Assembly (NCBI GenBank): GCA_963772455.1
Contig: CAVYXJ010000011.1
Span: forward strand, 86,775-150,774
DNA length: 64,000 bases
Source: Candidatus Bathyarchaeota archaeon
Lineage (GTDB): Archaea; Thermoproteota; Bathyarchaeia; Bathyarchaeales; Bathycorpusculaceae
Direction of reading: 5' to 3'
Shown here in pieces: positions 1-64,000 of the stretch. Under the pieces are notes generated by a model that was given only the letters and a program-made list of their open reading frames with translations, was not told the DNA's origin and did not search any database. A program made the translations under genes and the position numbers. How positions within the stretch are numbered: position 1 is the first letter of the stretch; each line of letters begins with the position of its first letter.

Positions 1-123
1 AACTAAAATTTCCGTGCCGCATAAACATTTTATGATTGGCATCCTTTTTTTATGGACGGGGAATCTCCTCTGGCGACTTTTGTTTGTAGAGAATTTAGTG
101 TTATTAGTTCTTTTTTTAGTCAC
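1..123 (-). CDS. Small CxC-motif protein, truncated by the window edge
   Basis: Open frame from GTG 123 (or ATG 42) to base 1, ending ...KKRMPIIKCLCGTEILV; too short for the ORF track. Confidence 0.5.
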   Translation of the reverse strand, partial: MTKKRTNNTKFSTNKSRQRRFPVHKKRMPIIKCLCGTEILV

Positions 124-360
124 CAGCTTTTCCTCGTTATTGGATATTGAAATAAATCTTAGTGATATCTGATATAAGAAGTATTAGTATGCACGATACT
201 TATATTGAATATTTACTTTGAAATTCATAAATTTCTACAAAAAAAACCACAAGCATCTGGGATAAAGCAAAGTGCTATAAAATCGCTTATTTAAATATAT
301 AAAAAAATATTTTTGATTGAAAATCATTAATGCATAACTTGAATGGTAAATTTTTTATTA

Positions 361-483
361 CTAAGCATGAATTATCTCTGGTTCCATACCCAAGTAATGT
401 TTTGAGTGACAATCTGCTTTTGGGCAGCCCTCGCAACTATCGAAAGTGGATTTCTGGCATGGAAGAATGTAAGCGCGATCCAT
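361..483 (-). CDS. 40-aa Cys-rich microprotein
   Basis: Hand translation MDRAYILPCQKSTFDSCEGCPKADCHSKHYLGMEPEIIHA*; purine-rich GAAGTGA upstream. Confidence 0.45.
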   Translation of the reverse strand: MDRAYILPCQKSTFDSCEGCPKADCHSKHYLGMEPEIIHA

Positions 484-618
484 TATTTTTTTTCACTTCC
501 TTATTTCAGTATTGTGTAATGTGTCTTAATATAATATGCACATTTAAGGTTTCTGCACCAATTATTCACAAAACAGTTCCACAAATCATTCTTGCAGCTA
601 ATCTACCATACAATATTG

Positions 619-795
619 CTATTCACGATTTTCATCTGAACTTTCCAAATCCAAAACTTGAAGTTGCAAATCCTTGTTAATAATAAGCTCAACCTGACAA
701 ACTGGGCATTGAATTATTTCTCCAACAGCAGAATATTTTACGAAATCTTCTTTATCAGAAAAAATATAACTGCATTCAGGACATTGTGCTGTCAA
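619..795 (-). CDS. LysW-like zinc-ribbon protein with atypical C-terminus
   Basis: CPEC...GEIIQCPVCQVEL pattern as in LysW; acidic tail ends DENRE instead of EDWGE; start likely TTG 795 (ORF extends to 825). Confidence 0.65.
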   Translation of the reverse strand: MTAQCPECSYIFSDKEDFVKYSAVGEIIQCPVCQVELIINKDLQLQVLDLESSDENRE

Positions 796-894
796 GATTA
801 GAACCTTAGTAACCAGTTTTAGCATATCAACCTAATAAAATGATCTGCATCCAAAATTTCAAATAAATCTTCAAATACAAAAAAAGAAGAAAGT

Positions 895-1275
895 TTATTC
901 TATGTGCCATTTCTTTGCTACTTTGACAATAACAAAGACTACTAAAGCGACAATTATGAAAGTAATTAACGCTACCAGAAAGTCGCCTATGCCAAAGACT
1001 TGACTTAGCAGTGTTGCAGAATAAGATGCTAGATCTGACATGCCTGGAATAATTAAGCCTAGCAACGGAATAATGAAGTCTTTGACAAGCGCTTGAATCA
1101 AGGTGCCAGCATATAAAGCTAAGATAAAAGCCACAGCTAAACCAAATATTTTATACTTTGATAGAAAATCCTTGAACTCGTTTACGAATCCTTTTGGCGG
1201 TGTCGGTGGTGGAGCTTTTTCTAAAGCAGCACTAATCTTCTTTAATTCTGTTAAAATTTCGTCTTCTTTATCCAA
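895..1275 (-). CDS. mscL: Large-conductance mechanosensitive channel, MscL family
   Basis: EFKDFL..Y.IFGLAVAFIL, LVKDFIIPLL, G.FL.ALI.FIIVA motifs; two TM helices. Confidence 0.85.
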   Translation of the reverse strand: MDKEDEILTELKKISAALEKAPPPTPPKGFVNEFKDFLSKYKIFGLAVAFILALYAGTLIQALVKDFIIPLLGLIIPGMSDLASYSATLLSQVFGIGDFLVALITFIIVALVVFVIVKVAKKWHIE

Positions 1276-1425
1276 ATTAACGAACTCCTTAGAGATAATT
1301 GGTTCAATTTTTTTATAAGACTTTCCTTTTTCTAGCAGTAAACATTAATGAAAAAAATACTGTATTAAAAAAAATTTTATTAATTGGAAATTTGAATTGT
1401 TTTAGGAGAATTTTTATTTGTGAAT

Positions 1426-1551
1426 TTAGCTATCAACTAAATGAGCAGTGCCGTCGGGGCAGTAGACTTTTTCACCAACGATTACTCGACAATAACGTTG
1501 TTTGCATAAGTGCAGTTGATTTGAGCATCCTTCACAGTTTTTACTTAACAT
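1426..1551 (-). CDS. 41-aa Cys-rich microprotein
   Basis: MLSKNCEGCSNQLHLCKQRYCRVIVGEKVYCPDGTAHLVDS*; SD-like GAGGCGA just upstream of the ATG; 5 Cys and 2 His. Confidence 0.6.
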   Translation of the reverse strand: MLSKNCEGCSNQLHLCKQRYCRVIVGEKVYCPDGTAHLVDS

Positions 1552-1712
1552 TTTATCGCCTCTTTTAATTCAATCTTTAGTAATAATACATCTTACTTAA
1601 TAAAGAATATGAATTTTAGATTACTAAGAAAGAAATTCAAGAATTATTACAACAAAATTGGTACAAAAATAGGAAATGACATGATAAATTGAGATTTTGA
1701 GTCCCAAAAAAA

Positions 1713-3774
1713 TTAAAATTTAATGAAGAGAGAAATGATAGGTAATGAATAAAGCCTGTGGTGATTAGGTAAGAGACTCTTCCAGGTTAACGTTGGCTTA
1801 TCCTCCTTGTTGACCAAGTCATTTTCTAACAGCCCAACTTCCTTGGCGTCTTCAAGCTCTTCTTTAAGCTTTTCAATCTCGACTATAGAAGTTGACTGTT
1901 TTTCGAGTTCCTCAGCAATTCCCTTAATTGTTGGAGTACCTTGTTTTTTTGCGTTTTGTACCGCTTTAATTAAGAGCTGGCTCTTAGTTGGAAGTTTGTT
2001 ATAGAGTATAAGCAATGATGATTTTTCCTGCAAGTTCAATATTAACCTATAAATTATTAATACCATAAGTAGAATCATTGATGCTGCTGAGAGGGCTAAG
2101 CCGTTTTGGCTAATTGCCAAGGCGATTGATGTCCAGGTTTTGATGGGTTGCCAGTAGTCGTTGACTTCTTTTGCAATTGGCAATAGTAGTTTCTCTGATT
2201 CTGAAACATCACTTGTTGATTTCGGATATGTGACTAGGCTGAGTTTCACATGTTTTTGTTGGGTTTGATTATTTACGGTGAAAGTTGCGGTTTCGTACCA
2301 GTAGAGAACAACTTGGGTCTGGTTTGTGCTGTGATATTGGAATGCAAAGTAGCGTCCAACTATGGGTGGATTTGCTTGGGTTTGGATATCTGTTAGGTCA
2401 AGTTGAGTTACTTTTGGCTGTATCCCTTGACTGAGAGGATAGTTAATGAGACAGGTTTCCCAGCGATGAAGTGGTCCAGTAGTGGCTGCAAGTTCAACTG
2501 CTACCCAAATTGTGGGTTTAGCTGAATCTGTTGAGCCATAGGCATAAACGAGGGATGCATCTTCGCCTGAGAGTTCTTCAAAGTTGGTGTCTCGGTAAAC
2601 GTAGCTAAGGTTGTATCCAGGGATTTGTGGTAATGGGAGAATTTGGGTGTTGGGTTGCATGCCTGAGGGTGTTTGAACTAATATTTCGGCGGGTCCTTCA
2701 GTTAGAGCAAAGACCGGCGCTTGAATAGACAGCAACAAACCGATGACTATCGCGATGCCAGCAATTTTTACTATGTCATTTTTGGTTAACTTCATTTTTG
2801 GGTATTTGATTATTTTTCCGCAACTGGAGCAGAAGTCTTCATTCGAAGTTGTGTTACAACTTAGGACAGGGTTGTTTTGGTTTAGGCTTTTTCACGAATT
2901 TTTCAGTTGTTATTAGAAGAATCAATGTACCTATGAACATCAAAACTGTTGCACCCATGGTATGAAAGACTTGTAGAGCAAGTGATTCACCATAGCTGTT
3001 GCCAATTGCAAGAATGGAAGTTATTCGTATAATGTTTAAGCACGATAATTAGGGGTATGCCCATTATGAGAATTAAGAATTTACTCCACAATTTGCCTCT
3101 GGTGATGTACGCGATGAAGACCGCGAAAATTACAAATCCTATTAAACTGTATACTCCTGAACACGCGACGTCTACGCTGAAATTCATTATTGTTTGATCG
3201 GGTCTTGTAAGTGTTATTATTGGACTACCATATTGAGCGGAAATCGTTGACGCCATTCCAAACGCGTTCGCTAAAGCATTTGACGCATGAGCGCTGAGGT
3301 CCGAGAGGGTTGAGCCAACGCTATAGAGGATTTCTGTTGGCGGTGGAGTTAAGAAAAATAAGAAAACAATTGGAAATGCAAGTTGTTTTAGAGTTTGAGC
3401 ACCAAACAAAATAAGAATTAAGCCAGATATTAGAATTGGAAGAGTAAGCATATGATACTCAAGGGGTGTAAAAGTATACGAGCCAAACCAATATGCCAAA
3501 ACAGCTATGGCACACAACAGAATCCCAACGATGACTGCGAAATTCTTTGCGAAAATAGATGGAGATAGTTAATCCCTCATGTTTGAAATGATGCATTAAC
3601 CATTGCTCTTTTGCGATACAATAAGTAGCCAAATAGGAAAGGAATTGCTAAAATGTGGTAAGTTGATTCATCTCCTAGAGCATTTCTGAAAATAAGGTTT
3701 AGGTCCTGCAGAAAAAAAGCAACAACGACCGCAACCATAAAAAAAGATTTTATGGCAATAGCTATGTTATGTTG
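1713..3774 (-). pseudogene. Exosortase/archaeosortase fused to Zn-ribbon, EpsI-like domain and putative C-terminal wHTH; frameshifted
   Basis: VDVACSG (Cys 3161-3163), LNIIRI (Arg 3025-3027) and QVFHT (His 2962-2964) after frame correction; HRWETCL and VLYWYE EpsI-like motifs in ORF 1713-2795; frame breaks near 3585, 3040 and 2870-2900; start uncertain. Confidence 0.75.
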
Positions 3775-4266
3775 TCATAGGTACTTTATATTGAGGTTTT
3801 TGTGTTGCAAGTTATGGACCTTATTTGTGAGCTGAATATCTTTATTGTTCAGGATTTTAAGTTAGTGGTTTTCAAGTGAAAATGTACATTTTTTTGAATG
3901 AAGGGAACTTTTGTTCCCAATTATATTGAAGCTTCACCTTTCTCTCCATCCGTAAGATGGGTTTGAAGTTTAAAAGGCATATTTCAATATTGGATGTATA
4001 TCAATACTTGAAAAATATTAATTTTGGATTCGAGCCAGTTTGAACACAAGGAAACGTCACTGTCTTAGTCTAAGAACCAGTGATAATAGTTTGTGCAGGT
4101 ATAGCAAATTGGATTAAAACCAGGCAGATTAATCCATTGATTTTCCTAAAGAGAAGAGTTTTTTCGGGGTTTTTTCTTTGTATTTATTGCAGTTTAGGTT
4201 AATTGAGCATTTGCACAACGGTAATAACAACTTTTTCTGAAGAGTTTAATAGACCCCTTGTGATAT

Positions 4267-4908
4267 TTGCGATGTAATAGAGGTTTTTCTCTGTTTGCCA
4301 TTGGTCATTTTGCGTTGGGATACTTAGTAGGAAAAGGTTCCAGTAAACTTGCCAATGTTAAATTGAATTTACCTCTTCTATTTGCAGCCTCGGTGCTTCC
4401 AGATATTGACTTGTTATTTAGCTTCCTTATGCATCGGGGACCTACACACTCGTTAATTGCCATAACAGCCTTGATGATTCCATTTTTCATTATTTATCGC
4501 AGACAGGCTATCCCATACTACGCTGCCTTGCTTTCTCATATTTTTCTTGGTGACTATTTCACAGGGGGAATTGAACTTCTCTGGCCTGCGTCTCATGGTT
4601 GGTTTGGAGCATTAAACTTTGAAGTAACTAGTTTACCTAGTGCGTCCGTAGAACTTGGGCTTTTCATTGTGACATTACCAATAATGTTCAAACTTGGAGA
4701 TCTTCAGGTTTTTCTAAAACCCAACAATAGAAATTGGATTCTAATAATATCATTGGGCGCAACCCTTGTACCTTTGCTCTCTCTTGGTCGTAGTGTAGAA
4801 AACTCTCTCCCTCTACTTCTTGCTTTACCAAGCGTTTTCTACATAAGTCTATTTGCTTACTCGATGTTCGTTTGGTTAAGAGGTTGGCACAAAGTGGATC
4901 GAAAATAG
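4267..4908 (+). CDS. Membrane-bound metal-dependent hydrolase (YdjM-like)
   Basis: GH..., LPDID, HRGPTHS, SHIFLGD motifs; true start probably near 4291. Confidence 0.85.
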   Translation: MRCNRGFSLFAIGHFALGYLVGKGSSKLANVKLNLPLLFAASVLPDIDLLFSFLMHRGPTHSLIAITALMIPFFIIYRRQAIPYYAALLSHIFLGDYFTGGIELLWPASHGWFGALNFEVTSLPSASVELGLFIVTLPIMFKLGDLQVFLKPNNRNWILIISLGATLVPLLSLGRSVENSLPLLLALPSVFYISLFAYSMFVWLRGWHKVDRK

Positions 4909-4911
4909 AAT

Positions 4912-5454
4912 CCTTTAGGGAGAAATGCTTGGCAACTTAAAACGTCATTCCAAACACGAGACCCCTTAACTATCAAGTAAATACGAGATTCGTCTGGAGC
5001 TTTAAGAACGCGGGCGAAGACTCCGATGCGGTCAACTCACGCGTTTACAGGTTTGTATCCATTAACTTCGACAAGGTCTTTTAGATCTTTGTCTGTTACG
5101 CCAAGCTCAAGGCGACGTTATCGCCTTTGTCTAACTACTCGGTTCTGGATATGGATTCATTGTTTTGCAGTGTCCAAATCATTAACGAAAACAAAGATTA
5201 CGAAACCTAAAATCGCTATTATGAAACTCGTTACTGTTACAGCTAAAACAACATAGTTCATCCAAAACAGAGATGCAAACTTTTCATCTGACAACAATGT
5301 TGTCGAAGGGTTAATGCTGTTTCAATCAATTAACTAAAACCCTCGCCAAGCCAACATACAAAAGAGAAATACGCCCCAACCTCCGCTTACTAATGACTCT
5401 CCAATAAATTCTGTGTATTGCCTTATGAACAGGTTGTTTTTGAATAGTCCTTCT
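4912..5454 (-). pseudogene. Degraded membrane-protein ORF
   Basis: Hydrophobic segments followed by protein-like RRLELGVTDKDLKDLVEVNGYKPVNA*VDRIGVFARVLK, with in-frame stops and frame breaks. Confidence 0.35.
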
Positions 5455-5706
5455 TCAAATATTCTTATGTTCTCTCTTTCCACGTTTGATAGTTCCTTTT
5501 AGGGTCTCTACTATCGCCGCTTCTTTTTTAACTGGAGCTGAGATTTGTTTTTTTGCAAAGTGACTTGGATAGAGAGCTTTATGAGATTCGCGTGAAATTG
5601 GGCTCCAAAAATGTTGTTTGCAAGATGGTTCTGGACAATCTTGAGCTGTTGCTTCACGTTTAACAGCTTCTTCTAACTCTAGTTTAACCTTAGTCTTTTT
5701 GTTCAT
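5455..5706 (-). CDS. Small basic protein with a C2H2-like zinc finger
   Basis: CPEPSCKQHFWSPISRESHKALYPSH fits C-x4-C-x3-F-x8-H-x6-H. Confidence 0.5.
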   Translation of the reverse strand: MNKKTKVKLELEEAVKREATAQDCPEPSCKQHFWSPISRESHKALYPSHFAKKQISAPVKKEAAIVETLKGTIKRGKREHKNI

Positions 5707-5763
5707 GTTTCAGGCTCCAAAAATTTTGTAATAATTCTCTTATAAGGCTTGGTGTTTTCGCAG

Positions 5764-7035
5764 TTATTGTTTTTTGGTTAGTTCTTCTAGGATTTCTTTA
5801 GCTCGGTCAACTCGAACTTTGCGTTCTTTAACCATTCGTTCTGCCACCAAATCTACCATTTGATCTTTGGCGCCTGCTGTAACGGCAATATTTCTGGCAT
5901 GCAAGGACATATGACCACGTTGAATTCCTTCACTTGATAAAGCTCGCAGGGCACCTAGGTTTTGAGCCAGACCCACAGAAGCTAAAACTTCACCGAATTC
6001 GTTGGCCGATTTCACGTTAAGAATTTTCATGGCGATTCGGGCGATTGGATGCGTTTTTACTGCCCCACCGATTAATCCAACAGCCATGGGTAACTCGATT
6101 GAACCTTCTAGGTCTCCATTTTTGTTTTTAACCCATTTTGATAATGTTGTGTAAGGTCCATTGAATGCTGCGTATGCATGTCCTCCTGCTTCGATGGCTC
6201 TGTGGTCATTTCCTGTGGCTAAAACGACAGCGATTATTCCGTTCATGGCACCTTTGTTGTGGGTGGCCGCTCGGTAAGGGTCAGCTGCAGCAAAAGCGGA
6301 AGCATAAGCTATGCCTTCTACTACTGCTTCGCCGCCTACTGCTTGTTTTGGAACTGTGCACCATGCCTTCGCGAGTCGTTTAACTGCCAAGTTGGATATT
6401 ATACGCAAATAAACATGTCCACTTGTAAGCTGCTCAATCATAGGAGAAACGGCTTCAGCCATTGTGTTAACAGCGTTTGCGCCCATCGCATCTCGGCAAT
6501 CCACAAACAAGTGGACGATAAGCATTTGTCCCATAGTGGTTTGGATAACTCGGGCGTCGAGGTCTTTTGCTCCGCCGCCAAACGAGTTGAGAACTGGATC
6601 TTGTTCGTTTGCTTTTTTGAGGATTTCGACTTTGGCTGCCAAAACTTGATTTTTCGCAATTTCTGCATCTTTGATTTTGACAACTTGGATTTGTCCAATC
6701 ATGATTGGTGTTGTGCTACTTGTGTGGAATCCTCCACCGTCGCGAATCATCTTTGCTGCGTAGCTTGCTGCAGCGATTACGCTTGGCTCTTCAGTAGCCA
6801 TTGGAATTAAGTAGTCTTTTCCGTTAATTTGGAAGTTTACACCGATGCCCATTGGTTCGGGAAAAACGCCGATGACGTTTTCTACCATATGGTCAGCTAC
6901 ATCCAAGGGTAGCGAACCTGTGTTTTCGAGTAATCGAATTTCATCTTCGGTTAAACCTGCAAAATCTTTAATGATTGCTAACCGCTCTTTTGGCGGAAGC
7001 TTGTAGAAGCCTGAAATTACTGAAGACTTAGCCAT
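5764..7035 (-). CDS. mvaA: Hydroxymethylglutaryl-CoA reductase, class II
   Basis: ENVIG, MATEEPSVIAA, DAMGAN, RAATHNKG, GIQRGHM.LH motifs. Confidence 0.95.
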   Translation of the reverse strand: MAKSSVISGFYKLPPKERLAIIKDFAGLTEDEIRLLENTGSLPLDVADHMVENVIGVFPEPMGIGVNFQINGKDYLIPMATEEPSVIAAASYAAKMIRDGGGFHTSSTTPIMIGQIQVVKIKDAEIAKNQVLAAKVEILKKANEQDPVLNSFGGGAKDLDARVIQTTMGQMLIVHLFVDCRDAMGANAVNTMAEAVSPMIEQLTSGHVYLRIISNLAVKRLAKAWCTVPKQAVGGEAVVEGIAYASAFAAADPYRAATHNKGAMNGIIAVVLATGNDHRAIEAGGHAYAAFNGPYTTLSKWVKNKNGDLEGSIELPMAVGLIGGAVKTHPIARIAMKILNVKSANEFGEVLASVGLAQNLGALRALSSEGIQRGHMSLHARNIAVTAGAKDQMVDLVAERMVKERKVRVDRAKEILEELTKKQ

Positions 7036-7111
7036 TCTCTATCACATTGCAAGTGAGTGTTTGACTTTTCGCATTTAAACTTTAACCAAGCTGATTTTCA
7101 AAACATTGTGG

Positions 7112-8131
7112 TTATAGTGTTGTTTGACCGTTAGTTCTGGGCATTGCAATTGCTGAGATGCCTAAGCGTTTATTGATTTCTATAGCTAGAGCGTCGCCGT
7201 TGCTGCGATAATTATCGGTGATCACTTGCTTTGCTCCTGATCGTTTAACATATTCAATTAATCCGTCAAAGTCCGAGTGGTCACTTAGCGCTACTAAATG
7301 TTCTCGATCGCCTATTTGTCGACTGGGAAAGCGGAATTCCCATCCACTCAAACAGATGCGAGCATTACGCAATCCTACGTGTTGTCTTTGATTCATATGG
7401 TAAAATGCGACGCAGGGTAAGTTTTCTTCTAAAAGTTCCTGTCCTTCGTTATCAGAGGAAAGTGAAAGACAGCCTAAACGCATACCATGATGCTCACAAA
7501 CTTTTGTAACTTCATAAACTCTTTCAGGCATGACAAAGGGTACCTCAACATCTGCGTCTCTTAGAAGTTGCATTGCTTCTTGCAATTTGCCATGATAACC
7601 AAAAACGTAAACTGTGCCACCTCGCAGACGTTTCTCAATCATTGAAACAAAGAGTTCACGTACATTTACATCGAAATTGCGCCTGCATGAAGGACTTCCA
7701 TATGTGGCCTCAACAACTAAAACATCGCAATCCACAACTGGTGTACCGTCTAATCTGAAATCACCCGTCCAAACAATTCTGATACCTCCTGCGTCTTCAA
7801 CTAAAACTTGTGCTGCACCCAAAATGTGGTCTGCTTTTATAAAACTGATTTTCTCGTCTTTGTACTTTAAGACTTTTCCGTATTCTAAGGTTTTTACTGC
7901 TGCACAATCTTTGAGTTTGAGAGATCCGTTGAGGGTTTCTGTGAGGTCTCTTGTGGCTTTAGTCATTAAAACTTTCTCGCATTTCTTTAGGCTGCTGCGT
8001 AAACCGTAGAGGTGGTCGGCGTGTGCATGGGTTACAACTCGTAATGGTCTTGATGCGTCAAAGGCGTCGCAGGCGACATTGTCCCCTAACAAGACGGCGC
8101 CAGTTTTAGTTACTAAAGCTCTTTCAGCCAA
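7112..8131 (-). CDS. Metallo-beta-lactamase/beta-CASP-like nuclease
   Basis: THAHADH, HILGAA, TGDF, EATYG, LSDHSD motifs; start likely TTG 8131. Confidence 0.85.
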   Translation of the reverse strand: MAERALVTKTGAVLLGDNVACDAFDASRPLRVVTHAHADHLYGLRSSLKKCEKVLMTKATRDLTETLNGSLKLKDCAAVKTLEYGKVLKYKDEKISFIKADHILGAAQVLVEDAGGIRIVWTGDFRLDGTPVVDCDVLVVEATYGSPSCRRNFDVNVRELFVSMIEKRLRGGTVYVFGYHGKLQEAMQLLRDADVEVPFVMPERVYEVTKVCEHHGMRLGCLSLSSDNEGQELLEENLPCVAFYHMNQRQHVGLRNARICLSGWEFRFPSRQIGDREHLVALSDHSDFDGLIEYVKRSGAKQVITDNYRSNGDALAIEINKRLGISAIAMPRTNGQTTL

Positions 8132-8145
8132 ACTTTGTCTTCTCT

Positions 8146-8544
8146 TTAAGTTTTTTCTGCCAACCAATCGATGAGTTGTTCAGGATTATCAGTTTCAATA
8201 TTAACTCTAATTGGGCCTAAAGGTGATTCGGCTGATTCTTCAGAAAAAGAGATGTGTCCTACAAAAGCCACTTGTTTGTTTAGGTAGAAAGAAATCATGT
8301 TGCCTCTGATTGATTTGAAAAGCAGTCTTCTTGATGCATCGCGAATTCGATCGTTGCGAAGTAGATTACGAAGTTTGACAAGTGAATCTTGTCCTTTAGC
8401 AATGGCAGTCAATGAGCTACCTTTTATGGAGGGCTTAATAATTATTGTTGCATTATCGAGAAAGTTGTTGACTGCCGCTTTTACATTCTCTTCGTTTTCG
8501 GTAGGGTTAATTTGAGTTTCAACAAAAACTGTTACTTCAACCAT
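8146..8544 (-). CDS. UPF0201/DUF54 putative RNA-binding protein
   Basis: PTE.EE.V..A..N, LNKQVAFVG, SPLGPI, IDWLA motifs. Confidence 0.85.
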   Translation of the reverse strand: MVEVTVFVETQINPTENEENVKAAVNNFLDNATIIIKPSIKGSSLTAIAKGQDSLVKLRNLLRNDRIRDASRRLLFKSIRGNMISFYLNKQVAFVGHISFSEESAESPLGPIRVNIETDNPEQLIDWLAEKT

Positions 8545-9098
8545 TTCTTCTCAACCTCCTTCAATGAATCCTGTATTTTTCCTTTAACAACCTCTAAACT
8601 ATTATCGTTCACTATAATCTGTTCAGCCATAGCAATTACGTTTCCTAAACCAACTGTGAGTTCACGAATATCTCGTTCATTGAATACTTTCCACTCAGTT
8701 GGGTCATCACTTCTGTGCCTTTTGGAAAGGCGATTAAAACGGATTTCGGGTGAGGCATGTATTGCTAAAAGGCTGAATTTGGAAAAATGTTCTTTGAATA
8801 TGTCAGCTTCAAATAGGCTTCTTAAACCATCTACTAGGATTTTGTTGCTTGCTTGTTCTAAAATTTTTGGGACACATTTTTGGGCGATAACAAAGTTACC
8901 TTCTTTTTGGCGCAATTCAAGCATAACTTTCCCAACATTCTGAGGAGTCAACTCAAAGCCACGCTTAAGTGTCTCTTGCCTGACAACATCGCCCATAACC
9001 ACAACAGCATAACCCAAGTCGCGAGCGGTATCAACAACCAAAGATTTTCCTGAACCAGGCATCCCAGTTAAACCAATAACTAATTTGTCAGCTTTCAC
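8532..9098 (-). CDS. UPF0200 P-loop kinase (dephospho-CoA-kinase-like)
   Basis: GLTGMPGSGKS, MGDVVR, DGLRS..E, R.DD motifs; start likely GTG 9098. Confidence 0.85.
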   Translation of the reverse strand: MKADKLVIGLTGMPGSGKSLVVDTARDLGYAVVVMGDVVRQETLKRGFELTPQNVGKVMLELRQKEGNFVIAQKCVPKILEQASNKILVDGLRSLFEADIFKEHFSKFSLLAIHASPEIRFNRLSKRHRSDDPTEWKVFNERDIRELTVGLGNVIAMAEQIIVNDNSLEVVKGKIQDSLKEVEKKWLK

Positions 9099-9560
9099 GT
9101 TATCTTGACCCTTTTCGGTTGTATAGCAGGATACTTGATTAAAAAGTCTATTGCACATACTTAATACTGGTAAGTTCTTTCTTCAAAAGCATCTTCAACG
9201 TATCACTGTTAAGCTGGCTACTCAAGCGTTGCTTATGAGATAGACGCAGCCGTTCTTTGTGCTCTAGATCTATTTTTCTGGCAAGTGCAGAGTCAACTTT
9301 TCCACAAACCATCATTTACAGTCACGCCTGCCATAACCTCAACATTAACCAAAGAGCCGAATCTGGCAAACAAATCAACGAACCTAAACCCCAATATGAA
9401 CGACAAACCGATTCAGATTTTATTGGCGCTAACGCATGGCATGACAACTCAAATGATGAAATTTCATTCAAGAAAATATCATTACAAAACCGATTGAAAG
9501 CAGAATTTGACCGAACAGAATAGGCAAATCTTTTAAGTAAATTAACATCATAAAAGCAAA

Positions 9561-9893
9561 ATGGCGATTGAAATTTCAGGGTTAGGTTTCAACTTATTTG
9601 GCGGTAAAAAAGCGAAGAAACAAAAGAAAAGAACCCAATTAGCAAAAAATCAAGCAACTGGTTTAGGCGTTCAAAGATTACATGAAATCGGTTATGCTAT
9701 GCAAGGTTTCAATGTTACAAGGAAAAAAACTGGATGTGATTTTGAAGCAACAAGGCAAAATCCTTATACTGGAAAAAAAGAACACCTGTTTGTTGAATCC
9801 AAAAGTAGTTCAACTGCAACAGTTAGACCGCTACAGAAAAAAATGCAGAAAAAGAAAAGAAAAAATTATAAAATAGAACGTGGGCTTCTTTAA
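9561..9893 (+). CDS. Small basic PD-(D/E)XK nuclease-like protein
   Basis: E..Y..QGFNV.R...GCDFEATR...LFVESKS, i.e. the E...D...ExK pattern of Hjc/DUF3883-like nucleases. Confidence 0.6.
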   Translation: MAIEISGLGFNLFGGKKAKKQKKRTQLAKNQATGLGVQRLHEIGYAMQGFNVTRKKTGCDFEATRQNPYTGKKEHLFVESKSSSTATVRPLQKKMQKKKRKNYKIERGLL

Positions 9894-10210
9894 CTCAAAT
9901 TAACAACTAAATTAAGTTATTGCGTAACTGCCATTAAACACTACTCTTGTTTTGTGCGATTTAACTTAACTTTATCAAGGAATTGTTTAGCGGCTCGTTT
10001 GTGTTATCTAAATCTGAAAGAAACCAAAGAGCAGATGAAGTTTAAGCGAATACCTCAACTCATCAACAACGTGATTTCTTTCTTTGACTTCGACATGGTA
10101 CTCTCAAAGTTCCGATACTATATTTATGCAGAGAGGCGAATAAACAATCCAAGCTTTTTTGAATAAACATTTATGAGTGTTTGTGTTAAAATCTTTAGAA
10201 GGAACATTTA

Positions 10211-10774
10211 ATGTCCGAGCAAATAAGAAGCTTCATCGCTTTCGACCTCAAAAATGATAACGTATTGAATAGAATAAATGCAGCGCAAAAACTGTTAATG
10301 CAAACAAATGCAGACCTTAAAATGGTTGAGCCATCCAACATCCATATCACATTACGATTTCTAGGTGGAATTAGCCCAGAGATGGTTGATAAAGTTCATG
10401 CTGCCATGAAGAACGTCAAGTTCATTCCCTTTAACGTTCAACTCAGAGGTTTAGGAGTTTTTCCAACACTTAATTATCCACGGGTTGTTTGGGCTGGAAT
10501 AACCGATGGGGCAGAACAATTAAAAAGCATCTTTGAACAACTTGAACCCCAAATCCATGAGTTAGGCTTTGCGCCAGACCCTAACGGTTTTAGCCCACAT
10601 TTAACGATTGCACGCGTTAGGACGGGAGCAAACAAACAGCGCTTAATTGATTTGGTAACTAAACAAGCTAATTATGAATTTGGAAACATAAGAGCAGATT
10701 GTTTAAGGCTTAAAAAAAGTCAGCTTTCACCTAAAGGTCCAACTTACTCTACGCTCAAAGAATACTGCCCCTAA
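10211..10774 (+). CDS. thpR: RNA 2',3'-cyclic phosphodiesterase (2H family, LigT/ThpR)
   Basis: RSFIA, HITLRFLG, PRVVWAG and FSPHLTIAR; two HxT motifs. Confidence 0.93.
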   Translation: MSEQIRSFIAFDLKNDNVLNRINAAQKLLMQTNADLKMVEPSNIHITLRFLGGISPEMVDKVHAAMKNVKFIPFNVQLRGLGVFPTLNYPRVVWAGITDGAEQLKSIFEQLEPQIHELGFAPDPNGFSPHLTIARVRTGANKQRLIDLVTKQANYEFGNIRADCLRLKKSQLSPKGPTYSTLKEYCP

Positions 10775-10784
10775 ATGATAAGCC

Positions 10785-12209
10785 ATGGAAAACGAATTAA
10801 ATGCGTTGTCTAAGCGAATCCTCGAAAAGATCACGCCTAAAAAAGAGGAATACGCCAAAATTGACGCTTTAAGTCGCGAACTTGAACAGAAAATTTTGTT
10901 TGCATGCAAACAAGAAGGTGTAGAGGCAAAAGTGCGGGTTGAAGGTTCCGTTGCCAAGGATACATGGTTGAGTGAAAATCCCGATATCGACATTTTTATG
11001 CGTTTGCCAACCTCGATTCCAAGAAAAAACCTGGGCGATATCGGGTTAAAAATTGCGAAAAAAGCTGCTGGCACCGCAGAGCAGTTGGAACGTTTTGCTG
11101 AGCATCCTTACCTTGAAATTTTCCTTGACGGTTACCGCGTCGACATTGTACCTTGTTATGATGCTAAACCAGGTGAATGGCAAAGCGCAACTGATCGAAC
11201 GCCCTATCACACAGATTACATCAACAACCATTTGAACAAAGTAGCACGTGCTGAAGTTCGGCTATTAAAAAGATTTATGCAGGGTATTGGCGTTTACGGT
11301 GCAGAGATCAAAATCGGCGGTTTTAGTGGTTACCTTTGCGAACTATTGATAATGAAGTATGGGACATTCGCTCAAACCATAATAGCCTTCGCAGAATATC
11401 ACGGGCGTATAATAATAGATCTTCAGGGCTTTTATGCAGAAAGAGAAAACGAGCTAAAGTTGCTTTTTCCTGAGCCACTTGTTATCATTGACCCAGTTGA
11501 TAAAGGAAGAAATGTCGCTTCAGCAGTGCAACCTCCAAAATTGTACATATTTGTTGGTGCAGCAAGAGCGTTTTTGAAAAAGCCAACTGAAGAATTTTTT
11601 TATCCAGCTAAACCACAGGTTTTATCTTCAGACGTATTGAAGAGGCAGATTGAAAAACGTGGGTCATCCCTCGTATTTTTGATAATTGGAGAGTTAAATG
11701 CTGTCCCAGACGTACTTTGGGGACAACTGTATAGATCAAAACGTTCTCTGCGAACGCTCCTTGAATTAGGCGATTACAAGATTTTAAAAGATGCAATTTG
11801 GAGCAACGAGAAAACCCTCAGTATATTCATCTTTGAACTTGAAGCACAAGTTTTACCCAACATCAAGAAACATCTTGGTCCCCCGCTTGAACGGGAAACT
11901 GAATGTGAAAAGTACCTCAACAAATATAGTTGCAATGAAAGCGTGATTTCTGGACCCTACATTGAAGATGGACGCTGGATAGTCGAATTACCGCGCAAAA
12001 CAACTGATGCAGTTGCATTGTTGAAAGAAAAGTTGTTGGATGGAGGTAAAAACGCTGGTATTGCTGATTTAATTTCAAAAACAATGCAGAAAAACCTCAG
12101 AGTAGCTGTTGGCAATGAAGTGCAAGCAGTCTATGAAGGGAATAATGATTTTGCAGAGTTCTTGACAGATTTTCTTTCCGGTAAACCTTTTTGGCTAAAA
12201 ATCTTGTAA
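10785..12209 (+). CDS. cca: Archaeal class I CCA-adding enzyme
   Basis: GSVAKDTWL..DIDIF, AEHPY, SATDRTPYH, GFSGYLCELL, DPVD..RNVA motifs. Confidence 0.96.
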   Translation: MENELNALSKRILEKITPKKEEYAKIDALSRELEQKILFACKQEGVEAKVRVEGSVAKDTWLSENPDIDIFMRLPTSIPRKNLGDIGLKIAKKAAGTAEQLERFAEHPYLEIFLDGYRVDIVPCYDAKPGEWQSATDRTPYHTDYINNHLNKVARAEVRLLKRFMQGIGVYGAEIKIGGFSGYLCELLIMKYGTFAQTIIAFAEYHGRIIIDLQGFYAERENELKLLFPEPLVIIDPVDKGRNVASAVQPPKLYIFVGAARAFLKKPTEEFFYPAKPQVLSSDVLKRQIEKRGSSLVFLIIGELNAVPDVLWGQLYRSKRSLRTLLELGDYKILKDAIWSNEKTLSIFIFELEAQVLPNIKKHLGPPLERETECEKYLNKYSCNESVISGPYIEDGRWIVELPRKTTDAVALLKEKLLDGGKNAGIADLISKTMQKNLRVAVGNEVQAVYEGNNDFAEFLTDFLSGKPFWLKIL

Positions 12210-12309
12210 ACTCCTAAGAAGTATAGTGATGAATAACGTTTTTGTCCATTCGTTTGTAAAAAAATAATTAATTTTCCTGCATCAAAAAAATGTGCAGGTC
12301 ACCACGGGT

Positions 12310-13497
12310 TTATTGGGTTACGGAGTGGTACCAGCTGATAATGTATTCTGGTAGATTAAGACCTCTTTCACCCAGCCTCTCTGCGAGTTTGACTGGTAGT
12401 GGACTTAGTACATATGCTGCCCTTGTGTAGAAGCGTCTTGGAGTAGAAGGCTTAACTTCTTCTGGTAAGACAATTTTTAGGTCAGCTTTCTTAGCCAAAG
12501 TTGAGTCTGCGTTTCCGGTAATTGCGAAAACTGTGCCTCCGAATTTCTTTAGCACATCCGCCCAAATGATGACAGGGCGGGTTTCGCCTGAGAACGATAG
12601 TAAAATTTCTAAATCGCCAGCTCTTGGATGCGGGGTGTTGACGCCTCTTGTAATGTATACGTTATCGCCAAGAAAACTTTTAATGTGGAAAAGTCGAACG
12701 CCGGTCATTTTGGCAATTTCGTTTCCGGTGCCTTTTCCGCCCAGGAAAACGTTTGTTCTTTTTTCCATTATGTCGACGAGTTTAGTGTAGGTTTCTGAGT
12801 TCATGTTGGCATCTATCATTTCGCCAACTTTTTGGAATTCTTCTTCGCATAGACGGAAAACGTCGCTGACTGGGAGGTTTCGAAATATGGCTTCTATCAT
12901 GCTGTTTAAAAGTTCAAGAGTTCCAAGTTCGAAGATGTCGCCCATCATGCCTGTTTCTGCGTATTCAGCGCCGGGCTTGTTTTTTCCTCGTCCTTTTATT
13001 TGGACAACTTGACCATATTTGTTTGTGATATCAGCTAATGGAGATGATAATGCTGATGTTAAGAGTCCCATGGAGAAATGAGTGGATTTCTTCTCTTCAA
13101 TATATTTAGCTAAGTCCTGCGCCATGACAAGTGGGTCGTCACTGTAGCCACTACCCGAATTCATCAGAAGCAAGGTCTTTTTATAGCGACGTTCCAAATC
13201 TGGAGCAGCATCATACATGCTTTTGCCTGGAAACCCAGGATCGTCAGGCGTTAAAACAACTTTGTTACGCCAACCTGCTTGGCTAAGAGCGATTTGACTC
13301 ATAGCAGCATTAAGTGAGTAAAGTGATCTGCCTGAACCTCCGCAGATTACACAGTCTGCAGCATTAAGGTCATCAAATAGAGGTGCAAGTTCCCTTTTTC
13401 TTATACTCATAATGTTTTCTTGGATTTTATTTACATATCCAATTGTGCTGACTTTGCTTTTGATACCAACCGCACCTTCAGTGCAAACATGATTCAA
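12310..13497 (-). CDS. Tandem SIS-domain sugar isomerase (two PHI/HxlB-like domains)
   Basis: GGSGRS...NSGSG in domain 1; GGKGTG...GDLEILLSFSGET...AITGNADSTLAKKAD in domain 2. Confidence 0.75.
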   Translation of the reverse strand: MNHVCTEGAVGIKSKVSTIGYVNKIQENIMSIRKRELAPLFDDLNAADCVICGGSGRSLYSLNAAMSQIALSQAGWRNKVVLTPDDPGFPGKSMYDAAPDLERRYKKTLLLMNSGSGYSDDPLVMAQDLAKYIEEKKSTHFSMGLLTSALSSPLADITNKYGQVVQIKGRGKNKPGAEYAETGMMGDIFELGTLELLNSMIEAIFRNLPVSDVFRLCEEEFQKVGEMIDANMNSETYTKLVDIMEKRTNVFLGGKGTGNEIAKMTGVRLFHIKSFLGDNVYITRGVNTPHPRAGDLEILLSFSGETRPVIIWADVLKKFGGTVFAITGNADSTLAKKADLKIVLPEEVKPSTPRRFYTRAAYVLSPLPVKLAERLGERGLNLPEYIISWYHSVTQ

Positions 13498-13813
13498 AGA
13501 TTAGCTATATTATTCTTGCGCTAGCCAACTAAAGTTCGAGTCGACTTTGATCATCGATCTATGGTCTAATCGAAAAGAAATTAAAGATTTTTTTGTTTTT
13601 CTAAGATATTTGCAAATATTCGAAGTTAACCAATCTAGCGACAAACACAATTACCTATTATATCAAGAACCTAGGAGATACTTAATAATTTTGAATAGGG
13701 ATTTGCACCAGAAAAGTATAGAAAAGAAAATAAAAACTGTAATTATTTGTACTTTTAATCGCCAAATATTTATATTAAAAAGCAACCATCAAGCCAACAG
13801 ACCAGTGAAAGTT

Positions 13814-14446
13814 ATGTCACAAAAAGAAGCCGAAAAATACCAATTTCTAGTTAAATTAGCCCTCGAAAACGGTGCTACAGACGCCAAAATAATTCCAACA
13901 AGCAAAGTCGTCATCGAAGATCGAGTGGTACTAAAATGTAAAGTCGGTTGCAACCACTACGGCAAAACCCTCGCCTGCCCACCCTACACACCTTCAGCTG
14001 AGGAATTCCGCAAAATAGTCAGCGAATATGGTTACGCCATGTTTATGAAATTCGCTTCAAATGCGCAAGCTGAACCAGAGGTTTTAGCTAAGTTAATGGT
14101 TGCAGAAACAGATCCATCAGTTTCAAAAGAAATCAAGGAGAAAGCAGCAAAGTTCTGGAAAGACTGGAAAGACGACAAACGCAAAATGCTTCAGAGCGTT
14201 GTTGATTTGGAAAAAGCTGCAATGAACAAAGGTTACAGTTTAGCAATATCGTTTGTTTCGGGTCATTGTCAACTCTGCGAAAAATGCAATACAGAATCAA
14301 AAATTTGTGCTCATCCTAACTTGGCACGCTGGTCTGAAGACGCTGTTGGCGTCAATGTAAAGAAAACCGCGGCAAACGCTGGAATAACCGTTACTTTTCC
14401 GTTTGCAAAAAACCCTGAATCCTTCGCAATACTTCTAATCGATTAA
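13814..14446 (+). CDS. DUF2284 Cys-rich metal-binding protein
   Basis: KC..GC..YG....CPP and G.CQLCEKC......CAHP..AR.S..A.GVNV motifs; ATG 13814. Confidence 0.8.
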   Translation: MSQKEAEKYQFLVKLALENGATDAKIIPTSKVVIEDRVVLKCKVGCNHYGKTLACPPYTPSAEEFRKIVSEYGYAMFMKFASNAQAEPEVLAKLMVAETDPSVSKEIKEKAAKFWKDWKDDKRKMLQSVVDLEKAAMNKGYSLAISFVSGHCQLCEKCNTESKICAHPNLARWSEDAVGVNVKKTAANAGITVTFPFAKNPESFAILLID

Positions 14447-14939
14447 CTTCAGGAGAACAGGTAAAAATAAATAATTTAACCATTGGCAAAGAACATGAAT
14501 TTATTCATAATTTGTTATAATGAGTTATAGAGGATAAATACTGAAAGAAGCTATGATTAAGCTTAAGAAATAAGTAGTTAAAATAATAAAAAACATAAGA
14601 AACTTGCAACGAAACTATTTTGGACTTAATAATTTTAGCAGAAGCGTAAGATATTGGCAAATAAAACACTATATTTAAAAGATAACAATAATTCGTTAAA
14701 AGTAGAAGAAGTCCAAAAGTAGAAGAAAGCAAATTTTTCACTATTCTTCTTCTAACAAATACTTATTTTCGCCACAATCTAAAGTTTCTTCGAAAAAAAA
14801 TCTATCAAAACAAACCCAAAGTTTAAAGAAGAAAAGCATAAACTAAAATCGCAATGAAAAGCTGATAAACTTCATTTTATTCTGGTATTTCATCGTTAAA
14901 ATTAAAGTTGATTAATCAAAAAATCAAAGTATTGACTTT

Positions 14940-15482
14940 TTAGATGTTGATGTGCCTTAGATATTTGTTCCAAAGGTATGAAGCTGCGTATCCTGCTACG
15001 CCACCTGAGACTGGACCCATAAACAAGACCATTGCATCGAGCATTTGGCTTCTTTGAACAAACAAACTGACAAAAGAAAATCCGTTTAGGTATTGCGGGA
15101 AAATGGCAAACGCAGAGTAGCTGGAAACAGCTATCAACAATGTACTAATGGCCATGGCTACAATCAATCGGTTGCGGTTTACGCCTTGCTGTGAACCTTT
15201 GATTTTGAATAGTAATAAGAAAACATCAACGAAGACGCCAAAGAGGAAGGCAAAAAAGAATGTGAATGGACCTAAAGCTGGGCTAACGAGTGCAGTTAAG
15301 AGTCCTCCGACTGCTCCAACATACATGGCGCCTACTTTTGGAATGAATAGTCCGCTTACTGCGAGTAGAACTGCTTGGACAACTATGACTAGATAGTTTA
15401 GTGGGGGTGGCAAAAACACGTTTGTGACGAAAATTATTGTGCCGAAAAGGGCTACAATGAATAAACGTTGAATCTTCTGCAT
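14940..15482 (-). CDS. Polytopic membrane protein, ECF S-component-like
   Basis: About 180 aa with 5-6 TM helices; ALFG near the N-terminus; G.A.YVG.VGGLL motif. Confidence 0.55.
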   Translation of the reverse strand: MQKIQRLFIVALFGTIIFVTNVFLPPPLNYLVIVVQAVLLAVSGLFIPKVGAMYVGAVGGLLTALVSPALGPFTFFFAFLFGVFVDVFLLLFKIKGSQQGVNRNRLIVAMAISTLLIAVSSYSAFAIFPQYLNGFSFVSLFVQRSQMLDAMVLFMGPVSGGVAGYAASYLWNKYLRHINI

Positions 15483-15663
15483 CCATGTACCCCCGAATAG
15501 TATAGGAGTTCACGTTTCCTTCTAAAAAGCTTAATGTTAAAGTTGAAAAAAAGAAAAACTTGAGTAAAGATGTAATTTAATTTTAATGGAAAGTTATAAA
15601 TTGGCAAGATGCAATATTTGGTATTATATAATAATTAACTGATAAATGTAAAATTGGGGATAA

Positions 15664-16422
15664 TTGAAAATGAGCACTCACGCAGAAGATTTGAAGCTCC
15701 GACTAATGACAATTGAGCTTCTTCGAACGGCAAAATACAAACGGAACATTACTTACAGAGAATTAGCTACTAAAACTGGTTTACCAGTCACTGTGCTAAG
15801 CCGCTATGCAAAAGGTCATGTTTTGCCAAACACAGTAAGAGCAAAACAACTTTGGCGTGTGCTTACAAAACTTGTTGGATTAGAAGTAGAACTACGAAGC
15901 AGAATAAAATTTGACGATACAGGCTATTTTGATAACACAGAAATCGTAGGTGACTACAATATCCTCCAGCAAGCAGCAAATCATGCCTTAGCAAATTTCG
16001 CGGGTAAACGCGTTACTAAAATCTTAACTGCCGCCGTCGATGGCATACCCCTAGCTACAATGGTCGCAAACTCACTTGGAGTAAACCTCATCGTTGCCAA
16101 ACGCAACAAAGAAGTCGGAGTAAAAGCCTTCCTTGAAGAAACATACATTTTAGGGCGAGATTCAGGCGTAACCGTAACTCTTTATATCCCCAAAGAATCT
16201 ATCAAAAAACGAGACAGCGTCCTCGTAGTTGATGATATGATCAAGAGCGGCGAAACTCAAGAAGCTCTAGTTAACCTTGTTAAAAAGTCAAAAGCTGAGG
16301 TTTCAGGTATCTTCTCACTGATTGCTGTTGGAGAAGAATGGAAGAAACGGCTAAAATCAGGTGAAGACTCACCCGTTGAAGTTGTCACTCATTTGAAATC
16401 TCCCTTCGACACTTCATCTTAA
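15664..16422 (+). CDS. HTH-phosphoribosyltransferase fusion (PurR-like regulator/APRT)
   Basis: TYRELATKTGLPVTVLSRYAKGHVLP HTH; VLVVDDMIKSGET PRPP-binding loop. Confidence 0.85.
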   Translation: MKMSTHAEDLKLRLMTIELLRTAKYKRNITYRELATKTGLPVTVLSRYAKGHVLPNTVRAKQLWRVLTKLVGLEVELRSRIKFDDTGYFDNTEIVGDYNILQQAANHALANFAGKRVTKILTAAVDGIPLATMVANSLGVNLIVAKRNKEVGVKAFLEETYILGRDSGVTVTLYIPKESIKKRDSVLVVDDMIKSGETQEALVNLVKKSKAEVSGIFSLIAVGEEWKKRLKSGEDSPVEVVTHLKSPFDTSS

Positions 16423-16453
16423 TCCCTCCTTCTTGATTTTTTAATCGAAATGT

Positions 16454-16855
16454 GTGAAAACAATGAACAAAATAGGCCACATAACCCTGCTTGTTAAAGA
16501 CCAAGATGAAGCATTAAAATTCTACACTCAAAAGCTCGGATTTCAAAAACGCCAAGATATAGTCATCGCCAAAAATGTAAGGTGGGTTACTGTTTCGCCC
16601 AAAGGTCAAGAAGATCTTGAGTTAACATTTGTTGTTGCTGACAGCGAAGAGAAACGTAAGGCAGTAGGTAAGCAAGCGGGAAATCACGTTTTTCTCACGT
16701 TAGAATCAGATGATTGCCGAAAAGAATACAAAGCATTGCTAGCAAAGGGCGTAAAGTTTTATGGCAAGCCAGAAATTCAAGCTTGGGGCGTTGACGTAGT
16801 TTTTGAAGACCTTTACGGCAACTTGTTAGATTTAGTTCAACGTTTCAAGCGTTAA
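16454..16855 (+). CDS. VOC/glyoxalase family protein
   Basis: HITLLVKDQDEALKFY..KLGF; FEDLYGN motifs. Confidence 0.9.
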   Translation: MKTMNKIGHITLLVKDQDEALKFYTQKLGFQKRQDIVIAKNVRWVTVSPKGQEDLELTFVVADSEEKRKAVGKQAGNHVFLTLESDDCRKEYKALLAKGVKFYGKPEIQAWGVDVVFEDLYGNLLDLVQRFKR

Positions 16856-16922
16856 TACTAGAAAATCTTTAACAGAACCGCCACAACTAATCGATATTGT
16901 AATCACGTTGAGGTAAATAGAA

Positions 16923-17945
16923 TTGCGGATGATTAAGTGGCAAAATGGTATTGTTATAACACCTGACCAAACCAAACTTCCCCTACAAGAGATTACTTTG
17001 GAAATTAAGACGGTGGAGCAAATGGCTGAAGCTATAAAAACTCTGCGTGTTCGAGGAGCTCCACTTCTTGGTGCCGCAGCTGGGTTTGGCATGGCATTGG
17101 CAGCTTATCACTCAAACGCAAAAACAAAAGCAAAATTGCTCGCTGAATTAGAATTGGCTGGCAAAATCATTAAACGCCAAAGACCTACAGCTGTAAACCT
17201 GTTTTGGGGAGTAGACCGCGTATTAAACAAGGCGAAAAACGTTTCAGGCTCCGTTGAAGAAATTAAAGCTTCAGTTATTGAGGAAGCAAATAAAATCGCG
17301 GATGAAGATGCAGCCCAAAACCATGCGATTGGCAAGAATGGTTCAGTTCTCATTGATGATGGCGATACAATTTTGACTCATTGCAACGCAGGCGAATTGG
17401 CAACTGTCGAGTACGGAACTGCCCTAGGAGTTGTACGTGCAGCTTGTGAACAGGGCAAAAAAATTAAAGTCATCGCAGACGAAACCCGGCCACTTCTACA
17501 AGGTGCAAGGCTTACTACTTACGAACTTAAACGCGATGGCATTCCAATTACATTGATTACGGATAATATGGCTGGTTACATCATGAGCAAAGGTCTTATC
17601 AACAAGGTTATTGTGGGGGCAGATCGCATTGTGCAAGATGCCGTTTTCAACAAGATAGGCACTTATAGCGTCGCTGTTCTGGCGCATGAACATAAAATTC
17701 CCTTCTATGTCGCTGCACCAAAATCTACCTTCGATTTAACCTGCAAAGCTGCCGACGTTGAAGTTGAAGAAAGAAAACCTGAGGAAGTTACCCACATAGG
17801 AGGAGTACAAGTTGCTCCCAACGGTGTAAACGTCATGAACCCATCTTTTGATCCAACCCCCCTCAAATACGTAACAGCCATCATAACCGAGAGCCGCGTC
17901 ATCTACAACAAAGACTTTGGTGAATTCAGAAAGGGAAAAGTATAG
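16923..17945 (+). CDS. mtnA: Methylthioribose-1-phosphate isomerase (eIF2B-like family)
   Basis: DQTKLP, VRGAP, RPTAVNL, THCNAG.LAT..YGTA, ETRP.LQGARLT, NKIGTY motifs. Confidence 0.9.
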   Translation: MRMIKWQNGIVITPDQTKLPLQEITLEIKTVEQMAEAIKTLRVRGAPLLGAAAGFGMALAAYHSNAKTKAKLLAELELAGKIIKRQRPTAVNLFWGVDRVLNKAKNVSGSVEEIKASVIEEANKIADEDAAQNHAIGKNGSVLIDDGDTILTHCNAGELATVEYGTALGVVRAACEQGKKIKVIADETRPLLQGARLTTYELKRDGIPITLITDNMAGYIMSKGLINKVIVGADRIVQDAVFNKIGTYSVAVLAHEHKIPFYVAAPKSTFDLTCKAADVEVEERKPEEVTHIGGVQVAPNGVNVMNPSFDPTPLKYVTAIITESRVIYNKDFGEFRKGKV

Positions 17946-17975
17946 CTTCTTAGAGTGTAGAGTAGCGATCAATTA

Positions 17976-18539
17976 ATGAGTGAATCCAAAAAAAATGTTC
18001 CAGTTGAATTTAGAACCAACGGTGTGCTTGCTGAAAAAGGAGTCGTTGTAACCGAGCAAAGCAACATCGACGCGCTAACTTCGCGGGGTTATGGCACGTT
18101 AGAAAACAAGGTTTTCACCTTAACATTTTACGAGTCACTATACCTTTTAGACAAAAGCATGCTTGAAGTAAAAGACGCAAAAGACAAGCCAGTTGATTTC
18201 CAGAGCCTTCTACATTGTTACGAAGTTCAAAATGAAAATGCGTGGGTAAACTACTTGGTTTACCGTGACTTACGAAGTAGGGGCTACGTAGTTAGAGAAG
18301 GATTTGGCGGCGGAATTAACTTTCGCATTTATGAACGAGGGACCTACGGTAAAGACACAGCACCCTACCTAGTCTATAGTGCTCAAGAAGGAACACCAAT
18401 TCCGGTAAATGACCTTGCAACTGCCATGCAGCAATGTCAAAACCAAAAGAAAGAACTCACTTTGGCAGTCATGAATCGCAGAGGCGAAATCGTTTACTAT
18501 TCTGTTTCTCAATTAACCTTCAGCAAAATTGATGACTGA
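17976..18539 (+). CDS. tRNA-splicing endonuclease, structural (beta) subunit
   Basis: ESLYL, YLVYRDLRSRGYVV, F.IYERG motifs; catalytic His absent. Confidence 0.8.
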   Translation: MSESKKNVPVEFRTNGVLAEKGVVVTEQSNIDALTSRGYGTLENKVFTLTFYESLYLLDKSMLEVKDAKDKPVDFQSLLHCYEVQNENAWVNYLVYRDLRSRGYVVREGFGGGINFRIYERGTYGKDTAPYLVYSAQEGTPIPVNDLATAMQQCQNQKKELTLAVMNRRGEIVYYSVSQLTFSKIDD

Positions 18540-18760
18540 ATTCAAATCCCTGAAGCGAATATTGGATTAAGGTATGATTAGTAAAGGAATTTTTAAAACA
18601 AATATCAATGGGCAAAGAAACTCTAAAAACTTCTTGACTTTTCAGAATAAAAAAACAAATCGCTGAAGATTGATTAAAACAGATTCCAATATGTTTGATA
18701 GCTATAGCGAGAGTTTAATAGAATAATTGCATCTTTTAGCTTGTTTAGGAGCAAAAATAC

Positions 18761-20035
18761 ATGCCTGCTTTCCAACCTGTGCGCGGAATGAGAGACTTAA
18801 TCGGAGAAGAAGCTCAAACCTTCACACAAATCATAGTTAAAGCGCGAGAAACCGCCATACTTTACGGTTACAAAGAAGTTATAACACCTCATGTTGAGTC
18901 TCTTGAATTATTGAGTGCAAAATCAGGTGAAGAAATCCGGCAACGTATGTTCATCTTCAAAGATCTTGGAGATCGGTTAGTTGCATTACGACCAGAATTT
19001 ACAGCTTCAATTGCGCGTCTAACTACGACCATTCTAAAGAACGAACCTAAACCATTTCGATTATTGTCAGTAGGGACGGTTTATCGGTATGACGAACCTC
19101 AAAGAGGACGTTACCGGGAATTTTGGCAATCAAACTTTGAGTTAATCGGTTCAGCTAAACCCGAAGCAGATGCAGAAATCATTTTATTAACAAATAATTT
19201 GATGGGCTCATTGGGATTGCATGGTTATGCTTTCAAAATTGGCCATATAGGTGTAATTCGCGGAATTCTTAGCCAAGATGGCGTCGACGAGAAGACCCAG
19301 AATGCCGTGTTGCAACGTATGGACAAAAAAGAATATGATGCAGCACTCAAGCTTTTAGAATCTGATAAATGTCGAAGAATGCTAGAGGGATTGCTGGAAA
19401 TTAGGGGCAACGATTGGCTTGACACAGTTGAGCAAATACAAAGTTACGTAGCCAACTATGAAAAAGCAAAGATCGCCGCAGGAAACCTCGCTGAAGTTCT
19501 AAAACTTGTAGCTGAAAGTGCAAACGTAAACATTACAGTTGAACCAGCTTTCGCCAGAGGACTGGAATACTATACCGGAATGATTTTTGAAATTTACATT
19601 CCAGGGCTCGATATCGCTTTAGGTGGCGGGGGGCGATATGACAAACTCGTTGAAGCCTTCGGCGGAGAATCCACACCTGCGGTTGGTTGTGCCCATGGAA
19701 TTGACAGAGTTGCTATTGCCTTGTTCACTCAGAAAACAGCCGTTGCAGTAAAAAAAGAAAAGAAAGTTGTAGTTTTGCCCATCACTGAAGCAATGAAGTC
19801 TGAGGCATTAAAGATAGCTCAACAACTGCGTGCAAGTGGGGTTACTGTAGAATTTGAGGTCATGGGTAGAAAAATGGCTAAAGCACTTGAAGATGCCGAT
19901 AAACGCAAAGCAGATTTCGCAGTACTCGTTGGAGAATTAGAACTCAAAGAAAACGCTGTAGTACTCAAAGACCTCTCTAACAGACAACAGAACATAGTTC
20001 CAATCGACAAATTAATTGAAAAAATCAAGAACTAA
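18761..20035 (+). CDS. hisS: Histidine--tRNA ligase
   Basis: RGMRD, LRPEFTAS, RYDEPQRGRYREF, RGLEYYTG, GGGRYD motifs. Confidence 0.97.
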   Translation: MPAFQPVRGMRDLIGEEAQTFTQIIVKARETAILYGYKEVITPHVESLELLSAKSGEEIRQRMFIFKDLGDRLVALRPEFTASIARLTTTILKNEPKPFRLLSVGTVYRYDEPQRGRYREFWQSNFELIGSAKPEADAEIILLTNNLMGSLGLHGYAFKIGHIGVIRGILSQDGVDEKTQNAVLQRMDKKEYDAALKLLESDKCRRMLEGLLEIRGNDWLDTVEQIQSYVANYEKAKIAAGNLAEVLKLVAESANVNITVEPAFARGLEYYTGMIFEIYIPGLDIALGGGGRYDKLVEAFGGESTPAVGCAHGIDRVAIALFTQKTAVAVKKEKKVVVLPITEAMKSEALKIAQQLRASGVTVEFEVMGRKMAKALEDADKRKADFAVLVGELELKENAVVLKDLSNRQQNIVPIDKLIEKIKN

Positions 20036-20076
20036 AAGAAAAATAATTGTTGATCCTCAAAAGAGGCTGATTTATT

Positions 20077-21441
20077 TTAGAGTCGTTTGATGTAGCGGTT
20101 GACTTCCCACTCGGTGACTTGTGTGCGGTATAGATCCCATTCGTTGCGTTTTTCTTTAAGGAAGTTATCGAAGGCAGTTTGACCAAGGGTTTCACGCATT
20201 AAGTCACTGGTTTCAAATTCGTCAAGTGCTTCTTTTAATGATTCTGGCAATGATACTATTCCTCGTGCTTTGCGTTCTTCATATGTCATGTGGTAAACGT
20301 TTAGTTCCACTGGGTCGCCTGGGTCAATTTTGTTCTTGATTCCATCTAAACCAGTTGCTAAGAGTACTGCGAATTGTAGGTATGGGTTTCCTGCGCCATC
20401 TGGGCATCGGATTTCGCATCTTGCTGCGCCTTTTCGTCCGCCGAAGTTGGGTACTCGAATTAGTGGTGAGCGGTTTTTGTGTGCCCATGCTAAGTAGACT
20501 GGGGCTTCGTAGCCTGGGACTAAGCGTTTGTAGCTGTTTGGCCATGAGTCAAGGACTGCAGCCATTTTTCGTCCGTGGGCTAATTGTCCGCCGATATAGT
20601 TTCTTGCAAGGTCAGAGAGGAAGCCGTTCTTTGCATCATCTGCGTAGAACATGTTTTGTGTTGTGTCTTTGTTCCATAGACTTTGGTGAACGTGCATGCC
20701 GCTTCCGTTGATGCCTTGGAAGGGTTTGGGCATGTATGTAGTTACGTAGCCTGCTCGTGCAGCAACAACTTTTCCGCACATTTTCATTGTTATTGCGCGG
20801 TCGGCTGTTTCAAGCGCTTCACCATATTTGAAGTCAATCTCGTTTTGTCCTAATGCAACTTCGTGGTGGCTGAGTTCTATTTCTATACCGAATGCTTCGG
20901 CTGTGTCAGCTATTTCGCGTCTAAGATCGTCAGTCAAATCGCTTGGGTGGAAATCGAAGTATCCTGCTAAGTCGATCGGTGTTGGTAGACCTCCAGTTTC
21001 GCTTTCTTTAACTATGAAGAATTCGAGTTCTGGAGCACATATGAAAGTGTAACCTGCTTTTGCAGCTTTTTCTACTGTTCGTTCAAGAACATACCTTGGA
21101 TCTCCTTCAAAGCGTTTGTTTTGCGGAGTGTAAATGTCACAAAGTAGTCTGCATGACGATTTTTCTTTTGGTCTCCAGGGCAATATTGCAAAGGTTGTTG
21201 GATCTGGAAATAGAACCATGTCTGATTCTTCGATTGGTCTGTAACCAGTAATTGATGATCCGTCGAAGGATTGACCGTTTTCAAAGATAGTTTCCAGGTT
21301 TTTTGAGCTAACTGCTATGTTCTTTAACATGCCATTTATGTCGGTGAATTGTAGCCTAACGAATTTTATTTCTTGTTCTTGGATTGTTTTGATAACTTTG
21401 GATACAGCTTCTTTCCACGCGGGGTTTTTGAAATTTTTCAT
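20077..21441 (-). CDS. glnA: Glutamine synthetase type I
   Basis: FDGSSI, ELEFF, HHEVA..Q.EI, NGSGMHVHQSL, NSYKRLVPGYEAP motifs. Confidence 0.97.
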   Translation of the reverse strand: MKNFKNPAWKEAVSKVIKTIQEQEIKFVRLQFTDINGMLKNIAVSSKNLETIFENGQSFDGSSITGYRPIEESDMVLFPDPTTFAILPWRPKEKSSCRLLCDIYTPQNKRFEGDPRYVLERTVEKAAKAGYTFICAPELEFFIVKESETGGLPTPIDLAGYFDFHPSDLTDDLRREIADTAEAFGIEIELSHHEVALGQNEIDFKYGEALETADRAITMKMCGKVVAARAGYVTTYMPKPFQGINGSGMHVHQSLWNKDTTQNMFYADDAKNGFLSDLARNYIGGQLAHGRKMAAVLDSWPNSYKRLVPGYEAPVYLAWAHKNRSPLIRVPNFGGRKGAARCEIRCPDGAGNPYLQFAVLLATGLDGIKNKIDPGDPVELNVYHMTYEERKARGIVSLPESLKEALDEFETSDLMRETLGQTAFDNFLKEKRNEWDLYRTQVTEWEVNRYIKRL

Positions 21442-21659
21442 TTTCTCATTCTCCTAGTGAGGTTTTGGCTTTAGTCTCCATATGTTATGGAAATCAGATT
21501 AAACGTAAACATATATAAGTTTATCGCTTGAATAACATCGATAATTGTTCAATATCAGCTTAATTTACTGAAAAATTGTCTGAAAGATTGCGTACTTAAT
21601 GCTTGGACAAAAATGCCCAAAAAAGATTCTTACCTAGTCAAACAACCAAAATTTTGTTA

Positions 21660-22133
21660 TTATCGCTCCCTACGCAGAAAATCGCCTATATCTAAGACGT
21701 TTCTAACAACAATTCGATTGTCATTTGAAGAATCGCGCAGTTTTTCAATAATTCTGCCAAAACCTAAACATTCGCCAAATTCGTTAAACACCAATGTATT
21801 CGTATCCTTTTTGCCTGGACCCTGAATACGAACAATACTTTTCCGTAAAATGTCTCTACCACAAATAAAAAGCCAAGCGGCTTTCTTTTCTAAGATTATT
21901 CTGTTAGCTTCTTTTTTAGCAAGCATTGCAAGCAAGTTAAAACTAGGAAAGAATTTTCCTTCTTTAGCCTTCCCCAAAAATACTCCAGCCGAAAAGAAAT
22001 TTGATCGAACTAACGGTTTCAAAGCTGGGTTTACAAGATAAAAGCGGCCTGCATTCTCAACAATCAAATCCAAATTTAATGCTATTTGCACTCCAAATTG
22101 TGAAGCAAAGTCCGTTATCGCCCTAGTGTTCAT
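21660..22133 (-). CDS. NIP7-like PUA-domain protein
   Basis: WLFICGRDI and DIGDFLRRE motifs; overlaps the m5C methyltransferase stop codon. Confidence 0.8.
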   Translation of the reverse strand: MNTRAITDFASQFGVQIALNLDLIVENAGRFYLVNPALKPLVRSNFFSAGVFLGKAKEGKFFPSFNLLAMLAKKEANRIILEKKAAWLFICGRDILRKSIVRIQGPGKKDTNTLVFNEFGECLGFGRIIEKLRDSSNDNRIVVRNVLDIGDFLRRER

Positions 22134-23020
22134 TGAAGAGGACTCCGTTTTTTAAATTTACAAATAAAGAAGCCCTGAGTTTCACCAGGCCAGAGTCGCC
22201 TGCAACGTTTAATTGAGGGATCCAGTTGTTTTCCGAAAATGTTGGTTAATCCTTTTTCTCCATTGCAATAGATTTCTTCAACTTGTAAGTTGAGATTCCT
22301 TATTGCCCAATCAACGTTCAATTCATCCTCTTCAGGTTCAAGAGAACATGTAGAATATACTATTTCACCATCATCGGCCAAGCAATGAACTGCTTCGGTT
22401 AGAATTTCCCGCTGTAAACCTGCATTGCGTTCTACATCTTTTAGTGTTCGATTTGCAAACCAGCTTTTATCTGCAGCAAAATTGCCTGAGCAAGGGGCAT
22501 CTACCAAAATTCTATCAAATTTTATATCCAAAGTAGATGCTTGCCTTGCATCCAACATGTAAACCACGGTGTTACTAACACGGCAACGTTCCAGATGGTT
22601 AACTAACGCATTCAACCGCCACTTATCCACATCTAAAGCCACAATTCCTCCCAAGTTCTCCATTAGATCCGCTAAATGCACAGTCTTGCCCCCTGGAGCC
22701 GCAGCAACATCAAGAATTTTTTTACCTTTTAAGTGGCTGAACACAGAAACTGGAATTTGGGCAGCTGCTTCTTGAATTGAATACATTCCAAGAAGATATT
22801 CGGCGGTTGCTCCTGCGGAAACTTTTGAATCTTGTACCCAATAACCTGAGTCGAGGAAAGCAATTTTTTGCAGGTGAACTCCTAATTCTGCAAGTCTACT
22901 GATGAGTTTTTTTCCTTTTGCGTTAGTATTGTTGATTCTAATTGCTTGCTTTAAGGTAACTTCTTGGAATTGCCAGCCTAATTGCTCGTAACGATTGATA
23001 AAAAATTCTTTTCCCGACAT
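22130..23020 (-). CDS. NOL1/NOP2/Sun RNA m5C methyltransferase
   Basis: IQEAAA, DVAAAPGGKT, DAPCSG, YSTCS..PEEDE motifs. Confidence 0.92.
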   Translation of the reverse strand: MSGKEFFINRYEQLGWQFQEVTLKQAIRINNTNAKGKKLISRLAELGVHLQKIAFLDSGYWVQDSKVSAGATAEYLLGMYSIQEAAAQIPVSVFSHLKGKKILDVAAAPGGKTVHLADLMENLGGIVALDVDKWRLNALVNHLERCRVSNTVVYMLDARQASTLDIKFDRILVDAPCSGNFAADKSWFANRTLKDVERNAGLQREILTEAVHCLADDGEIVYSTCSLEPEEDELNVDWAIRNLNLQVEEIYCNGEKGLTNIFGKQLDPSIKRCRRLWPGETQGFFICKFKKRSPLQ

Positions 23021-23139
23021 CAGCCTTAGATGGATGAATCACTGATAAAAACATTTCAACTTACCAAATGCATTCCATTCTCTCTTTCTTTAAAAACAAA
23101 TTCACTCAATGGTTACTTGCTAACTTTTGTATTATTCAA

Positions 23140-23439
23140 TTATATTAAGCGATTTTTTGCTTTTTTCTTTTCGTTTGAAGTCATGACTTTGCTAATTACT
23201 AAACCAGCAACTAATATTGCTACGACGCCGAATATGCCTGCAAGTAATGTAGAAACGTACTCATTTCCTGTTGAAAAGAATGAATAATCAGCCATAAGTC
23301 CGTTCCAGATATTTTGCTGCTCCTGTGCACCGTAAGTTTCTGTTACTTTTTCAAGTCCATCTGGGTTGCTAGATGCGAACGGAATTAGAACAATAAGAAA
23401 AGCTATAATCATAATTGTAGCTATGAGAAATTTTTTCAT
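23140..23439 (-). CDS. PDGLE-domain protein (NikN-type ECF component)
   Basis: FASSNPDGLE motif; two TM helices; coupled to the CbiM/NikM gene. Confidence 0.85.
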   Translation of the reverse strand: MKKFLIATIMIIAFLIVLIPFASSNPDGLEKVTETYGAQEQQNIWNGLMADYSFFSTGNEYVSTLLAGIFGVVAILVAGLVISKVMTSNEKKKAKNRLI

Positions 23440-24104
23440 ATTTTATCACTTCTTCCTTTTAACAATGATAGCCCTCCAAGGATTGTTGGATTTAACCGTT
23501 GAATAGACGTTATTAAAACGGTTGTTATTGCACCTTCACCTACGCCTATTATACCGTGTAGAAGCAGCATAGAAGGTAGGGTAACAGTCAAACCTCCTGA
23601 GAATGCTGGAGCAATTTCAAAGCTTGTGATTATAGCTCCGAGCATAACTGAAATCCATGATGAAATAAAAACGCTTGAGACAAACCATTTTTGGCTACTG
23701 TTTTTTCTTGTTAATGCTTTGATTAAGAAATAACTTAACCCACCAATTATTGCCATGTTAAACATGTTCATACCGAATGCAACGATTCCTCCGTCTGCAA
23801 AAAAAAGCGCTTGCATCCCCAAAACTAAGGTCATGCTTAAAATGGCTGCGTATGGACCTAAAAGCACCGCTAGAAAAGTTCCGCCGACTAAATGTCCGCT
23901 TGAGCCGAAGGCTATGGGGAAGTTTATCATCTGTGCAGCGAATATGAATGCACTTGAAATTGCCAGCAGAGCTGTGATTGAGCGTGTGTATGTCTGTTGT
24001 GCTTTTTTCCAGGACCATATAAGAATTCCGATGGATAGAGCCCACATTATGATTGCTAAAATGATTGAGGTGCTGTTGAGGATTAACCCATCAGAGATAT
24101 GCAT
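23436..24104 (-). CDS. cbiM: Ni/Co ECF transporter S component CbiM/NikM
   Basis: N-terminal MHISDG; FAAQMINFP, GSSGHLVG, QALFFADGG motifs. Confidence 0.9.
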   Translation of the reverse strand: MHISDGLILNSTSIILAIIMWALSIGILIWSWKKAQQTYTRSITALLAISSAFIFAAQMINFPIAFGSSGHLVGGTFLAVLLGPYAAILSMTLVLGMQALFFADGGIVAFGMNMFNMAIIGGLSYFLIKALTRKNSSQKWFVSSVFISSWISVMLGAIITSFEIAPAFSGGLTVTLPSMLLLHGIIGVGEGAITTVLITSIQRLNPTILGGLSLLKGRSDKI

Positions 24105-24117
24105 CTATCAGCTTCCA

Positions 24118-24145
24118 GTAACACTTTTTAAGTCAATCGTGCTAC
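24118..24145. promoter_or_regulatory. Putative NikR operator
   Basis: 28-bp inverted repeat GTAACAC-N14-GTGCTAC (GTA-N22-TAC geometry of known NikR sites) between the cbiM TATA-like box (~24150-24158, minus strand) and its ATG; nikR is divergent. Confidence 0.75.
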
Positions 24146-24196
24146 TCTTAATATAAAAGCTTTTAGGCACAATAAACAACTTTTATTCGAGATAAC

Positions 24197-24604
24197 ATGA
24201 CCAAAATTGTTCGAGTAGGCGTGACATTCCCACCTGAACTTCTACAAGACTTCGACGAAATCACCTCTAAAATGGGCTACGACAGCCGCAGCAAAGCCAT
24301 TCAAGATGCTGTAAGACTTTTCGTTTCCGAACGCAAATGGGTCAAAGAAGAAGATGCCCAACAAACAGGCGTTTTGCTTATGGTTTACGACCATGACACC
24401 AAAGGATTAGAGAGCGACTTAACAGAAGAGCAGCATCAACATACCGAATTGATTTCCTCAACAATGCACATTCACCTTGGCGAACACGACTGTCTAGAAG
24501 TTATAGCTGTAAAAGGCAGAGGTTCAGAAATCAGGCATTTAAGTGACCATTTGGCCTCAAGAAGAGGAGTAAAAATACTCAAATCAATGATTGTTTCAGT
24601 TTAA
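24197..24604 (+). CDS. nikR: Nickel-responsive regulator NikR
   Basis: RHH N-terminus RVGVTF...SRSKAIQDA; YDH, H.H.....CLE Ni ligands. Confidence 0.93.
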   Translation: MTKIVRVGVTFPPELLQDFDEITSKMGYDSRSKAIQDAVRLFVSERKWVKEEDAQQTGVLLMVYDHDTKGLESDLTEEQHQHTELISSTMHIHLGEHDCLEVIAVKGRGSEIRHLSDHLASRRGVKILKSMIVSV

Positions 24605-25512
24605 CATTTTACTGCAAACATTCGTTCCAACGAGGCACGGGCTTTTTTTGCGACTTCTTCAGGAATTTTGACTATATTCTTTTCTTCTTTAAGGGCATTG
24701 TAGAGTTCTTCAAGGGTGGTTAGTTTCATGTTTGGGCAAATTGCACCTTGATATGCAAGGTAAAAGTTTTTTTGCGGGTTTTCTTTTCGTAATCTATGCA
24801 AGATGCCTTCTTCTGTACCTACAATGAAATCTTTAGCGTTTGATTCTTTGACATATTTACAAATTTTTGATGTGCTGCCAACGAAATCTGCTACTTTGCG
24901 CATCTCAGAGGTACATTCGGGGTGAACAATTGAAATTGCTCCTGGATGTTGCATTTTTAGAACTTTTACATCTTCGGGTTGGAATAGAATGTGGGTTGGG
25001 CAGAATCCGTTTTCAGGGATGGGAATTATTTTTTTGCCTGTTTTTTCGCTGACGTATTCTGCGAGGTTTTTATCAGGTCCAAACAGAATTGTGTCGGCGT
25101 TAAGTGATTTTACTACTTCTACAGCGTTAGCACTGGTACAGCATACGTCACATTCAGCTTTACAGGATGCTAATGTATTGACGTATAATACTACTGGCGC
25201 ATTTGGATACTTTTTCTTTGCACGTCTTATTTCATCAACTGTTAACATTTGTGCCATTGGACAGCGTGCACCCAAACAGGGTAGAAGAACTTTTTTCGTT
25301 GGATTCAAGATGGCAGCTGATTCCGCCATAAAATCAACCGCACAAAAAACGATGATTTCAGCTTCTTTTTCCTCAGCTGCTTTGCGGCTAAGCTCGATAC
25401 TATCGCCGACATAATCAGCTATGTCTTGGATTTCTGGGCGCTGGTAATTATGGGCTAGTATCACGGCTTTCTTTTCTTTTTTGAGTTTTTGGATTTTGTC
25501 TGATAAAGTCAT
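24601..25512 (-). CDS. nadA: Quinolinate synthase
   Basis: LAHNYQ, DFMAES, CPMA, YVNT, CTSANA, CPTH, HPEC, CPNMK motifs. Confidence 0.96.
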   Translation of the reverse strand: MTLSDKIQKLKKEKKAVILAHNYQRPEIQDIADYVGDSIELSRKAAEEKEAEIIVFCAVDFMAESAAILNPTKKVLLPCLGARCPMAQMLTVDEIRRAKKKYPNAPVVLYVNTLASCKAECDVCCTSANAVEVVKSLNADTILFGPDKNLAEYVSEKTGKKIIPIPENGFCPTHILFQPEDVKVLKMQHPGAISIVHPECTSEMRKVADFVGSTSKICKYVKESNAKDFIVGTEEGILHRLRKENPQKNFYLAYQGAICPNMKLTTLEELYNALKEEKNIVKIPEEVAKKARASLERMFAVKC

Positions 25513-25922
25513 GTTTTCGCCTGATTAGGGTTAAACGTGAAAAATAAGAAAGGCAAGTTATTAGATATAATCTTTTACATCGATATTTTGCCTTTGAACA
25601 TGCAGACCAAACTAAACAAACTATTATTCCTCTGAACGTTTAATGCGAGTGTTGCTAAAAGTTTGTTGTAGTTTTATTGCCAATTATCTTATATTGAGTC
25701 TGAAAACAATAGTAGTTATCAGGTTGATTGGTTTGACAGTTGATGCAAGCAGAACAACAAAGCCAAAGCTGCCTAAAAAAAGGATATTAAAGAAGATAAC
25801 TCGAAGATAGTCTTTGTTCACTCTTCGCGGATACTTCATGATTTCTTACTGAAAAGGATAATTCTAGAAAAGTTTTGTTATTAGGATAAAGACAATAAAA
25901 AGAAAGATGGTTTTGGGTTAAC

Positions 25923-26432
25923 CTATTCTATTTTTGAAGCCAAGTATTTGAGATGGAATGGCTTTATTACTATTCCACCCTTCAGATCGGCGTTAAATGT
26001 TTGACTTTCAATTACACAATCTGACAATTCTGAATCAAGAGCTCGGATGAATGCGGCAAAGTTTTCAAAGTTTTCATGTAGCGAAATGCAAACAGTATCC
26101 CACCCCATGCCCCTGCCGTCTAAAGCCAGAATCACATTGGCTTGATTTATGAACCATTCTTTCATTTTTGTTAGTGCTTGAGTTTTCTCCTCTCCTGTTG
26201 TGCCCTTCAGTTTACTTTTCAAAAATGTTATCGCTGCAATATCAAATCCGATTTGACCAAATTTCGGAATTACTGTATAGCCTTCGATAAAGTTTTCTTC
26301 AAGCATAGCTCGTCTTCTGGTAACTGTAGGCTGTGAAACTCCCAAGGCTTTTGCAAGTTGTCTATCGCTTCTATGTGAGTCTTTCATTAGCTCAAACAGA
26401 ATCTTGTAATCTATTGGTTTCAAATCTTTCAT
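25923..26432 (-). CDS. Lrp/AsnC family transcriptional regulator
   Basis: DYKILFELMKDSHRSDRQLAKALGVSQPTVTRR HTH; probable start ATG 26432. Confidence 0.85.
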   Translation of the reverse strand: MKDLKPIDYKILFELMKDSHRSDRQLAKALGVSQPTVTRRRAMLEENFIEGYTVIPKFGQIGFDIAAITFLKSKLKGTTGEEKTQALTKMKEWFINQANVILALDGRGMGWDTVCISLHENFENFAAFIRALDSELSDCVIESQTFNADLKGGIVIKPFHLKYLASKIE

Positions 26433-26592
26433 TACAATCAACTTAACCGATATTTTGTTATCCAATAGATTTTTTGGACATCATATATAAACATCATGTT
26501 GAAAAAACAAAAAACCTTCGAGTACAACAGTGAAACAATAGGAACTTTTAAGAGAAAAAAACTCGTCTAACCATGCAGGAGCACCCATATTC

Positions 26593-27951
26593 ATGCCCAT
26601 AATGATGCAAAATGGAATAGAAGAAGAAATTACACGGTTCTTGAGCGACTTAATTCGTATAAATACAACTAATCCTCCTGGAAAAGAGAGTTCTGCAGCT
26701 GCCTTTGTGGCCCAGTATCTCGCTAGAGAGGGCATTGAATCTGAAATTATTGAGTCAGCGCCGGGGAGAGGTAGCCTTCTTAGTCGGTTGAATGGGTCAG
26801 GTGAAAAACCTAACTTGCTGTTGCTTTCGCACCTTGATGTTGTTGCTGCAAATCCCAATGAATGGTCTGTTGACCCTTTTGGAGGCATAGTAAAAGACGG
26901 ATACGTCTATGGTAGAGGTGCATATGATATGAAAGGTATGACCGCAGTGGAAGTTTTCACATTGCTTTTGCTAAAAAGAAATAATATCTCACTAAAAGGC
27001 GACATTGTGCTTGCAGCAACGGCTGACGAAGAAAAAGGTGGCGAAGAAGGTGCAGGCTACCTACTTAGTCATTATAAAGAAAAAGTTTGGTGCCCTTATG
27101 TCCTTAATGAAGGCGGAGGATTAGCTATCCCTCAAAAGAAAGGCAACGTCTATCCCGTGCAAACTGCGGAAAAAGGCATTTTGTGGTTTAAAGTAAAAGC
27201 CAAAGGCACTCCAGGGCATGGTTCTACTCCAAACACTGCTGACAATGCCATTGTCCGAATGAACAAAGTTATAACTAAACTCGTAGAGTACCAGCATGAA
27301 ACTGTATATGTGCCAACTCTTAGGCAGTTTTTGACTGAGATATCAAAAATTAATCCTGACCTTGAAAATAGTTTGTCGCATTTAATGAGCAATCCTAAAC
27401 AAAGTGAACAAATTCTTGATGAATTAGCTAAGACAAACAAGGTTTTAGCTGAAGAAATCAGGCCAAGAGCTAAAACAACTATTACCCCAACCATAATTCA
27501 TGGCGGTGTAAAAGAGAACATCATTCCTTCTGAATGTGAAGCAGTTTTCGATTGCCGAGTTCTTCCAGGTCAAAGTGTTGTTGAAACACTTGGTTTGATT
27601 AAAAACTTACTATTGGATGTCGGAATTGATAAGTTAAGTTTTGAAATTATACAGATGCATGATGGCAACGAATCCACTACTCAAACACCTCTCTACAATA
27701 CCATATCGAGTGTTCTAAAAGAGTTTGAACCATGCTGCGGAGTAACCCCGACATTAACTACAGGCGGTACCGATTCACGCTTCTTTAGAGAAACAGGAAG
27801 TATCTGTTACGGTTTCCACCCAATGCGGCCAGATGAACCAAACGATCTGCTGGAAAAGCGGATGCATGGGATTGACGAGCGGATAACGATTGAGAATCTT
27901 GTTTTTGGAACAAGCATCTTCTATGAAACAGTGAAACGTTTCATGACTTAG
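26593..27951 (+). CDS. M20/M25/M40 metallopeptidase
   Basis: SHLDVV, GRGAYDMKG, DEEKGG, NEGG, GGTDSRF, HGIDERI motifs. Confidence 0.92.
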   Translation: MPIMMQNGIEEEITRFLSDLIRINTTNPPGKESSAAAFVAQYLAREGIESEIIESAPGRGSLLSRLNGSGEKPNLLLLSHLDVVAANPNEWSVDPFGGIVKDGYVYGRGAYDMKGMTAVEVFTLLLLKRNNISLKGDIVLAATADEEKGGEEGAGYLLSHYKEKVWCPYVLNEGGGLAIPQKKGNVYPVQTAEKGILWFKVKAKGTPGHGSTPNTADNAIVRMNKVITKLVEYQHETVYVPTLRQFLTEISKINPDLENSLSHLMSNPKQSEQILDELAKTNKVLAEEIRPRAKTTITPTIIHGGVKENIIPSECEAVFDCRVLPGQSVVETLGLIKNLLLDVGIDKLSFEIIQMHDGNESTTQTPLYNTISSVLKEFEPCCGVTPTLTTGGTDSRFFRETGSICYGFHPMRPDEPNDLLEKRMHGIDERITIENLVFGTSIFYETVKRFMT

Positions 27952-28049
27952 CTCTGCCACCTATCTTTGTTTTTTTTATCCGTTTAACTTTTATTTCTAT
28001 TTACCCTTTTCATTGCCAAAGACTCGTCTGCCATAGAGGAAACCTAAAA

Positions 28050-28592
28050 ATGTTCACTGGACAAGCGTTAGTAAACAAAGAGCCCCCCAACCTCGAAGTG
28101 GTAAAAACCGTCGGAGTAATTTCTGATACGCACGTGCCCAACAGAGCAAGGTGTATTCCTAAGCGGGTTTTTGAAATCTTTGAAGGCGTCGACTATATCA
28201 TTCATGCAGGCGATTTAATAGAGTTGGCAGTGATAGATGAATTGGAGCGAATCGCGCCTGTTTTAGCAGTTCGAGGAAACTCAGATGGCTTTGATGTTAC
28301 TAATGTATTGCCAAAGCTTAACTCGCTAAAAGTTTTTGATTGGAAGATCGGCGTCATGCATTATCAAAATATTCTCGATGGATTAGATTCGATGGATGAA
28401 ATCGCTAATTCAATGGGGTTTGACGTTTACGTTTATGGACACACACATATTGCTGACATAAAATGGAAAGGCAAAGTCCTTTACATTAACCCAGGTAGCC
28501 CAACTGACCCGCCTTCTGTCATGGTTAAACCTTCGGTTGGATTGTTGAAAATAACCCAAAAAACTATTACACCGCAAATATTCAAGTTTTAA
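28050..28592 (+). CDS. Metallophosphoesterase (YfcE/MJ0936 family)
   Basis: SDTH, HAGD, GNSD, GHTH, NPGS motifs. Confidence 0.9.
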   Translation: MFTGQALVNKEPPNLEVVKTVGVISDTHVPNRARCIPKRVFEIFEGVDYIIHAGDLIELAVIDELERIAPVLAVRGNSDGFDVTNVLPKLNSLKVFDWKIGVMHYQNILDGLDSMDEIANSMGFDVYVYGHTHIADIKWKGKVLYINPGSPTDPPSVMVKPSVGLLKITQKTITPQIFKF

Positions 28593-29065
28593 CTTACCAA
28601 AATTGCTCCATAAAAGAGAAAGTAGAGAACAATTCCTAAAATTAAAGCAGAAATCCAAGCTGTAATGGTGATACGCATGATTGACTTTCTTTTAAAGCAT
28701 CCCGTGAACTCTTTACTGAAATGCCAAGCAGCGACCAGCCAACCACCTAAGAGCATTACTGAAATTCCTGCAATCCCATGAAGAAGGCCGATTATTGATA
28801 TTAACTCTAGAGGAAACGGAATAATGTAAGATGGAACTATGGAAATTACAAAAGAAGGAATCATAATTACAAAAATCATTATCAAATGAAGAACAAGTGC
28901 AACTGCCATTGTCATTCCATGTTGGCGAAATTTTAACTTCTTCTTCAACGAGTAACCGTACAGAAGCAGAAACAATACAATAACTTGAATAATCAAACTT
29001 GCAGTAGCAATAAGCGCATATGGGTCAGATAATATAGCCATAACTTCACAGATCAATATTCTCAA
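28589..29065 (-). CDS. Four-TM membrane protein (DUF420-like, possibly heme-binding)
   Basis: Four hydrophobic helices with intramembrane His residues (QHG, HGIAG). Confidence 0.55.
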   Translation of the reverse strand: MRILICEVMAILSDPYALIATASLIIQVIVLFLLLYGYSLKKKLKFRQHGMTMAVALVLHLIMIFVIMIPSFVISIVPSYIIPFPLELISIIGLLHGIAGISVMLLGGWLVAAWHFSKEFTGCFKRKSIMRITITAWISALILGIVLYFLFYGAILVS

Positions 29066-29177
29066 CCTTCACGTATAAAGTTTCACTTTCACTCAACCCT
29101 CTCCAGAACAAAACATTAGTTTGTACAATTGCCTTAAAAGCAAAAAGCAATTAACAGAAGGCTTGAAGGCAAAAAGA

Positions 29178-29315
29178 ATGGAACATTGTAGAAATCCCTG
29201 GAAAGAAGTCTGCAAAAGCGAAAACATCAAACTCTACATTCAAGTAAAAGGCGAAAACCTGCCTATCTGTCAACAATGTTGGAGCAAAATAGCTGACCAA
29301 GAGGAGGATTGGTAA
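29178..29315 (+). CDS. 45-aa zinc-finger microprotein
   Basis: MEHCRNPWKEVC...LPICQQCW; stop codon lies 1 nt before the next ATG. Confidence 0.65.
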   Translation: MEHCRNPWKEVCKSENIKLYIQVKGENLPICQQCWSKIADQEEDW

Positions 29316-29316
29316 A

Positions 29317-29556
29317 ATGGAAAACTTTAGAGCCAATAGTGCAAGAGCATTCATTGGAAGAAACGTTAATCTTCACCTAAAAGACGGAGCAGTAATAATA
29401 AATGTGCAATTAACAAAACTATTCAAAGGTGTAGGAAAAAACAACAATCAAATCGAGTATTCATTGAATGGAAATCACAAGGCTACTCGTGTACCTCTTA
29501 AAAACATTGCATGGGCAGAGATGCTTGATTTAAACATAGTTGAAAACATAGCTTAA
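29317..29556 (+). CDS. Small Sm/LSm-like beta-barrel protein
   Basis: FIGRNVNLHLKDG and RVPLKNIAWAE resemble Sm1/Sm2 motifs. Confidence 0.5.
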   Translation: MENFRANSARAFIGRNVNLHLKDGAVIINVQLTKLFKGVGKNNNQIEYSLNGNHKATRVPLKNIAWAEMLDLNIVENIA

Positions 29557-29609
29557 AAGAATGAACTATAGATAAAATAAATATACTTCCCGTAATATTT
29601 GCTCAGTTT

Positions 29610-29990
29610 ATGCATTGTTCAAACTGTGGAGTATGTTGTACTGAAACAGAGATGCTGCTTTCTAAAAAAGATATCAAACGCTTGGAGAAGAGTGGTTTCA
29701 AGCAAAATCAATTTGTGATATTTGATAGGAATGGATACGCTCAAATAAGAAACCTGGAAGGTTACTGTTTTTTTTATGACCGATTAAATCATCAGTGCAG
29801 TGTTTACAGTGATCGACCTGCTGGTTGCAGAGTTTACCCTGTTATTCTTGATGAGGAAACAGGAATAATTTTGGATGATATTTGTGAGTCTAATAAGTCA
29901 ATTACTCAGTCCGAGAAGAACCTAAAGGGTAAACGAGTGATTAAGCTTCTTGAGATAATTGATTCTGAAGCGCGTGAAAGGTGCAAGTAG
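29610..29990 (+). CDS. YkgJ family cysteine-cluster (CxxCxxCC) protein
   Basis: CSNCGVCC, CFFY, CSVY..RP..CRVYP motifs. Confidence 0.9.
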   Translation: MHCSNCGVCCTETEMLLSKKDIKRLEKSGFKQNQFVIFDRNGYAQIRNLEGYCFFYDRLNHQCSVYSDRPAGCRVYPVILDEETGIILDDICESNKSITQSEKNLKGKRVIKLLEIIDSEARERCK

Positions 29991-29997
29991 AAGTTAT

Positions 29998-30174
29998 TTA
30001 TGATTTCTTTGCAAAATTAGATTGTTTGCATTGCCAACATTTTACTGCTTTGTTGTTTTGTGCATCTAACTCGCTTCGAGGCATCATGTTTGTTCGTATC
30101 AGTTTGCCGCAGGAATCGCAGAAAAATTGAACTTCGGCTACTCGTTCATTGTTTTGAAGGAGTTTTATTGGCAA
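29998..30174 (-). CDS. 58-aa zinc-ribbon microprotein
   Basis: TTG start 3 nt after the upstream stop; MPIKLLQNNERVAEVQFFCDSCGK...KCWQCKQSNFAKKS*. Confidence 0.65.
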   Translation of the reverse strand: MPIKLLQNNERVAEVQFFCDSCGKLIRTNMMPRSELDAQNNKAVKCWQCKQSNFAKKS

Positions 30175-30177
30175 AAT

Positions 30178-30324
30178 TTACTTTCCTGTCTTAGTTGCTT
30201 TTTCTTTTGTCATTAGATACTCGATGTATTCTTTCATGTTTAAGTTTGCTTCTTTTGATTTTTTTCTTATTTCTTCATGAAGCTTTTCTTTGACTGTTAT
30301 GCATTTGTATCCTTTTCTTGGCAA
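30178..30324 (-). CDS. 48-aa ribbon-helix-helix-like protein
   Basis: MPRKGYKCITVKEKLHEEIRKKSKEANLNMKEYIEYLMTKEKATKTGK*; SD AAGGAG upstream of the TTG. Confidence 0.7.
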   Translation of the reverse strand: MPRKGYKCITVKEKLHEEIRKKSKEANLNMKEYIEYLMTKEKATKTGK

Positions 30325-30341
30325 AAGAACCGTCTCCTTCC

Positions 30342-30427
30342 GTACTTTACAGTACTTAGGAATATATAATTAACGGTAAATTAGCGCTGGATATTCTTAA
30401 ACCTTAAATAAATGTACGTTCGGTTAC
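30342..30427. promoter_or_regulatory. Divergent promoter region with two GTAC-N6-(G/T)TAC boxes
   Basis: GTACtttacaGTAC at 30342-30355 and GTACgttcggTTAC at 30414-30427, each just downstream of a TATA-like box (30361-30370 minus, 30403-30410 plus). Confidence 0.5.
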
Positions 30428-30448
30428 TATCACAGAGGGGAATCGAAG

Positions 30449-30631
30449 ACGCCAAAAAAAGGCTATAAAAGCATCACTGTGAAGACTGAGGTTTACGATT
30501 ATCTTTTTAAGGAATGGCTCAAAGTCAAAGATGAATATGCCATAAAAAAAGGCATCCACAGTTTCTCAGCATACATAACCTACCGTCTGGCTCAATTAGT
30601 AAACGACGATAAAAAAACCGCCAAAGAATAG
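30449..30631 (+). CDS. 60-aa ribbon-helix-helix-like protein with apparent ACG start
   Basis: (M)PKKGYKSITVKTEVYDYLFKEW...GIHSFSAYITYRL; SD GAGGGG 8 nt before ACG; no in-frame ATG/GTG/TTG between the stop at 30398 and this codon. Confidence 0.6.
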   Translation, partial: TPKKGYKSITVKTEVYDYLFKEWLKVKDEYAIKKGIHSFSAYITYRLAQLVNDDKKTAKE

Positions 30632-30691
30632 GTTGGCTAAACCCTACAACTTTAAATAATCCTTAAACTGACTTAGCAAAGGTGAAAAGTT

Positions 30692-31696
30692 ATGCCTTGC
30701 TCAGTAATTGTTGGTGCCTTCTGGGGAGACGAAGGTAAAGGAAAAATAATTTCATATTTAGCTCTTAAAGATAATCTCGATTTCTGTGTTCGAACTGGCT
30801 CAGTTAATGCAGCTCATACAGTTTGGTATGAAGGCAAAAAATATGCTCTACATATGGTTCCAGCAGCTTTTATTAATCCAAAAACTCGTTTGTTAATAGC
30901 TGCAGGGGCAAATGTTGATGTTAAAACGTTTTTTAGTGAAGTTGAACTTACTCAGGTTGCCTCAAATCGAATTGGGATAGATTTGAATGCTTCTATTATT
31001 GAGCAGAAACATGGTGATCAAGACAAAGCTAGTGCTGTTAACAAAGGAATAGGGACCACTGGTCGAGGTGTTGGACCTGCAATAGAAGAGCGTGTAAGAC
31101 GCACAGCAAAGTTGGCTAAAGATATTCCTGAATTAAAACCTTACTTGGCTGACCAAGTTATGGAAGTTAACGATGGGTTGGATGCTGGTAAAAGTGTTTT
31201 GCTTGAAGGTACACAAGGGTTTATGCTATCGCTTTTCTTGGGTGGTGGCTATCCATATGTGACTAGTAGGGATACTGGTGCATCAGCCATTGCTTCGGAA
31301 GCTGGTGTTGGACCAACTAGAGTTGATGATGTAATTATTGTTTACAAGTCTTTTATGACTCGAGTGGGCGCTGGACCGCTACCTGGCGAAATAACTAAGG
31401 AAGAAGCTTTGGAAAGGGGTTGGTTTGAAGTTGCCGCTGGAACAGGCCGCGATAGACGTTCTGCACCTTTTGACTTTGATTTAGCGAAAAAAACAGCTAA
31501 AATAAATGGAGCAACTCAGGGGGCAATGACAAAACTTGATTGTATTTATCCATCTTGTAGAAGTGCCCGAAAATATAGTGATTTGCCCAAGGAAGCTAAA
31601 GACTTCATAAAAGAGGTTGAAACCAGAACTGGTGTGCCTATAGTTTTTATTGGCACTGGACCAGATGCCTTAGATTTAATTGATCGTCGGGCATAG
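30692..31696 (+). CDS. purA: Adenylosuccinate synthetase (short archaeal form)
   Basis: WGDEGKGK, IGTTGRGVGPA, EGTQG, YPYVTS, TRVG.GP, TKLD motifs. Confidence 0.95.
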   Translation: MPCSVIVGAFWGDEGKGKIISYLALKDNLDFCVRTGSVNAAHTVWYEGKKYALHMVPAAFINPKTRLLIAAGANVDVKTFFSEVELTQVASNRIGIDLNASIIEQKHGDQDKASAVNKGIGTTGRGVGPAIEERVRRTAKLAKDIPELKPYLADQVMEVNDGLDAGKSVLLEGTQGFMLSLFLGGGYPYVTSRDTGASAIASEAGVGPTRVDDVIIVYKSFMTRVGAGPLPGEITKEEALERGWFEVAAGTGRDRRSAPFDFDLAKKTAKINGATQGAMTKLDCIYPSCRSARKYSDLPKEAKDFIKEVETRTGVPIVFIGTGPDALDLIDRRA

Positions 31697-31742
31697 CAAC
31701 TTTTATTTTCTTTATTGTTTATCCACATTCAAGGCAAAGTCC

Positions 31743-32880
31743 ATGTTTAGATTTAAAAATTGCACCAAAGCTTCTGCAAGCATACTGATTTTGCTTTTTG
31801 TTGCAGGATTGCTTGTTGGAGGATTACTCATATATTATGTATCTTACCGCCAAGTTTCTGGCTTGAATGGACAAATTACAAATCTGCAAACAGCAATCTC
31901 TAACTTGGAAGGTCACCAAAACTCCACTATTCAAAATATCTCTATATTTCAAAATGGAACTTCGCTTGCAGTTATCTATTCTAATCTTAAGGATTCTGTG
32001 GTTCTAGTTCAAGGCGATACTGCTGATGGAGGTGTGCAAGGTTCAGGTTTTGTTTATGATTTTGCGGGTCGAATGGTTGTGTTGACTAATTATCATGTTG
32101 TTCAGGATACAACTGATTTGAGTGTGACTTTTGCTAATGGCAATGGCTATTCTGCAACTGTTTTAGGAGATGATGCGTATTCAGATTTTGCAGTTCTTTC
32201 TGTTGATGCTCCCGCTTTCGAGTTTAAGCCGGTAACAATTGTCAGTTCAGCTTCGTTGCGTGTGGGTGAACCAGTCATCGCCATAGGAAATCCCTACGGG
32301 CTAGGTAGGCTCCTTAACTACAGGAGTTGTCAGTGCTACTGGAAGAACCATAAATGAAGATACAGCTGGTGGATACGCAATTGCAAACATCATTCAGACA
32401 AGTACTCCTATAAATCCTGGAAATTCAGGCGGTCCACTTTTAAATGCTGTTGGGAACGTTGTAGGAATCACTGCAGCGATTGTTTCTGATTCCCAGGGAC
32501 TTGGATTCGCGATTCCTTCAAACACGATTTTAAGAGAAATATCGGCTTTAGTTAGAACAGGTTCATACAATGGGCATTCATATTTGGGCGTCCTAGGAGA
32601 TGATATGAGTTTTAGTGTAGCAAAAGAAATGGGCTCAAACGTTACTTATGGGTGGAGAATTGTTACAGTTACAGCCTTGGGTCCCTCAGATGGTAAACTC
32701 GCTGTCAACGATATCATCATCGCTATGAATGGTCAAACTATTAAAAACAATGAAGACTTAGCTAGTTACTTAGAAGAAAACACTATTCCGGGAGATAAGC
32801 TTGTCTTGACTGTTGAGAGAGCAAAAGAGCAAATTCCCATCACTATAACTTTGGGAACACGTCCGGCAGCTTCCTCATAA
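31743..32880 (+). CDS. Membrane-anchored HtrA-like serine protease with PDZ domain (single frameshift)
   Basis: TNYHVV (His), SDFAVL (Asp), GNSGGPL (Ser, ~32419), C-terminal PDZ; one extra base near 32305. Confidence 0.88.
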
Positions 32881-33026
32881 AATATTTTTCTTTTATTTTT
32901 TGTTTTAACTATCTTCTACATTTTGTGATCTAATGGAAAAGTAGATTAAGGCAAACTAATGCTGAGTAGCATTGACGCTTCATGTGAGAGGGGATCATAT
33001 TTGGCGCTTCAAGAGGGGGAACAAGC

Positions 33027-34697
33027 ATGGATAATTTAGAGGGTGTATTAAAAGGACAGAAAATAGCTTATTTCTCTATGGAAGTAGGTTTAACCAGCGA
33101 AATTCCCACGTACGCTGGCGGCTTAGGAACCTTAGCTGGTGACGCAATACGTTCTAGTGCCGATCTAAAACTTCCTCTGGTTGCTGTTACTCTTATTAGT
33201 AAAAGGAATTATTTTAGGCAAAAACTTGATGAGAATGGACGTCAATCTGAGCAGCCAAGAGAGTGGAATCCTGAAAAACTACTCGTACTTTTGCCCAATG
33301 AAGTTTTTGTGCAAATTGAAGGCCGTTCTGTTAAGGTTAAGGCTTGGCTCTACAAGTACAAAAGTGTTACAGGCGGGGTTGTTCCAGTTATCTTTCTTGA
33401 TACTGACCATGATGGGAATACGCAGGAAGATCGTGAAATAACATTTTATTTGTATGGTGGAAATGAAAGATATCGACTCAAGCAGGAGGCGATTTTGGGT
33501 TTTGGTGGAGTTCGGATTCTTGACGCTTTAGGTTTTAAGGTTAGAAAGTACCATATGAATGAGGGGCATTCGAGTTTTCTTTCAGTCGAGCTTTTGCGAA
33601 AGTTTGCAATGGATATTGAGAAGGTGCGTGAACTCTGTGTTTTCACAACGCATACGCCTGTTGATGCAGGTCATGATAAATTTAATTATGGTTTGGTAAG
33701 TGAAGTTTTGGATACTGTTGATGTTGCTTTGCTCAAGCAATTTGGCGGGGCTGACGTGTTAAACATGACTTGCCTTGCTTTGAACTTGAGCAACTATGTT
33801 AATGGGGTAGCTAAACGTCATCAACAAATTTCTAGTAAAATGTTTGCAGGCTACGAAATCCATGCTGTAACAAATGGTGTCCATTCGTTTACTTGGACAG
33901 GTGAGAGTTATCGAAAAGTTTACGATAAGTATTTGCCAGGTTGGGCTATTGAGCCTGAATTGCTAGCCAAAGTCGATATCATTCCTGACTGTGATATTTG
34001 GGCTGCTCATGAAGAACAAAAACAGGATTTAATTGATTATGCTAATTTAGCGACTGATAGCAGTTTAAGTTCTGATGTGTTTACGTTGGGTTTTGCGAGG
34101 CGAGCTACGGAGTATAAAAGGCCGACTTTGCTGTTTTCAAACCTTGAGCGGTTAAGAACGATAAGTCAAAAAGGAAAGGTGCAAGCGATATTTGCTGGTA
34201 AGGCACATCCCAGGGATGAGGGTGGAAAAAGGCTTATTGAGCAAATTTACAAGTTTGGAAACCAACTCAAGGGCGATGTTGAAATCGTGTTTTTGGAGGA
34301 TTATAATATGGATATTGCAGCCAAGATGGTTGGAGGAGTTGATGTTTGGCTCAATACACCTCTTCGACCAATGGAGGCTTCTGGAACTAGCGGAATGAAA
34401 GCAGCGCACAATGGCGTGATTAACTTTAGTGTTCTTGATGGTTGGTGGGCTGAAGGCTGGATAGAAAATCTAACAGGTTGGGCAATTGGCTCGCACTCCG
34501 CAGAGATCGATATAGCAGAAACTACCTTAAAGGAAGCTGAAGACCTCTACAACAAACTGGAATATGTTATTACACCAATGTTCTATGATAGACGTGACCA
34601 ATGGGTAAAACTGATGAAAAACTCCATTGGCAAAATTGCATATTACTTTAACAGCCACCGAATGATGCGACGCTACGTTATCGATGCTTACCTCTAA
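33027..34697 (+). CDS. glgP: Alpha-glucan (glycogen) phosphorylase
   Basis: YFSMEVG, YAGGLG.LAGD, HMNEGH, FARRATEYKR, EASGTSGMKA (PLP Lys) motifs. Confidence 0.93.
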   Translation: MDNLEGVLKGQKIAYFSMEVGLTSEIPTYAGGLGTLAGDAIRSSADLKLPLVAVTLISKRNYFRQKLDENGRQSEQPREWNPEKLLVLLPNEVFVQIEGRSVKVKAWLYKYKSVTGGVVPVIFLDTDHDGNTQEDREITFYLYGGNERYRLKQEAILGFGGVRILDALGFKVRKYHMNEGHSSFLSVELLRKFAMDIEKVRELCVFTTHTPVDAGHDKFNYGLVSEVLDTVDVALLKQFGGADVLNMTCLALNLSNYVNGVAKRHQQISSKMFAGYEIHAVTNGVHSFTWTGESYRKVYDKYLPGWAIEPELLAKVDIIPDCDIWAAHEEQKQDLIDYANLATDSSLSSDVFTLGFARRATEYKRPTLLFSNLERLRTISQKGKVQAIFAGKAHPRDEGGKRLIEQIYKFGNQLKGDVEIVFLEDYNMDIAAKMVGGVDVWLNTPLRPMEASGTSGMKAAHNGVINFSVLDGWWAEGWIENLTGWAIGSHSAEIDIAETTLKEAEDLYNKLEYVITPMFYDRRDQWVKLMKNSIGKIAYYFNSHRMMRRYVIDAYL

Positions 34698-34888
34698 TTT
34701 AAATTGTTGCTAAAAACCCTTTAGACTTTCCTTCTTTTCTATCGCCTATTAGTTGCACTCTTTAATAATTTTATGAATTAGAATAATGAAAGATAACTAA
34801 ATGTAACCCTTTTTGAACTTCTACGAGACTGTGTTACCTATAATCGTTAGTTTTAAGTTTGGGACTGCAAATCTAGTTCTGATCGTTT

Positions 34889-35815
34889 ATGGGTTCTAAT
34901 GAAGTTGTAATTGAAGCCAAAGGATTAACCAAAGAATTCGATGGATTAGTGGCAGTGGACCACATTGACTTCAAAGTTTACAAAGGCGAATGCGTGGGTT
35001 TCTTGGGTCCGAACGGCGCAGGAAAAACAACTACAGTGCGCATGATTTATTGTTTTTCGCCTCTTACCGATGGTGAATTAACTGTCGCAGGATTAAGTGT
35101 CAAAACCCATTGTAGAGAAATAAAAAGTATTGTGGGCGTGGCTCCACAGGAAGACAACTTGGATCCTGATTTCACAGTTATTAAAAATTTGACTGTTTAT
35201 GCTCGCTATTTTGATATCCCAAAAGATATTGCATTAAAAAGAGCTGATGAGCAATTGAAGTTTTTCCAGTTGGAAGAAAAAAGGGATGTCCCCATAATGG
35301 CGTTGTCAACAGGCATGAAGCGAAGACTTATTTTTGCTAGAGCGCTTTTAAATCAGCCTCAAATTCTTCTTCTGGACGAGCCAACAACGGGTTTAGATCC
35401 TCAGGCAAGGCATCTAGTCTGGGACGAAGTACGTCATCTGAAAAAGAATCAGGTTACTATCATTTTAACAACTCATTATATGGATGAAGCGGAAGTTCTC
35501 TGTGATAGAATCCTAATTGTTGACAGGGGAAAAATCATTGAAGAAGGCACGCCTCCGGAACTTATAAAAAAACACATAGGCGAAGATGTTCTGGAACTGG
35601 ACTACGATAAAAAACTGTTGGAAACGCTAAAAGAGACTTTTCCTGACGCTCGCTTCGAAAAACTCGGCGACCGTATGCAAATATTCACTGACAAACCCCA
35701 TGGCGTCTTTGAAGGTTTTCTAAAAGATCACCCTATGCAGAATGTTACGCTTCGCAAAGCCAACATTGAAGATGTTTTCCTAAAATTAACTGGAAGGGGA
35801 TTGCGGGAAGAATGA
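34889..35815 (+). CDS. ABC exporter ATP-binding subunit (NodI/DrrA-like)
   Basis: GPNGAGKTT, LSTGMKRR, LDEPTTGLDPQAR motifs. Confidence 0.92.
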   Translation: MGSNEVVIEAKGLTKEFDGLVAVDHIDFKVYKGECVGFLGPNGAGKTTTVRMIYCFSPLTDGELTVAGLSVKTHCREIKSIVGVAPQEDNLDPDFTVIKNLTVYARYFDIPKDIALKRADEQLKFFQLEEKRDVPIMALSTGMKRRLIFARALLNQPQILLLDEPTTGLDPQARHLVWDEVRHLKKNQVTIILTTHYMDEAEVLCDRILIVDRGKIIEEGTPPELIKKHIGEDVLELDYDKKLLETLKETFPDARFEKLGDRMQIFTDKPHGVFEGFLKDHPMQNVTLRKANIEDVFLKLTGRGLREE

Positions 35816-36645
35816 GTAATCCCAACATCCGAAAATCTCCAGCACCCTTTGCGATACCAAGGCTAACTTACAGGGTTTGGAAGGTTTGGCGCCGCAACTT
35901 CGATGTCTTCACTAAAACCATAAAAGTTAACTTTCTACCCTCACTACTCGAACCAATCCTATACCTTTTGGCTTTCGGCTTTGGACTTGGAGGTTTCATC
36001 CCCAGCATCCAAGGTCAATCATACATAGGTTTTATTGCCCCAGCGCTCGTTGCGATCTCAGTCATGAACGGCTCATTCTTCGAATGCACCTTCGCCTCCT
36101 TCGTGCGCATGTACTTCCAAAAAACCTTCGACGCAATCGTCGCCACACCAGTCAGCGTTGAAGAAGTCGTCGCTGGCGAACTCCTTTGGGGAGCAACAAG
36201 AGCAACGTTCAATACGACTATCGTTTTGGCGGTAGTTGCAGCTTTCGGCTTAATTTCTAGCCCCCTATTCCTACTAGTTATTCCCCTCGCCTTCTTCGGC
36301 GGCCTAATGTTTGCTTCCATGGCAATGTGCTTTACCTCAGTAGCACCAAACATTGACTTCTTCAATTTCCCCTCATTTCTGTTTCTCACACCAATGTTCT
36401 TTTTATGCGGCACATTTTTCCCATTAACATCTCTTCCTTCTGCAGCACAGGGAATTGCAATGGCAGTTTTACCGCTAACTCACGTTGTAAATTTAACAAG
36501 AGGACTTGTTTCAGGTCATCTTGAATCAATTCTTGGATTAAATCCTGCAGCTTTAATTGCCATAAGTTTTGCCTGGATAATCGGAGTAACGTTGCTATTC
36601 TTTGTCTTGAGCATTAACTTGATGAAAAAACGCTTAACAAGCTAA
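35812..36645 (+). CDS. ABC-2 type permease (NodJ-like)
   Basis: EPILYL..FG.GLG, PMFFLCGTFFP motifs; overlaps the ATPase stop codon. Confidence 0.88.
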   Translation: MSNPNIRKSPAPFAIPRLTYRVWKVWRRNFDVFTKTIKVNFLPSLLEPILYLLAFGFGLGGFIPSIQGQSYIGFIAPALVAISVMNGSFFECTFASFVRMYFQKTFDAIVATPVSVEEVVAGELLWGATRATFNTTIVLAVVAAFGLISSPLFLLVIPLAFFGGLMFASMAMCFTSVAPNIDFFNFPSFLFLTPMFFLCGTFFPLTSLPSAAQGIAMAVLPLTHVVNLTRGLVSGHLESILGLNPAALIAISFAWIIGVTLLFFVLSINLMKKRLTS

Positions 36646-36787
36646 AGCATTATTGTTGATTCAGGAATAATCAACCAAGCTTTCCAATCTAACGTTATTC
36701 TTTTTGTTTGCCTCAGCTGCAGGCTCAAGAGATATTAAAGATTTTTAACTCCTTTGTGCATTTTAAGTCAGTAAAGGATGGCTAATC

Positions 36788-37462
36788 ATGCGTATAGTTG
36801 TTCGAATTGGCGGTTCAGTTGTCGCTTCACCAATCAACACGGAATTAATGGGCAAATACGCCGACATAATCAAAACCATAAAGCAGCACGGACACGAAGT
36901 TGCTGTGGTGTTGGGTGGAGGCGCCTTGGCAAGGGAATTCATCGGCATCGCTAAAAAATTAGACTTAGATATGACGGCACAAGATGAAATTGCCATTTCT
37001 TGTTCCCGTTTGTTTGCGCAACTTTTCCTCAAAAAAATAGGAGAATTAGGCTGCAACAAAGTGGCAATAACGCTTGAAGATGCTTCCCAATGCCTCGCTG
37101 AGGGCAAAGTTGTTGTTATGGGAGGTTTAAAGCCTGGAATTACTACTGACGCGGTTGCGGCAATGGTTGCTGAACGGGTAGAAGCAGATTTGCTTGTTAA
37201 AGGCACTGACCAAGATGGCGTTTATGACAAAGACCCAAGAAAATATACCGACGCCATAAAACTTGACCGTTTATCAATTGATGATTTAGCAAAAATCTTT
37301 GAGGGATCCGTGCATAAAGCGGGGATTCACCAAATTATTGATCCTGAAGCTCTCAAAGTTCTAAAGCGCAAGAAGCTTAAGTTGGTTGTCGTGAATGGAT
37401 TTAAGCCTGAGAACTTGTTGGCTGCGATTAATGGAGAGACTGTCGGCACAGTCATAAATTGA
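36788..37462 (+). CDS. pyrH: UMP kinase
   Basis: IGGSV, GGG..AR..I, PG.TTDAVAA, DGVYDKDP motifs. Confidence 0.92.
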   Translation: MRIVVRIGGSVVASPINTELMGKYADIIKTIKQHGHEVAVVLGGGALAREFIGIAKKLDLDMTAQDEIAISCSRLFAQLFLKKIGELGCNKVAITLEDASQCLAEGKVVVMGGLKPGITTDAVAAMVAERVEADLLVKGTDQDGVYDKDPRKYTDAIKLDRLSIDDLAKIFEGSVHKAGIHQIIDPEALKVLKRKKLKLVVVNGFKPENLLAAINGETVGTVIN

Positions 37463-37612
37463 TAACTACTAAAGCTGACAATCTTTCAGTTTATTGCTAG
37501 GGTATACAGAACCAAGTAAAGGCAAATTAGCCACTTTTTTAGATTTAACTAGTCCTTATAAGAAGGAAACATTTCCTTGTTAAACTGAAAATTATAGGAA
37601 GCGAAAAAAATA

Positions 37613-38311
37613 ATGTCAAAATCAGTTCCTGTCGTTGAAGCGACTAATGTCACAAAAACTTACATGCTGGGAAAAGTCCCAGTTGAAGCCCTCAGAGGAG
37701 TAAACCTCAAAGTAGAAAGCGGAGACTTCGTAGCCATCCTTGGCCCATCTGGAAGCGGCAAATCAACAATGCTGAATCTGATTGGAGCCTTAGACAAACC
37801 AACTTCAGGCACCCTACTAATCGATGGCGTGGACATCTCCAAATTAACAGATAATCAACTTGCAGAGATAAGACTGAAAATCGGCTTTGTTTTCCAGTTT
37901 TTCAACTTAATTCCAAGATTAACAGCGAAAGATAACGTGGAATTATCCATGTCAATAGCTAACATGGGTAAAGATGAGAGAAAAAAACACGCAATAGAAC
38001 TTTTAGAAACCGTCGGCTTGAAAGACCGCGTTAACCATAAACCAGCTGAACTTAGCGGTGGACAACAGCAACGCGTGGCAATCGCCCGTGCATTGGCAAA
38101 CAATCCCAAGTTCCTTTTGCTTGATGAGCCTACTGGAAACGTGGATTCCAAAACTGCAAGTGAGGTTCTTACTTTAATAAAGAAACTTAATGTTGAGAAT
38201 AAAGTAAGCATTATCATGGTTACGCATGACCAGCATTTAGCTAGGGAAGCTCACAGAACTGTGCAAATGTTTGATGGTGAAATAACATCTGAAGTGGTGA
38301 ATAAAGAATGA
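37613..38311 (+). CDS. ABC ATP-binding protein (LolD/MacB-like)
   Basis: GPSGSGKST, LSGGQQQRVAIARAL, DEPTGN motifs. Confidence 0.93.
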   Translation: MSKSVPVVEATNVTKTYMLGKVPVEALRGVNLKVESGDFVAILGPSGSGKSTMLNLIGALDKPTSGTLLIDGVDISKLTDNQLAEIRLKIGFVFQFFNLIPRLTAKDNVELSMSIANMGKDERKKHAIELLETVGLKDRVNHKPAELSGGQQQRVAIARALANNPKFLLLDEPTGNVDSKTASEVLTLIKKLNVENKVSIIMVTHDQHLAREAHRTVQMFDGEITSEVVNKE

Positions 38312-39630
38312 AGACCATAGATATTTTCGGTTACTCGTTTAGTGCAATTAAACTTCGCAAGCTTCGTGCAGCATTAACTACATTGGGAGTAATTATTGGA
38401 ATCGCAGCTATAGTGGCTTTGTTGTCAATTACTCAGGGTTTACAAGCTACTATAACAGGCCAGTTAAACCAAGGCTTATCAGCCAATACTTTAATTGTCA
38501 CTGCAGGTAGCGGAGGAGCCTTGCCAGGTGCGGGGGGTGCAGGTGATGGCGGCGGCTTTGGTGGCGGAGGAGGAGGCTTTGGTGGAGGGACAACCGATAA
38601 CTCAGGATTCAAACTCTTCGTCAATCGTACAAACGAAATCAATGCCTTATCGGAAGATATCGACACTTCAATCGCAGTGATAAGTCACGTTGGATTCATT
38701 GAAACCGACGCCCTAAACAGGTCAGTTACCATTTATGGAGTCGACTTCAATGATTATTCGAATCTTTATTCAACTACCTTCGTTGCTGCAAGCGGAACTA
38801 TACCTACAAACCCATCAGGCAATGAAGTAGTCGTAGGTACACGTGTAAATCAACCTGGACAAAACGGAACGATATTCTTTGACGTGGGCAATTCAATTAA
38901 CATTTCTTGGACTAATGCAACAGTCCTGCCTCCAGTAAACGAGACTACCACTGCTAGCGTTGCAGCAGTTCTTCAGAAAATAGGCGGATTTGGCCTTGGA
39001 GGACCTTCAGATACAGGCGTTTACATCCCGATTGATAGAGCTCAAAGCTTCTTAGGCACTGACGAAGCGGATATGATAATAGTTAAGCTCAAAAGCAGCG
39101 ACAACGCAACTATAACCAACGTATCAAAACTTATAACTGATCATTTCAGCAACCAAGTATCAGTCATATCTTCAACCGCAGTTCTAAGTTTGCTTACAAA
39201 CATCTTTAGTTTACTTCAATTATTCCTTGGCGGAATCGCAGCGATTTCACTATTGGTAGCAGGAATCGGAATAATGAACATAATGATAGTCTCTTTAATA
39301 GAGCGCACTCGCGAAATCGGTATCCTTAAAGCATTAGGCATGAAAAGCAGAACTGTGTTAACTATTTTCCTTGGCGAATCAGTGATAATTGGTTTAATCG
39401 GTGCAATAGTTGGCATTGTCTTAGGCTGGATCTTGGCAAACATTACCGCAAGTGTCTTAGGGTCAGGAGTATTTGGCGGAGGTGGCGGATTCACTATAAC
39501 GCCTTTGTTAACTCCAGAAGTTTTGGTTGGTGCCTTAGCTTTTGGTGTAGGAGTCAGTGTCATCTTTGCGCTCTATCCAGCATGGCGAGCATCCAAACTC
39601 AAACCAGTAGAAGCATTACGATATGAGTAA
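38308..39630 (+). CDS. MacB/FtsX-like ABC permease
   Basis: LTTLGVIIGIAA, ISLLVAGIGIMNIM..S..ERTREIG..KALG, PA.RAS.L.PVEALRYE motifs. Confidence 0.92.
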   Translation: MKTIDIFGYSFSAIKLRKLRAALTTLGVIIGIAAIVALLSITQGLQATITGQLNQGLSANTLIVTAGSGGALPGAGGAGDGGGFGGGGGGFGGGTTDNSGFKLFVNRTNEINALSEDIDTSIAVISHVGFIETDALNRSVTIYGVDFNDYSNLYSTTFVAASGTIPTNPSGNEVVVGTRVNQPGQNGTIFFDVGNSINISWTNATVLPPVNETTTASVAAVLQKIGGFGLGGPSDTGVYIPIDRAQSFLGTDEADMIIVKLKSSDNATITNVSKLITDHFSNQVSVISSTAVLSLLTNIFSLLQLFLGGIAAISLLVAGIGIMNIMIVSLIERTREIGILKALGMKSRTVLTIFLGESVIIGLIGAIVGIVLGWILANITASVLGSGVFGGGGGFTITPLLTPEVLVGALAFGVGVSVIFALYPAWRASKLKPVEALRYE

Positions 39631-39724
39631 TGTAGTCTACTCGCTCCATTTTTTTCTTTATTTTTATTTCTCTTTTTAAAAAGCTTTAAGACTCAAATAA
39701 CATACCGTATCAAGAGGCTTCTAT

Positions 39725-40171
39725 GTGAAACGCTTATACCCTGACCAACCGGTTGTTGGCGTTGGCGCTGTAATAATCAAAGAAGGCAGTATAGCACTTA
39801 TAAAACGCGGAAACGAACCCAGCAAAGGCAAATGGACCATACCCGGCGGATTAGTTGAACTAGGCGAAAACCTCGAAGCTGCAGTCATTCGCGAGACAAA
39901 AGAAGAGGTATGCTTAGAAGTCGAAAACCCAACCTTGATGGGCGTTGTAGATAATGTAGATTTGGATGAGCAAGGCAAAGTAAAATACCACTACGTAATC
40001 ATCGACTACCTCGTTCAAGTCAAAACAGGAACTATCCAAGCTGCAAGTGATGCCGCCGAGCTACGTTGGGTTTCTTTTAGTGAAGTCGAAGATTATAATT
40101 TGACGGCTTCTTTTCGGGCTTTCTTTAAACAAAACAGGAAAAAATTAGAAAAGGCTAATTCTTATTGCTAA
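39725..40171 (+). CDS. NUDIX hydrolase
   Basis: Nudix box GG.VE.GE.LE.A..RE..EE. Confidence 0.9.
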   Translation: MKRLYPDQPVVGVGAVIIKEGSIALIKRGNEPSKGKWTIPGGLVELGENLEAAVIRETKEEVCLEVENPTLMGVVDNVDLDEQGKVKYHYVIIDYLVQVKTGTIQAASDAAELRWVSFSEVEDYNLTASFRAFFKQNRKKLEKANSYC

Positions 40172-40332
40172 AGAACGGACGTGTTTCTCCAAGTTTTTGA
40201 TATCGAAGGCTTCAATCGGGCAACTATGGGAAATCCTTGACAACTTTTCCCAAGCGTTAATCAGTGAATTGATGGCAAGTCTCGGAGGTGAACCAATAAG
40301 CACAAAAAAGACCGTCCACTAGAGGTTAAGTT

Positions 40333-41413
40333 ATGAGCCACTTCACTGTAAAGAGACCCGGAATATACGTAGAAGAAATAAGTTATCTGCCAAAGTCAAT
40401 CGAAGGTGTAAGTACAAGTACCGCGGCGTTTTTGGGGGAAACCGAAACGGGCCCAATTACGCCAACTCTTGTTACCAGTTGGATGATTACCAGAGGTTGT
40501 TCGGCGGATATCTTGGCGGAGACAAAGTATTTGCCTTATGCGGTTGAAGGCTTTTTTCTCAATGGTGGCAAACGATGTTACGTATGCAGAGGTTAACAAT
40601 TCGGATTATGCCGGGACTCTTGCGAAATTGGAAACGGTTGAGGATGTTTCAATTGTTTATTGTCCAAATGCTCAAGCTGTGCTTGGACTTGCGGATTTGT
40701 TGATCGAGCATTGTGAACGGTTAAGGTACCGGTTTGCTATTTTGGATTCGGTCAAAGGTCAGAACATTTCAAGCGTGACTAAGCCAAAGGAATCAGCCTT
40801 CGCGGCATTATACTACCCCTGGATTTACGTGAAACATGCTGGAACAGGACCTCATTGTCTAGTTCCGCCAGGCGGTCATGTTGCAGGAATCTATGCTCGA
40901 ACTGACCTTGAAATTGGCGTTAATAAAGCACCAGCAAATGAAGTCGTCAGAGGCGCAGTGGATATAGAGCATACAATTAGCAACAATCAACAGGACAACC
41001 TTGTCCTCCAAGGCATAAACTGTATCCGCAACTTTGTGGGCAGAGGCATACGTGTTTGGGGATCAAGAACCCTCTCCATGGAGCCAACAAAAAAGTATGT
41101 TAACGTTTGTAGACTGCTTATTTATCTTGAGCAATCTATCAAAAAAGGAACTGCTTGGGTAGTTTTTGAACCTAACAATGCTGCAACGTGGGTCAAAGTA
41201 AAAACAGCAATTGAGAATTTCCTAATGCTAACATGGAAAAACGGCTATTTAATGGGCGTTAACTCTCAAGAGGCTTACTTTGTTAAAATTGATCGAACAA
41301 CGATGAACCAATCCGATATTGACAATGGGCGTTTAATAGTGCTTATCGGTTTAGCTCTTTTAAAGCCGGCAGAATTCATCATTATAAGGATCAACCAAAC
41401 AACTATAGTTTAA
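40333..41413 (+). CDS. Contractile tail sheath protein (phage/eCIS type), three single-base indels in the 5' part
   Basis: PGIYVEE, TSTAAFLG, GFFLNGG.RCY, RFAILD, AALYYPW, PP.GHVAG.YARTD, KAPAN, GIN.IR.F.GRG..VWG.RT, RL..Y.E.SI, VFEPN, KPAEFI motifs; SD GAGGT; indels near 40485, 40525 and 40591. Confidence 0.9.
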
Positions 41414-41531
41414 ACTGAAATTATTTTGCAAAGTTTTTTTTTGCAAACACATGCGACCTTAGATCAGCAAGGTTTATGGTGTGTTTTATACATTGTAATT
41501 GTAGTTATTTTAGATCTTAATTTTAGTAGAG

Positions 41532-41976
41532 GTGAAAATTTTGCCAGATATTGTTGACGCTGCAATGGCATCGGGATGGTATAAACTTGTAGGGGCAGTA
41601 AAAGCTACAAGCCCAGTCGATACCTTGAAGGGTCCAGGTCCATTCACGGTTTTTAATCATACAGATAAGGCATTAAATAAAATTCCAAAAGCCGACATGG
41701 ACATGCTAATGAACACCCCCATGAAACTCGAGGAAGTCTTAACTTTCTATGTTTTTGAAACAAAAAATGAAGGCTGCAGATTTGAAGGAACATGAGTATT
41801 CGCAGGCGCTAATGGCGGAGAACTAAGAATAGACGTAAAAAATTGGCACATGCACAAGAACAAAAAGGTTAATGGAGCGAATATCATCAAACCCGATCTA
41901 ATTGTATCAAAGGAATTGCCATGCCCTAGACAAAGTGTTTATGCCTAAAAGGGCAGACATGAACCAAAAAATGTAG
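41532..41976 (+). pseudogene. Fasciclin (FAS1) domain gene, degraded
   Basis: DIVD.A, DTLKGPGPFTVF..TD.A, VNGANII..D, CHALDKV.MP spread across several frames; conserved FAPT changed to FNHT. Confidence 0.75.
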
Positions 41977-42037
41977 AATTAAACCTGCAATTACTAGCAG
42001 GAACCTCGTTTTTTTAAATGTACTGAAGAGAACCAAT

Positions 42038-42499
42038 TTAGAGATATTGCTTTATTTTCTTAGTCATTATATCCAGCTGGGCTCTCTCAACTTCTCTGAG
42101 TTCGCTAAACGACGGCAGTTTTTGTCCTTCAAATCTTGGAACCACATGAACATGGATATGAAAAATATCTTGTCCTGCCGCTTTACCGTTCTGCTGAATT
42201 ATGCTAATGCCGTCTGCACCTGTAGCTTTTTTGATTGCATAGGATAATTTTTTTGCGATTTTATGAATATGAGTTAGCTCTTTTTCGGGTGTATCAAAGA
42301 TATCGATGTAGTGGACTTTGGGTATAACAAGTGAATGTCCAATGTTTAAAGGTCTTATATCAAGGAAAGCCATTACGGCTTGGTCCTCGTAGATAATGCT
42401 TGATTGCGCTTGTTTGTGAACTATTTTGCAGAAAATGCAGGATTCATCAAACGTCAAGTCAAACTCGCCTCTATATTTCAACTCACTTTTAAACATCAA
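42038..42499 (-). CDS. HIT family hydrolase
   Basis: CIFCKI, GHSLVIPK.H, AGQ.IFHIHVHVVPR motifs; start may be downstream. Confidence 0.93.
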   Translation of the reverse strand: MMFKSELKYRGEFDLTFDESCIFCKIVHKQAQSSIIYEDQAVMAFLDIRPLNIGHSLVIPKVHYIDIFDTPEKELTHIHKIAKKLSYAIKKATGADGISIIQQNGKAAGQDIFHIHVHVVPRFEGQKLPSFSELREVERAQLDIMTKKIKQYL

Positions 42500-42553
42500 T
42501 CAGTTTATATGGATATTTCCTCTTCATATTCTTTAATATTTGAGGTTTTAAAA

Positions 42554-42841
42554 ATGACTGATCTTGAAGATAAAGTACGTGTTGAAGTTGGCAAAGTGCA
42601 AGACCCCGAGACAGGCCAAACCTTCGAGGAAATGCAAATGATTCAAAGTGTAAAAGAAACAGAGCCAGGCATAGTCACAGTCGAATTCGTTCCAACCAGC
42701 CCATTCTGCCCAATTGCCTTCAAACTTTCAGCTGACCTACGTGATGCTGCAAAAACAGTTTCAGGCTTAAAAAAAGTCATTGTATTATGTCGTGGACACG
42801 CTATGGAACAGCAAATAAACGAAATGACCAATAAAGAATAA
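42554..42841 (+). CDS. DUF59/SufT-like Fe-S assembly protein
   Basis: V.DPETG and PTSPFCP motifs; ATG 42554 with SD GAGGT. Confidence 0.85.
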   Translation: MTDLEDKVRVEVGKVQDPETGQTFEEMQMIQSVKETEPGIVTVEFVPTSPFCPIAFKLSADLRDAAKTVSGLKKVIVLCRGHAMEQQINEMTNKE

Positions 42842-42913
42842 CAAGGTTTATTCAACCTTTTTCGAGTATAGATTCTGTATTCTTCAAAGTATTTCGATAG
42901 TAACTTATTTTTT

Positions 42914-43687
42914 TTACTTCATTCTGCTAAATGCCCAAGTTCCAACGGCAATCATAATCACATCAAATAAAGATATTATTCCAATGTCAATCCATAAGGG
43001 CTGAATCTGAAGAGGTGCCCATGCTGGACCTAAAATAACACTTCTCAAGGCATCAACACCATATGTTAATGGGTTCCAGGCGGAGGCAGCAGTTAACCAG
43101 CTGGGAAGATTGATTCCTGGTCCTTTTAACGGAAACAATGAGCCGCTTAAAAAGAACAAGGGCAAGTTAATGAAGGTCTGGATTGCACCAAAACTTTCGA
43201 GATTCCCCATGAAACTTGCGATGGTTAAGCCAATGCTGACTAATCCAAAAGTTATCAGAATCATAATTGGTAGTGCGAAAAGGAAAGTTAGAGGGTCAAT
43301 TGACAAGCCTAATGCTATTCCTACGAAAAATACTATTATGCCTTGAAGAAACGCAGATGAGCTATCTCCTAACATTTTTCCTAAGAAAATGCTAAAACGG
43401 GAGATTGGGGAGACTAGGATTTCTTTCATGAATCCAAATTCTTTATCCCAAATTACGCTTATGCCCATAAACATCGAGGTGAAAAGCAATGTTTGAGCAA
43501 CAATGCCTGGAAAAATAACTTGCTGGTAACTTAAGCCGGGTATTGTAAATCGCAAACCAAATCCAGCCCCGAATATGATTAGCCAGAGTAATGGTTGGAT
43601 AAACATGCTAACTAGTCTTGCTCTATCCCGAAGAAATCTTTTGATTTCTCGAAGCCAGAGAGTGTAGACGCCACGTAATTCACTCAT
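42914..43687 (-). CDS. ABC-2 permease (DrrB-like)
   Basis: WLREIKRF, WDKEFGFMKEILVSP, PLFFLSG..FP, NPLTYGVD motifs; ATG 43687 overlaps the ATPase stop. Confidence 0.9.
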   Translation of the reverse strand: MSELRGVYTLWLREIKRFLRDRARLVSMFIQPLLWLIIFGAGFGLRFTIPGLSYQQVIFPGIVAQTLLFTSMFMGISVIWDKEFGFMKEILVSPISRFSIFLGKMLGDSSSAFLQGIIVFFVGIALGLSIDPLTFLFALPIMILITFGLVSIGLTIASFMGNLESFGAIQTFINLPLFFLSGSLFPLKGPGINLPSWLTAASAWNPLTYGVDALRSVILGPAWAPLQIQPLWIDIGIISLFDVIMIAVGTWAFSRMK

Positions 43688-44673
43688 TTTATTGCTCTCC
43701 TTTGGATTGCTGACATGCCATGGAGTTCTTTTCCTGAATCTTGCCGAATTGATTTGCCTGTATAGTGTAAGAAGACGTCTTCGAGGTTTGGTTGACGCAG
43801 TAGTAAAGATTCTACATAAATGTTGTTTTGGGTTGCAAGTTCCATTATGCGAGGCATGACTGTTTTGCCGTTTCGCACTGTGATCTCTAAGGAGCCATTG
43901 ACTATTTGGTTTTGGTTTAGTCCCAACCATTCATTTATGAGACTTGATAATTTTTGAATGTTTTTTGCTGTAACAGTTATTACATCTCCTTCAAGGGTTT
44001 CTTTAAGTTTTGAAGGAGAATCCAAAACAACGATTTTTCCGTGATCCATTATTGCGATTCGGTCTGAGAGCCTGTCGGCTTCATCCATGTAATGGGTTGT
44101 TAAAACTACAGTTATGTCATTAGCTTCTTTGAGTTCTTTGATATATTTCCAGATATGGTCGCGAGTTTGCGGATCCAATCCAACTGTCGGTTCATCCAAA
44201 AACAGCACTTTTGGATAATGAATTAAGCCGCGCCCTATCTCAAGCCTTCGACGCATGCCTCCCGAATAGGTTCGGAGTAGATCGTTTGCTCTATCTTCCA
44301 ACTCAATTAGTTTTAAGATTCGGTTTATGCGTTCTTTCTGTTCTGATGATGGAACCCCAAAGAGGTTTGCATGCATGAAGAGGTTTTCCTTGGCAGTTAA
44401 ACGGTCGTCCACACTTGGTTCCTGGAAGACTATGCCTATGGATTTTCTAACCTTGTTTGGTTCGCGAACTATATCAAATCCATTGACCTTTGCGGAGCCG
44501 GAGGTTGGTTTTAGAATCGTACATAGCATGGAAACGGCGGTGGTTTTTCCAGCTCCATTGGGTCCTAGAAGCCCAAAAATCTCGCCTGATTCTACACTTA
44601 TGTCTAAGCTGTCAACTGCTTTGAGGGAATTGTAAGTTTTTGTTAATTGTTTGGTTTCTATGGCAAGTGGCAT
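43684..44673 (-). CDS. ABC ATP-binding protein (DrrA-like)
   Basis: GPNGAGKTT, YSGGMRRRLE, LDEPTVGLDPQ motifs. Confidence 0.93.
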   Translation of the reverse strand: MPLAIETKQLTKTYNSLKAVDSLDISVESGEIFGLLGPNGAGKTTAVSMLCTILKPTSGSAKVNGFDIVREPNKVRKSIGIVFQEPSVDDRLTAKENLFMHANLFGVPSSEQKERINRILKLIELEDRANDLLRTYSGGMRRRLEIGRGLIHYPKVLFLDEPTVGLDPQTRDHIWKYIKELKEANDITVVLTTHYMDEADRLSDRIAIMDHGKIVVLDSPSKLKETLEGDVITVTAKNIQKLSSLINEWLGLNQNQIVNGSLEITVRNGKTVMPRIMELATQNNIYVESLLLRQPNLEDVFLHYTGKSIRQDSGKELHGMSAIQRRAIK

Positions 44674-44880
44674 TTTGGCGCTTTCTCATTTTAGCTATGA
44701 AACTTTAGGCAGATTTAAGGATATTTGCAAAGACCAGAAGAAAATGAGAAAAACTATTTGACCCCAAAAAAGTCAGCTAAATCTTAAGTGGTTTAGGTAT
44801 CCTACGAGTTAGAGTGCATCTGGTTATTCGCATTAGCCTTAAATATTGATGTTTTCTATTGCAAGCGGGGCATCGAGAGC

Positions 44881-45654
44881 ATGAGCAGTCCATATGCAGT
44901 TGACCTTCGAAATGTAACAAAACGCTACAACGAAATAGTAGCTGTAAACAACATGAACCTAACAATTGAGAAAGGCGAAATCTTTGCGCTTTTGGGACCT
45001 AACGGTTCAGGGAAATCCACTACTCTCAAGATGCTAATGGGCTTGGTTCAACCTACGAATGGAGAAATTAGTGTTCTTGGATTAGATGTTTTAAAAAACC
45101 CTGTAGAAGTTAAGGAACAAGTGGGGTATGTTCCTGAATCACCAAACATATATGAGTTTTTAACTGGCATTGAATATCTCGATTTCATCGCAGACATTTT
45201 CAGTGTCCCAACAACTGAGAAACAGCAACGTATAACTGAGTATCTCAAAGCCCTTCAGCTTGAAGGACGCGAAGGAGACATGATTAACAGTTACTCAGAT
45301 GGCATGAAGAAGAAAATTAGTTTAATCTCTGCGTTTCTTCATAAACCTAAAATTTTGATTCTTGATGAACCCCTAAATGCTTTGGATCCTAGAAGTGCAC
45401 GAATAGTGAAGGATTTATTGCATGAGTTGAAATCTCAAGGTGTTACAACCATTTTGTCAACCCATGTTCTGGAAATTGCTGAAGCATTATGCGATCGAAT
45501 TGCCATCATGTATCAAGGGAACATCTTAGCCTTGGGTACGATGAATGAGTTGAGAAGTCGGGCAAGCATGCCTAATTCTGGTTTAGAAGATATTTTCCTA
45601 AGGTTAACAGGCACTGGGGATCTAAGAGCTATTGTTGAGGAACTCCTCCGATGA
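44881..45654 (+). CDS. ABC ATP-binding protein
   Basis: GPNGSGKST, YSDGMKKK, LDEP...LDP motifs. Confidence 0.92.
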   Translation: MSSPYAVDLRNVTKRYNEIVAVNNMNLTIEKGEIFALLGPNGSGKSTTLKMLMGLVQPTNGEISVLGLDVLKNPVEVKEQVGYVPESPNIYEFLTGIEYLDFIADIFSVPTTEKQQRITEYLKALQLEGREGDMINSYSDGMKKKISLISAFLHKPKILILDEPLNALDPRSARIVKDLLHELKSQGVTTILSTHVLEIAEALCDRIAIMYQGNILALGTMNELRSRASMPNSGLEDIFLRLTGTGDLRAIVEELLR

Positions 45655-47342
45655 ATTGGAAAAACGTTCTCTACTTGCTAAGGGTAGAACGTAAATCAGG
45701 TCGATTAATCAGAGGTATTAAGACAACAAAGTATAGAGAAAATCGTTTTCTTGCCTATTGGCCTTATTGGGTAGCTCTAATTATCGGGGTGATAGGTGGT
45801 TTACTAGCTAATTTCATAGTATCGTCGGCATATTCAGATTTGAGCGCCAGTGTTAATTTGCCATCGCTTATAAGTGGTTCATTGAGCGTTTTTGTTACCT
45901 TGCCAACGATTGTGTTGGTTTTTGCTTTTGTATTTACTCTTCTTCAACAAATCCAGGTTGCTGGCATTAAGGTTACAGGTCAAGTAATGTATTGGTTGCC
46001 TATAACTTGGCAAGAGCAAACAATGGCTTCTATTTTATCTAATCTTCTTGGTTTACCAATTGCTCTAGTGATTGGTGTTGGAGCGGGAACTATTGTTTAT
46101 GGCGTCTTTAACGGTTTGATTTTGCAGGCAATCTTAACTTTTTTAGCGATGCTCGCCACTGCTTTTTTGGCAAGTGCTGTTACTGAGGTCGTTAGGTTAC
46201 TCCAAATGCGCTTCATTGGCGCAGTTTACAAATCTAGTGGCAGAGCAGCAATCTGGGTTAGATTAATTGGAACATTGATTTTCTTTATTATTTTTTACAC
46301 TCTTTATTCTTACGTAATTTATGGAAGTGGTGCCTTGACATTTTTCACTACACTACAACAAATTCAAAGTGTCGCTTGGTTTGTACCTTTCATTTGGCTT
46401 GCTTTAATGATAGGTAACTTCTTTAATGGATTGTATTTGCAAGGCTTGGTTTATGGGGCTTCATCGGTATTGTTCATTGTTGCCCTTTATTTTTTGGCAG
46501 TAAAGTTGAATCAGTTATTTGGGCTCTACGAACCTCCAGCAATCACACTTCAAAAAAGTGGAGTTTATACGCCTAAAACAGGGTTATTAGGTAAATTTGG
46601 TTTCTCAACTGGCGAAGCAGCATTGATCCGAAAGGACTTGAGAGCTTTTACTAGACGTCGTGAAATGATCAGCATTTTTATTGTGCCGATTGTTATGATT
46701 ATTCTTCCATTAACCCAATCTCTTGGAATAAATAGTAGTGGAGATGCCTCAAGCACTGGAGCTTTTATTTTTTCTGCTATCATCTTCTTCTTACCTGCAT
46801 CTTTTATGGCATTGCTATTGGGTGAAGTTATGATAGGTGAAGAAGGTCAAGCAGTTTGGAGGATCTATGCTTCTCCTATTTCAGCTAAGAGCTTGGTAAA
46901 AAGTAAAACATTTTTCTTAACGCTCTTATCAACAATTATTTTGCTTATTAGTGGAATTGTTGGAATAATATTTTATCATCCTAATTTAGCGCAAACAGTT
47001 GCATATTTGCTTGAAGGTTTCTTTGTTCTTTTAGCTGTTGGAATTGTTGGACTCACTATTGGTTTTAAAGGACCTGACTTTTCGCAGAGTCGTAGAGCAA
47101 GAATGGTTCGTCAAGAATGGTCATTGATAGGTTTGGTTGTTGGCGCTGTTGTTGGATTCGCTGTTCTCTTTCCGCTGGTTTTGTCTTTTGGATTCTCCAT
47201 TTTCACAGCTGGATCTATCGATATTACTAACCTTGCCCTAAGCGTAGCTATTAGCGGAATTATTTCTATTGCTACTTCAATTATCTTCTACAAAATAAAT
47301 GTCAAAATTGCCAAGGACTTCCTTCGAAAAGCTGAAGTCTAA
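45651..47342 (+). CDS. Large polytopic ABC permease
   Basis: More than 12 hydrophobic helices; overlaps the ABC ATPase stop codon. Confidence 0.75.
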   Translation: MNWKNVLYLLRVERKSGRLIRGIKTTKYRENRFLAYWPYWVALIIGVIGGLLANFIVSSAYSDLSASVNLPSLISGSLSVFVTLPTIVLVFAFVFTLLQQIQVAGIKVTGQVMYWLPITWQEQTMASILSNLLGLPIALVIGVGAGTIVYGVFNGLILQAILTFLAMLATAFLASAVTEVVRLLQMRFIGAVYKSSGRAAIWVRLIGTLIFFIIFYTLYSYVIYGSGALTFFTTLQQIQSVAWFVPFIWLALMIGNFFNGLYLQGLVYGASSVLFIVALYFLAVKLNQLFGLYEPPAITLQKSGVYTPKTGLLGKFGFSTGEAALIRKDLRAFTRRREMISIFIVPIVMIILPLTQSLGINSSGDASSTGAFIFSAIIFFLPASFMALLLGEVMIGEEGQAVWRIYASPISAKSLVKSKTFFLTLLSTIILLISGIVGIIFYHPNLAQTVAYLLEGFFVLLAVGIVGLTIGFKGPDFSQSRRARMVRQEWSLIGLVVGAVVGFAVLFPLVLSFGFSIFTAGSIDITNLALSVAISGIISIATSIIFYKINVKIAKDFLRKAEV

Positions 47343-47438
47343 TATTTATTGGCAATTATTTCGCCAACATTATTTGCCATTTGTCTTTTTTCGTCAGCTT
47401 TATCTAGCAGAAAAAACAATTATTTCCTAGTTGATTTT

Positions 47439-47879
47439 ATGAAAGAATTATCAGTTAAGAGTCTAACATTTGACCATAACCGTCCTATGCCAAAAAAATA
47501 TAGTTGTGATGGCGAAGGTATCAATCCACCTTTGACAATTGAGGGGATTCCTAAAGAAACCCTTAGTCTCGCCTTGGTGGTAGATGACCCGGACGCGCCT
47601 GGCGGAACATTTGATCATTGGGTTGTATGGAACATTTCGCCTTCTACAACTAAAATTGGTGAGCACTCGATTCCTGGTACTGAGGGACTAAATAGCATGA
47701 GAAAAATAGGTTACACTGGTCCATGCCCGCCGTCTGGAACGCATAGGTATTTCTTCAAGGTTTACGCCTTGAACGCTCAATTAACTTTGAGTGCTAAGTC
47801 CACTAAAAGAGACCTTGAAAAAGCTATGCAGGGACATACAATTGCTAAGGGTGAATTGATAGGTCTATACCATAGGTAA
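47439..47879 (+). CDS. YbhB/YbcL (PEBP) family protein
   Basis: DDPDAP..TFDHWVVWNI, GPCPPSGTHRYFF motifs. Confidence 0.93.
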   Translation: MKELSVKSLTFDHNRPMPKKYSCDGEGINPPLTIEGIPKETLSLALVVDDPDAPGGTFDHWVVWNISPSTTKIGEHSIPGTEGLNSMRKIGYTGPCPPSGTHRYFFKVYALNAQLTLSAKSTKRDLEKAMQGHTIAKGELIGLYHR

Positions 47880-47980
47880 ATAAAAATAGAATTGAATTAA
47901 TCTTTTTTCAGTCTTCAGCAACGACTATTTAAATATTAAATACTTTCTTTTAATGAATATCTTACCTTAGTTGAGCTGAT

Positions 47981-49150
47981 TTGAACCGAAAATTCGCCGC
48001 ATTGACAACTACTGTTCTAATAGCGTTAATTGTAGTATCGCTTTTTGTTGCAATACATTGGTCTAATAGCCAAAAGATCGCTAGGCAATTCTATGTAGGA
48101 GTTGAATATGCGTATGGTAATAATCAAACCGCTCAAACCCAAGTAACACAAATTCAAGCGTTAGTAGACAAAGTTAAGGATTACACGAATCTTTTTGTAA
48201 TGGGTTCACTCGGCTTAACATTTGACAGGACTGCGTTAAGCGAAGCATGCGATTATATTTTCAATGCTAAACTCAACTTTATCGTTTTATTTACAGGTTT
48301 AGACATGTATAGTTACAACATTACCGATTGGATGCAGGATGCAAAACTAAAATATGGCGAAAAGTTTCTTGGAACCTATAGGTACGATGAACCAGGCGGA
48401 AATCAATTAGACAATGGCCGCGAACAACTCATCGAGAATGAATTGATTAATAACAAGACTACTTACGCTGATTTATCGAGGAATTTTACAGACACTTTAG
48501 CTTTTTTCCCAAATTATTATTTGCAGTTTACCCCAAGAATCTTCACTGCGGATTATGGACTTTATTGGTTTGACTACAAATCTAAGTACACTGCAATATT
48601 TGCGGAGTTTGTTGGCAACGAAAGCAGAGAAAGACATATTGGTCTTTGTCGTGGTGCGGCTGAAGCGTTTGATAGGGATTGGGGAGTCATTGTTACATGG
48701 AAATACAGTTATCAGTTACCATATCTTGAATCTGGAAACGAATTGTATACGGATTTATCTTTGGCTTACAGTTCTGGAGCAAAGTATGCAATAGTTTTCA
48801 GTTACCCACAAATTGGTACGTACGGAATATTGACCGAAGAGCATTTTGCTTCATTACAGAAATTCTGGATTAACCTGCATAAAAACCCCAGTAGTTTTGG
48901 TTCAAATGATCCTGTTATTGCTTATGTTGTTCCAGCAGACTATGGGTTTGGCTTCCGTAATGCAAATGACTCAATTTGGGGATTATTTCCAGCGGACGAG
49001 TTATCATCAAAAATCTTTGAAGATACCAACATAATCTTGCCAGCCAAATATGGTTCACGTTTTGACATTATCTACAATGAGCCACAAATAATTACGCCAT
49101 TACTAAGAAATTATGGTCAAGTGTTTTATTGGAATCAAACAATTCCCTGA
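47981..49150 (+). CDS. Exported/membrane-anchored hypothetical protein, possibly TIM-barrel hydrolase-like
   Basis: N-terminal TM/signal segment; aromatic-rich; YRYDEPGG motif; several N-x-S/T sequons. Confidence 0.6.
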   Translation: MNRKFAALTTTVLIALIVVSLFVAIHWSNSQKIARQFYVGVEYAYGNNQTAQTQVTQIQALVDKVKDYTNLFVMGSLGLTFDRTALSEACDYIFNAKLNFIVLFTGLDMYSYNITDWMQDAKLKYGEKFLGTYRYDEPGGNQLDNGREQLIENELINNKTTYADLSRNFTDTLAFFPNYYLQFTPRIFTADYGLYWFDYKSKYTAIFAEFVGNESRERHIGLCRGAAEAFDRDWGVIVTWKYSYQLPYLESGNELYTDLSLAYSSGAKYAIVFSYPQIGTYGILTEEHFASLQKFWINLHKNPSSFGSNDPVIAYVVPADYGFGFRNANDSIWGLFPADELSSKIFEDTNIILPAKYGSRFDIIYNEPQIITPLLRNYGQVFYWNQTIP

Positions 49151-49268
49151 TTCAAAAAATCAAAATTCGGAAGTTGAGAATCTCAGACTACAATTATATT
49201 AGTTAATTAACAAAAAAATTAAAGTGGATAGGAAGTTCTTATTCAATCTAAAAAGTGTGTAGCAACCT

Positions 49269-49715
49269 TTAGTATGGCCTCATTCCCCAGACACGATAAG
49301 CTTCATACCAAAAAATCGCACAAACTATAGCGCCAAACGAAATAATAAAAACGTTATCTCGAGTAAAACTGTGAACCATTATCAATAGGTAAGCTGCATA
49401 AAACACTGTTGAGAACAAGGCATAGAAGAAGAAACGTGGAAACAGCAACTTCCCCAGCTTTACATAGTGACGGAGCACACCGATTTTTACTTGACCAACC
49501 AAAATATAGTGACCGCTGACTTCTTGTTTTTCAACTAAACCCAATTCGCGTAGTTGCTCAAGATGATGAAAAGCAATGCTTGGGCTACTGAAATGTAATG
49601 ACCTTTGAACTTCGCGAACGCCAACGGGGCTTCCAGTTTTTAAGAGAAACCAATAGACTTTCCAGGCTTTGCCACGTAAAGCATATTCTAGCTCGGTTTC
49701 GCTTTTGTCATTCAA
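49269..49715 (-). CDS. Winged-helix regulator with two C-terminal TM helices
   Basis: GVREVQRSLHFSSPSIAFHHLEQL.ELGLVEK HTH followed by two hydrophobic segments. Confidence 0.8.
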   Translation of the reverse strand: MNDKSETELEYALRGKAWKVYWFLLKTGSPVGVREVQRSLHFSSPSIAFHHLEQLRELGLVEKQEVSGHYILVGQVKIGVLRHYVKLGKLLFPRFFFYALFSTVFYAAYLLIMVHSFTRDNVFIISFGAIVCAIFWYEAYRVWGMRPY

Positions 49716-49984
49716 CTAGTAAGCCTCAGACTCATATGAGATTACAGGGTGAATATAAGTCCAGCTATTAGATGATTTGTTCTAATTAGTAGACAGAAAT
49801 TAGTTGCAAATGGTTATAGAAGAAATCTGATCTTTGCCAAAATCTCTATTGTGTTTTTACATGCTAGAAAAAGAGATATTTATTATTACTTATTGTAAAT
49901 TGGCATGTTTGAATATCTTGCTATAGATTTTTTTTCACATGATTTTGTGTAAATTACAAAAAATTTAAGTATTAATAATATAAT

Positions 49985-50998
49985 TTGTCGGATGGGGGAG
50001 AAGAAATGAGCTCAACAAAAGAAACCGTTACTAAAGTAAAGAATTTAGAAAAAGAAAAAAGAAACCTGCTAACCGAATTTGAAGAACTCAGAAAAATGGC
50101 TGATTTGAAATCCAAAGCTTTAGAGGATGAAATTACAACCATAAAAGATCAAATGGATGCTTTAAGGGAGATAATGGGTCAAGAAAGAAACCATGTTTCA
50201 GACGACATTTCAATTAGCCCAGAGAATCAGGCTTCAGTAATGAAAATAGTGGATAGAATAATTGGGGAATCAAATAAGCTTGGAAATCAGATTTTTGAGT
50301 TTTCTCCTTATAGCCAATATTTTGATAGTTGGCTTGTTAACTTGGAGCAAATTATTTCTGAATTTGAATCGAATGTTAATATAAAATTAGATGACTTGTT
50401 TATCAAAGATCGGTCGCGAATTTTTCTAGACATTGAACGAACCCTTGCCCAAAAACGTCTTGAAGAATCAAAGCAAAGTATTAATGAGAAAGCACTAGAT
50501 GACGCGAATCAACTTTTAGTTGAAATTGAAAAGGATTATGATAAAAAGATAAAAGAGATACTTGAATGGAAAAACTCGGAAATTCCACGATTAAATAATC
50601 GAATTCATGAACTTGAAACTGAATTAGAAACTCATGAGGAAATAAAATCCAAGATAATTCCAAAACAATTAACGAACATGACAAAACAATTAAGGGCTTC
50701 CACAAGAAAAGAATGGATTGAAAAAAGAAAACAAGCTACCGAAAAACTTGCCCAAACAAGACAAGAACTAGCATCAACTAGAAATGAGTTGGGAACGTTA
50801 CAGCAAAATTTTAATGGTAAGCAAGCAGTTCTGAAAGAAAATTACGATAAGAAGAAACAGGACATTAAGGAAACGGTAATAGATCTACAGTATGAACTTG
50901 AAAAAATAAAGACCGATTCTTCAATAAATGAAAGGCGAGAGACAAGTGTGGCAATTGTTAAGTCTATTAATGCCTTAATCCAAAGGGCAACCAAATAA
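49985..50998 (+). CDS. Coiled-coil protein of unknown function
   Basis: Long E/K/L-rich heptad stretches; no catalytic motif seen. Confidence 0.65.
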   Translation: MSDGGEEMSSTKETVTKVKNLEKEKRNLLTEFEELRKMADLKSKALEDEITTIKDQMDALREIMGQERNHVSDDISISPENQASVMKIVDRIIGESNKLGNQIFEFSPYSQYFDSWLVNLEQIISEFESNVNIKLDDLFIKDRSRIFLDIERTLAQKRLEESKQSINEKALDDANQLLVEIEKDYDKKIKEILEWKNSEIPRLNNRIHELETELETHEEIKSKIIPKQLTNMTKQLRASTRKEWIEKRKQATEKLAQTRQELASTRNELGTLQQNFNGKQAVLKENYDKKKQDIKETVIDLQYELEKIKTDSSINERRETSVAIVKSINALIQRATK

Positions 50999-51209
50999 AT
51001 TTTTTTTTGTTAAAAATCTATTTCTGAATATTTTTTAGAAACAGGTACTTTTTCTTTTGTTCCATTTGTTAGAATGGCGTTTCTTCAAAAATTCTCTTAT
51101 TTTTAGAATAAAGTTTTGGTTAAGAAAAGTGTTATGATTTCTTTTACTTGTTGCTTAATGAATTAAACAAAAAAAGAAAGGTGTGGGGAAGAAGAAGGGT
51201 TAATTTGGT

Positions 51210-51857
51210 TTAAGCTTTTGATCTGTTTGCTGCACCGGGCATTCCTGGTGGTAGATCGGGGAAGTTTGCGCTAACTCTTTGTTCTGCAACTGTTGCTGCT
51301 TCAGATAATATTTTTGATGCGTCTTCGTTTACTGTGTCAAAGTTTAGTGACATTCCACCGTTTGATCCTGCCTCAAACATTAATCCGCTTAGCATGTTGC
51401 CGATGTCGCTTAGTTCGCCTTCTGCTTCAGGTAAAACTCCGCATAATCCGCCGCTAACGCTGCGTAAAACGCCAATGCATGGTCCCAAGGCTGAAACTAC
51501 GTCGCCAAGCTCTGTTACGGTTCGTATTCTTAGTGCAACTTGGTCTAGTGCTAGACGTGCATTCATGATTAGTTTGCCCATTTTACGGATTTCTGCTAAT
51601 TCAGTAGCGTAAATGTTTGCGTGTGCTTGGTCATGTTGTGTGTAGGCATTAACTAATTTTGCGAATAGTGCTTTGTCTTTTTGTGTAAAGCGTTCGTTTG
51701 CTTGGTCTAATTTGCTGATTTGTAGATCAAGTTTTCTGCATGCATTATCTAATGCTGGCTTTAATGCTGGAGGTGGCTGGATTGTGTTACGAATTTGTTT
51801 GCCGAATGAATCTCCTTCTGCTGGTTTTTCCCATTTCTTTGCGAAACGTTCAGACAT
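51210..51857 (-). CDS. cdvB: ESCRT-III/Snf7 protein (CdvB1/B2-like)
   Basis: A.IYA.ELAEIRK, LAL.Q..LR..TV.ELGD, EDA.KIL.EA...AE, FPDLP tail; no C-terminal wH domain. Confidence 0.88.
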   Translation of the reverse strand: MSERFAKKWEKPAEGDSFGKQIRNTIQPPPALKPALDNACRKLDLQISKLDQANERFTQKDKALFAKLVNAYTQHDQAHANIYATELAEIRKMGKLIMNARLALDQVALRIRTVTELGDVVSALGPCIGVLRSVSGGLCGVLPEAEGELSDIGNMLSGLMFEAGSNGGMSLNFDTVNEDASKILSEAATVAEQRVSANFPDLPPGMPGAANRSKA

Positions 51858-52042
51858 GTAAATATCCTCTTGGAGACTGATTCATCACGATGAGTACTTA
51901 ATCCTTGCTAACATGGAGGTATATACATAAACTAGTTAGCGATTGGGCATTCTGAAAATTGCATGATACAATCGCACTTCAATCATTCCAACTTCAGAAA
52001 ACTTAAGAACTTAGCAAATGCCATCTATATTGAGGTTCAATA

Positions 52043-52723
52043 ATGCAAGAGTTTGAACATCAAATCGGTTTAATCAAGGATCTTCTCTTACCCGTTGATC
52101 AATCTACCCGATATGATGTTTATTTTTCTAACAAACGTATCGCAATCATTTGCATGGGACCCAGCAATCGCTTTGACGCAGTCTCAGAAAGCCGTTCTTT
52201 CCTTTTTGGAGTAGCTCCAGAAGCACCAAATAATGTATACAAAGAAAAGATAAATCGACAAACCATTGAAGAAGAAATCAACCAGTTACCGATTATCGAA
52301 AAACTAAAACTTAGCAAAAAAAGCTGTTTTTACACTTACCAAGAAATTGAAGAGATCAAGCTAATTTCTGGGAAAAAACCTAAATTCGCCATTTTAAGCA
52401 AAGAGTGCATTTCGAAGTTTGCTCCAAATATAGCGCAGTTTAATCAACTGATTAATTTATTGCCAACAATCGAAGAATTAAAAGGCAAGACTTCAATTAT
52501 CGGCAATTTAGTTTTGAAAAACCTCCAAACAAAATCAATCTCTGCCAGTTGCCAATTTTGTTGTTCAAAAATTGAAGTTGACGCAATATTTTGCGATAAG
52601 TGTGGGTTAAAATTGGAGGAAGAAGTCCCTAATCCAAATCAGTTAAATTGCAGTTCATGCGGAGCAAAAAATAGAGTTGAAGCATCTTTCTGCAAAAGAT
52701 GCGGGTCGCTCCTGAGTGCTTAG
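52043..52723 (+). CDS. Double zinc-ribbon domain protein
   Basis: CQFC..FCDKCG and CSSCG..FCKRCG at the C-terminus. Confidence 0.75.
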   Translation: MQEFEHQIGLIKDLLLPVDQSTRYDVYFSNKRIAIICMGPSNRFDAVSESRSFLFGVAPEAPNNVYKEKINRQTIEEEINQLPIIEKLKLSKKSCFYTYQEIEEIKLISGKKPKFAILSKECISKFAPNIAQFNQLINLLPTIEELKGKTSIIGNLVLKNLQTKSISASCQFCCSKIEVDAIFCDKCGLKLEEEVPNPNQLNCSSCGAKNRVEASFCKRCGSLLSA

Positions 52724-52732
52724 AGTTTTTAT

Positions 52733-53584
52733 TTATTTGATAATTCCAAAGATGTAGGCGAGTAGTCCAATTAGGAAAAGGTACAATACGATTTTTTTGA
52801 TTCTTCGGGCTTTTTCTCGAGAATAATCTGCAAGTAAAAGAGCTGAGCAGAGCAAAAGTCCTATGTCGGTAATCAATACAAATGGAATAAACCAGATGCC
52901 TACCAATCCAAGAAACCATGTGAGGGGAGTTAAGGCTACTGCGAAAATATAGAATGCTGAGGCAATAATGGCGGCGTTTTTTTCTCCAAACCTCACTGCT
53001 AATGTTTTTACTCCTTCAGCAGCATCTCCTTTTACATCTACTATTCCCTTTGTGATTTCCCTACCTGTATTCGATAGAAAAGCCATTAATGCAAATAAGA
53101 GCACATTCATTCCCACGGTTCCGATGGATGTAATGCTGCCGTAGATAAATGGGATGGCTACACATATGCTAACCAAAAAGTTTCCAGGTAACCCGCTTCG
53201 TTTTCCAATTGTAATATAAGTTGCAGTTATAGTCAAAGCTGCTGCTGCTACAATAAAGCATAAAAAGCTAACATAGATGGCGAAAATAAAACCTATTGCA
53301 GAAAGTATAACAACAAAAACTAAGGCTTCATTGGGTTTTATTGTGCCACTAGGAATGGGTCGTTGAGGTTCGTTGATGGCGTCGATTTTGCGATCATAGT
53401 AATCGTTGATAACCATAGCTGCTGCACAGAAGGTAAATCCAGTTAGGACCCCAAATAGGACATTAAACCAGTTTAGACTGCCAAGCTGGGGGTTGGCGAG
53501 AACTGCACCTACAAGGACAGCGAAGCCCATCATTAAACAGTTGATTGGTCGAATTAACCTTAGTAATCCGCTGAGTTTATTCAT
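52733..53584 (-). CDS. Digeranylgeranylglyceryl phosphate synthase (UbiA family)
   Basis: LIRP.N, INDYYD..IDAINEP.RPIPSG, REI.K.I.D..GD...G..TL motifs. Confidence 0.9.
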   Translation of the reverse strand: MNKLSGLLRLIRPINCLMMGFAVLVGAVLANPQLGSLNWFNVLFGVLTGFTFCAAAMVINDYYDRKIDAINEPQRPIPSGTIKPNEALVFVVILSAIGFIFAIYVSFLCFIVAAAALTITATYITIGKRSGLPGNFLVSICVAIPFIYGSITSIGTVGMNVLLFALMAFLSNTGREITKGIVDVKGDAAEGVKTLAVRFGEKNAAIIASAFYIFAVALTPLTWFLGLVGIWFIPFVLITDIGLLLCSALLLADYSREKARRIKKIVLYLFLIGLLAYIFGIIK

Positions 53585-53678
53585 GTAGTTCTTACCGTTT
53601 AGGATATTTAGTTGATTAGGTTAGTTATAAAAATTCCATTGTTGAGCGAAAATAACGTATGTTTTTTATTGTGGATGA

Positions 53679-54119
53679 ATGTTTATTGAAACGAAAGTGA
53701 TGAAGGAAACTATGCAACAGAGTAGTAACTCAAAAGTTAAGAAACAAAAAATAGTTAGATTTTTGCTTCTTGTTGCAGGCTCATTCTTCCTTGTTTTAGG
53801 TGCAATTGGAATAGTTTTACCTATTTTACCCACTACGCCTTTTCTTCTGCTTTCTGCTGCTTGTTATTTGCGGAGTTCTGAGCGGATGCATAATTGGCTT
53901 TTACATAACAGGTGGTTTGGGGAATATATTAGAAATTATCAAGATGGAAAAGGAATCCCCTTGAAGACTAAAGTTTTAGCGATGACGGTTCTTTGGGTTG
54001 CAATTCTTTATTCTGCGTTCATTGTTTTAGATGAAATTCTTATTGCTCAGATTGTATTATTAGCTATGGCGTTGGGTGTTAGTATTCATCTTGTAAGGTT
54101 GCCTAACTTGAAAAGATGA
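53679..54119 (+). CDS. YbaN/DUF454 membrane protein
   Basis: LG.IGIVLPILPTTPFLLL.A.C..RSS motif. Confidence 0.9.
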   Translation: MFIETKVMKETMQQSSNSKVKKQKIVRFLLLVAGSFFLVLGAIGIVLPILPTTPFLLLSAACYLRSSERMHNWLLHNRWFGEYIRNYQDGKGIPLKTKVLAMTVLWVAILYSAFIVLDEILIAQIVLLAMALGVSIHLVRLPNLKR

Positions 54120-54156
54120 CAGTTAATTAGACGTTTGATAAAATAGTTTAAAAACA

Positions 54157-55488
54157 TTGATTGCGCCTTATCCACAAGCATTGGTGAAGTACTTGAGTGA
54201 CCATTACGCTCCCCTTGTTGGAGATAACTATGCTCCTGAAAAAATCAGAGTAATAATTCCTGTTGGTGGCAAAGCTACACGCCTCCTTCCGTTAACGGCA
54301 GAAACAAGTAAAGCTTGTTTGCGTTTGCTTAACAGACCTTTGGTCGAGTTTTCTCTTTTATCTTTAGCAAGTCAGGGAATGCGCAATTTTGTCTTTGGCG
54401 TCAAAGGTTACACCAATTATAGAGATCTCTTTGATTATTTTGAGTCTGGAATTGGATTTAGCGCAAAATACAATATTAAACCTCGAATTCATATAAAATA
54501 TCAGCCTAACGTGCCTGATTTGGGCAGTGCTGATTCAGCGCGGATAAACATGGAATATTATGAGTTAAACAATCCTGTTTTCGCTGTGCAGGGTGATAAC
54601 ATTTTTGATATTAATGTTAAAAATCTAATTAATTTTCATAAAGAGAAATCTGCTTGCTTAACGATTGTTTTGCGTGAAGTGGATAATGTTGAGGGATTAG
54701 GAATAGCTGATATTGGTAAAGATGGTCGTATTCTTCGTTTTGTCGAAAAGCCTGAACCAAAAGATGCTCCAAGTAACCTTGCGAATACTGGTTTATACGT
54801 TTTGTCGCCTGAAGTGAGAAAGATTTTCAGGGAAAAAGGTGTTCAACAAATCATTAAACAGAAGAATCGCTTAGATTTTGGATATGATTTTATTCCCTAT
54901 ATTATTGAGTCTGGTCGCCCAGTTTATGGTTACACACTCAAAGGCAGCTGGTTTGATGTGGGGACGCCCAAGAGTTACTTAGATGCTATGAAGCAGCTTC
55001 TCGGAGGGGGTTTTTCAACTCTTCAAGATTTTGGTGGCAGATTAAACACTGAGAGCCTTGTTTGGGTGCAGGGAGATAGTAATGATTCGCAAAAGCGAAG
55101 ACATGAAATTATCCGGAAAATTAAACAGAAAAAAATCGAGATCGAAGGTGCAGTGTTAATTGGGCGGCATTGTGAGATTGATGATGGTGCAAGAATTGTT
55201 AATTCATGCATTGACAATTTTACTAGAATTGGTAAGAATGCGGTTGTGGCTAATTCAGCAGTAATGGATCGCGCAATTATTGGGGATAATGCTGAGGTTT
55301 ATGATAGCATTATTGGCAGGCATGTGGTTGTGAATTCGAGTTGTCAGAAACCAACAAAAATTGTGGCGGTCTCAGTAATCGGAGATGATGTAACATTAGA
55401 AGAAGGCTGCTCACTTAGTGCTACAAAGGTTTATCCTCATCAAAAGATACGGGGAGAATTCCAGAACCAAACAATAATTGGAAATTAA
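54157..55488 (+). CDS. NDP-sugar pyrophosphorylase with C-terminal beta-helix (GlgC/GMPP-like)
   Basis: GGKATRLLPLT...K, GSADS, FVEKP, DFGYDFIP, WFDVGTP motifs; hexapeptide repeats; start uncertain. Confidence 0.85.
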   Translation: MIAPYPQALVKYLSDHYAPLVGDNYAPEKIRVIIPVGGKATRLLPLTAETSKACLRLLNRPLVEFSLLSLASQGMRNFVFGVKGYTNYRDLFDYFESGIGFSAKYNIKPRIHIKYQPNVPDLGSADSARINMEYYELNNPVFAVQGDNIFDINVKNLINFHKEKSACLTIVLREVDNVEGLGIADIGKDGRILRFVEKPEPKDAPSNLANTGLYVLSPEVRKIFREKGVQQIIKQKNRLDFGYDFIPYIIESGRPVYGYTLKGSWFDVGTPKSYLDAMKQLLGGGFSTLQDFGGRLNTESLVWVQGDSNDSQKRRHEIIRKIKQKKIEIEGAVLIGRHCEIDDGARIVNSCIDNFTRIGKNAVVANSAVMDRAIIGDNAEVYDSIIGRHVVVNSSCQKPTKIVAVSVIGDDVTLEEGCSLSATKVYPHQKIRGEFQNQTIIGN

Positions 55489-55589
55489 CTTTGGTTTTTA
55501 TCGCCGTTCTTTTTTCGTTGTACATAGGTTAATGTATTATTCGGGTTTTAAGTTAGTGATTGGCTTTCTTTTAAAAGATTTTACTTGTT

Positions 55590-56144
55590 TTAAGCTTTAA
55601 ACCACTTGAAAATTAAGTATTTAATTTCTTTTGAAGTTAGATCGGGCACTGCAAAAATAAAGCGTTTACGTACTGTTGTTGCTAATCTGCCGTTTTTGAC
55701 GATTTCTGTGGCTGAGATGTCTGAGCCGGCTTTTTTAACTGTAACCATGTATGGTGCGTGTTCTACGCCTGGGCCGTATTTGTAGACGGCGAAGTCGCAT
55801 CCGAACTTTATGCCGGGTGTAACGATTAAGCCGCTGTCCCTTAGGTCATGGTATACTGCGTATTTTTCTTCGAATCCATCATAGAGTTGTTTGGCTTTTT
55901 GGCGTAGTTTCTTTAGGTTAACTGTTGTTTCGTTTGGGTTTTCGTAAATTTCTATTCTATCAATTTCGGCTAGGTAGAGACCTTCCATTAAGTCCAAAAT
56001 TAGAGGTACGTCAAATTCTGGATTTTTTGGTTTTGGAATCCCGACAGGTTTGCCGTAGTATGCGGTTTTGTAGAGTTCGGATCCTTCTTTTGAATCCCAG
56101 ACTACTAGAAAGTTTTCGATGAGTTCAACTTTGATTTTTTGCAT
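55590..56144 (-). CDS. endA: tRNA-splicing endonuclease, catalytic (alpha) subunit
   Basis: GIKFGCDFAVY..GPG.EHA and RLA..VRK (Tyr/His/Lys triad); YGKPVGIPKPK loop. Confidence 0.92.
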   Translation of the reverse strand: MQKIKVELIENFLVVWDSKEGSELYKTAYYGKPVGIPKPKNPEFDVPLILDLMEGLYLAEIDRIEIYENPNETTVNLKKLRQKAKQLYDGFEEKYAVYHDLRDSGLIVTPGIKFGCDFAVYKYGPGVEHAPYMVTVKKAGSDISATEIVKNGRLATTVRKRFIFAVPDLTSKEIKYLIFKWFKA

Positions 56145-56159
56145 TGCGTTTGCTCTTGG

Positions 56160-56819
56160 TTACATGATGAATGAGACCATTCGAGCTACGTCGGCTGCGT
56201 CTTCGGCTTTGTCAGCAGAGTTTTCTAAAAGTTGCAGAACATCTCTTAGTAGCAAAGTAACTGGGAGGTCGAGTTTGCTACTGAGTACTTTGATGGTTAA
56301 TGCTCGGTATAATTCGTCGACTATGCGTTCTGCGATTTCTACGTCTTTGGCGCGTTCAAGGGTTTTTTGTGAGCCATAAGTTAATACGAGCATGGTTTCG
56401 CGGAGTTTAAGCACTGAATCCAAAACGGCTAGGGATAGTTTTAAGATGTCTTTTTTTATGTCTGGGGATATAACCCAGTTGTGCTCCATAATTTCAACTA
56501 GGTAATATGCGATGCCTTCTGAGAAGTCGGCTATTTCGCTTGATAAATTAGTAAATCTGAGAAAGTCTTCTCGGGCGATGAGGATTGCGCCTATTTCTGC
56601 AAGTTCTTGGGAGACTATACGTCTTGATTTAATTACTTCTTCTTGACCTGACTTAATGTCGCTGAAGAGTTTGCGTGCGTTTTCTTTGTCTCCACTTGCA
56701 AAATATTCGATGATTTGGGGAAGTTTTCTTGAGACATCTACAACCTTACGTAAGTTATCTTGACAAGCGTTTAACGCTCGACGCTTAACGCGCTCTTCAG
56801 TTTCTGCTGGAAGTACCAA
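56160..56819 (-). CDS. DUF47/PhoU-like helical protein
   Basis: REDFLR, E...DELYR, LEN.ADKAEDAAD motifs. Confidence 0.8.
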   Translation of the reverse strand: MVLPAETEERVKRRALNACQDNLRKVVDVSRKLPQIIEYFASGDKENARKLFSDIKSGQEEVIKSRRIVSQELAEIGAILIAREDFLRFTNLSSEIADFSEGIAYYLVEIMEHNWVISPDIKKDILKLSLAVLDSVLKLRETMLVLTYGSQKTLERAKDVEIAERIVDELYRALTIKVLSSKLDLPVTLLLRDVLQLLENSADKAEDAADVARMVSFIM

Positions 56820-56892
56820 ACTCTTTTCCTCTCAATAATTGATCTTAAATTATCATGTAACTATTTAGGTGTGCATTAAAAAAGTTAGCTAC

Positions 56893-58665
56893 TTAACTTT
56901 TCACTATGCTGCCTAGTTGTTCAAAGTTATAGTTTCCTTCGAAGTATTTGTGTAATTGCATAGTTAGATCTTTGATTGCGATTCGAATTTGTTGCCAGGA
57001 GTCTCTGTCTCTTATTGTTACTGTGTTGTCGTTTAGGGTGTCGTAGTCTATTGTTATTCCTAGTTGGATACCTGCTTCGTCGGCTCTTGCGTATCTTCTG
57101 CCTATTGATCCTGTTTCGTCGTATTCGGTCATGAAGCCTTCGTTTGAGAGTAGTTTTTGTACTTCTTTGGCTTTGATGTCTAAGTTGTCTTTGCCCATTA
57201 GTGGATAGATGCCAATTTGTATGGGTGCTATACTTCTTGGGAAACTTAGAATTACTCGGTCGTCTTTTACGTTGTAGGCGTATTCTAGTGCTACGTAGAA
57301 AAGGCGGTCTGATCCGAAGCTGGGTTCTACGACGTGTGGTATGAATCGTGTGCCTCGAACAATGGTTTTTTGTTTGCTAATTTCTATTTGTTCTGGAAAA
57401 ACTTGGTAGTTGTCTACCATTATGCTGCCGTCTTTTTGTATGGCGTCTGCTATTTGTTTTGCTGGAATTTTAGCTAGTGCAGCAGCTACTTTTCCTGCTT
57501 CTCCTTTGTAAACTGGACCGAGCTTTGCCATAATTGGCTTGACTGTTAGTTCTTCTTTTTCAATGGGGGTGGCGTACTCTTTGTAGACAGTCATATCTAC
57601 GCCGCTGGCTTTCATGTGGCAGCTTAAGTCGTAGTCGGTTCTGTAAGCGTGTCCAGAAACCTCTACCCAACCCCATCTGTCAACGAGAACTTCTTGATCG
57701 AAGCTTTGGCTACTGTAGTGGGCTTTTTCCCATGTGAGTTTTTCGATGAAGCGTTGTTTGTTTGGGGGTACTCCTAGTTCTGTTAGGAGACGTTTTGCCA
57801 TTGCCATGAAGAATGCCTGCCATTGTGAGCGGATAATTTGTTTATCAAGTGCCTCTCGGACTGTAAAGTTTGTAACGTCTTCGCATTCTTTGAGTCTTGT
57901 CTCGCAGAGCAGTATTGGTAGAACCTCGTTTTCAACTTCCGGGAGCAATTGGCAATCTGGTTCTTGTGGGTCAAAGAAGAATTCTAGGTCTGCGATTGTG
58001 AATTCTCGTAGGCGGATTAAGCCTTGGCGTGGCGAAATCTCGTTGCGTAGTGCGTGTCCTATTTGGATGCATCCGAATGGTAGGCGTTCTCGTGCTGTTG
58101 TGAATAGTCTGTTGAATTCAACAAAGATGTTTTGTGCTGCTTCAGGTCTGCCGTAGCCAACTGCGCCTGAATATGGTCCGATGGTGGTTTGGAACATGGT
58201 TAGGTATCGTTGGGGTTGGTTGAATTTGCCTTTGCAGTCAGGGCAAACTACGCCATGGTTTTCTATTTCTGTGGCTACTTCTTCTAAAGTCATTTTTTCT
58301 GCTTCTGCGGAGGATATGCCTTTTTCTTCAAGTAAATGGTCTGCTCGGAAACGTTGATGGCAGTTTTGGCATTCTACCATGGGTTCTTTGAAATGGTCAA
58401 CGTGACCTGAAGCTTCAAAAACTTTCCCTGGAGCAATAATTGATGATTCCATCTCGTAAATTCCTATCTTTTTTACGAAAAATTCCCTTAACTTTGCTTC
58501 GATATTTTGTTTAAGGCGTGAACCAAGTGGTCCGTATGTTACGAAGCCTCCGCTTCCTCCGTAAATTTCAAATGATGACCAGAAAAAGCCTCTGCGTTTA
58601 GCTAATTCGTTAATTGCAGTGAATTTGTCGCATGTTGGTTTGGAACCTTTAGCTTCAGTGCTCAT
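56893..58665 (-). CDS. glyS: Glycine--tRNA ligase (archaeal/eukaryotic type)
   Basis: RRGFF..S.EIYGG, RPEAAQ, RNEISPRQGL.RLREF, PHVVEPSFG.DR, SIGRRYAR.DE motifs. Confidence 0.97.
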   Translation of the reverse strand: MSTEAKGSKPTCDKFTAINELAKRRGFFWSSFEIYGGSGGFVTYGPLGSRLKQNIEAKLREFFVKKIGIYEMESSIIAPGKVFEASGHVDHFKEPMVECQNCHQRFRADHLLEEKGISSAEAEKMTLEEVATEIENHGVVCPDCKGKFNQPQRYLTMFQTTIGPYSGAVGYGRPEAAQNIFVEFNRLFTTARERLPFGCIQIGHALRNEISPRQGLIRLREFTIADLEFFFDPQEPDCQLLPEVENEVLPILLCETRLKECEDVTNFTVREALDKQIIRSQWQAFFMAMAKRLLTELGVPPNKQRFIEKLTWEKAHYSSQSFDQEVLVDRWGWVEVSGHAYRTDYDLSCHMKASGVDMTVYKEYATPIEKEELTVKPIMAKLGPVYKGEAGKVAAALAKIPAKQIADAIQKDGSIMVDNYQVFPEQIEISKQKTIVRGTRFIPHVVEPSFGSDRLFYVALEYAYNVKDDRVILSFPRSIAPIQIGIYPLMGKDNLDIKAKEVQKLLSNEGFMTEYDETGSIGRRYARADEAGIQLGITIDYDTLNDNTVTIRDRDSWQQIRIAIKDLTMQLHKYFEGNYNFEQLGSIVKS

Positions 58666-58759
58666 TTCTATGACCTGTTTATTGGTTAGAAGCCGCTATC
58701 AATTAAAATGTTGCCTTAGGAAGAAGGAGTTCTTCAACTGAGAATGGGGAGTCTCAATT

Positions 58760-59030
58760 TTTTGTGTTTTTGCTTATTTTATTTTTGTTTGAGTTTTTAA
58801 GGTCTAATTTTGAGGCTTGATATCATAATCGGTTTGTAGCTGTTTTTATCTGGTTGTTGTTGTGGGTTTTTTTGTTGTACTCTTTTTTGGGGTTTGTGGT
58901 AGGTTTGTTTTTTGGTTTGGGTTTTGTGGTTATGGCTGTGGGTGTTTTGTGAAATCAAGTTTTTTTTTAAAATGAAAAAGCAGTTTGTTTGGATAGGTAA
59001 AATCTGTTGTCAGTTGTTTGTTTATGATGT
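58760..59030. repeat. G/T-rich low-complexity intergenic tract
   Basis: Runs of TTTG/GGTTT/GTT with very few A or C in the core (~58850-58950). Confidence 0.6.
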
Positions 59031-59087
59031 ATTCATAGGGAATGCTTATCCATGTTGAATGCGTATGGTAATTGGGGATTGATAAGG

Positions 59088-59219
59088 ATGAATTTTGTTG
59101 CTAAGGAACATTATTTCACCAATGGTTGGGACTGCCGTAAGTGCGGTAAAATGACTGAGCATCTCAAGGAAGGAAGAGGTAAAGATGCTAAATTGATTTG
59201 TGTTGTTTGCGGGTCGTAA
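59088..59219 (+). CDS. 43-aa zinc-ribbon microprotein
   Basis: MNFVAKEHYFTNGWDCRKCGKMTEHLKEGRGKDAKLICVVCGS*. Confidence 0.6.
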   Translation: MNFVAKEHYFTNGWDCRKCGKMTEHLKEGRGKDAKLICVVCGS

Positions 59220-59311
59220 GCTCCAAATATTGATGTGTTTTTTTCAATGTGGTTGGTTAGATTAAAATGCAACCAGAAAAAATAGGTGGGTTTTATAAAA
59301 CATGTTTTTGG

Positions 59312-61868
59312 TTAAGTGCCAAGTCTTCCCTTCTTAACCAACTTGTACACTTCAAACCACACTATACTCGTAAAGCCTGCCACAAAACAAATCAACAAAT
59401 TCATTGGCGATATATACGTGAACGTGAAGAGACTGCTTAGCGGCGGCAGATAAATTACCAGTAATAACGCGACTAATGCAAGCACCACAATTTGCCAGAA
59501 CGCTCTGTTTGGTTTACGCAAGATATTTACGATAGATTGACTCCATGAGCGGTTTGTAGCTATCAATGCTATATTTGCTAAAACTATCGTTGCGAACGCC
59601 ATTGTGCGCGCTGTATCCAAGCCTAAACCTGCTGAACTAGCGTAAAGGTAAACTGCAGTTACAAGCACCAATGAAATGGTACCTTGCAGACCAGCGATTA
59701 TTGCGGCTTTCATATTGAACAATCTTGAAGTTATACTTCTGGGTTTTCGTTGCATTACATCTTTTTCTTCTGATTCAGCCTCGAAAGCGGTTGTGCAGGC
59801 TGGGTCAATGATAAATTCTAGGAATACTATGTGCAGTGGCAGTAGGATTAATGGCCAACCAAACAGCACGGGCAGGGCTGAGAGTCCAGCGATTGGGATG
59901 TGCACTGCGAAGATGTATGCAATGGCCTTTTTGAGGTTATCAAAGATTCTGCGACCCATCTTTACTCCACCTACGATAGAGCTAAAGTCGTCGTCTAGTA
60001 ACACCAAGGTTGAGGCTTCTCTGGCGACATCTGTTCCTCTTCCACCCATTGCGATGCCAATGTTTGCTGATTTGAGTGCTGGTGCATCGTTTACGCCGTC
60101 TCCAGTCATGGCTACTATTTCCCCGTTAGCTTTGAAAGCATCTACAATCCGTAGTTTCTGCTCAGGTACGACTCGTGCAAAGATGTTTACGTTCTTAATT
60201 CTCTCTTTTAGTTCTTCAATGTTCATCTTTTCGAGTTCTGGCCCAGTTATGATGTTCTCGGGATTTCGTAAGTTTATTTGTCGGCCGATATTCTGCGCCG
60301 TCAGTGGATAGTCACCGGTGATCATCACTACTCTTATGCCTGCGTTGTAGCATTCGTTAACTGCGTTTGAAACGTTCGGTCTTACTGGATCGACGAAGCC
60401 AATTAAGCCTATGAACTTGAATAAGAAATCATGCTGCTCTTTTGGAAGTTGTCCTTCTGTAGTGCTAAAGGATGTTTTAGCAACACCTAAGACACGCAGA
60501 CCTTCACCAGCCATTTTCTGTATATTAGCAGAGACTTCTTTTGCTTTTTCCTCTTTTAGGTGGCATAAGTCAATTATCGCTTCAGGTGCCCCCTTAGCTG
60601 CGATGATATAATCAGTGCCGTTTGGTGAACCCCAAACGTTTGACATAGCTAGCAGTTTTTGGGATAGTGGGTATTCTTGAATTAGTTGCCAGTCAGAATG
60701 GACATGTTCTGTTTTTGCGAATTCACCTTCTACGAAGTTTGTAATGGCTTTTTCCATGGGGTCAAATGGGTCTTTTTTGCATGCGAGCACACTGAATTCT
60801 AATAACTCGTGGCAGCAATCTGGTGGATTCTTGAGTGCTGAGTCGATTGTGTACATTTTGTCTGTGCAGAGTTTGGATACGGACATTTTGTTGAGTGTTA
60901 ACGTACCAGTCTTATCAACGCACAAGACTGTTGCTGATCCAAGATTCTCTATTGCATGAGGCTGTCTTGTCAGCATATTCTTTTTAGACATGCGCCAAGC
61001 GCCGAGTGCTAAGAAGATTGTTAGCACAACTGGGAACTCTTCAGGCAGCATCGCCATAGCAAGGGTTACACCTGCTAGTATTCCTTCTATCCAGTCAAAT
61101 CGTGTTAAACCATAAACAACGATGACCAAGGCACAAAGCGATAGCCCGAAGATAGCGAAGTTGCGGACAAGCTTTGATACTTCAACCTTTAGTTTGGTAT
61201 CATCGCGTTCAACTTTTTGGAGAACTACTCCTATTTTGCCCATTTCAGATTTAGCGCCAGTAGATTTGACTAATGCAATAGCTTGACCTTGCGTTACTAG
61301 TGTTCCCGAGTAGATGTATGGTTGGTCGTCTCCGCCGGGTCGCCAGGTTTGCTCTTCTAGTTTGCCAATGGCTTTTCGGACTGGAACTGATTCGCCTGTT
61401 AGAAGGGATTCATCAACCATTAAATTGTTAGATGAAAGTAATAGCGCGTCTGCTGGGACGCGGTCGCCTTCTGCCTAGTATCATGATGTCACCAGGTACT
61501 ACTTCACGGCCTGGGACCCGAATTTGTTTGCCGTCTCGTATTACACGCTCGTGGGCTTGATAAATTCTTTAAGGCATCAAGGGCATTCTCTGTTTTTCTT
61601 TCCTGGAAAATAGTTATGCCCATGACTTCGAAAACAAAGCTTAGTAGAACTAAGCCTTCTGTGACTTCGCCTAGTGATGAAGTATATGCTGCCGCTTGCG
61701 ACGAGCAAGAGGAAAATTGGTTCTTTAATTACACTTAATGCGATTTGAAAAACGCTTCGCTTCTTAGATGAGGGTAATTCATTGTACTCCGTCTCGTTTC
61801 AGTTTTTCTTGTGCTTCGTTGGTTGTTATTCCAGTTAAGGCATCAACGTCAATGTTATGCATATACAT
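59312..61868 (-). CDS. Cation-transporting P-type ATPase (type II-like); 5' part frameshifted
   Basis: DESLLTGES, PEEFP, DKTGTLT, KGAPE, TGDGVNDAPAL motifs; N-terminus (G.T..EA..KL...G.NELP, EPIFLLL, VPGD) recoverable from 61420-61868 across several frames. Confidence 0.9.
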
Positions 61869-62013
61869 GTGTTCCTTTTGCGGTGTGGCGACAAAACCTA
61901 TTATAATTTAATCGAGTTGAAGCCATCCACTTTTATTTGGCTATTGACTATTTGAGAAGCGAAAATGTTTAAAGGGTTTTTGTCACTAATATTTTTTATC
62001 AGTGGTGAAATAA

Positions 62014-62921
62014 GTGAAAAATATTGAGCTTCAAAAGGCACTTAAAGCAATTGGCTTAACTGAATATGAAGCCAAAGCATATATCAGCCTAATCCAAACA
62101 GGCACATCAAATGCAGGTAACCTCAGTAGACTTACTGAAATACCGCATTCGAAAATATACCGAAGTCCTCATTCGTCTAGAAAAGAAGAAATTAATAGAA
62201 GTTCAAGGGGGACGACCACTCTTCTTCAAAGCAATAAAACCCTCCATTGCCATAGACGGAGTGGAGACAGAACTAAAAGAAACTTTGCAGAACGAACTTT
62301 CTCAAAGAAAAAATGACTTAAGAAAACCGCTATGGGAAAAAAATAGGGCAAATAACCCAAGCGCATAACTTGCTTCGCGAATTGGATAATTTTTATGAGA
62401 AAAATGCCGCCATAGAACCCTCTGAAGAATTCATTTGGACAATTAAAGGAAAGGACAACTTGAATAGCCAAGCCAAAGAAATCATTCAAAGTGCATCGAC
62501 AGAGGCGCGGTTGATGATGCCGCTTGATGATTTCTCTGAATTAATATCAACAATTGAAATGGTGTCTTCAAGAGGCGTTAAGGTTCTTCTTGTGATTCAT
62601 GATCTTACCTATAGTGTGGAGAAGCTCAAAGGCTCAACTGAGATTTTCTACGATAGGTCGCCGTTGCCTACGAATTGCGGAATGATTTTGGCTGATGATA
62701 AGAGAGGTATGTTTATTTCAGAAAACTCTTCTATAGGATTTAGAGCATCTAGTAAGAGTGTCTTGATGGTTCTTGCTCAATTTTATCAGCATGAACTTGA
62801 GGAGTCAGCGAAAATATTCAACTCAGTTTATGATGGTTATCCATGTTTATGGGCGAGGTTTCCATCAGTTATGTGTGTTTTTAGTTCCCTTTTAATACGA
62901 ATTAAGAAAAAATTATCATAA
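62014..62921 (+). CDS. TrmB family transcriptional regulator, frameshifted
   Basis: GLTEYEAKAY..L, IP.SKIY.VL..LE.K.LIE...GRP, IWTIKG motifs; frame breaks near 62160 and 62330-62370. Confidence 0.85.
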
Positions 62922-63400
62922 AGCCGGAATTATACTAACCGATTTCTTTAATTCTACTAGACAAAAGCATTTTATTGGCTAATTGCTTTTTGAAATTGGT
63001 ATTTCTAATCTATCAAAAAAAAACGATTAATAGTTAAGTGTTCATGAAGTCTCCAATCTGGATCGCGTCCAAAGTCCAGTGCCAACAATAAACCATAGTT
63101 GCCTTTATCATAAAGCTTTTAACCGTTCAAATTAAAAGATAGCGGGCGACTCCACCCCTATATCAAAATTAGTTCGGAAATGGCGAAGCTCACATATGTC
63201 CAACAACTTACTCTTAATCGTGAGGGATTAAACTAAATTTCGTAAACCCGTAAGTTTGCAGGGTAAATTAAAATTTAATTCATTCGTAAGAATTGGGTTT
63301 ATTATTTTTTAAGAAACAATATAGGAAAAAAATTAAAAGCAACTTTCTATTATCTTTATTTAAAGGTTAGATTCTTTGGAAAAGATGCAAGCTGTTTACA

Positions 63401-63601
63401 GTGCATGAACTTTTAGTTATGCTTGCAGATACACCAGTTGTAAACTATATCATTATTGAACCTGATCCAAAGATTTCAACTCCTGATGTAAGCCACGTGA
63501 TAAAGATAAAACATAATTTAGATGATAACATGATTAAGAAAATTGAGCCTATTGTTATAAAACGGAATTTGAAGATTCAAAATTGGAAAATGAAGTCTTA
63601 A
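63401..63601 (+). CDS. Small hypothetical protein
   Basis: 66-aa ORF with protein-like composition; ends may be frameshifted. Confidence 0.35.
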   Translation: MHELLVMLADTPVVNYIIIEPDPKISTPDVSHVIKIKHNLDDNMIKKIEPIVIKRNLKIQNWKMKS

Positions 63602-63796
63602 TTCATTAAGTTTTTGATTTTGAGTTTGTTATTCAAATCTGCATAAAGTATTTGTGTGATTTAAACTCAAGATTTTTAACGTCAGATTCAATGTTTTATG
63701 TATTTTAGATTCATAATGGACTAATAATCAAGTGGTTAGTGTGTTGATGGGGCATGGCTTATACAAACCCTCGACCCAGTTGGATTAGTTGTTGAA

Positions 63797-64000
63797 GTGA
63801 ATTCGTTAGTTGGTTTGAATAAAAATAATGTTATTCGAGTTTTACATGTTGATGATGATGCTTCTGTTCGGGAAATTTCCAAGCAAATTCTGATGGATAT
63901 GGGCGATTTCGACATTGACCATGCGTGCTGTGTTGATGAAGCCTTCAAGAAATTATTAGATGGGGAATATGATGTTGTGGTTTCTGATTTTGAAATGCCT
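63797..64000 (+). CDS. Receiver-domain protein (response regulator or hybrid kinase), truncated by the window edge
   Basis: IRVLHVDDD...YDVVVSDFEMP with the phosphoacceptor Asp; start uncertain. Confidence 0.85.
   Translation, partial: MNSLVGLNKNNVIRVLHVDDDASVREISKQILMDMGDFDIDHACCVDEAFKKLLDGEYDVVVSDFEMP

Follow-up and report, generated by a model that had tools for sequence, protein, structure and literature searches.

A contractile-sheath gene at 40333-41413, on the + strand of the stretch of DNA analysed (64 kb, hereafter the window), belongs to a family of homologues that has a single origin, is syntenic and evolves under purifying selection; partner genes are present in the same genome, and our searches recovered no baseplate family. 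To our knowledge, contractile injection systems (CIS) are regarded as gene clusters that do not come apart, an assumption on which detection pipelines depend. In this genus of Bathyarchaeia, a sheath has been kept intact, constant in length and under selection at one chromosomal site, and the baseplate that would normally nucleate and trigger it was not found. From comparative data, we lean towards reading these genes as a selected, dispersed and baseplate-less derivative of an extracellular CIS (eCIS), and the sheath gene in the window as this genome's copy of an accessory gene that is conserved in the genus.

The sheath gene and its frame breaks

The gene encodes a one-domain contractile-sheath protein (PF04984 and PF17482), although a single unbroken reading frame fails for the copy in this window. 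Frame changes were located by aligning the window DNA with the sheaths of intact relatives, and bridging three of them yields exactly 359 aa (with X at two places), which is the modal length of the sheath family. The initial annotation had put the corrected protein at about 359 aa and the three indels near 40485, 40525 and 40591, within a few bases of where the alignment places them. It had also named the NUDIX gene, fasciclin remnant and HIT gene that flank the sheath. The features of the locus are as follows.

39725..40171, + strand: NUDIX hydrolase gene, conserved upstream flank
40292..40308, + strand: 17-nt block ACCAATAAGCACAAAAA, 41 nt 5' of the ATG; possible promoter or leader element
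40322..40326, + strand: GAGGT, putative Shine-Dalgarno-like element read from the DNA, 6 nt before the ATG
40333..41413, + strand: sheath gene, whole; 359 aa once the three frame changes are bridged
40333..40596, + strand: ORF A, 87 aa, N-terminal part of the sheath with RPGIYVEE; residues 51-65 out of frame; stop TAA at 40594-96
40483..40484, + strand: indel 1, one base short against relatives (TGG ATT GAT), directly 3' of the W codon at 40480-82
40527..40527, + strand: indel 2, surplus G that restores the frame lost at indel 1, placed from the X7 contig and frame logic
40538..41413, + strand: ORF B, 291 aa, with the C-terminal end LKPAEFIIIRI; in-frame sheath homology from about 40592 (VNNSDY...)
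40588..40591, + strand: indel 3, one surplus base in AGAG; frame shifted, with the TAA at 40594-96 two codons on
~41526..41973, + strand: remnant of a fasciclin (FAS1) gene broken by three or more frame changes; in relatives the gene is a conserved downstream neighbour
42038..42499, - strand: HIT-family gene, conserved downstream flank

Both sheath domains pass the Pfam gathering thresholds on ORF B (PF04984, 1.4e-22, 80.8 bits with a cut-off of 31.4; PF17482, 3.3e-13, 50 bits with a cut-off of 26.9), and a Pfam scan of ORF A gave zero domain matches. Together with the motifs at the two ends of the gene, these matches bear out the earlier description of a sheath motif set running from PGIYVEE to KPAEFI. 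The AF2 monomer model of the protein was weak (pLDDT 62.9, with both arms below 50).

Indels 1 and 2 cancel out; the 15 codons between them are in the wrong frame and contain no stop. At the site of indel 1, contigs of the related strains X1 and X7 carry an inserted T behind 40483, as does a loose end of X3; at indel 2, the X7 contig reads GACAAA and then TAT directly; and at indel 3, both the X1 and X7 contigs omit one base at 40589. Programmed frameshifting in the sheath gene was rejected because the close relatives have a plain open frame.

Assembly error and inactivation as sources of the indels

The three indels are probably consensus errors of the assembly, an origin that had not been weighed in the initial annotation, rather than a true inactivation. 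We prefer this reading because the indels are absent in related strains, because about 8-10% of conserved genes are broken in this assembly, and because the gene has gathered no excess of substitutions. No public sequencing run contained more than 16% of the sequence words sampled. The indels were checked against contigs of 90-95% identical strains from other metagenomes, in which uncovered stretches are uninformative, and they do not occur in the contigs of X1, X7 and X3, each from a study of its own. Conserved genes that match this assembly in more than one frame number 7/82 and 5/48 and include those for fumarase, an Obg-like GTPase, an SdhA-like protein and UPP synthase; clusters of indels are also found elsewhere in the assembly, at C5:17850-19222 and in the OYE gene. 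In a relative-rate test, the sheath has 22-23 private changes here compared to 28-30 in the sister genome, G125, in agreement with the earlier view that the intact motifs favour recent function; its branch in the sheath tree measures 0.15 here and 0.20 in the sister. Frame breaks in roughly one of ten conserved genes in long-contig metagenome assemblies of this group mean that an apparent pseudogene there needs read-level proof.

A possible but more doubtful alternative is that the indels are real, that the sheath and fasciclin genes are decaying together and that the sheath is a recently inactivated pseudogene in this genome, with functional copies in its sisters. Across about 12 kb there are at least six indels, every one of them in either the sheath or the fasciclin gene next to it, with those of the fasciclin gene in 41747-41917, and zero in seven flanking genes, which are single-frame against G125. 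Private amino-acid changes in the fasciclin gene number 21 here and 10 in G125, those here including some in the FAPTDEAF motif, and in the related strain X2 the fasciclin gene is deleted, the contig joining 41448 to 41957; these substitutions and this deletion look like real local decay. A spike-PAAR-gp25 islet of G125 is absent here, with its flanks present, and in-frame stops in some tube genes of the genus show that decay of CIS genes does occur. Against inactivation, the sheath has no surplus of private substitutions, the tube and cap genes are unbroken, and essential genes are among those broken in this assembly. The placing of the sheath indels, three inside 107 nt and zero in the remaining 970 nt, would also be an odd mutational pattern.

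Conservation of the sheath locus in the genus

Whatever the origin of the indels in this copy, the sheath family is under purifying selection. The gene occupies one locus, ABC-NUDIX / fasciclin-HIT, throughout 29 (about 30) congeneric Bathyarchaeia genomes, and the 29 full-length copies form one clade with a support of 92/100 in a tree from which the fragments in G052 and G102 were left out. These 29 syntenic sheaths are 357-365 aa long, and the protein clusters of the wider family (more than 120, at 55-82% identity) are mostly of 357-361 aa. The frame is intact in 27 of the 28 other full-locus copies; the copy in G102 is also short, with a frame of 274 aa. The ratio of nonsynonymous to synonymous divergence (NG86 dN/dS) is 0.10-0.23 for the closest pairs, with 0.20 between this genome and G125; of the 406 pairs, 138 have dS<3, and the median for these is 0.125. 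Synonymous sites are saturated across species that keep the sheath at the same site. The intact ortholog in G125 is 75-77% identical to the sheath of the window, and the two differ by about 24% of amino acids compared to 3-11% for the ABC and NUDIX genes.

The gene is accessory, being absent altogether from 73 of 120 genomes of the genus, and in the sheath-less G128, G003, G016 and G058 the locus is kept with no remnant of the gene. The sheath now appears to form a transcription unit of its own, fixed at a housekeeping locus between the ABC transporter and NUDIX genes on one side and the fasciclin and HIT genes on the other. The initial annotation had considered a domesticated stand-alone filament-forming sheath, which the synteny, monophyly and purifying selection in 29 congeners fit in part, and a recent relic, which the same clade and its dN/dS values lead us to reject as to the gene family. 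The check proposed earlier, for syntenic homologues with dN/dS below 1 in other Bathyarchaeia, came out positive in these 29 genomes, and absence from relatives, named there among the joint marks of a decaying fragment, is not what we find.

Partner genes and relation to known systems

Profile searches of this genome recovered exactly one sheath, one tube (PF06841, 1.3e-40) and one Pvc16_N cap (PF14065, 1.1e-33), at two loci. The tube and cap genes are intact, adjacent to one another on contig C21 and 4.8 kb from its end, and in synteny with G125, to whose tube and cap they are 93% and 78% identical, respectively; the sheath is on C11. The genes do not form one contiguous cluster of the eCIS kind, as they lie on two contigs, and a distance of 506 kb separates sheath from tube in G014, a closed genome. 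No tube, baseplate, spike, capsid, terminase or integrase family was found at E<=1e-5 among the 69 non-nested ORFs of at least 80 aa in the 64-kb window, as the initial annotation had concluded of tail, capsid and integrase genes, and capsid, terminase, portal and integrase genes of a myovirus prophage were likewise absent from near the sheath in this set.

Searches of the 92.4%-complete genome for gp25 (PF04965) and Baseplate_J (PF04865) gave no match at E<=0.1, and none was obtained there for the GPD hub (PF05954) or CIS_tube (PF19266). When every ORF of the eCIS clusters of two same-genus genomes, G098 and G108, was searched against it by tblastn, the sheath, tube and cap alone were recovered; the 335-aa protein of these clusters had no counterpart, and their WHD-AAA ATPase found only general AAA genes at 27-28% identity. 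Spike or PAAR proteins of G125, G098 and G108 gave no tblastn match. A PAAR-like stretch of this genome (G000:C4:1056-1157; 16.6 bits, E 0.02, two stops) was taken as noise because the PAAR protein of G125 finds nothing there. The genome-wide profile check suggested in the initial annotation thus brought to light one tube, with no match for gp25, Baseplate_J or the hub and no credible PAAR.

It is quite improbable that the sheath belongs to a full and functional CIS with its baseplate and spike genes hidden in the unassembled 8% of the genome or diverged beyond recognition. With 92.4% completeness in 24 contigs, a baseplate locus could sit in the missing part, the tube-cap pair is close to a contig end, and the islet of G125, on a third contig, is a case of dispersed CIS genes in this genus. 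The negative Pfam and tblastn searches argue against a complete system, and the flanks of the G125 islet are contiguous here, at C7:89620-92057, with the islet absent. Moreover, gp25 is missing in 28 of the 29 sheath-clade genomes, including the single-contig G014, G069 and G085, and is found in 13 of 120 genomes of the genus. Of the earlier suggestion of a scattered archaeal CIS, then, one sheath, tube and cap at two loci can be retained, and membership in a complete system is improbable.

The complete clusters in the genus, of the Afp/PVC type of eCIS, suggest an origin for these genes. In G098 (C7:318-338 kb), whose cluster is a full eCIS by Pfam, and in G108 (C6:760-780 kb), the gene order is cap, 212-aa gene, sheath and tube, which here is split over two loci. 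The tube of this genome is 71-72% identical to the tube next to their sheath, its cap 44-50% identical to theirs, and the sheath of the window 61% (N-terminal part) and 52% (C-terminal part) identical to theirs. Their sheath is larger, the sheath of the window lacking about 340-460 residues of inserted domains, and their second tube, CIS_tube/LysM protein, GPD hub, OB-fold spike, gp25, two Baseplate_J proteins, PA14 fibre-like protein and WHD-AAA ATPase are without counterpart here. We infer that the 359-aa sheath descends from the 696-817 aa sheath of such complete clusters in sister species, and that the inserted surface domains were lost on the way to a minimal one-domain protein.

The sole partners that remain recognisable are the inner-tube gene and the Pvc16_N cap gene; no CIS-type baseplate, spike, tape measure or ATPase was recognised in this genome. 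The arms at the N and C termini, around PGIYVEE and KPAEFI, may still allow the three proteins to polymerise, and the product would be a sheath filament or a sheath-on-tube filament. Such a filament could not be a triggered injection device and might instead have a structural role or interfere with the assembly of foreign tails. Cooperation of sheath, tube and cap is weakened as a claim because the sheath is conserved without the cognate tube and cap: a Pvc16_N protein occurs in just 12 of the 29 sheath-clade genomes, and about 14 of them have instead a type B tube (28% identical) paired with a CIS_tube protein, a pair related to a second eCIS lineage. Sheath and tube are a textbook pair; in the genus, 13 genomes have a tube without a sheath and seven a sheath without a tube (raw 2x2 counts, uncorrected for kinship).

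The best solved relative of the G125 ortholog by sequence is the haloarchaeal CIS sheath 9EZM (9ezm_A, 2e-114), an accession linked to its paper (Sci Adv 2024, PMC11566945) by the data statement there. The ortholog also matches the Streptomyces cytoplasmic CIS sheath (8BKY/8BL4; 8bky_A at 2e-95). Both the 9EZM and 8BKY sheaths have 534-574 aa with an extra domain, and the G125 protein matches them in two stretches. The haloarchaeal and Streptomyces sheaths work in full clusters with a baseplate. Closer in size are Pvc2 and Afp2 (6J0B, 6RAO), sheath subunits of minimal type from PVC and Afp, which at 355 and 354 aa share the one-domain architecture and are collinear over their whole length: residues 6-351 of the 355 in Pvc2 are collinear with residues 7-356 of the 359 in the G125 ortholog (6e-55), a comparison made on the intact ortholog, as the N-terminal part in the window needs the three indels bridged. 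The genes for Pvc2 and Afp2 adjoin the tube and further sheath paralogues in a 16-gene operon. Sheath proteins can polymerise without a baseplate, as in T4 gp18 polysheath and TssBC tubules, and polysheaths are by-products of assembly. Parts of a CIS are also encoded away from the main cluster in the orphan Hcp/VgrG islands of T6SS; these accompany a complete main cluster, whereas no such cluster was found here. The cap has no solved relative found by sequence, NCBIfam has nothing for the sheath or cap, and PADLOC has no model that matches the sheath, tube or cap.

An earlier paper reports that assemblies of Bathyarchaeota contain homologues of the sheath, gives a model of a one-domain protein of 321 aa and raises a prophage origin or binning error; the available part of its text covers neither genomic context and synteny nor partner genes and selection. 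Our literature search found no paper joining Bathyarchaeia with contractile injection, and nothing relevant on a domesticated sheath or tube without a baseplate.

Only tentatively would we extend the reading of a baseplate-less eCIS derivative to a function. In one genus of Bathyarchaeia from soil and peat, selection may maintain the genes in about one species in four for a role other than injection, the minimal sheath at a fixed housekeeping locus and the tube with its cap (or tube-initiator) at another, as an autonomous cellular filament or a decoy against foreign contractile tails. If so, exaptation can give sheath and tube proteins a role other than injection, and the Bathyarchaeia, with a naturally occurring minimal sheath (about 359 aa), would lend themselves to studies of baseplate-independent assembly. 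It is quite improbable that the solitary sheath and loose tubes are specifically host decoys that poison the assembly of myovirus tails or incoming eCIS particles. The patchy distribution in the genus, the faster evolution of the sheath compared to its flanks, its independence of any baseplate and the retention of tubes from two different eCIS lineages as small dyads are consistent with decoys, as is a HerA-like module next to the sheath in many relatives. The low dN/dS (0.1-0.2) shows no sign of an arms race, however, the locus is otherwise housekeeping, and the lack of a PADLOC model also argues against such a role.

The HerA-like ATPase module, which has weak matches to defence HerA models, lies in the gap between the NUDIX and sheath genes, a variable spot among the relatives. 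An upstream wHTH-like ORF was ruled out as a partner of the sheath: it goes with the HerA/NurA-like pair, and it is also present in the sheath-less G003 and G016. A loose likeness between the sheath and tube promoters (GCACAAAAAAGACC and GGCAAAAAAACCT, with AGAGGTTAA before both ATGs) was dropped, as it is not kept in G125, and a common regulatory motif of the two was ruled out, ACCAATAAGCACAAAAA not being found 5' of the tube. At the sheath, this 17-nt block possibly acts as a promoter or leader element: it is present in 20 of the 29 orthologous loci (with at most two mismatches), lies 39-41 nt before the ATG in 19 of these 20 and 31 nt before it in G002, is the sole site at no more than one mismatch in the whole genome, and is retained whether an upstream gene is present or absent.

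The sheath gene and its neighbourhood

The contractile tail sheath gene (window 40333-41413, + strand) is made up of two overlapping ORFs, the second of which matches Phage_sheath_1 (PF04984, 1.4e-22) and Phage_sheath_1C (PF17482, 3.3e-13), both above the curated cut-offs. The sequence in intact relatives runs ...TSW-x-DYQRxFGGYFGxxK-YLPYAVEGFFLNGGKRCYVC-x-VNxxDY..., and exactly three single-base changes are required to obtain this reading from the window DNA.

Sheath gene and flanking features in the window
39725-40171: NUDIX gene, upstream flank
40333-40596, + strand: ORF A, 87 aa, N-terminus MSHFTVKRPGIYVEE; no Pfam match
after 40483, + strand: indel 1, one base must be added to match relatives
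40527, + strand: indel 2, G must be skipped to match relatives
40538-41413, + strand: ORF B, 291 aa, C-terminal end LKPAEFIIIRINQTTIV
40588-40591, + strand: indel 3, one base of AGAG must be skipped
41526-41973, + strand: fasciclin (FAS1) remnant, at least three frame changes
42038-42499, - strand: HIT gene, followed by an Fe-S assembly protein gene

Indels 1 and 2 cancel out, leaving 15 codons (MITRGCSADILAETK) out of frame and without a stop, and indel 3 leads to a TAA at 40594-96. With X placed at two positions, read-through yields a protein of exactly 359 aa, in agreement with the initial annotation, which had described a sheath gene of about 359 aa broken by three single-base indels and lying between a NUDIX gene and a fasciclin fragment plus HIT gene, all of which are present. 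Judged by its sequence, the gene product is a minimal sheath subunit that is complete and aligns collinearly with Pvc2 and Afp2; its AF2 monomer model is weak (pLDDT 62.9, both arms below 50). A scan of all 69 non-nested window ORFs of at least 80 aa returned archaeal housekeeping genes (among them those for HMG-CoA reductase, CCA-adding enzyme, tRNA-splicing endonuclease, HisRS, glutamine synthetase and NadA) and no match to capsid, terminase, integrase, tube or baseplate families, bearing out the initial annotation, which had recognised no tube, baseplate, capsid or integrase gene in the 64 kb.

Conservation of the sheath at a fixed locus

Protein searches returned more than 120 clusters of relatives at 55-82% identity, mostly 357-361 aa long; the source name attached to one close homologue (P0119) points to Bathyarchaeia for the organism itself. 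A sheath of any kind is found in 47/120 genomes of the genus and in none of 16 genomes from the order's remaining genera; among 301 genomes drawn evenly across the class, six have a match, all from the same family, and the 252 genomes of other families have none. Of 43 sheath loci compared, about 30 have the gene between an ABC-transporter/NUDIX pair and fasciclin/HIT/Fe-S/ABC-2 genes. A tree of 42 sequences, built without the fragments from G052 and G102, groups the 29 full-length same-locus sheaths, including that of the window, in one clade (support 92/100). Nearest to this clade are five sheaths of 382-387 aa with an adjacent or nearby tube gene and the large sheaths in the complete eCIS clusters of three genomes, G098, G105 and G108. 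Pairwise NG86 dN/dS lies at 0.10-0.23 among the closest pairs (0.20 between the window's genome and its sister, G125), with a median of 0.125 among the 138 of 406 pairs with dS below 3. The syntenic copies with dN/dS below 1 that the initial annotation proposed to look for in Bathyarchaeia relatives thus exist, and selection maintains the sheath at one constant site.

A 17-nt block, ACCAATATGCACAAAAA, lies upstream of the sheath in 20 of the 29 loci (at most two mismatches), 39-41 nt before the ATG in 19 and 31 nt before it in G002, where the sheath start is set differently. The block is retained with or without another upstream gene and is the sole such site in the window's genome at up to one mismatch. 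The sheath gene is accessory: the locus persists in sheath-less G128, G003, G016 and G058, where nothing of the gene is left, and in G058 NUDIX adjoins fasciclin directly.

A three-gene module separates NUDIX from the sheath in G125 (L050, G125:C22, 2690-5721) and in at least ten further relatives. It comprises a HerA-like DUF87 ATPase, a 359-aa partner and a small protein whose C-terminus is wHTH-like, and is also present in sheath-less G003 and G016; PADLOC gives weak matches for the HerA-like protein (mad8, 1.2e-15). The window's genome lacks the module, of whose last gene a 41-aa ORF at 40197-40322 may be a remnant.

Origin of the three indels

The window strain was not found in public runs (best share of words 0.16), and contigs of related strains, 90-95% alike to the window, were compared from four metagenome runs of different studies. 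Contigs from runs X1 and X7 have a T inserted behind 40483 and lack one base at 40589, a loose contig end from X3 has the same extra T, and the X7 contig reads GACAAA directly followed by TAT, that is, without the G at 40527. The three indels are therefore private to the assembly of the window's genome. Gaps at 40608 and 40616 in the X7 contig compensate within 8 nt, and the window's good frame is unaffected.

Real, recent inactivation would fit the local distribution of indels, all of which, within a 12-kb neighbourhood, fall in the sheath or the adjoining fasciclin gene, with none in seven flanking genes. In most relatives fasciclin lies next to the sheath on the same strand (111-118 nt downstream of it in the window's genome and G125); besides its frame changes, the window copy has 21 private amino-acid changes against 10 in G125, some of them in the FAPTDEAF motif, and a related strain has the gene cut out altogether (a contig from run X2 joins 41448 to 41957, without 41449-41956). 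The sheath itself shows no sign of relaxed constraint, with 22-23 private amino-acid changes against 28-30 in G125 and a branch length of 0.15 against 0.20. Moreover, 7/82 conserved genes match the window's genome in more than one frame when ORFs of a congener (G001) serve as queries, as do 5/48 with ORFs of G125. Both observations argue against inactivation, which we regard as possible, if rather doubtful.

Among the frame-broken genes are fumarase, Obg-like GTPase, SdhA-like flavoprotein, undecaprenyl-diphosphate synthase and glycerate kinase, and the loss of all of them in a free-living cell is unlikely. Frame breaks also cluster elsewhere in this genome, with two within about 90 nt at C5:17850-19222 and five broken genes inside C12:117-135 kb; the G001 assembly is likewise frame-broken (17/104 rows, where some rows repeat one gene or represent paralogues). 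The flagged sheath copy is compromised by assembly quality; we consider assembly error a fairly likely source of its three indels, and the gene is probably intact in the living organism.

Two further window genes appear split, Trypsin_2 from PDZ_2 (HtrA-like, 31680-32877) and a TrmB HTH from Regulator_TrmB (62014-62918), and both fit the high frame-break rate of the genome. On contig C21, an Old-Yellow-Enzyme-type NADH:flavin oxidoreductase lies in two frames (L003, 9571-10393), with two frame changes relative to G125.

Dispersed tube and cap genes and their relation to complete eCIS

Sheath and tube searches each give a single match in the window's genome. The tube gene (C21:67865-68263, - strand) is followed on the same strand by that of a 191-aa Pvc16_N cap protein; the pair is flanked by OsmC and an LPG-synthase-like membrane protein and is syntenic with G125 (tube 93%, cap 78% identity). 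The split oxidoreductase gene is about 3 kb away, and a 136-aa ORF 2 kb from the tube (L003, 15434-15844, + strand) matches TIR_2 below threshold (E 8.8e-5; 23.4 bits, cut-off 28). Genome-wide, gp25, Baseplate_J, GPD and CIS_tube gave no match, and PAAR gave only a 16.6-bit stretch with two stops. Of the initial proposal of a scattered CIS, the scattered sheath, tube and cap stand, while the baseplate families are without a match.

The G098 cluster is a canonical eCIS by Pfam, with a tube, CIS_tube+LysM, a GPD hub, an OB-fold spike, gp25, two Baseplate_J, a PA14 protein, a WHD-AAA ATPase, Pvc16_N, an 817-aa sheath and a second tube. When every ORF of the G098 and G108 clusters was searched against the window's genome with tblastn, matches were confined to the sheath-adjacent tube at 71-72%, the cap at 44-50% and the sheath, which is 61% identical in its first 78 residues and 52% in its last 280, indicating that the set is a coherent derivative of this eCIS lineage, reduced to these three. 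The domains inserted in the G098/G108 sheaths have been lost from the window's sheath.

Across the genus, tubes occur in 53/120 genomes, Pvc16_N in 42/120 and gp25 in 13/120; in raw counts without kinship correction, sheath and tube occur together in 40 genomes, the sheath alone in 7, the tube alone in 13 and neither in 60. The 29 sheath-clade genomes include 25 with a tube, 12 with a Pvc16_N protein and one, G125, with gp25. In single-contig G014, G069 and G085, sheath and tube are present and gp25 was not found; in G014 the two are 506 kb apart. Tube dyads are of two kinds, type A (tube plus Pvc16_N; the window's genome, G125, G008) and type B (tube plus CIS_tube; G001, G014).

Type B dyads (165-aa tube, then a 229-255-aa CIS_tube-domain protein)
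L033 (G001:C6), 10927-12134
L034 (G014), 9295-10559

Type B tubes share only 28% identity with type A tubes and 58-70% with those of a second eCIS lineage, whose sheaths are 570-708 aa long, so that about half of the sheath-keeping genomes are without a cognate tube and cap. Type B dyads sit in unrelated housekeeping contexts. Going by tube frame length, five genomes (G128, G120, G055, G007, G015) apparently carry a type B tube without a sheath; for G128 the tube was also compared by sequence.

An alignment of 36 sequences shows almost no variation around PGIYVEE and KPAEFI. Terminal arms around these motifs would mediate polymerisation, and we infer that the sheath still polymerises through them, perhaps, in the window's genome, on the type A tube with the cap closing the polymer. 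Lacking a baseplate and a spike, such a polymer cannot be a triggered injector and would take the form of a static tubule or of one that has contracted spontaneously. Polysheaths arise when sheaths are expressed in the absence of baseplates. The product could serve as a structural filament; interference with foreign tail assembly was also considered, on circumstantial grounds.

Sheath homologues in Bathyarchaeota assemblies were noted in a 2022 survey, which includes a model of a one-domain protein of 321 aa and whose passages on these sheaths give no genomic context; the closest solved sheath, 9EZM, comes from a haloarchaeal CIS paper. Full-text literature searches returned no report on contractile injection in Bathyarchaeia and nothing on a Bathyarchaeota tail sheath beyond the survey. 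Taken singly, the parts are ordinary proteins of eCIS; the unusual feature is their dispersed, baseplate-less, conserved arrangement, a comparative pattern that would surprise a CIS specialist and is open to expression and EM tests.

Other fragments in the genus

An isolated islet in G125 encodes a 206-aa OB-fold spike, a 96-aa PAAR and a 123-aa gp25, with neither sheath nor tube nearby (L077, C13, 13642-14957, - strand); it is missing from the window's genome, where the flanking genes stand at C7:89620-92057. G012 has a two-gene sheath-tube operon (L015, C13, 9101-10698, - strand; sheath 382 aa) with no baseplate gene within 20 kb. This operon lies among four large PQQ-propeller/Ig-domain surface proteins, and G012 carries a second, type B tube on another contig. 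A separate Pvc16_N-domain family (frames of about 290-320 aa) occurs in genomes without sheath and tube, such as G016, G013 and G073. Tubes with in-frame stops also exist in the genus.

Tube or cap matches with several in-frame stops
G052:C9:16466-17403
G105:C9:40473-40865
G124:C54:47852-48253
G117

These matches suggest real decay of CIS-derived genes in some species, and, taken with the clusters and dyads, indicate that the genus holds complete eCIS, small conserved fragments and decaying pieces together.
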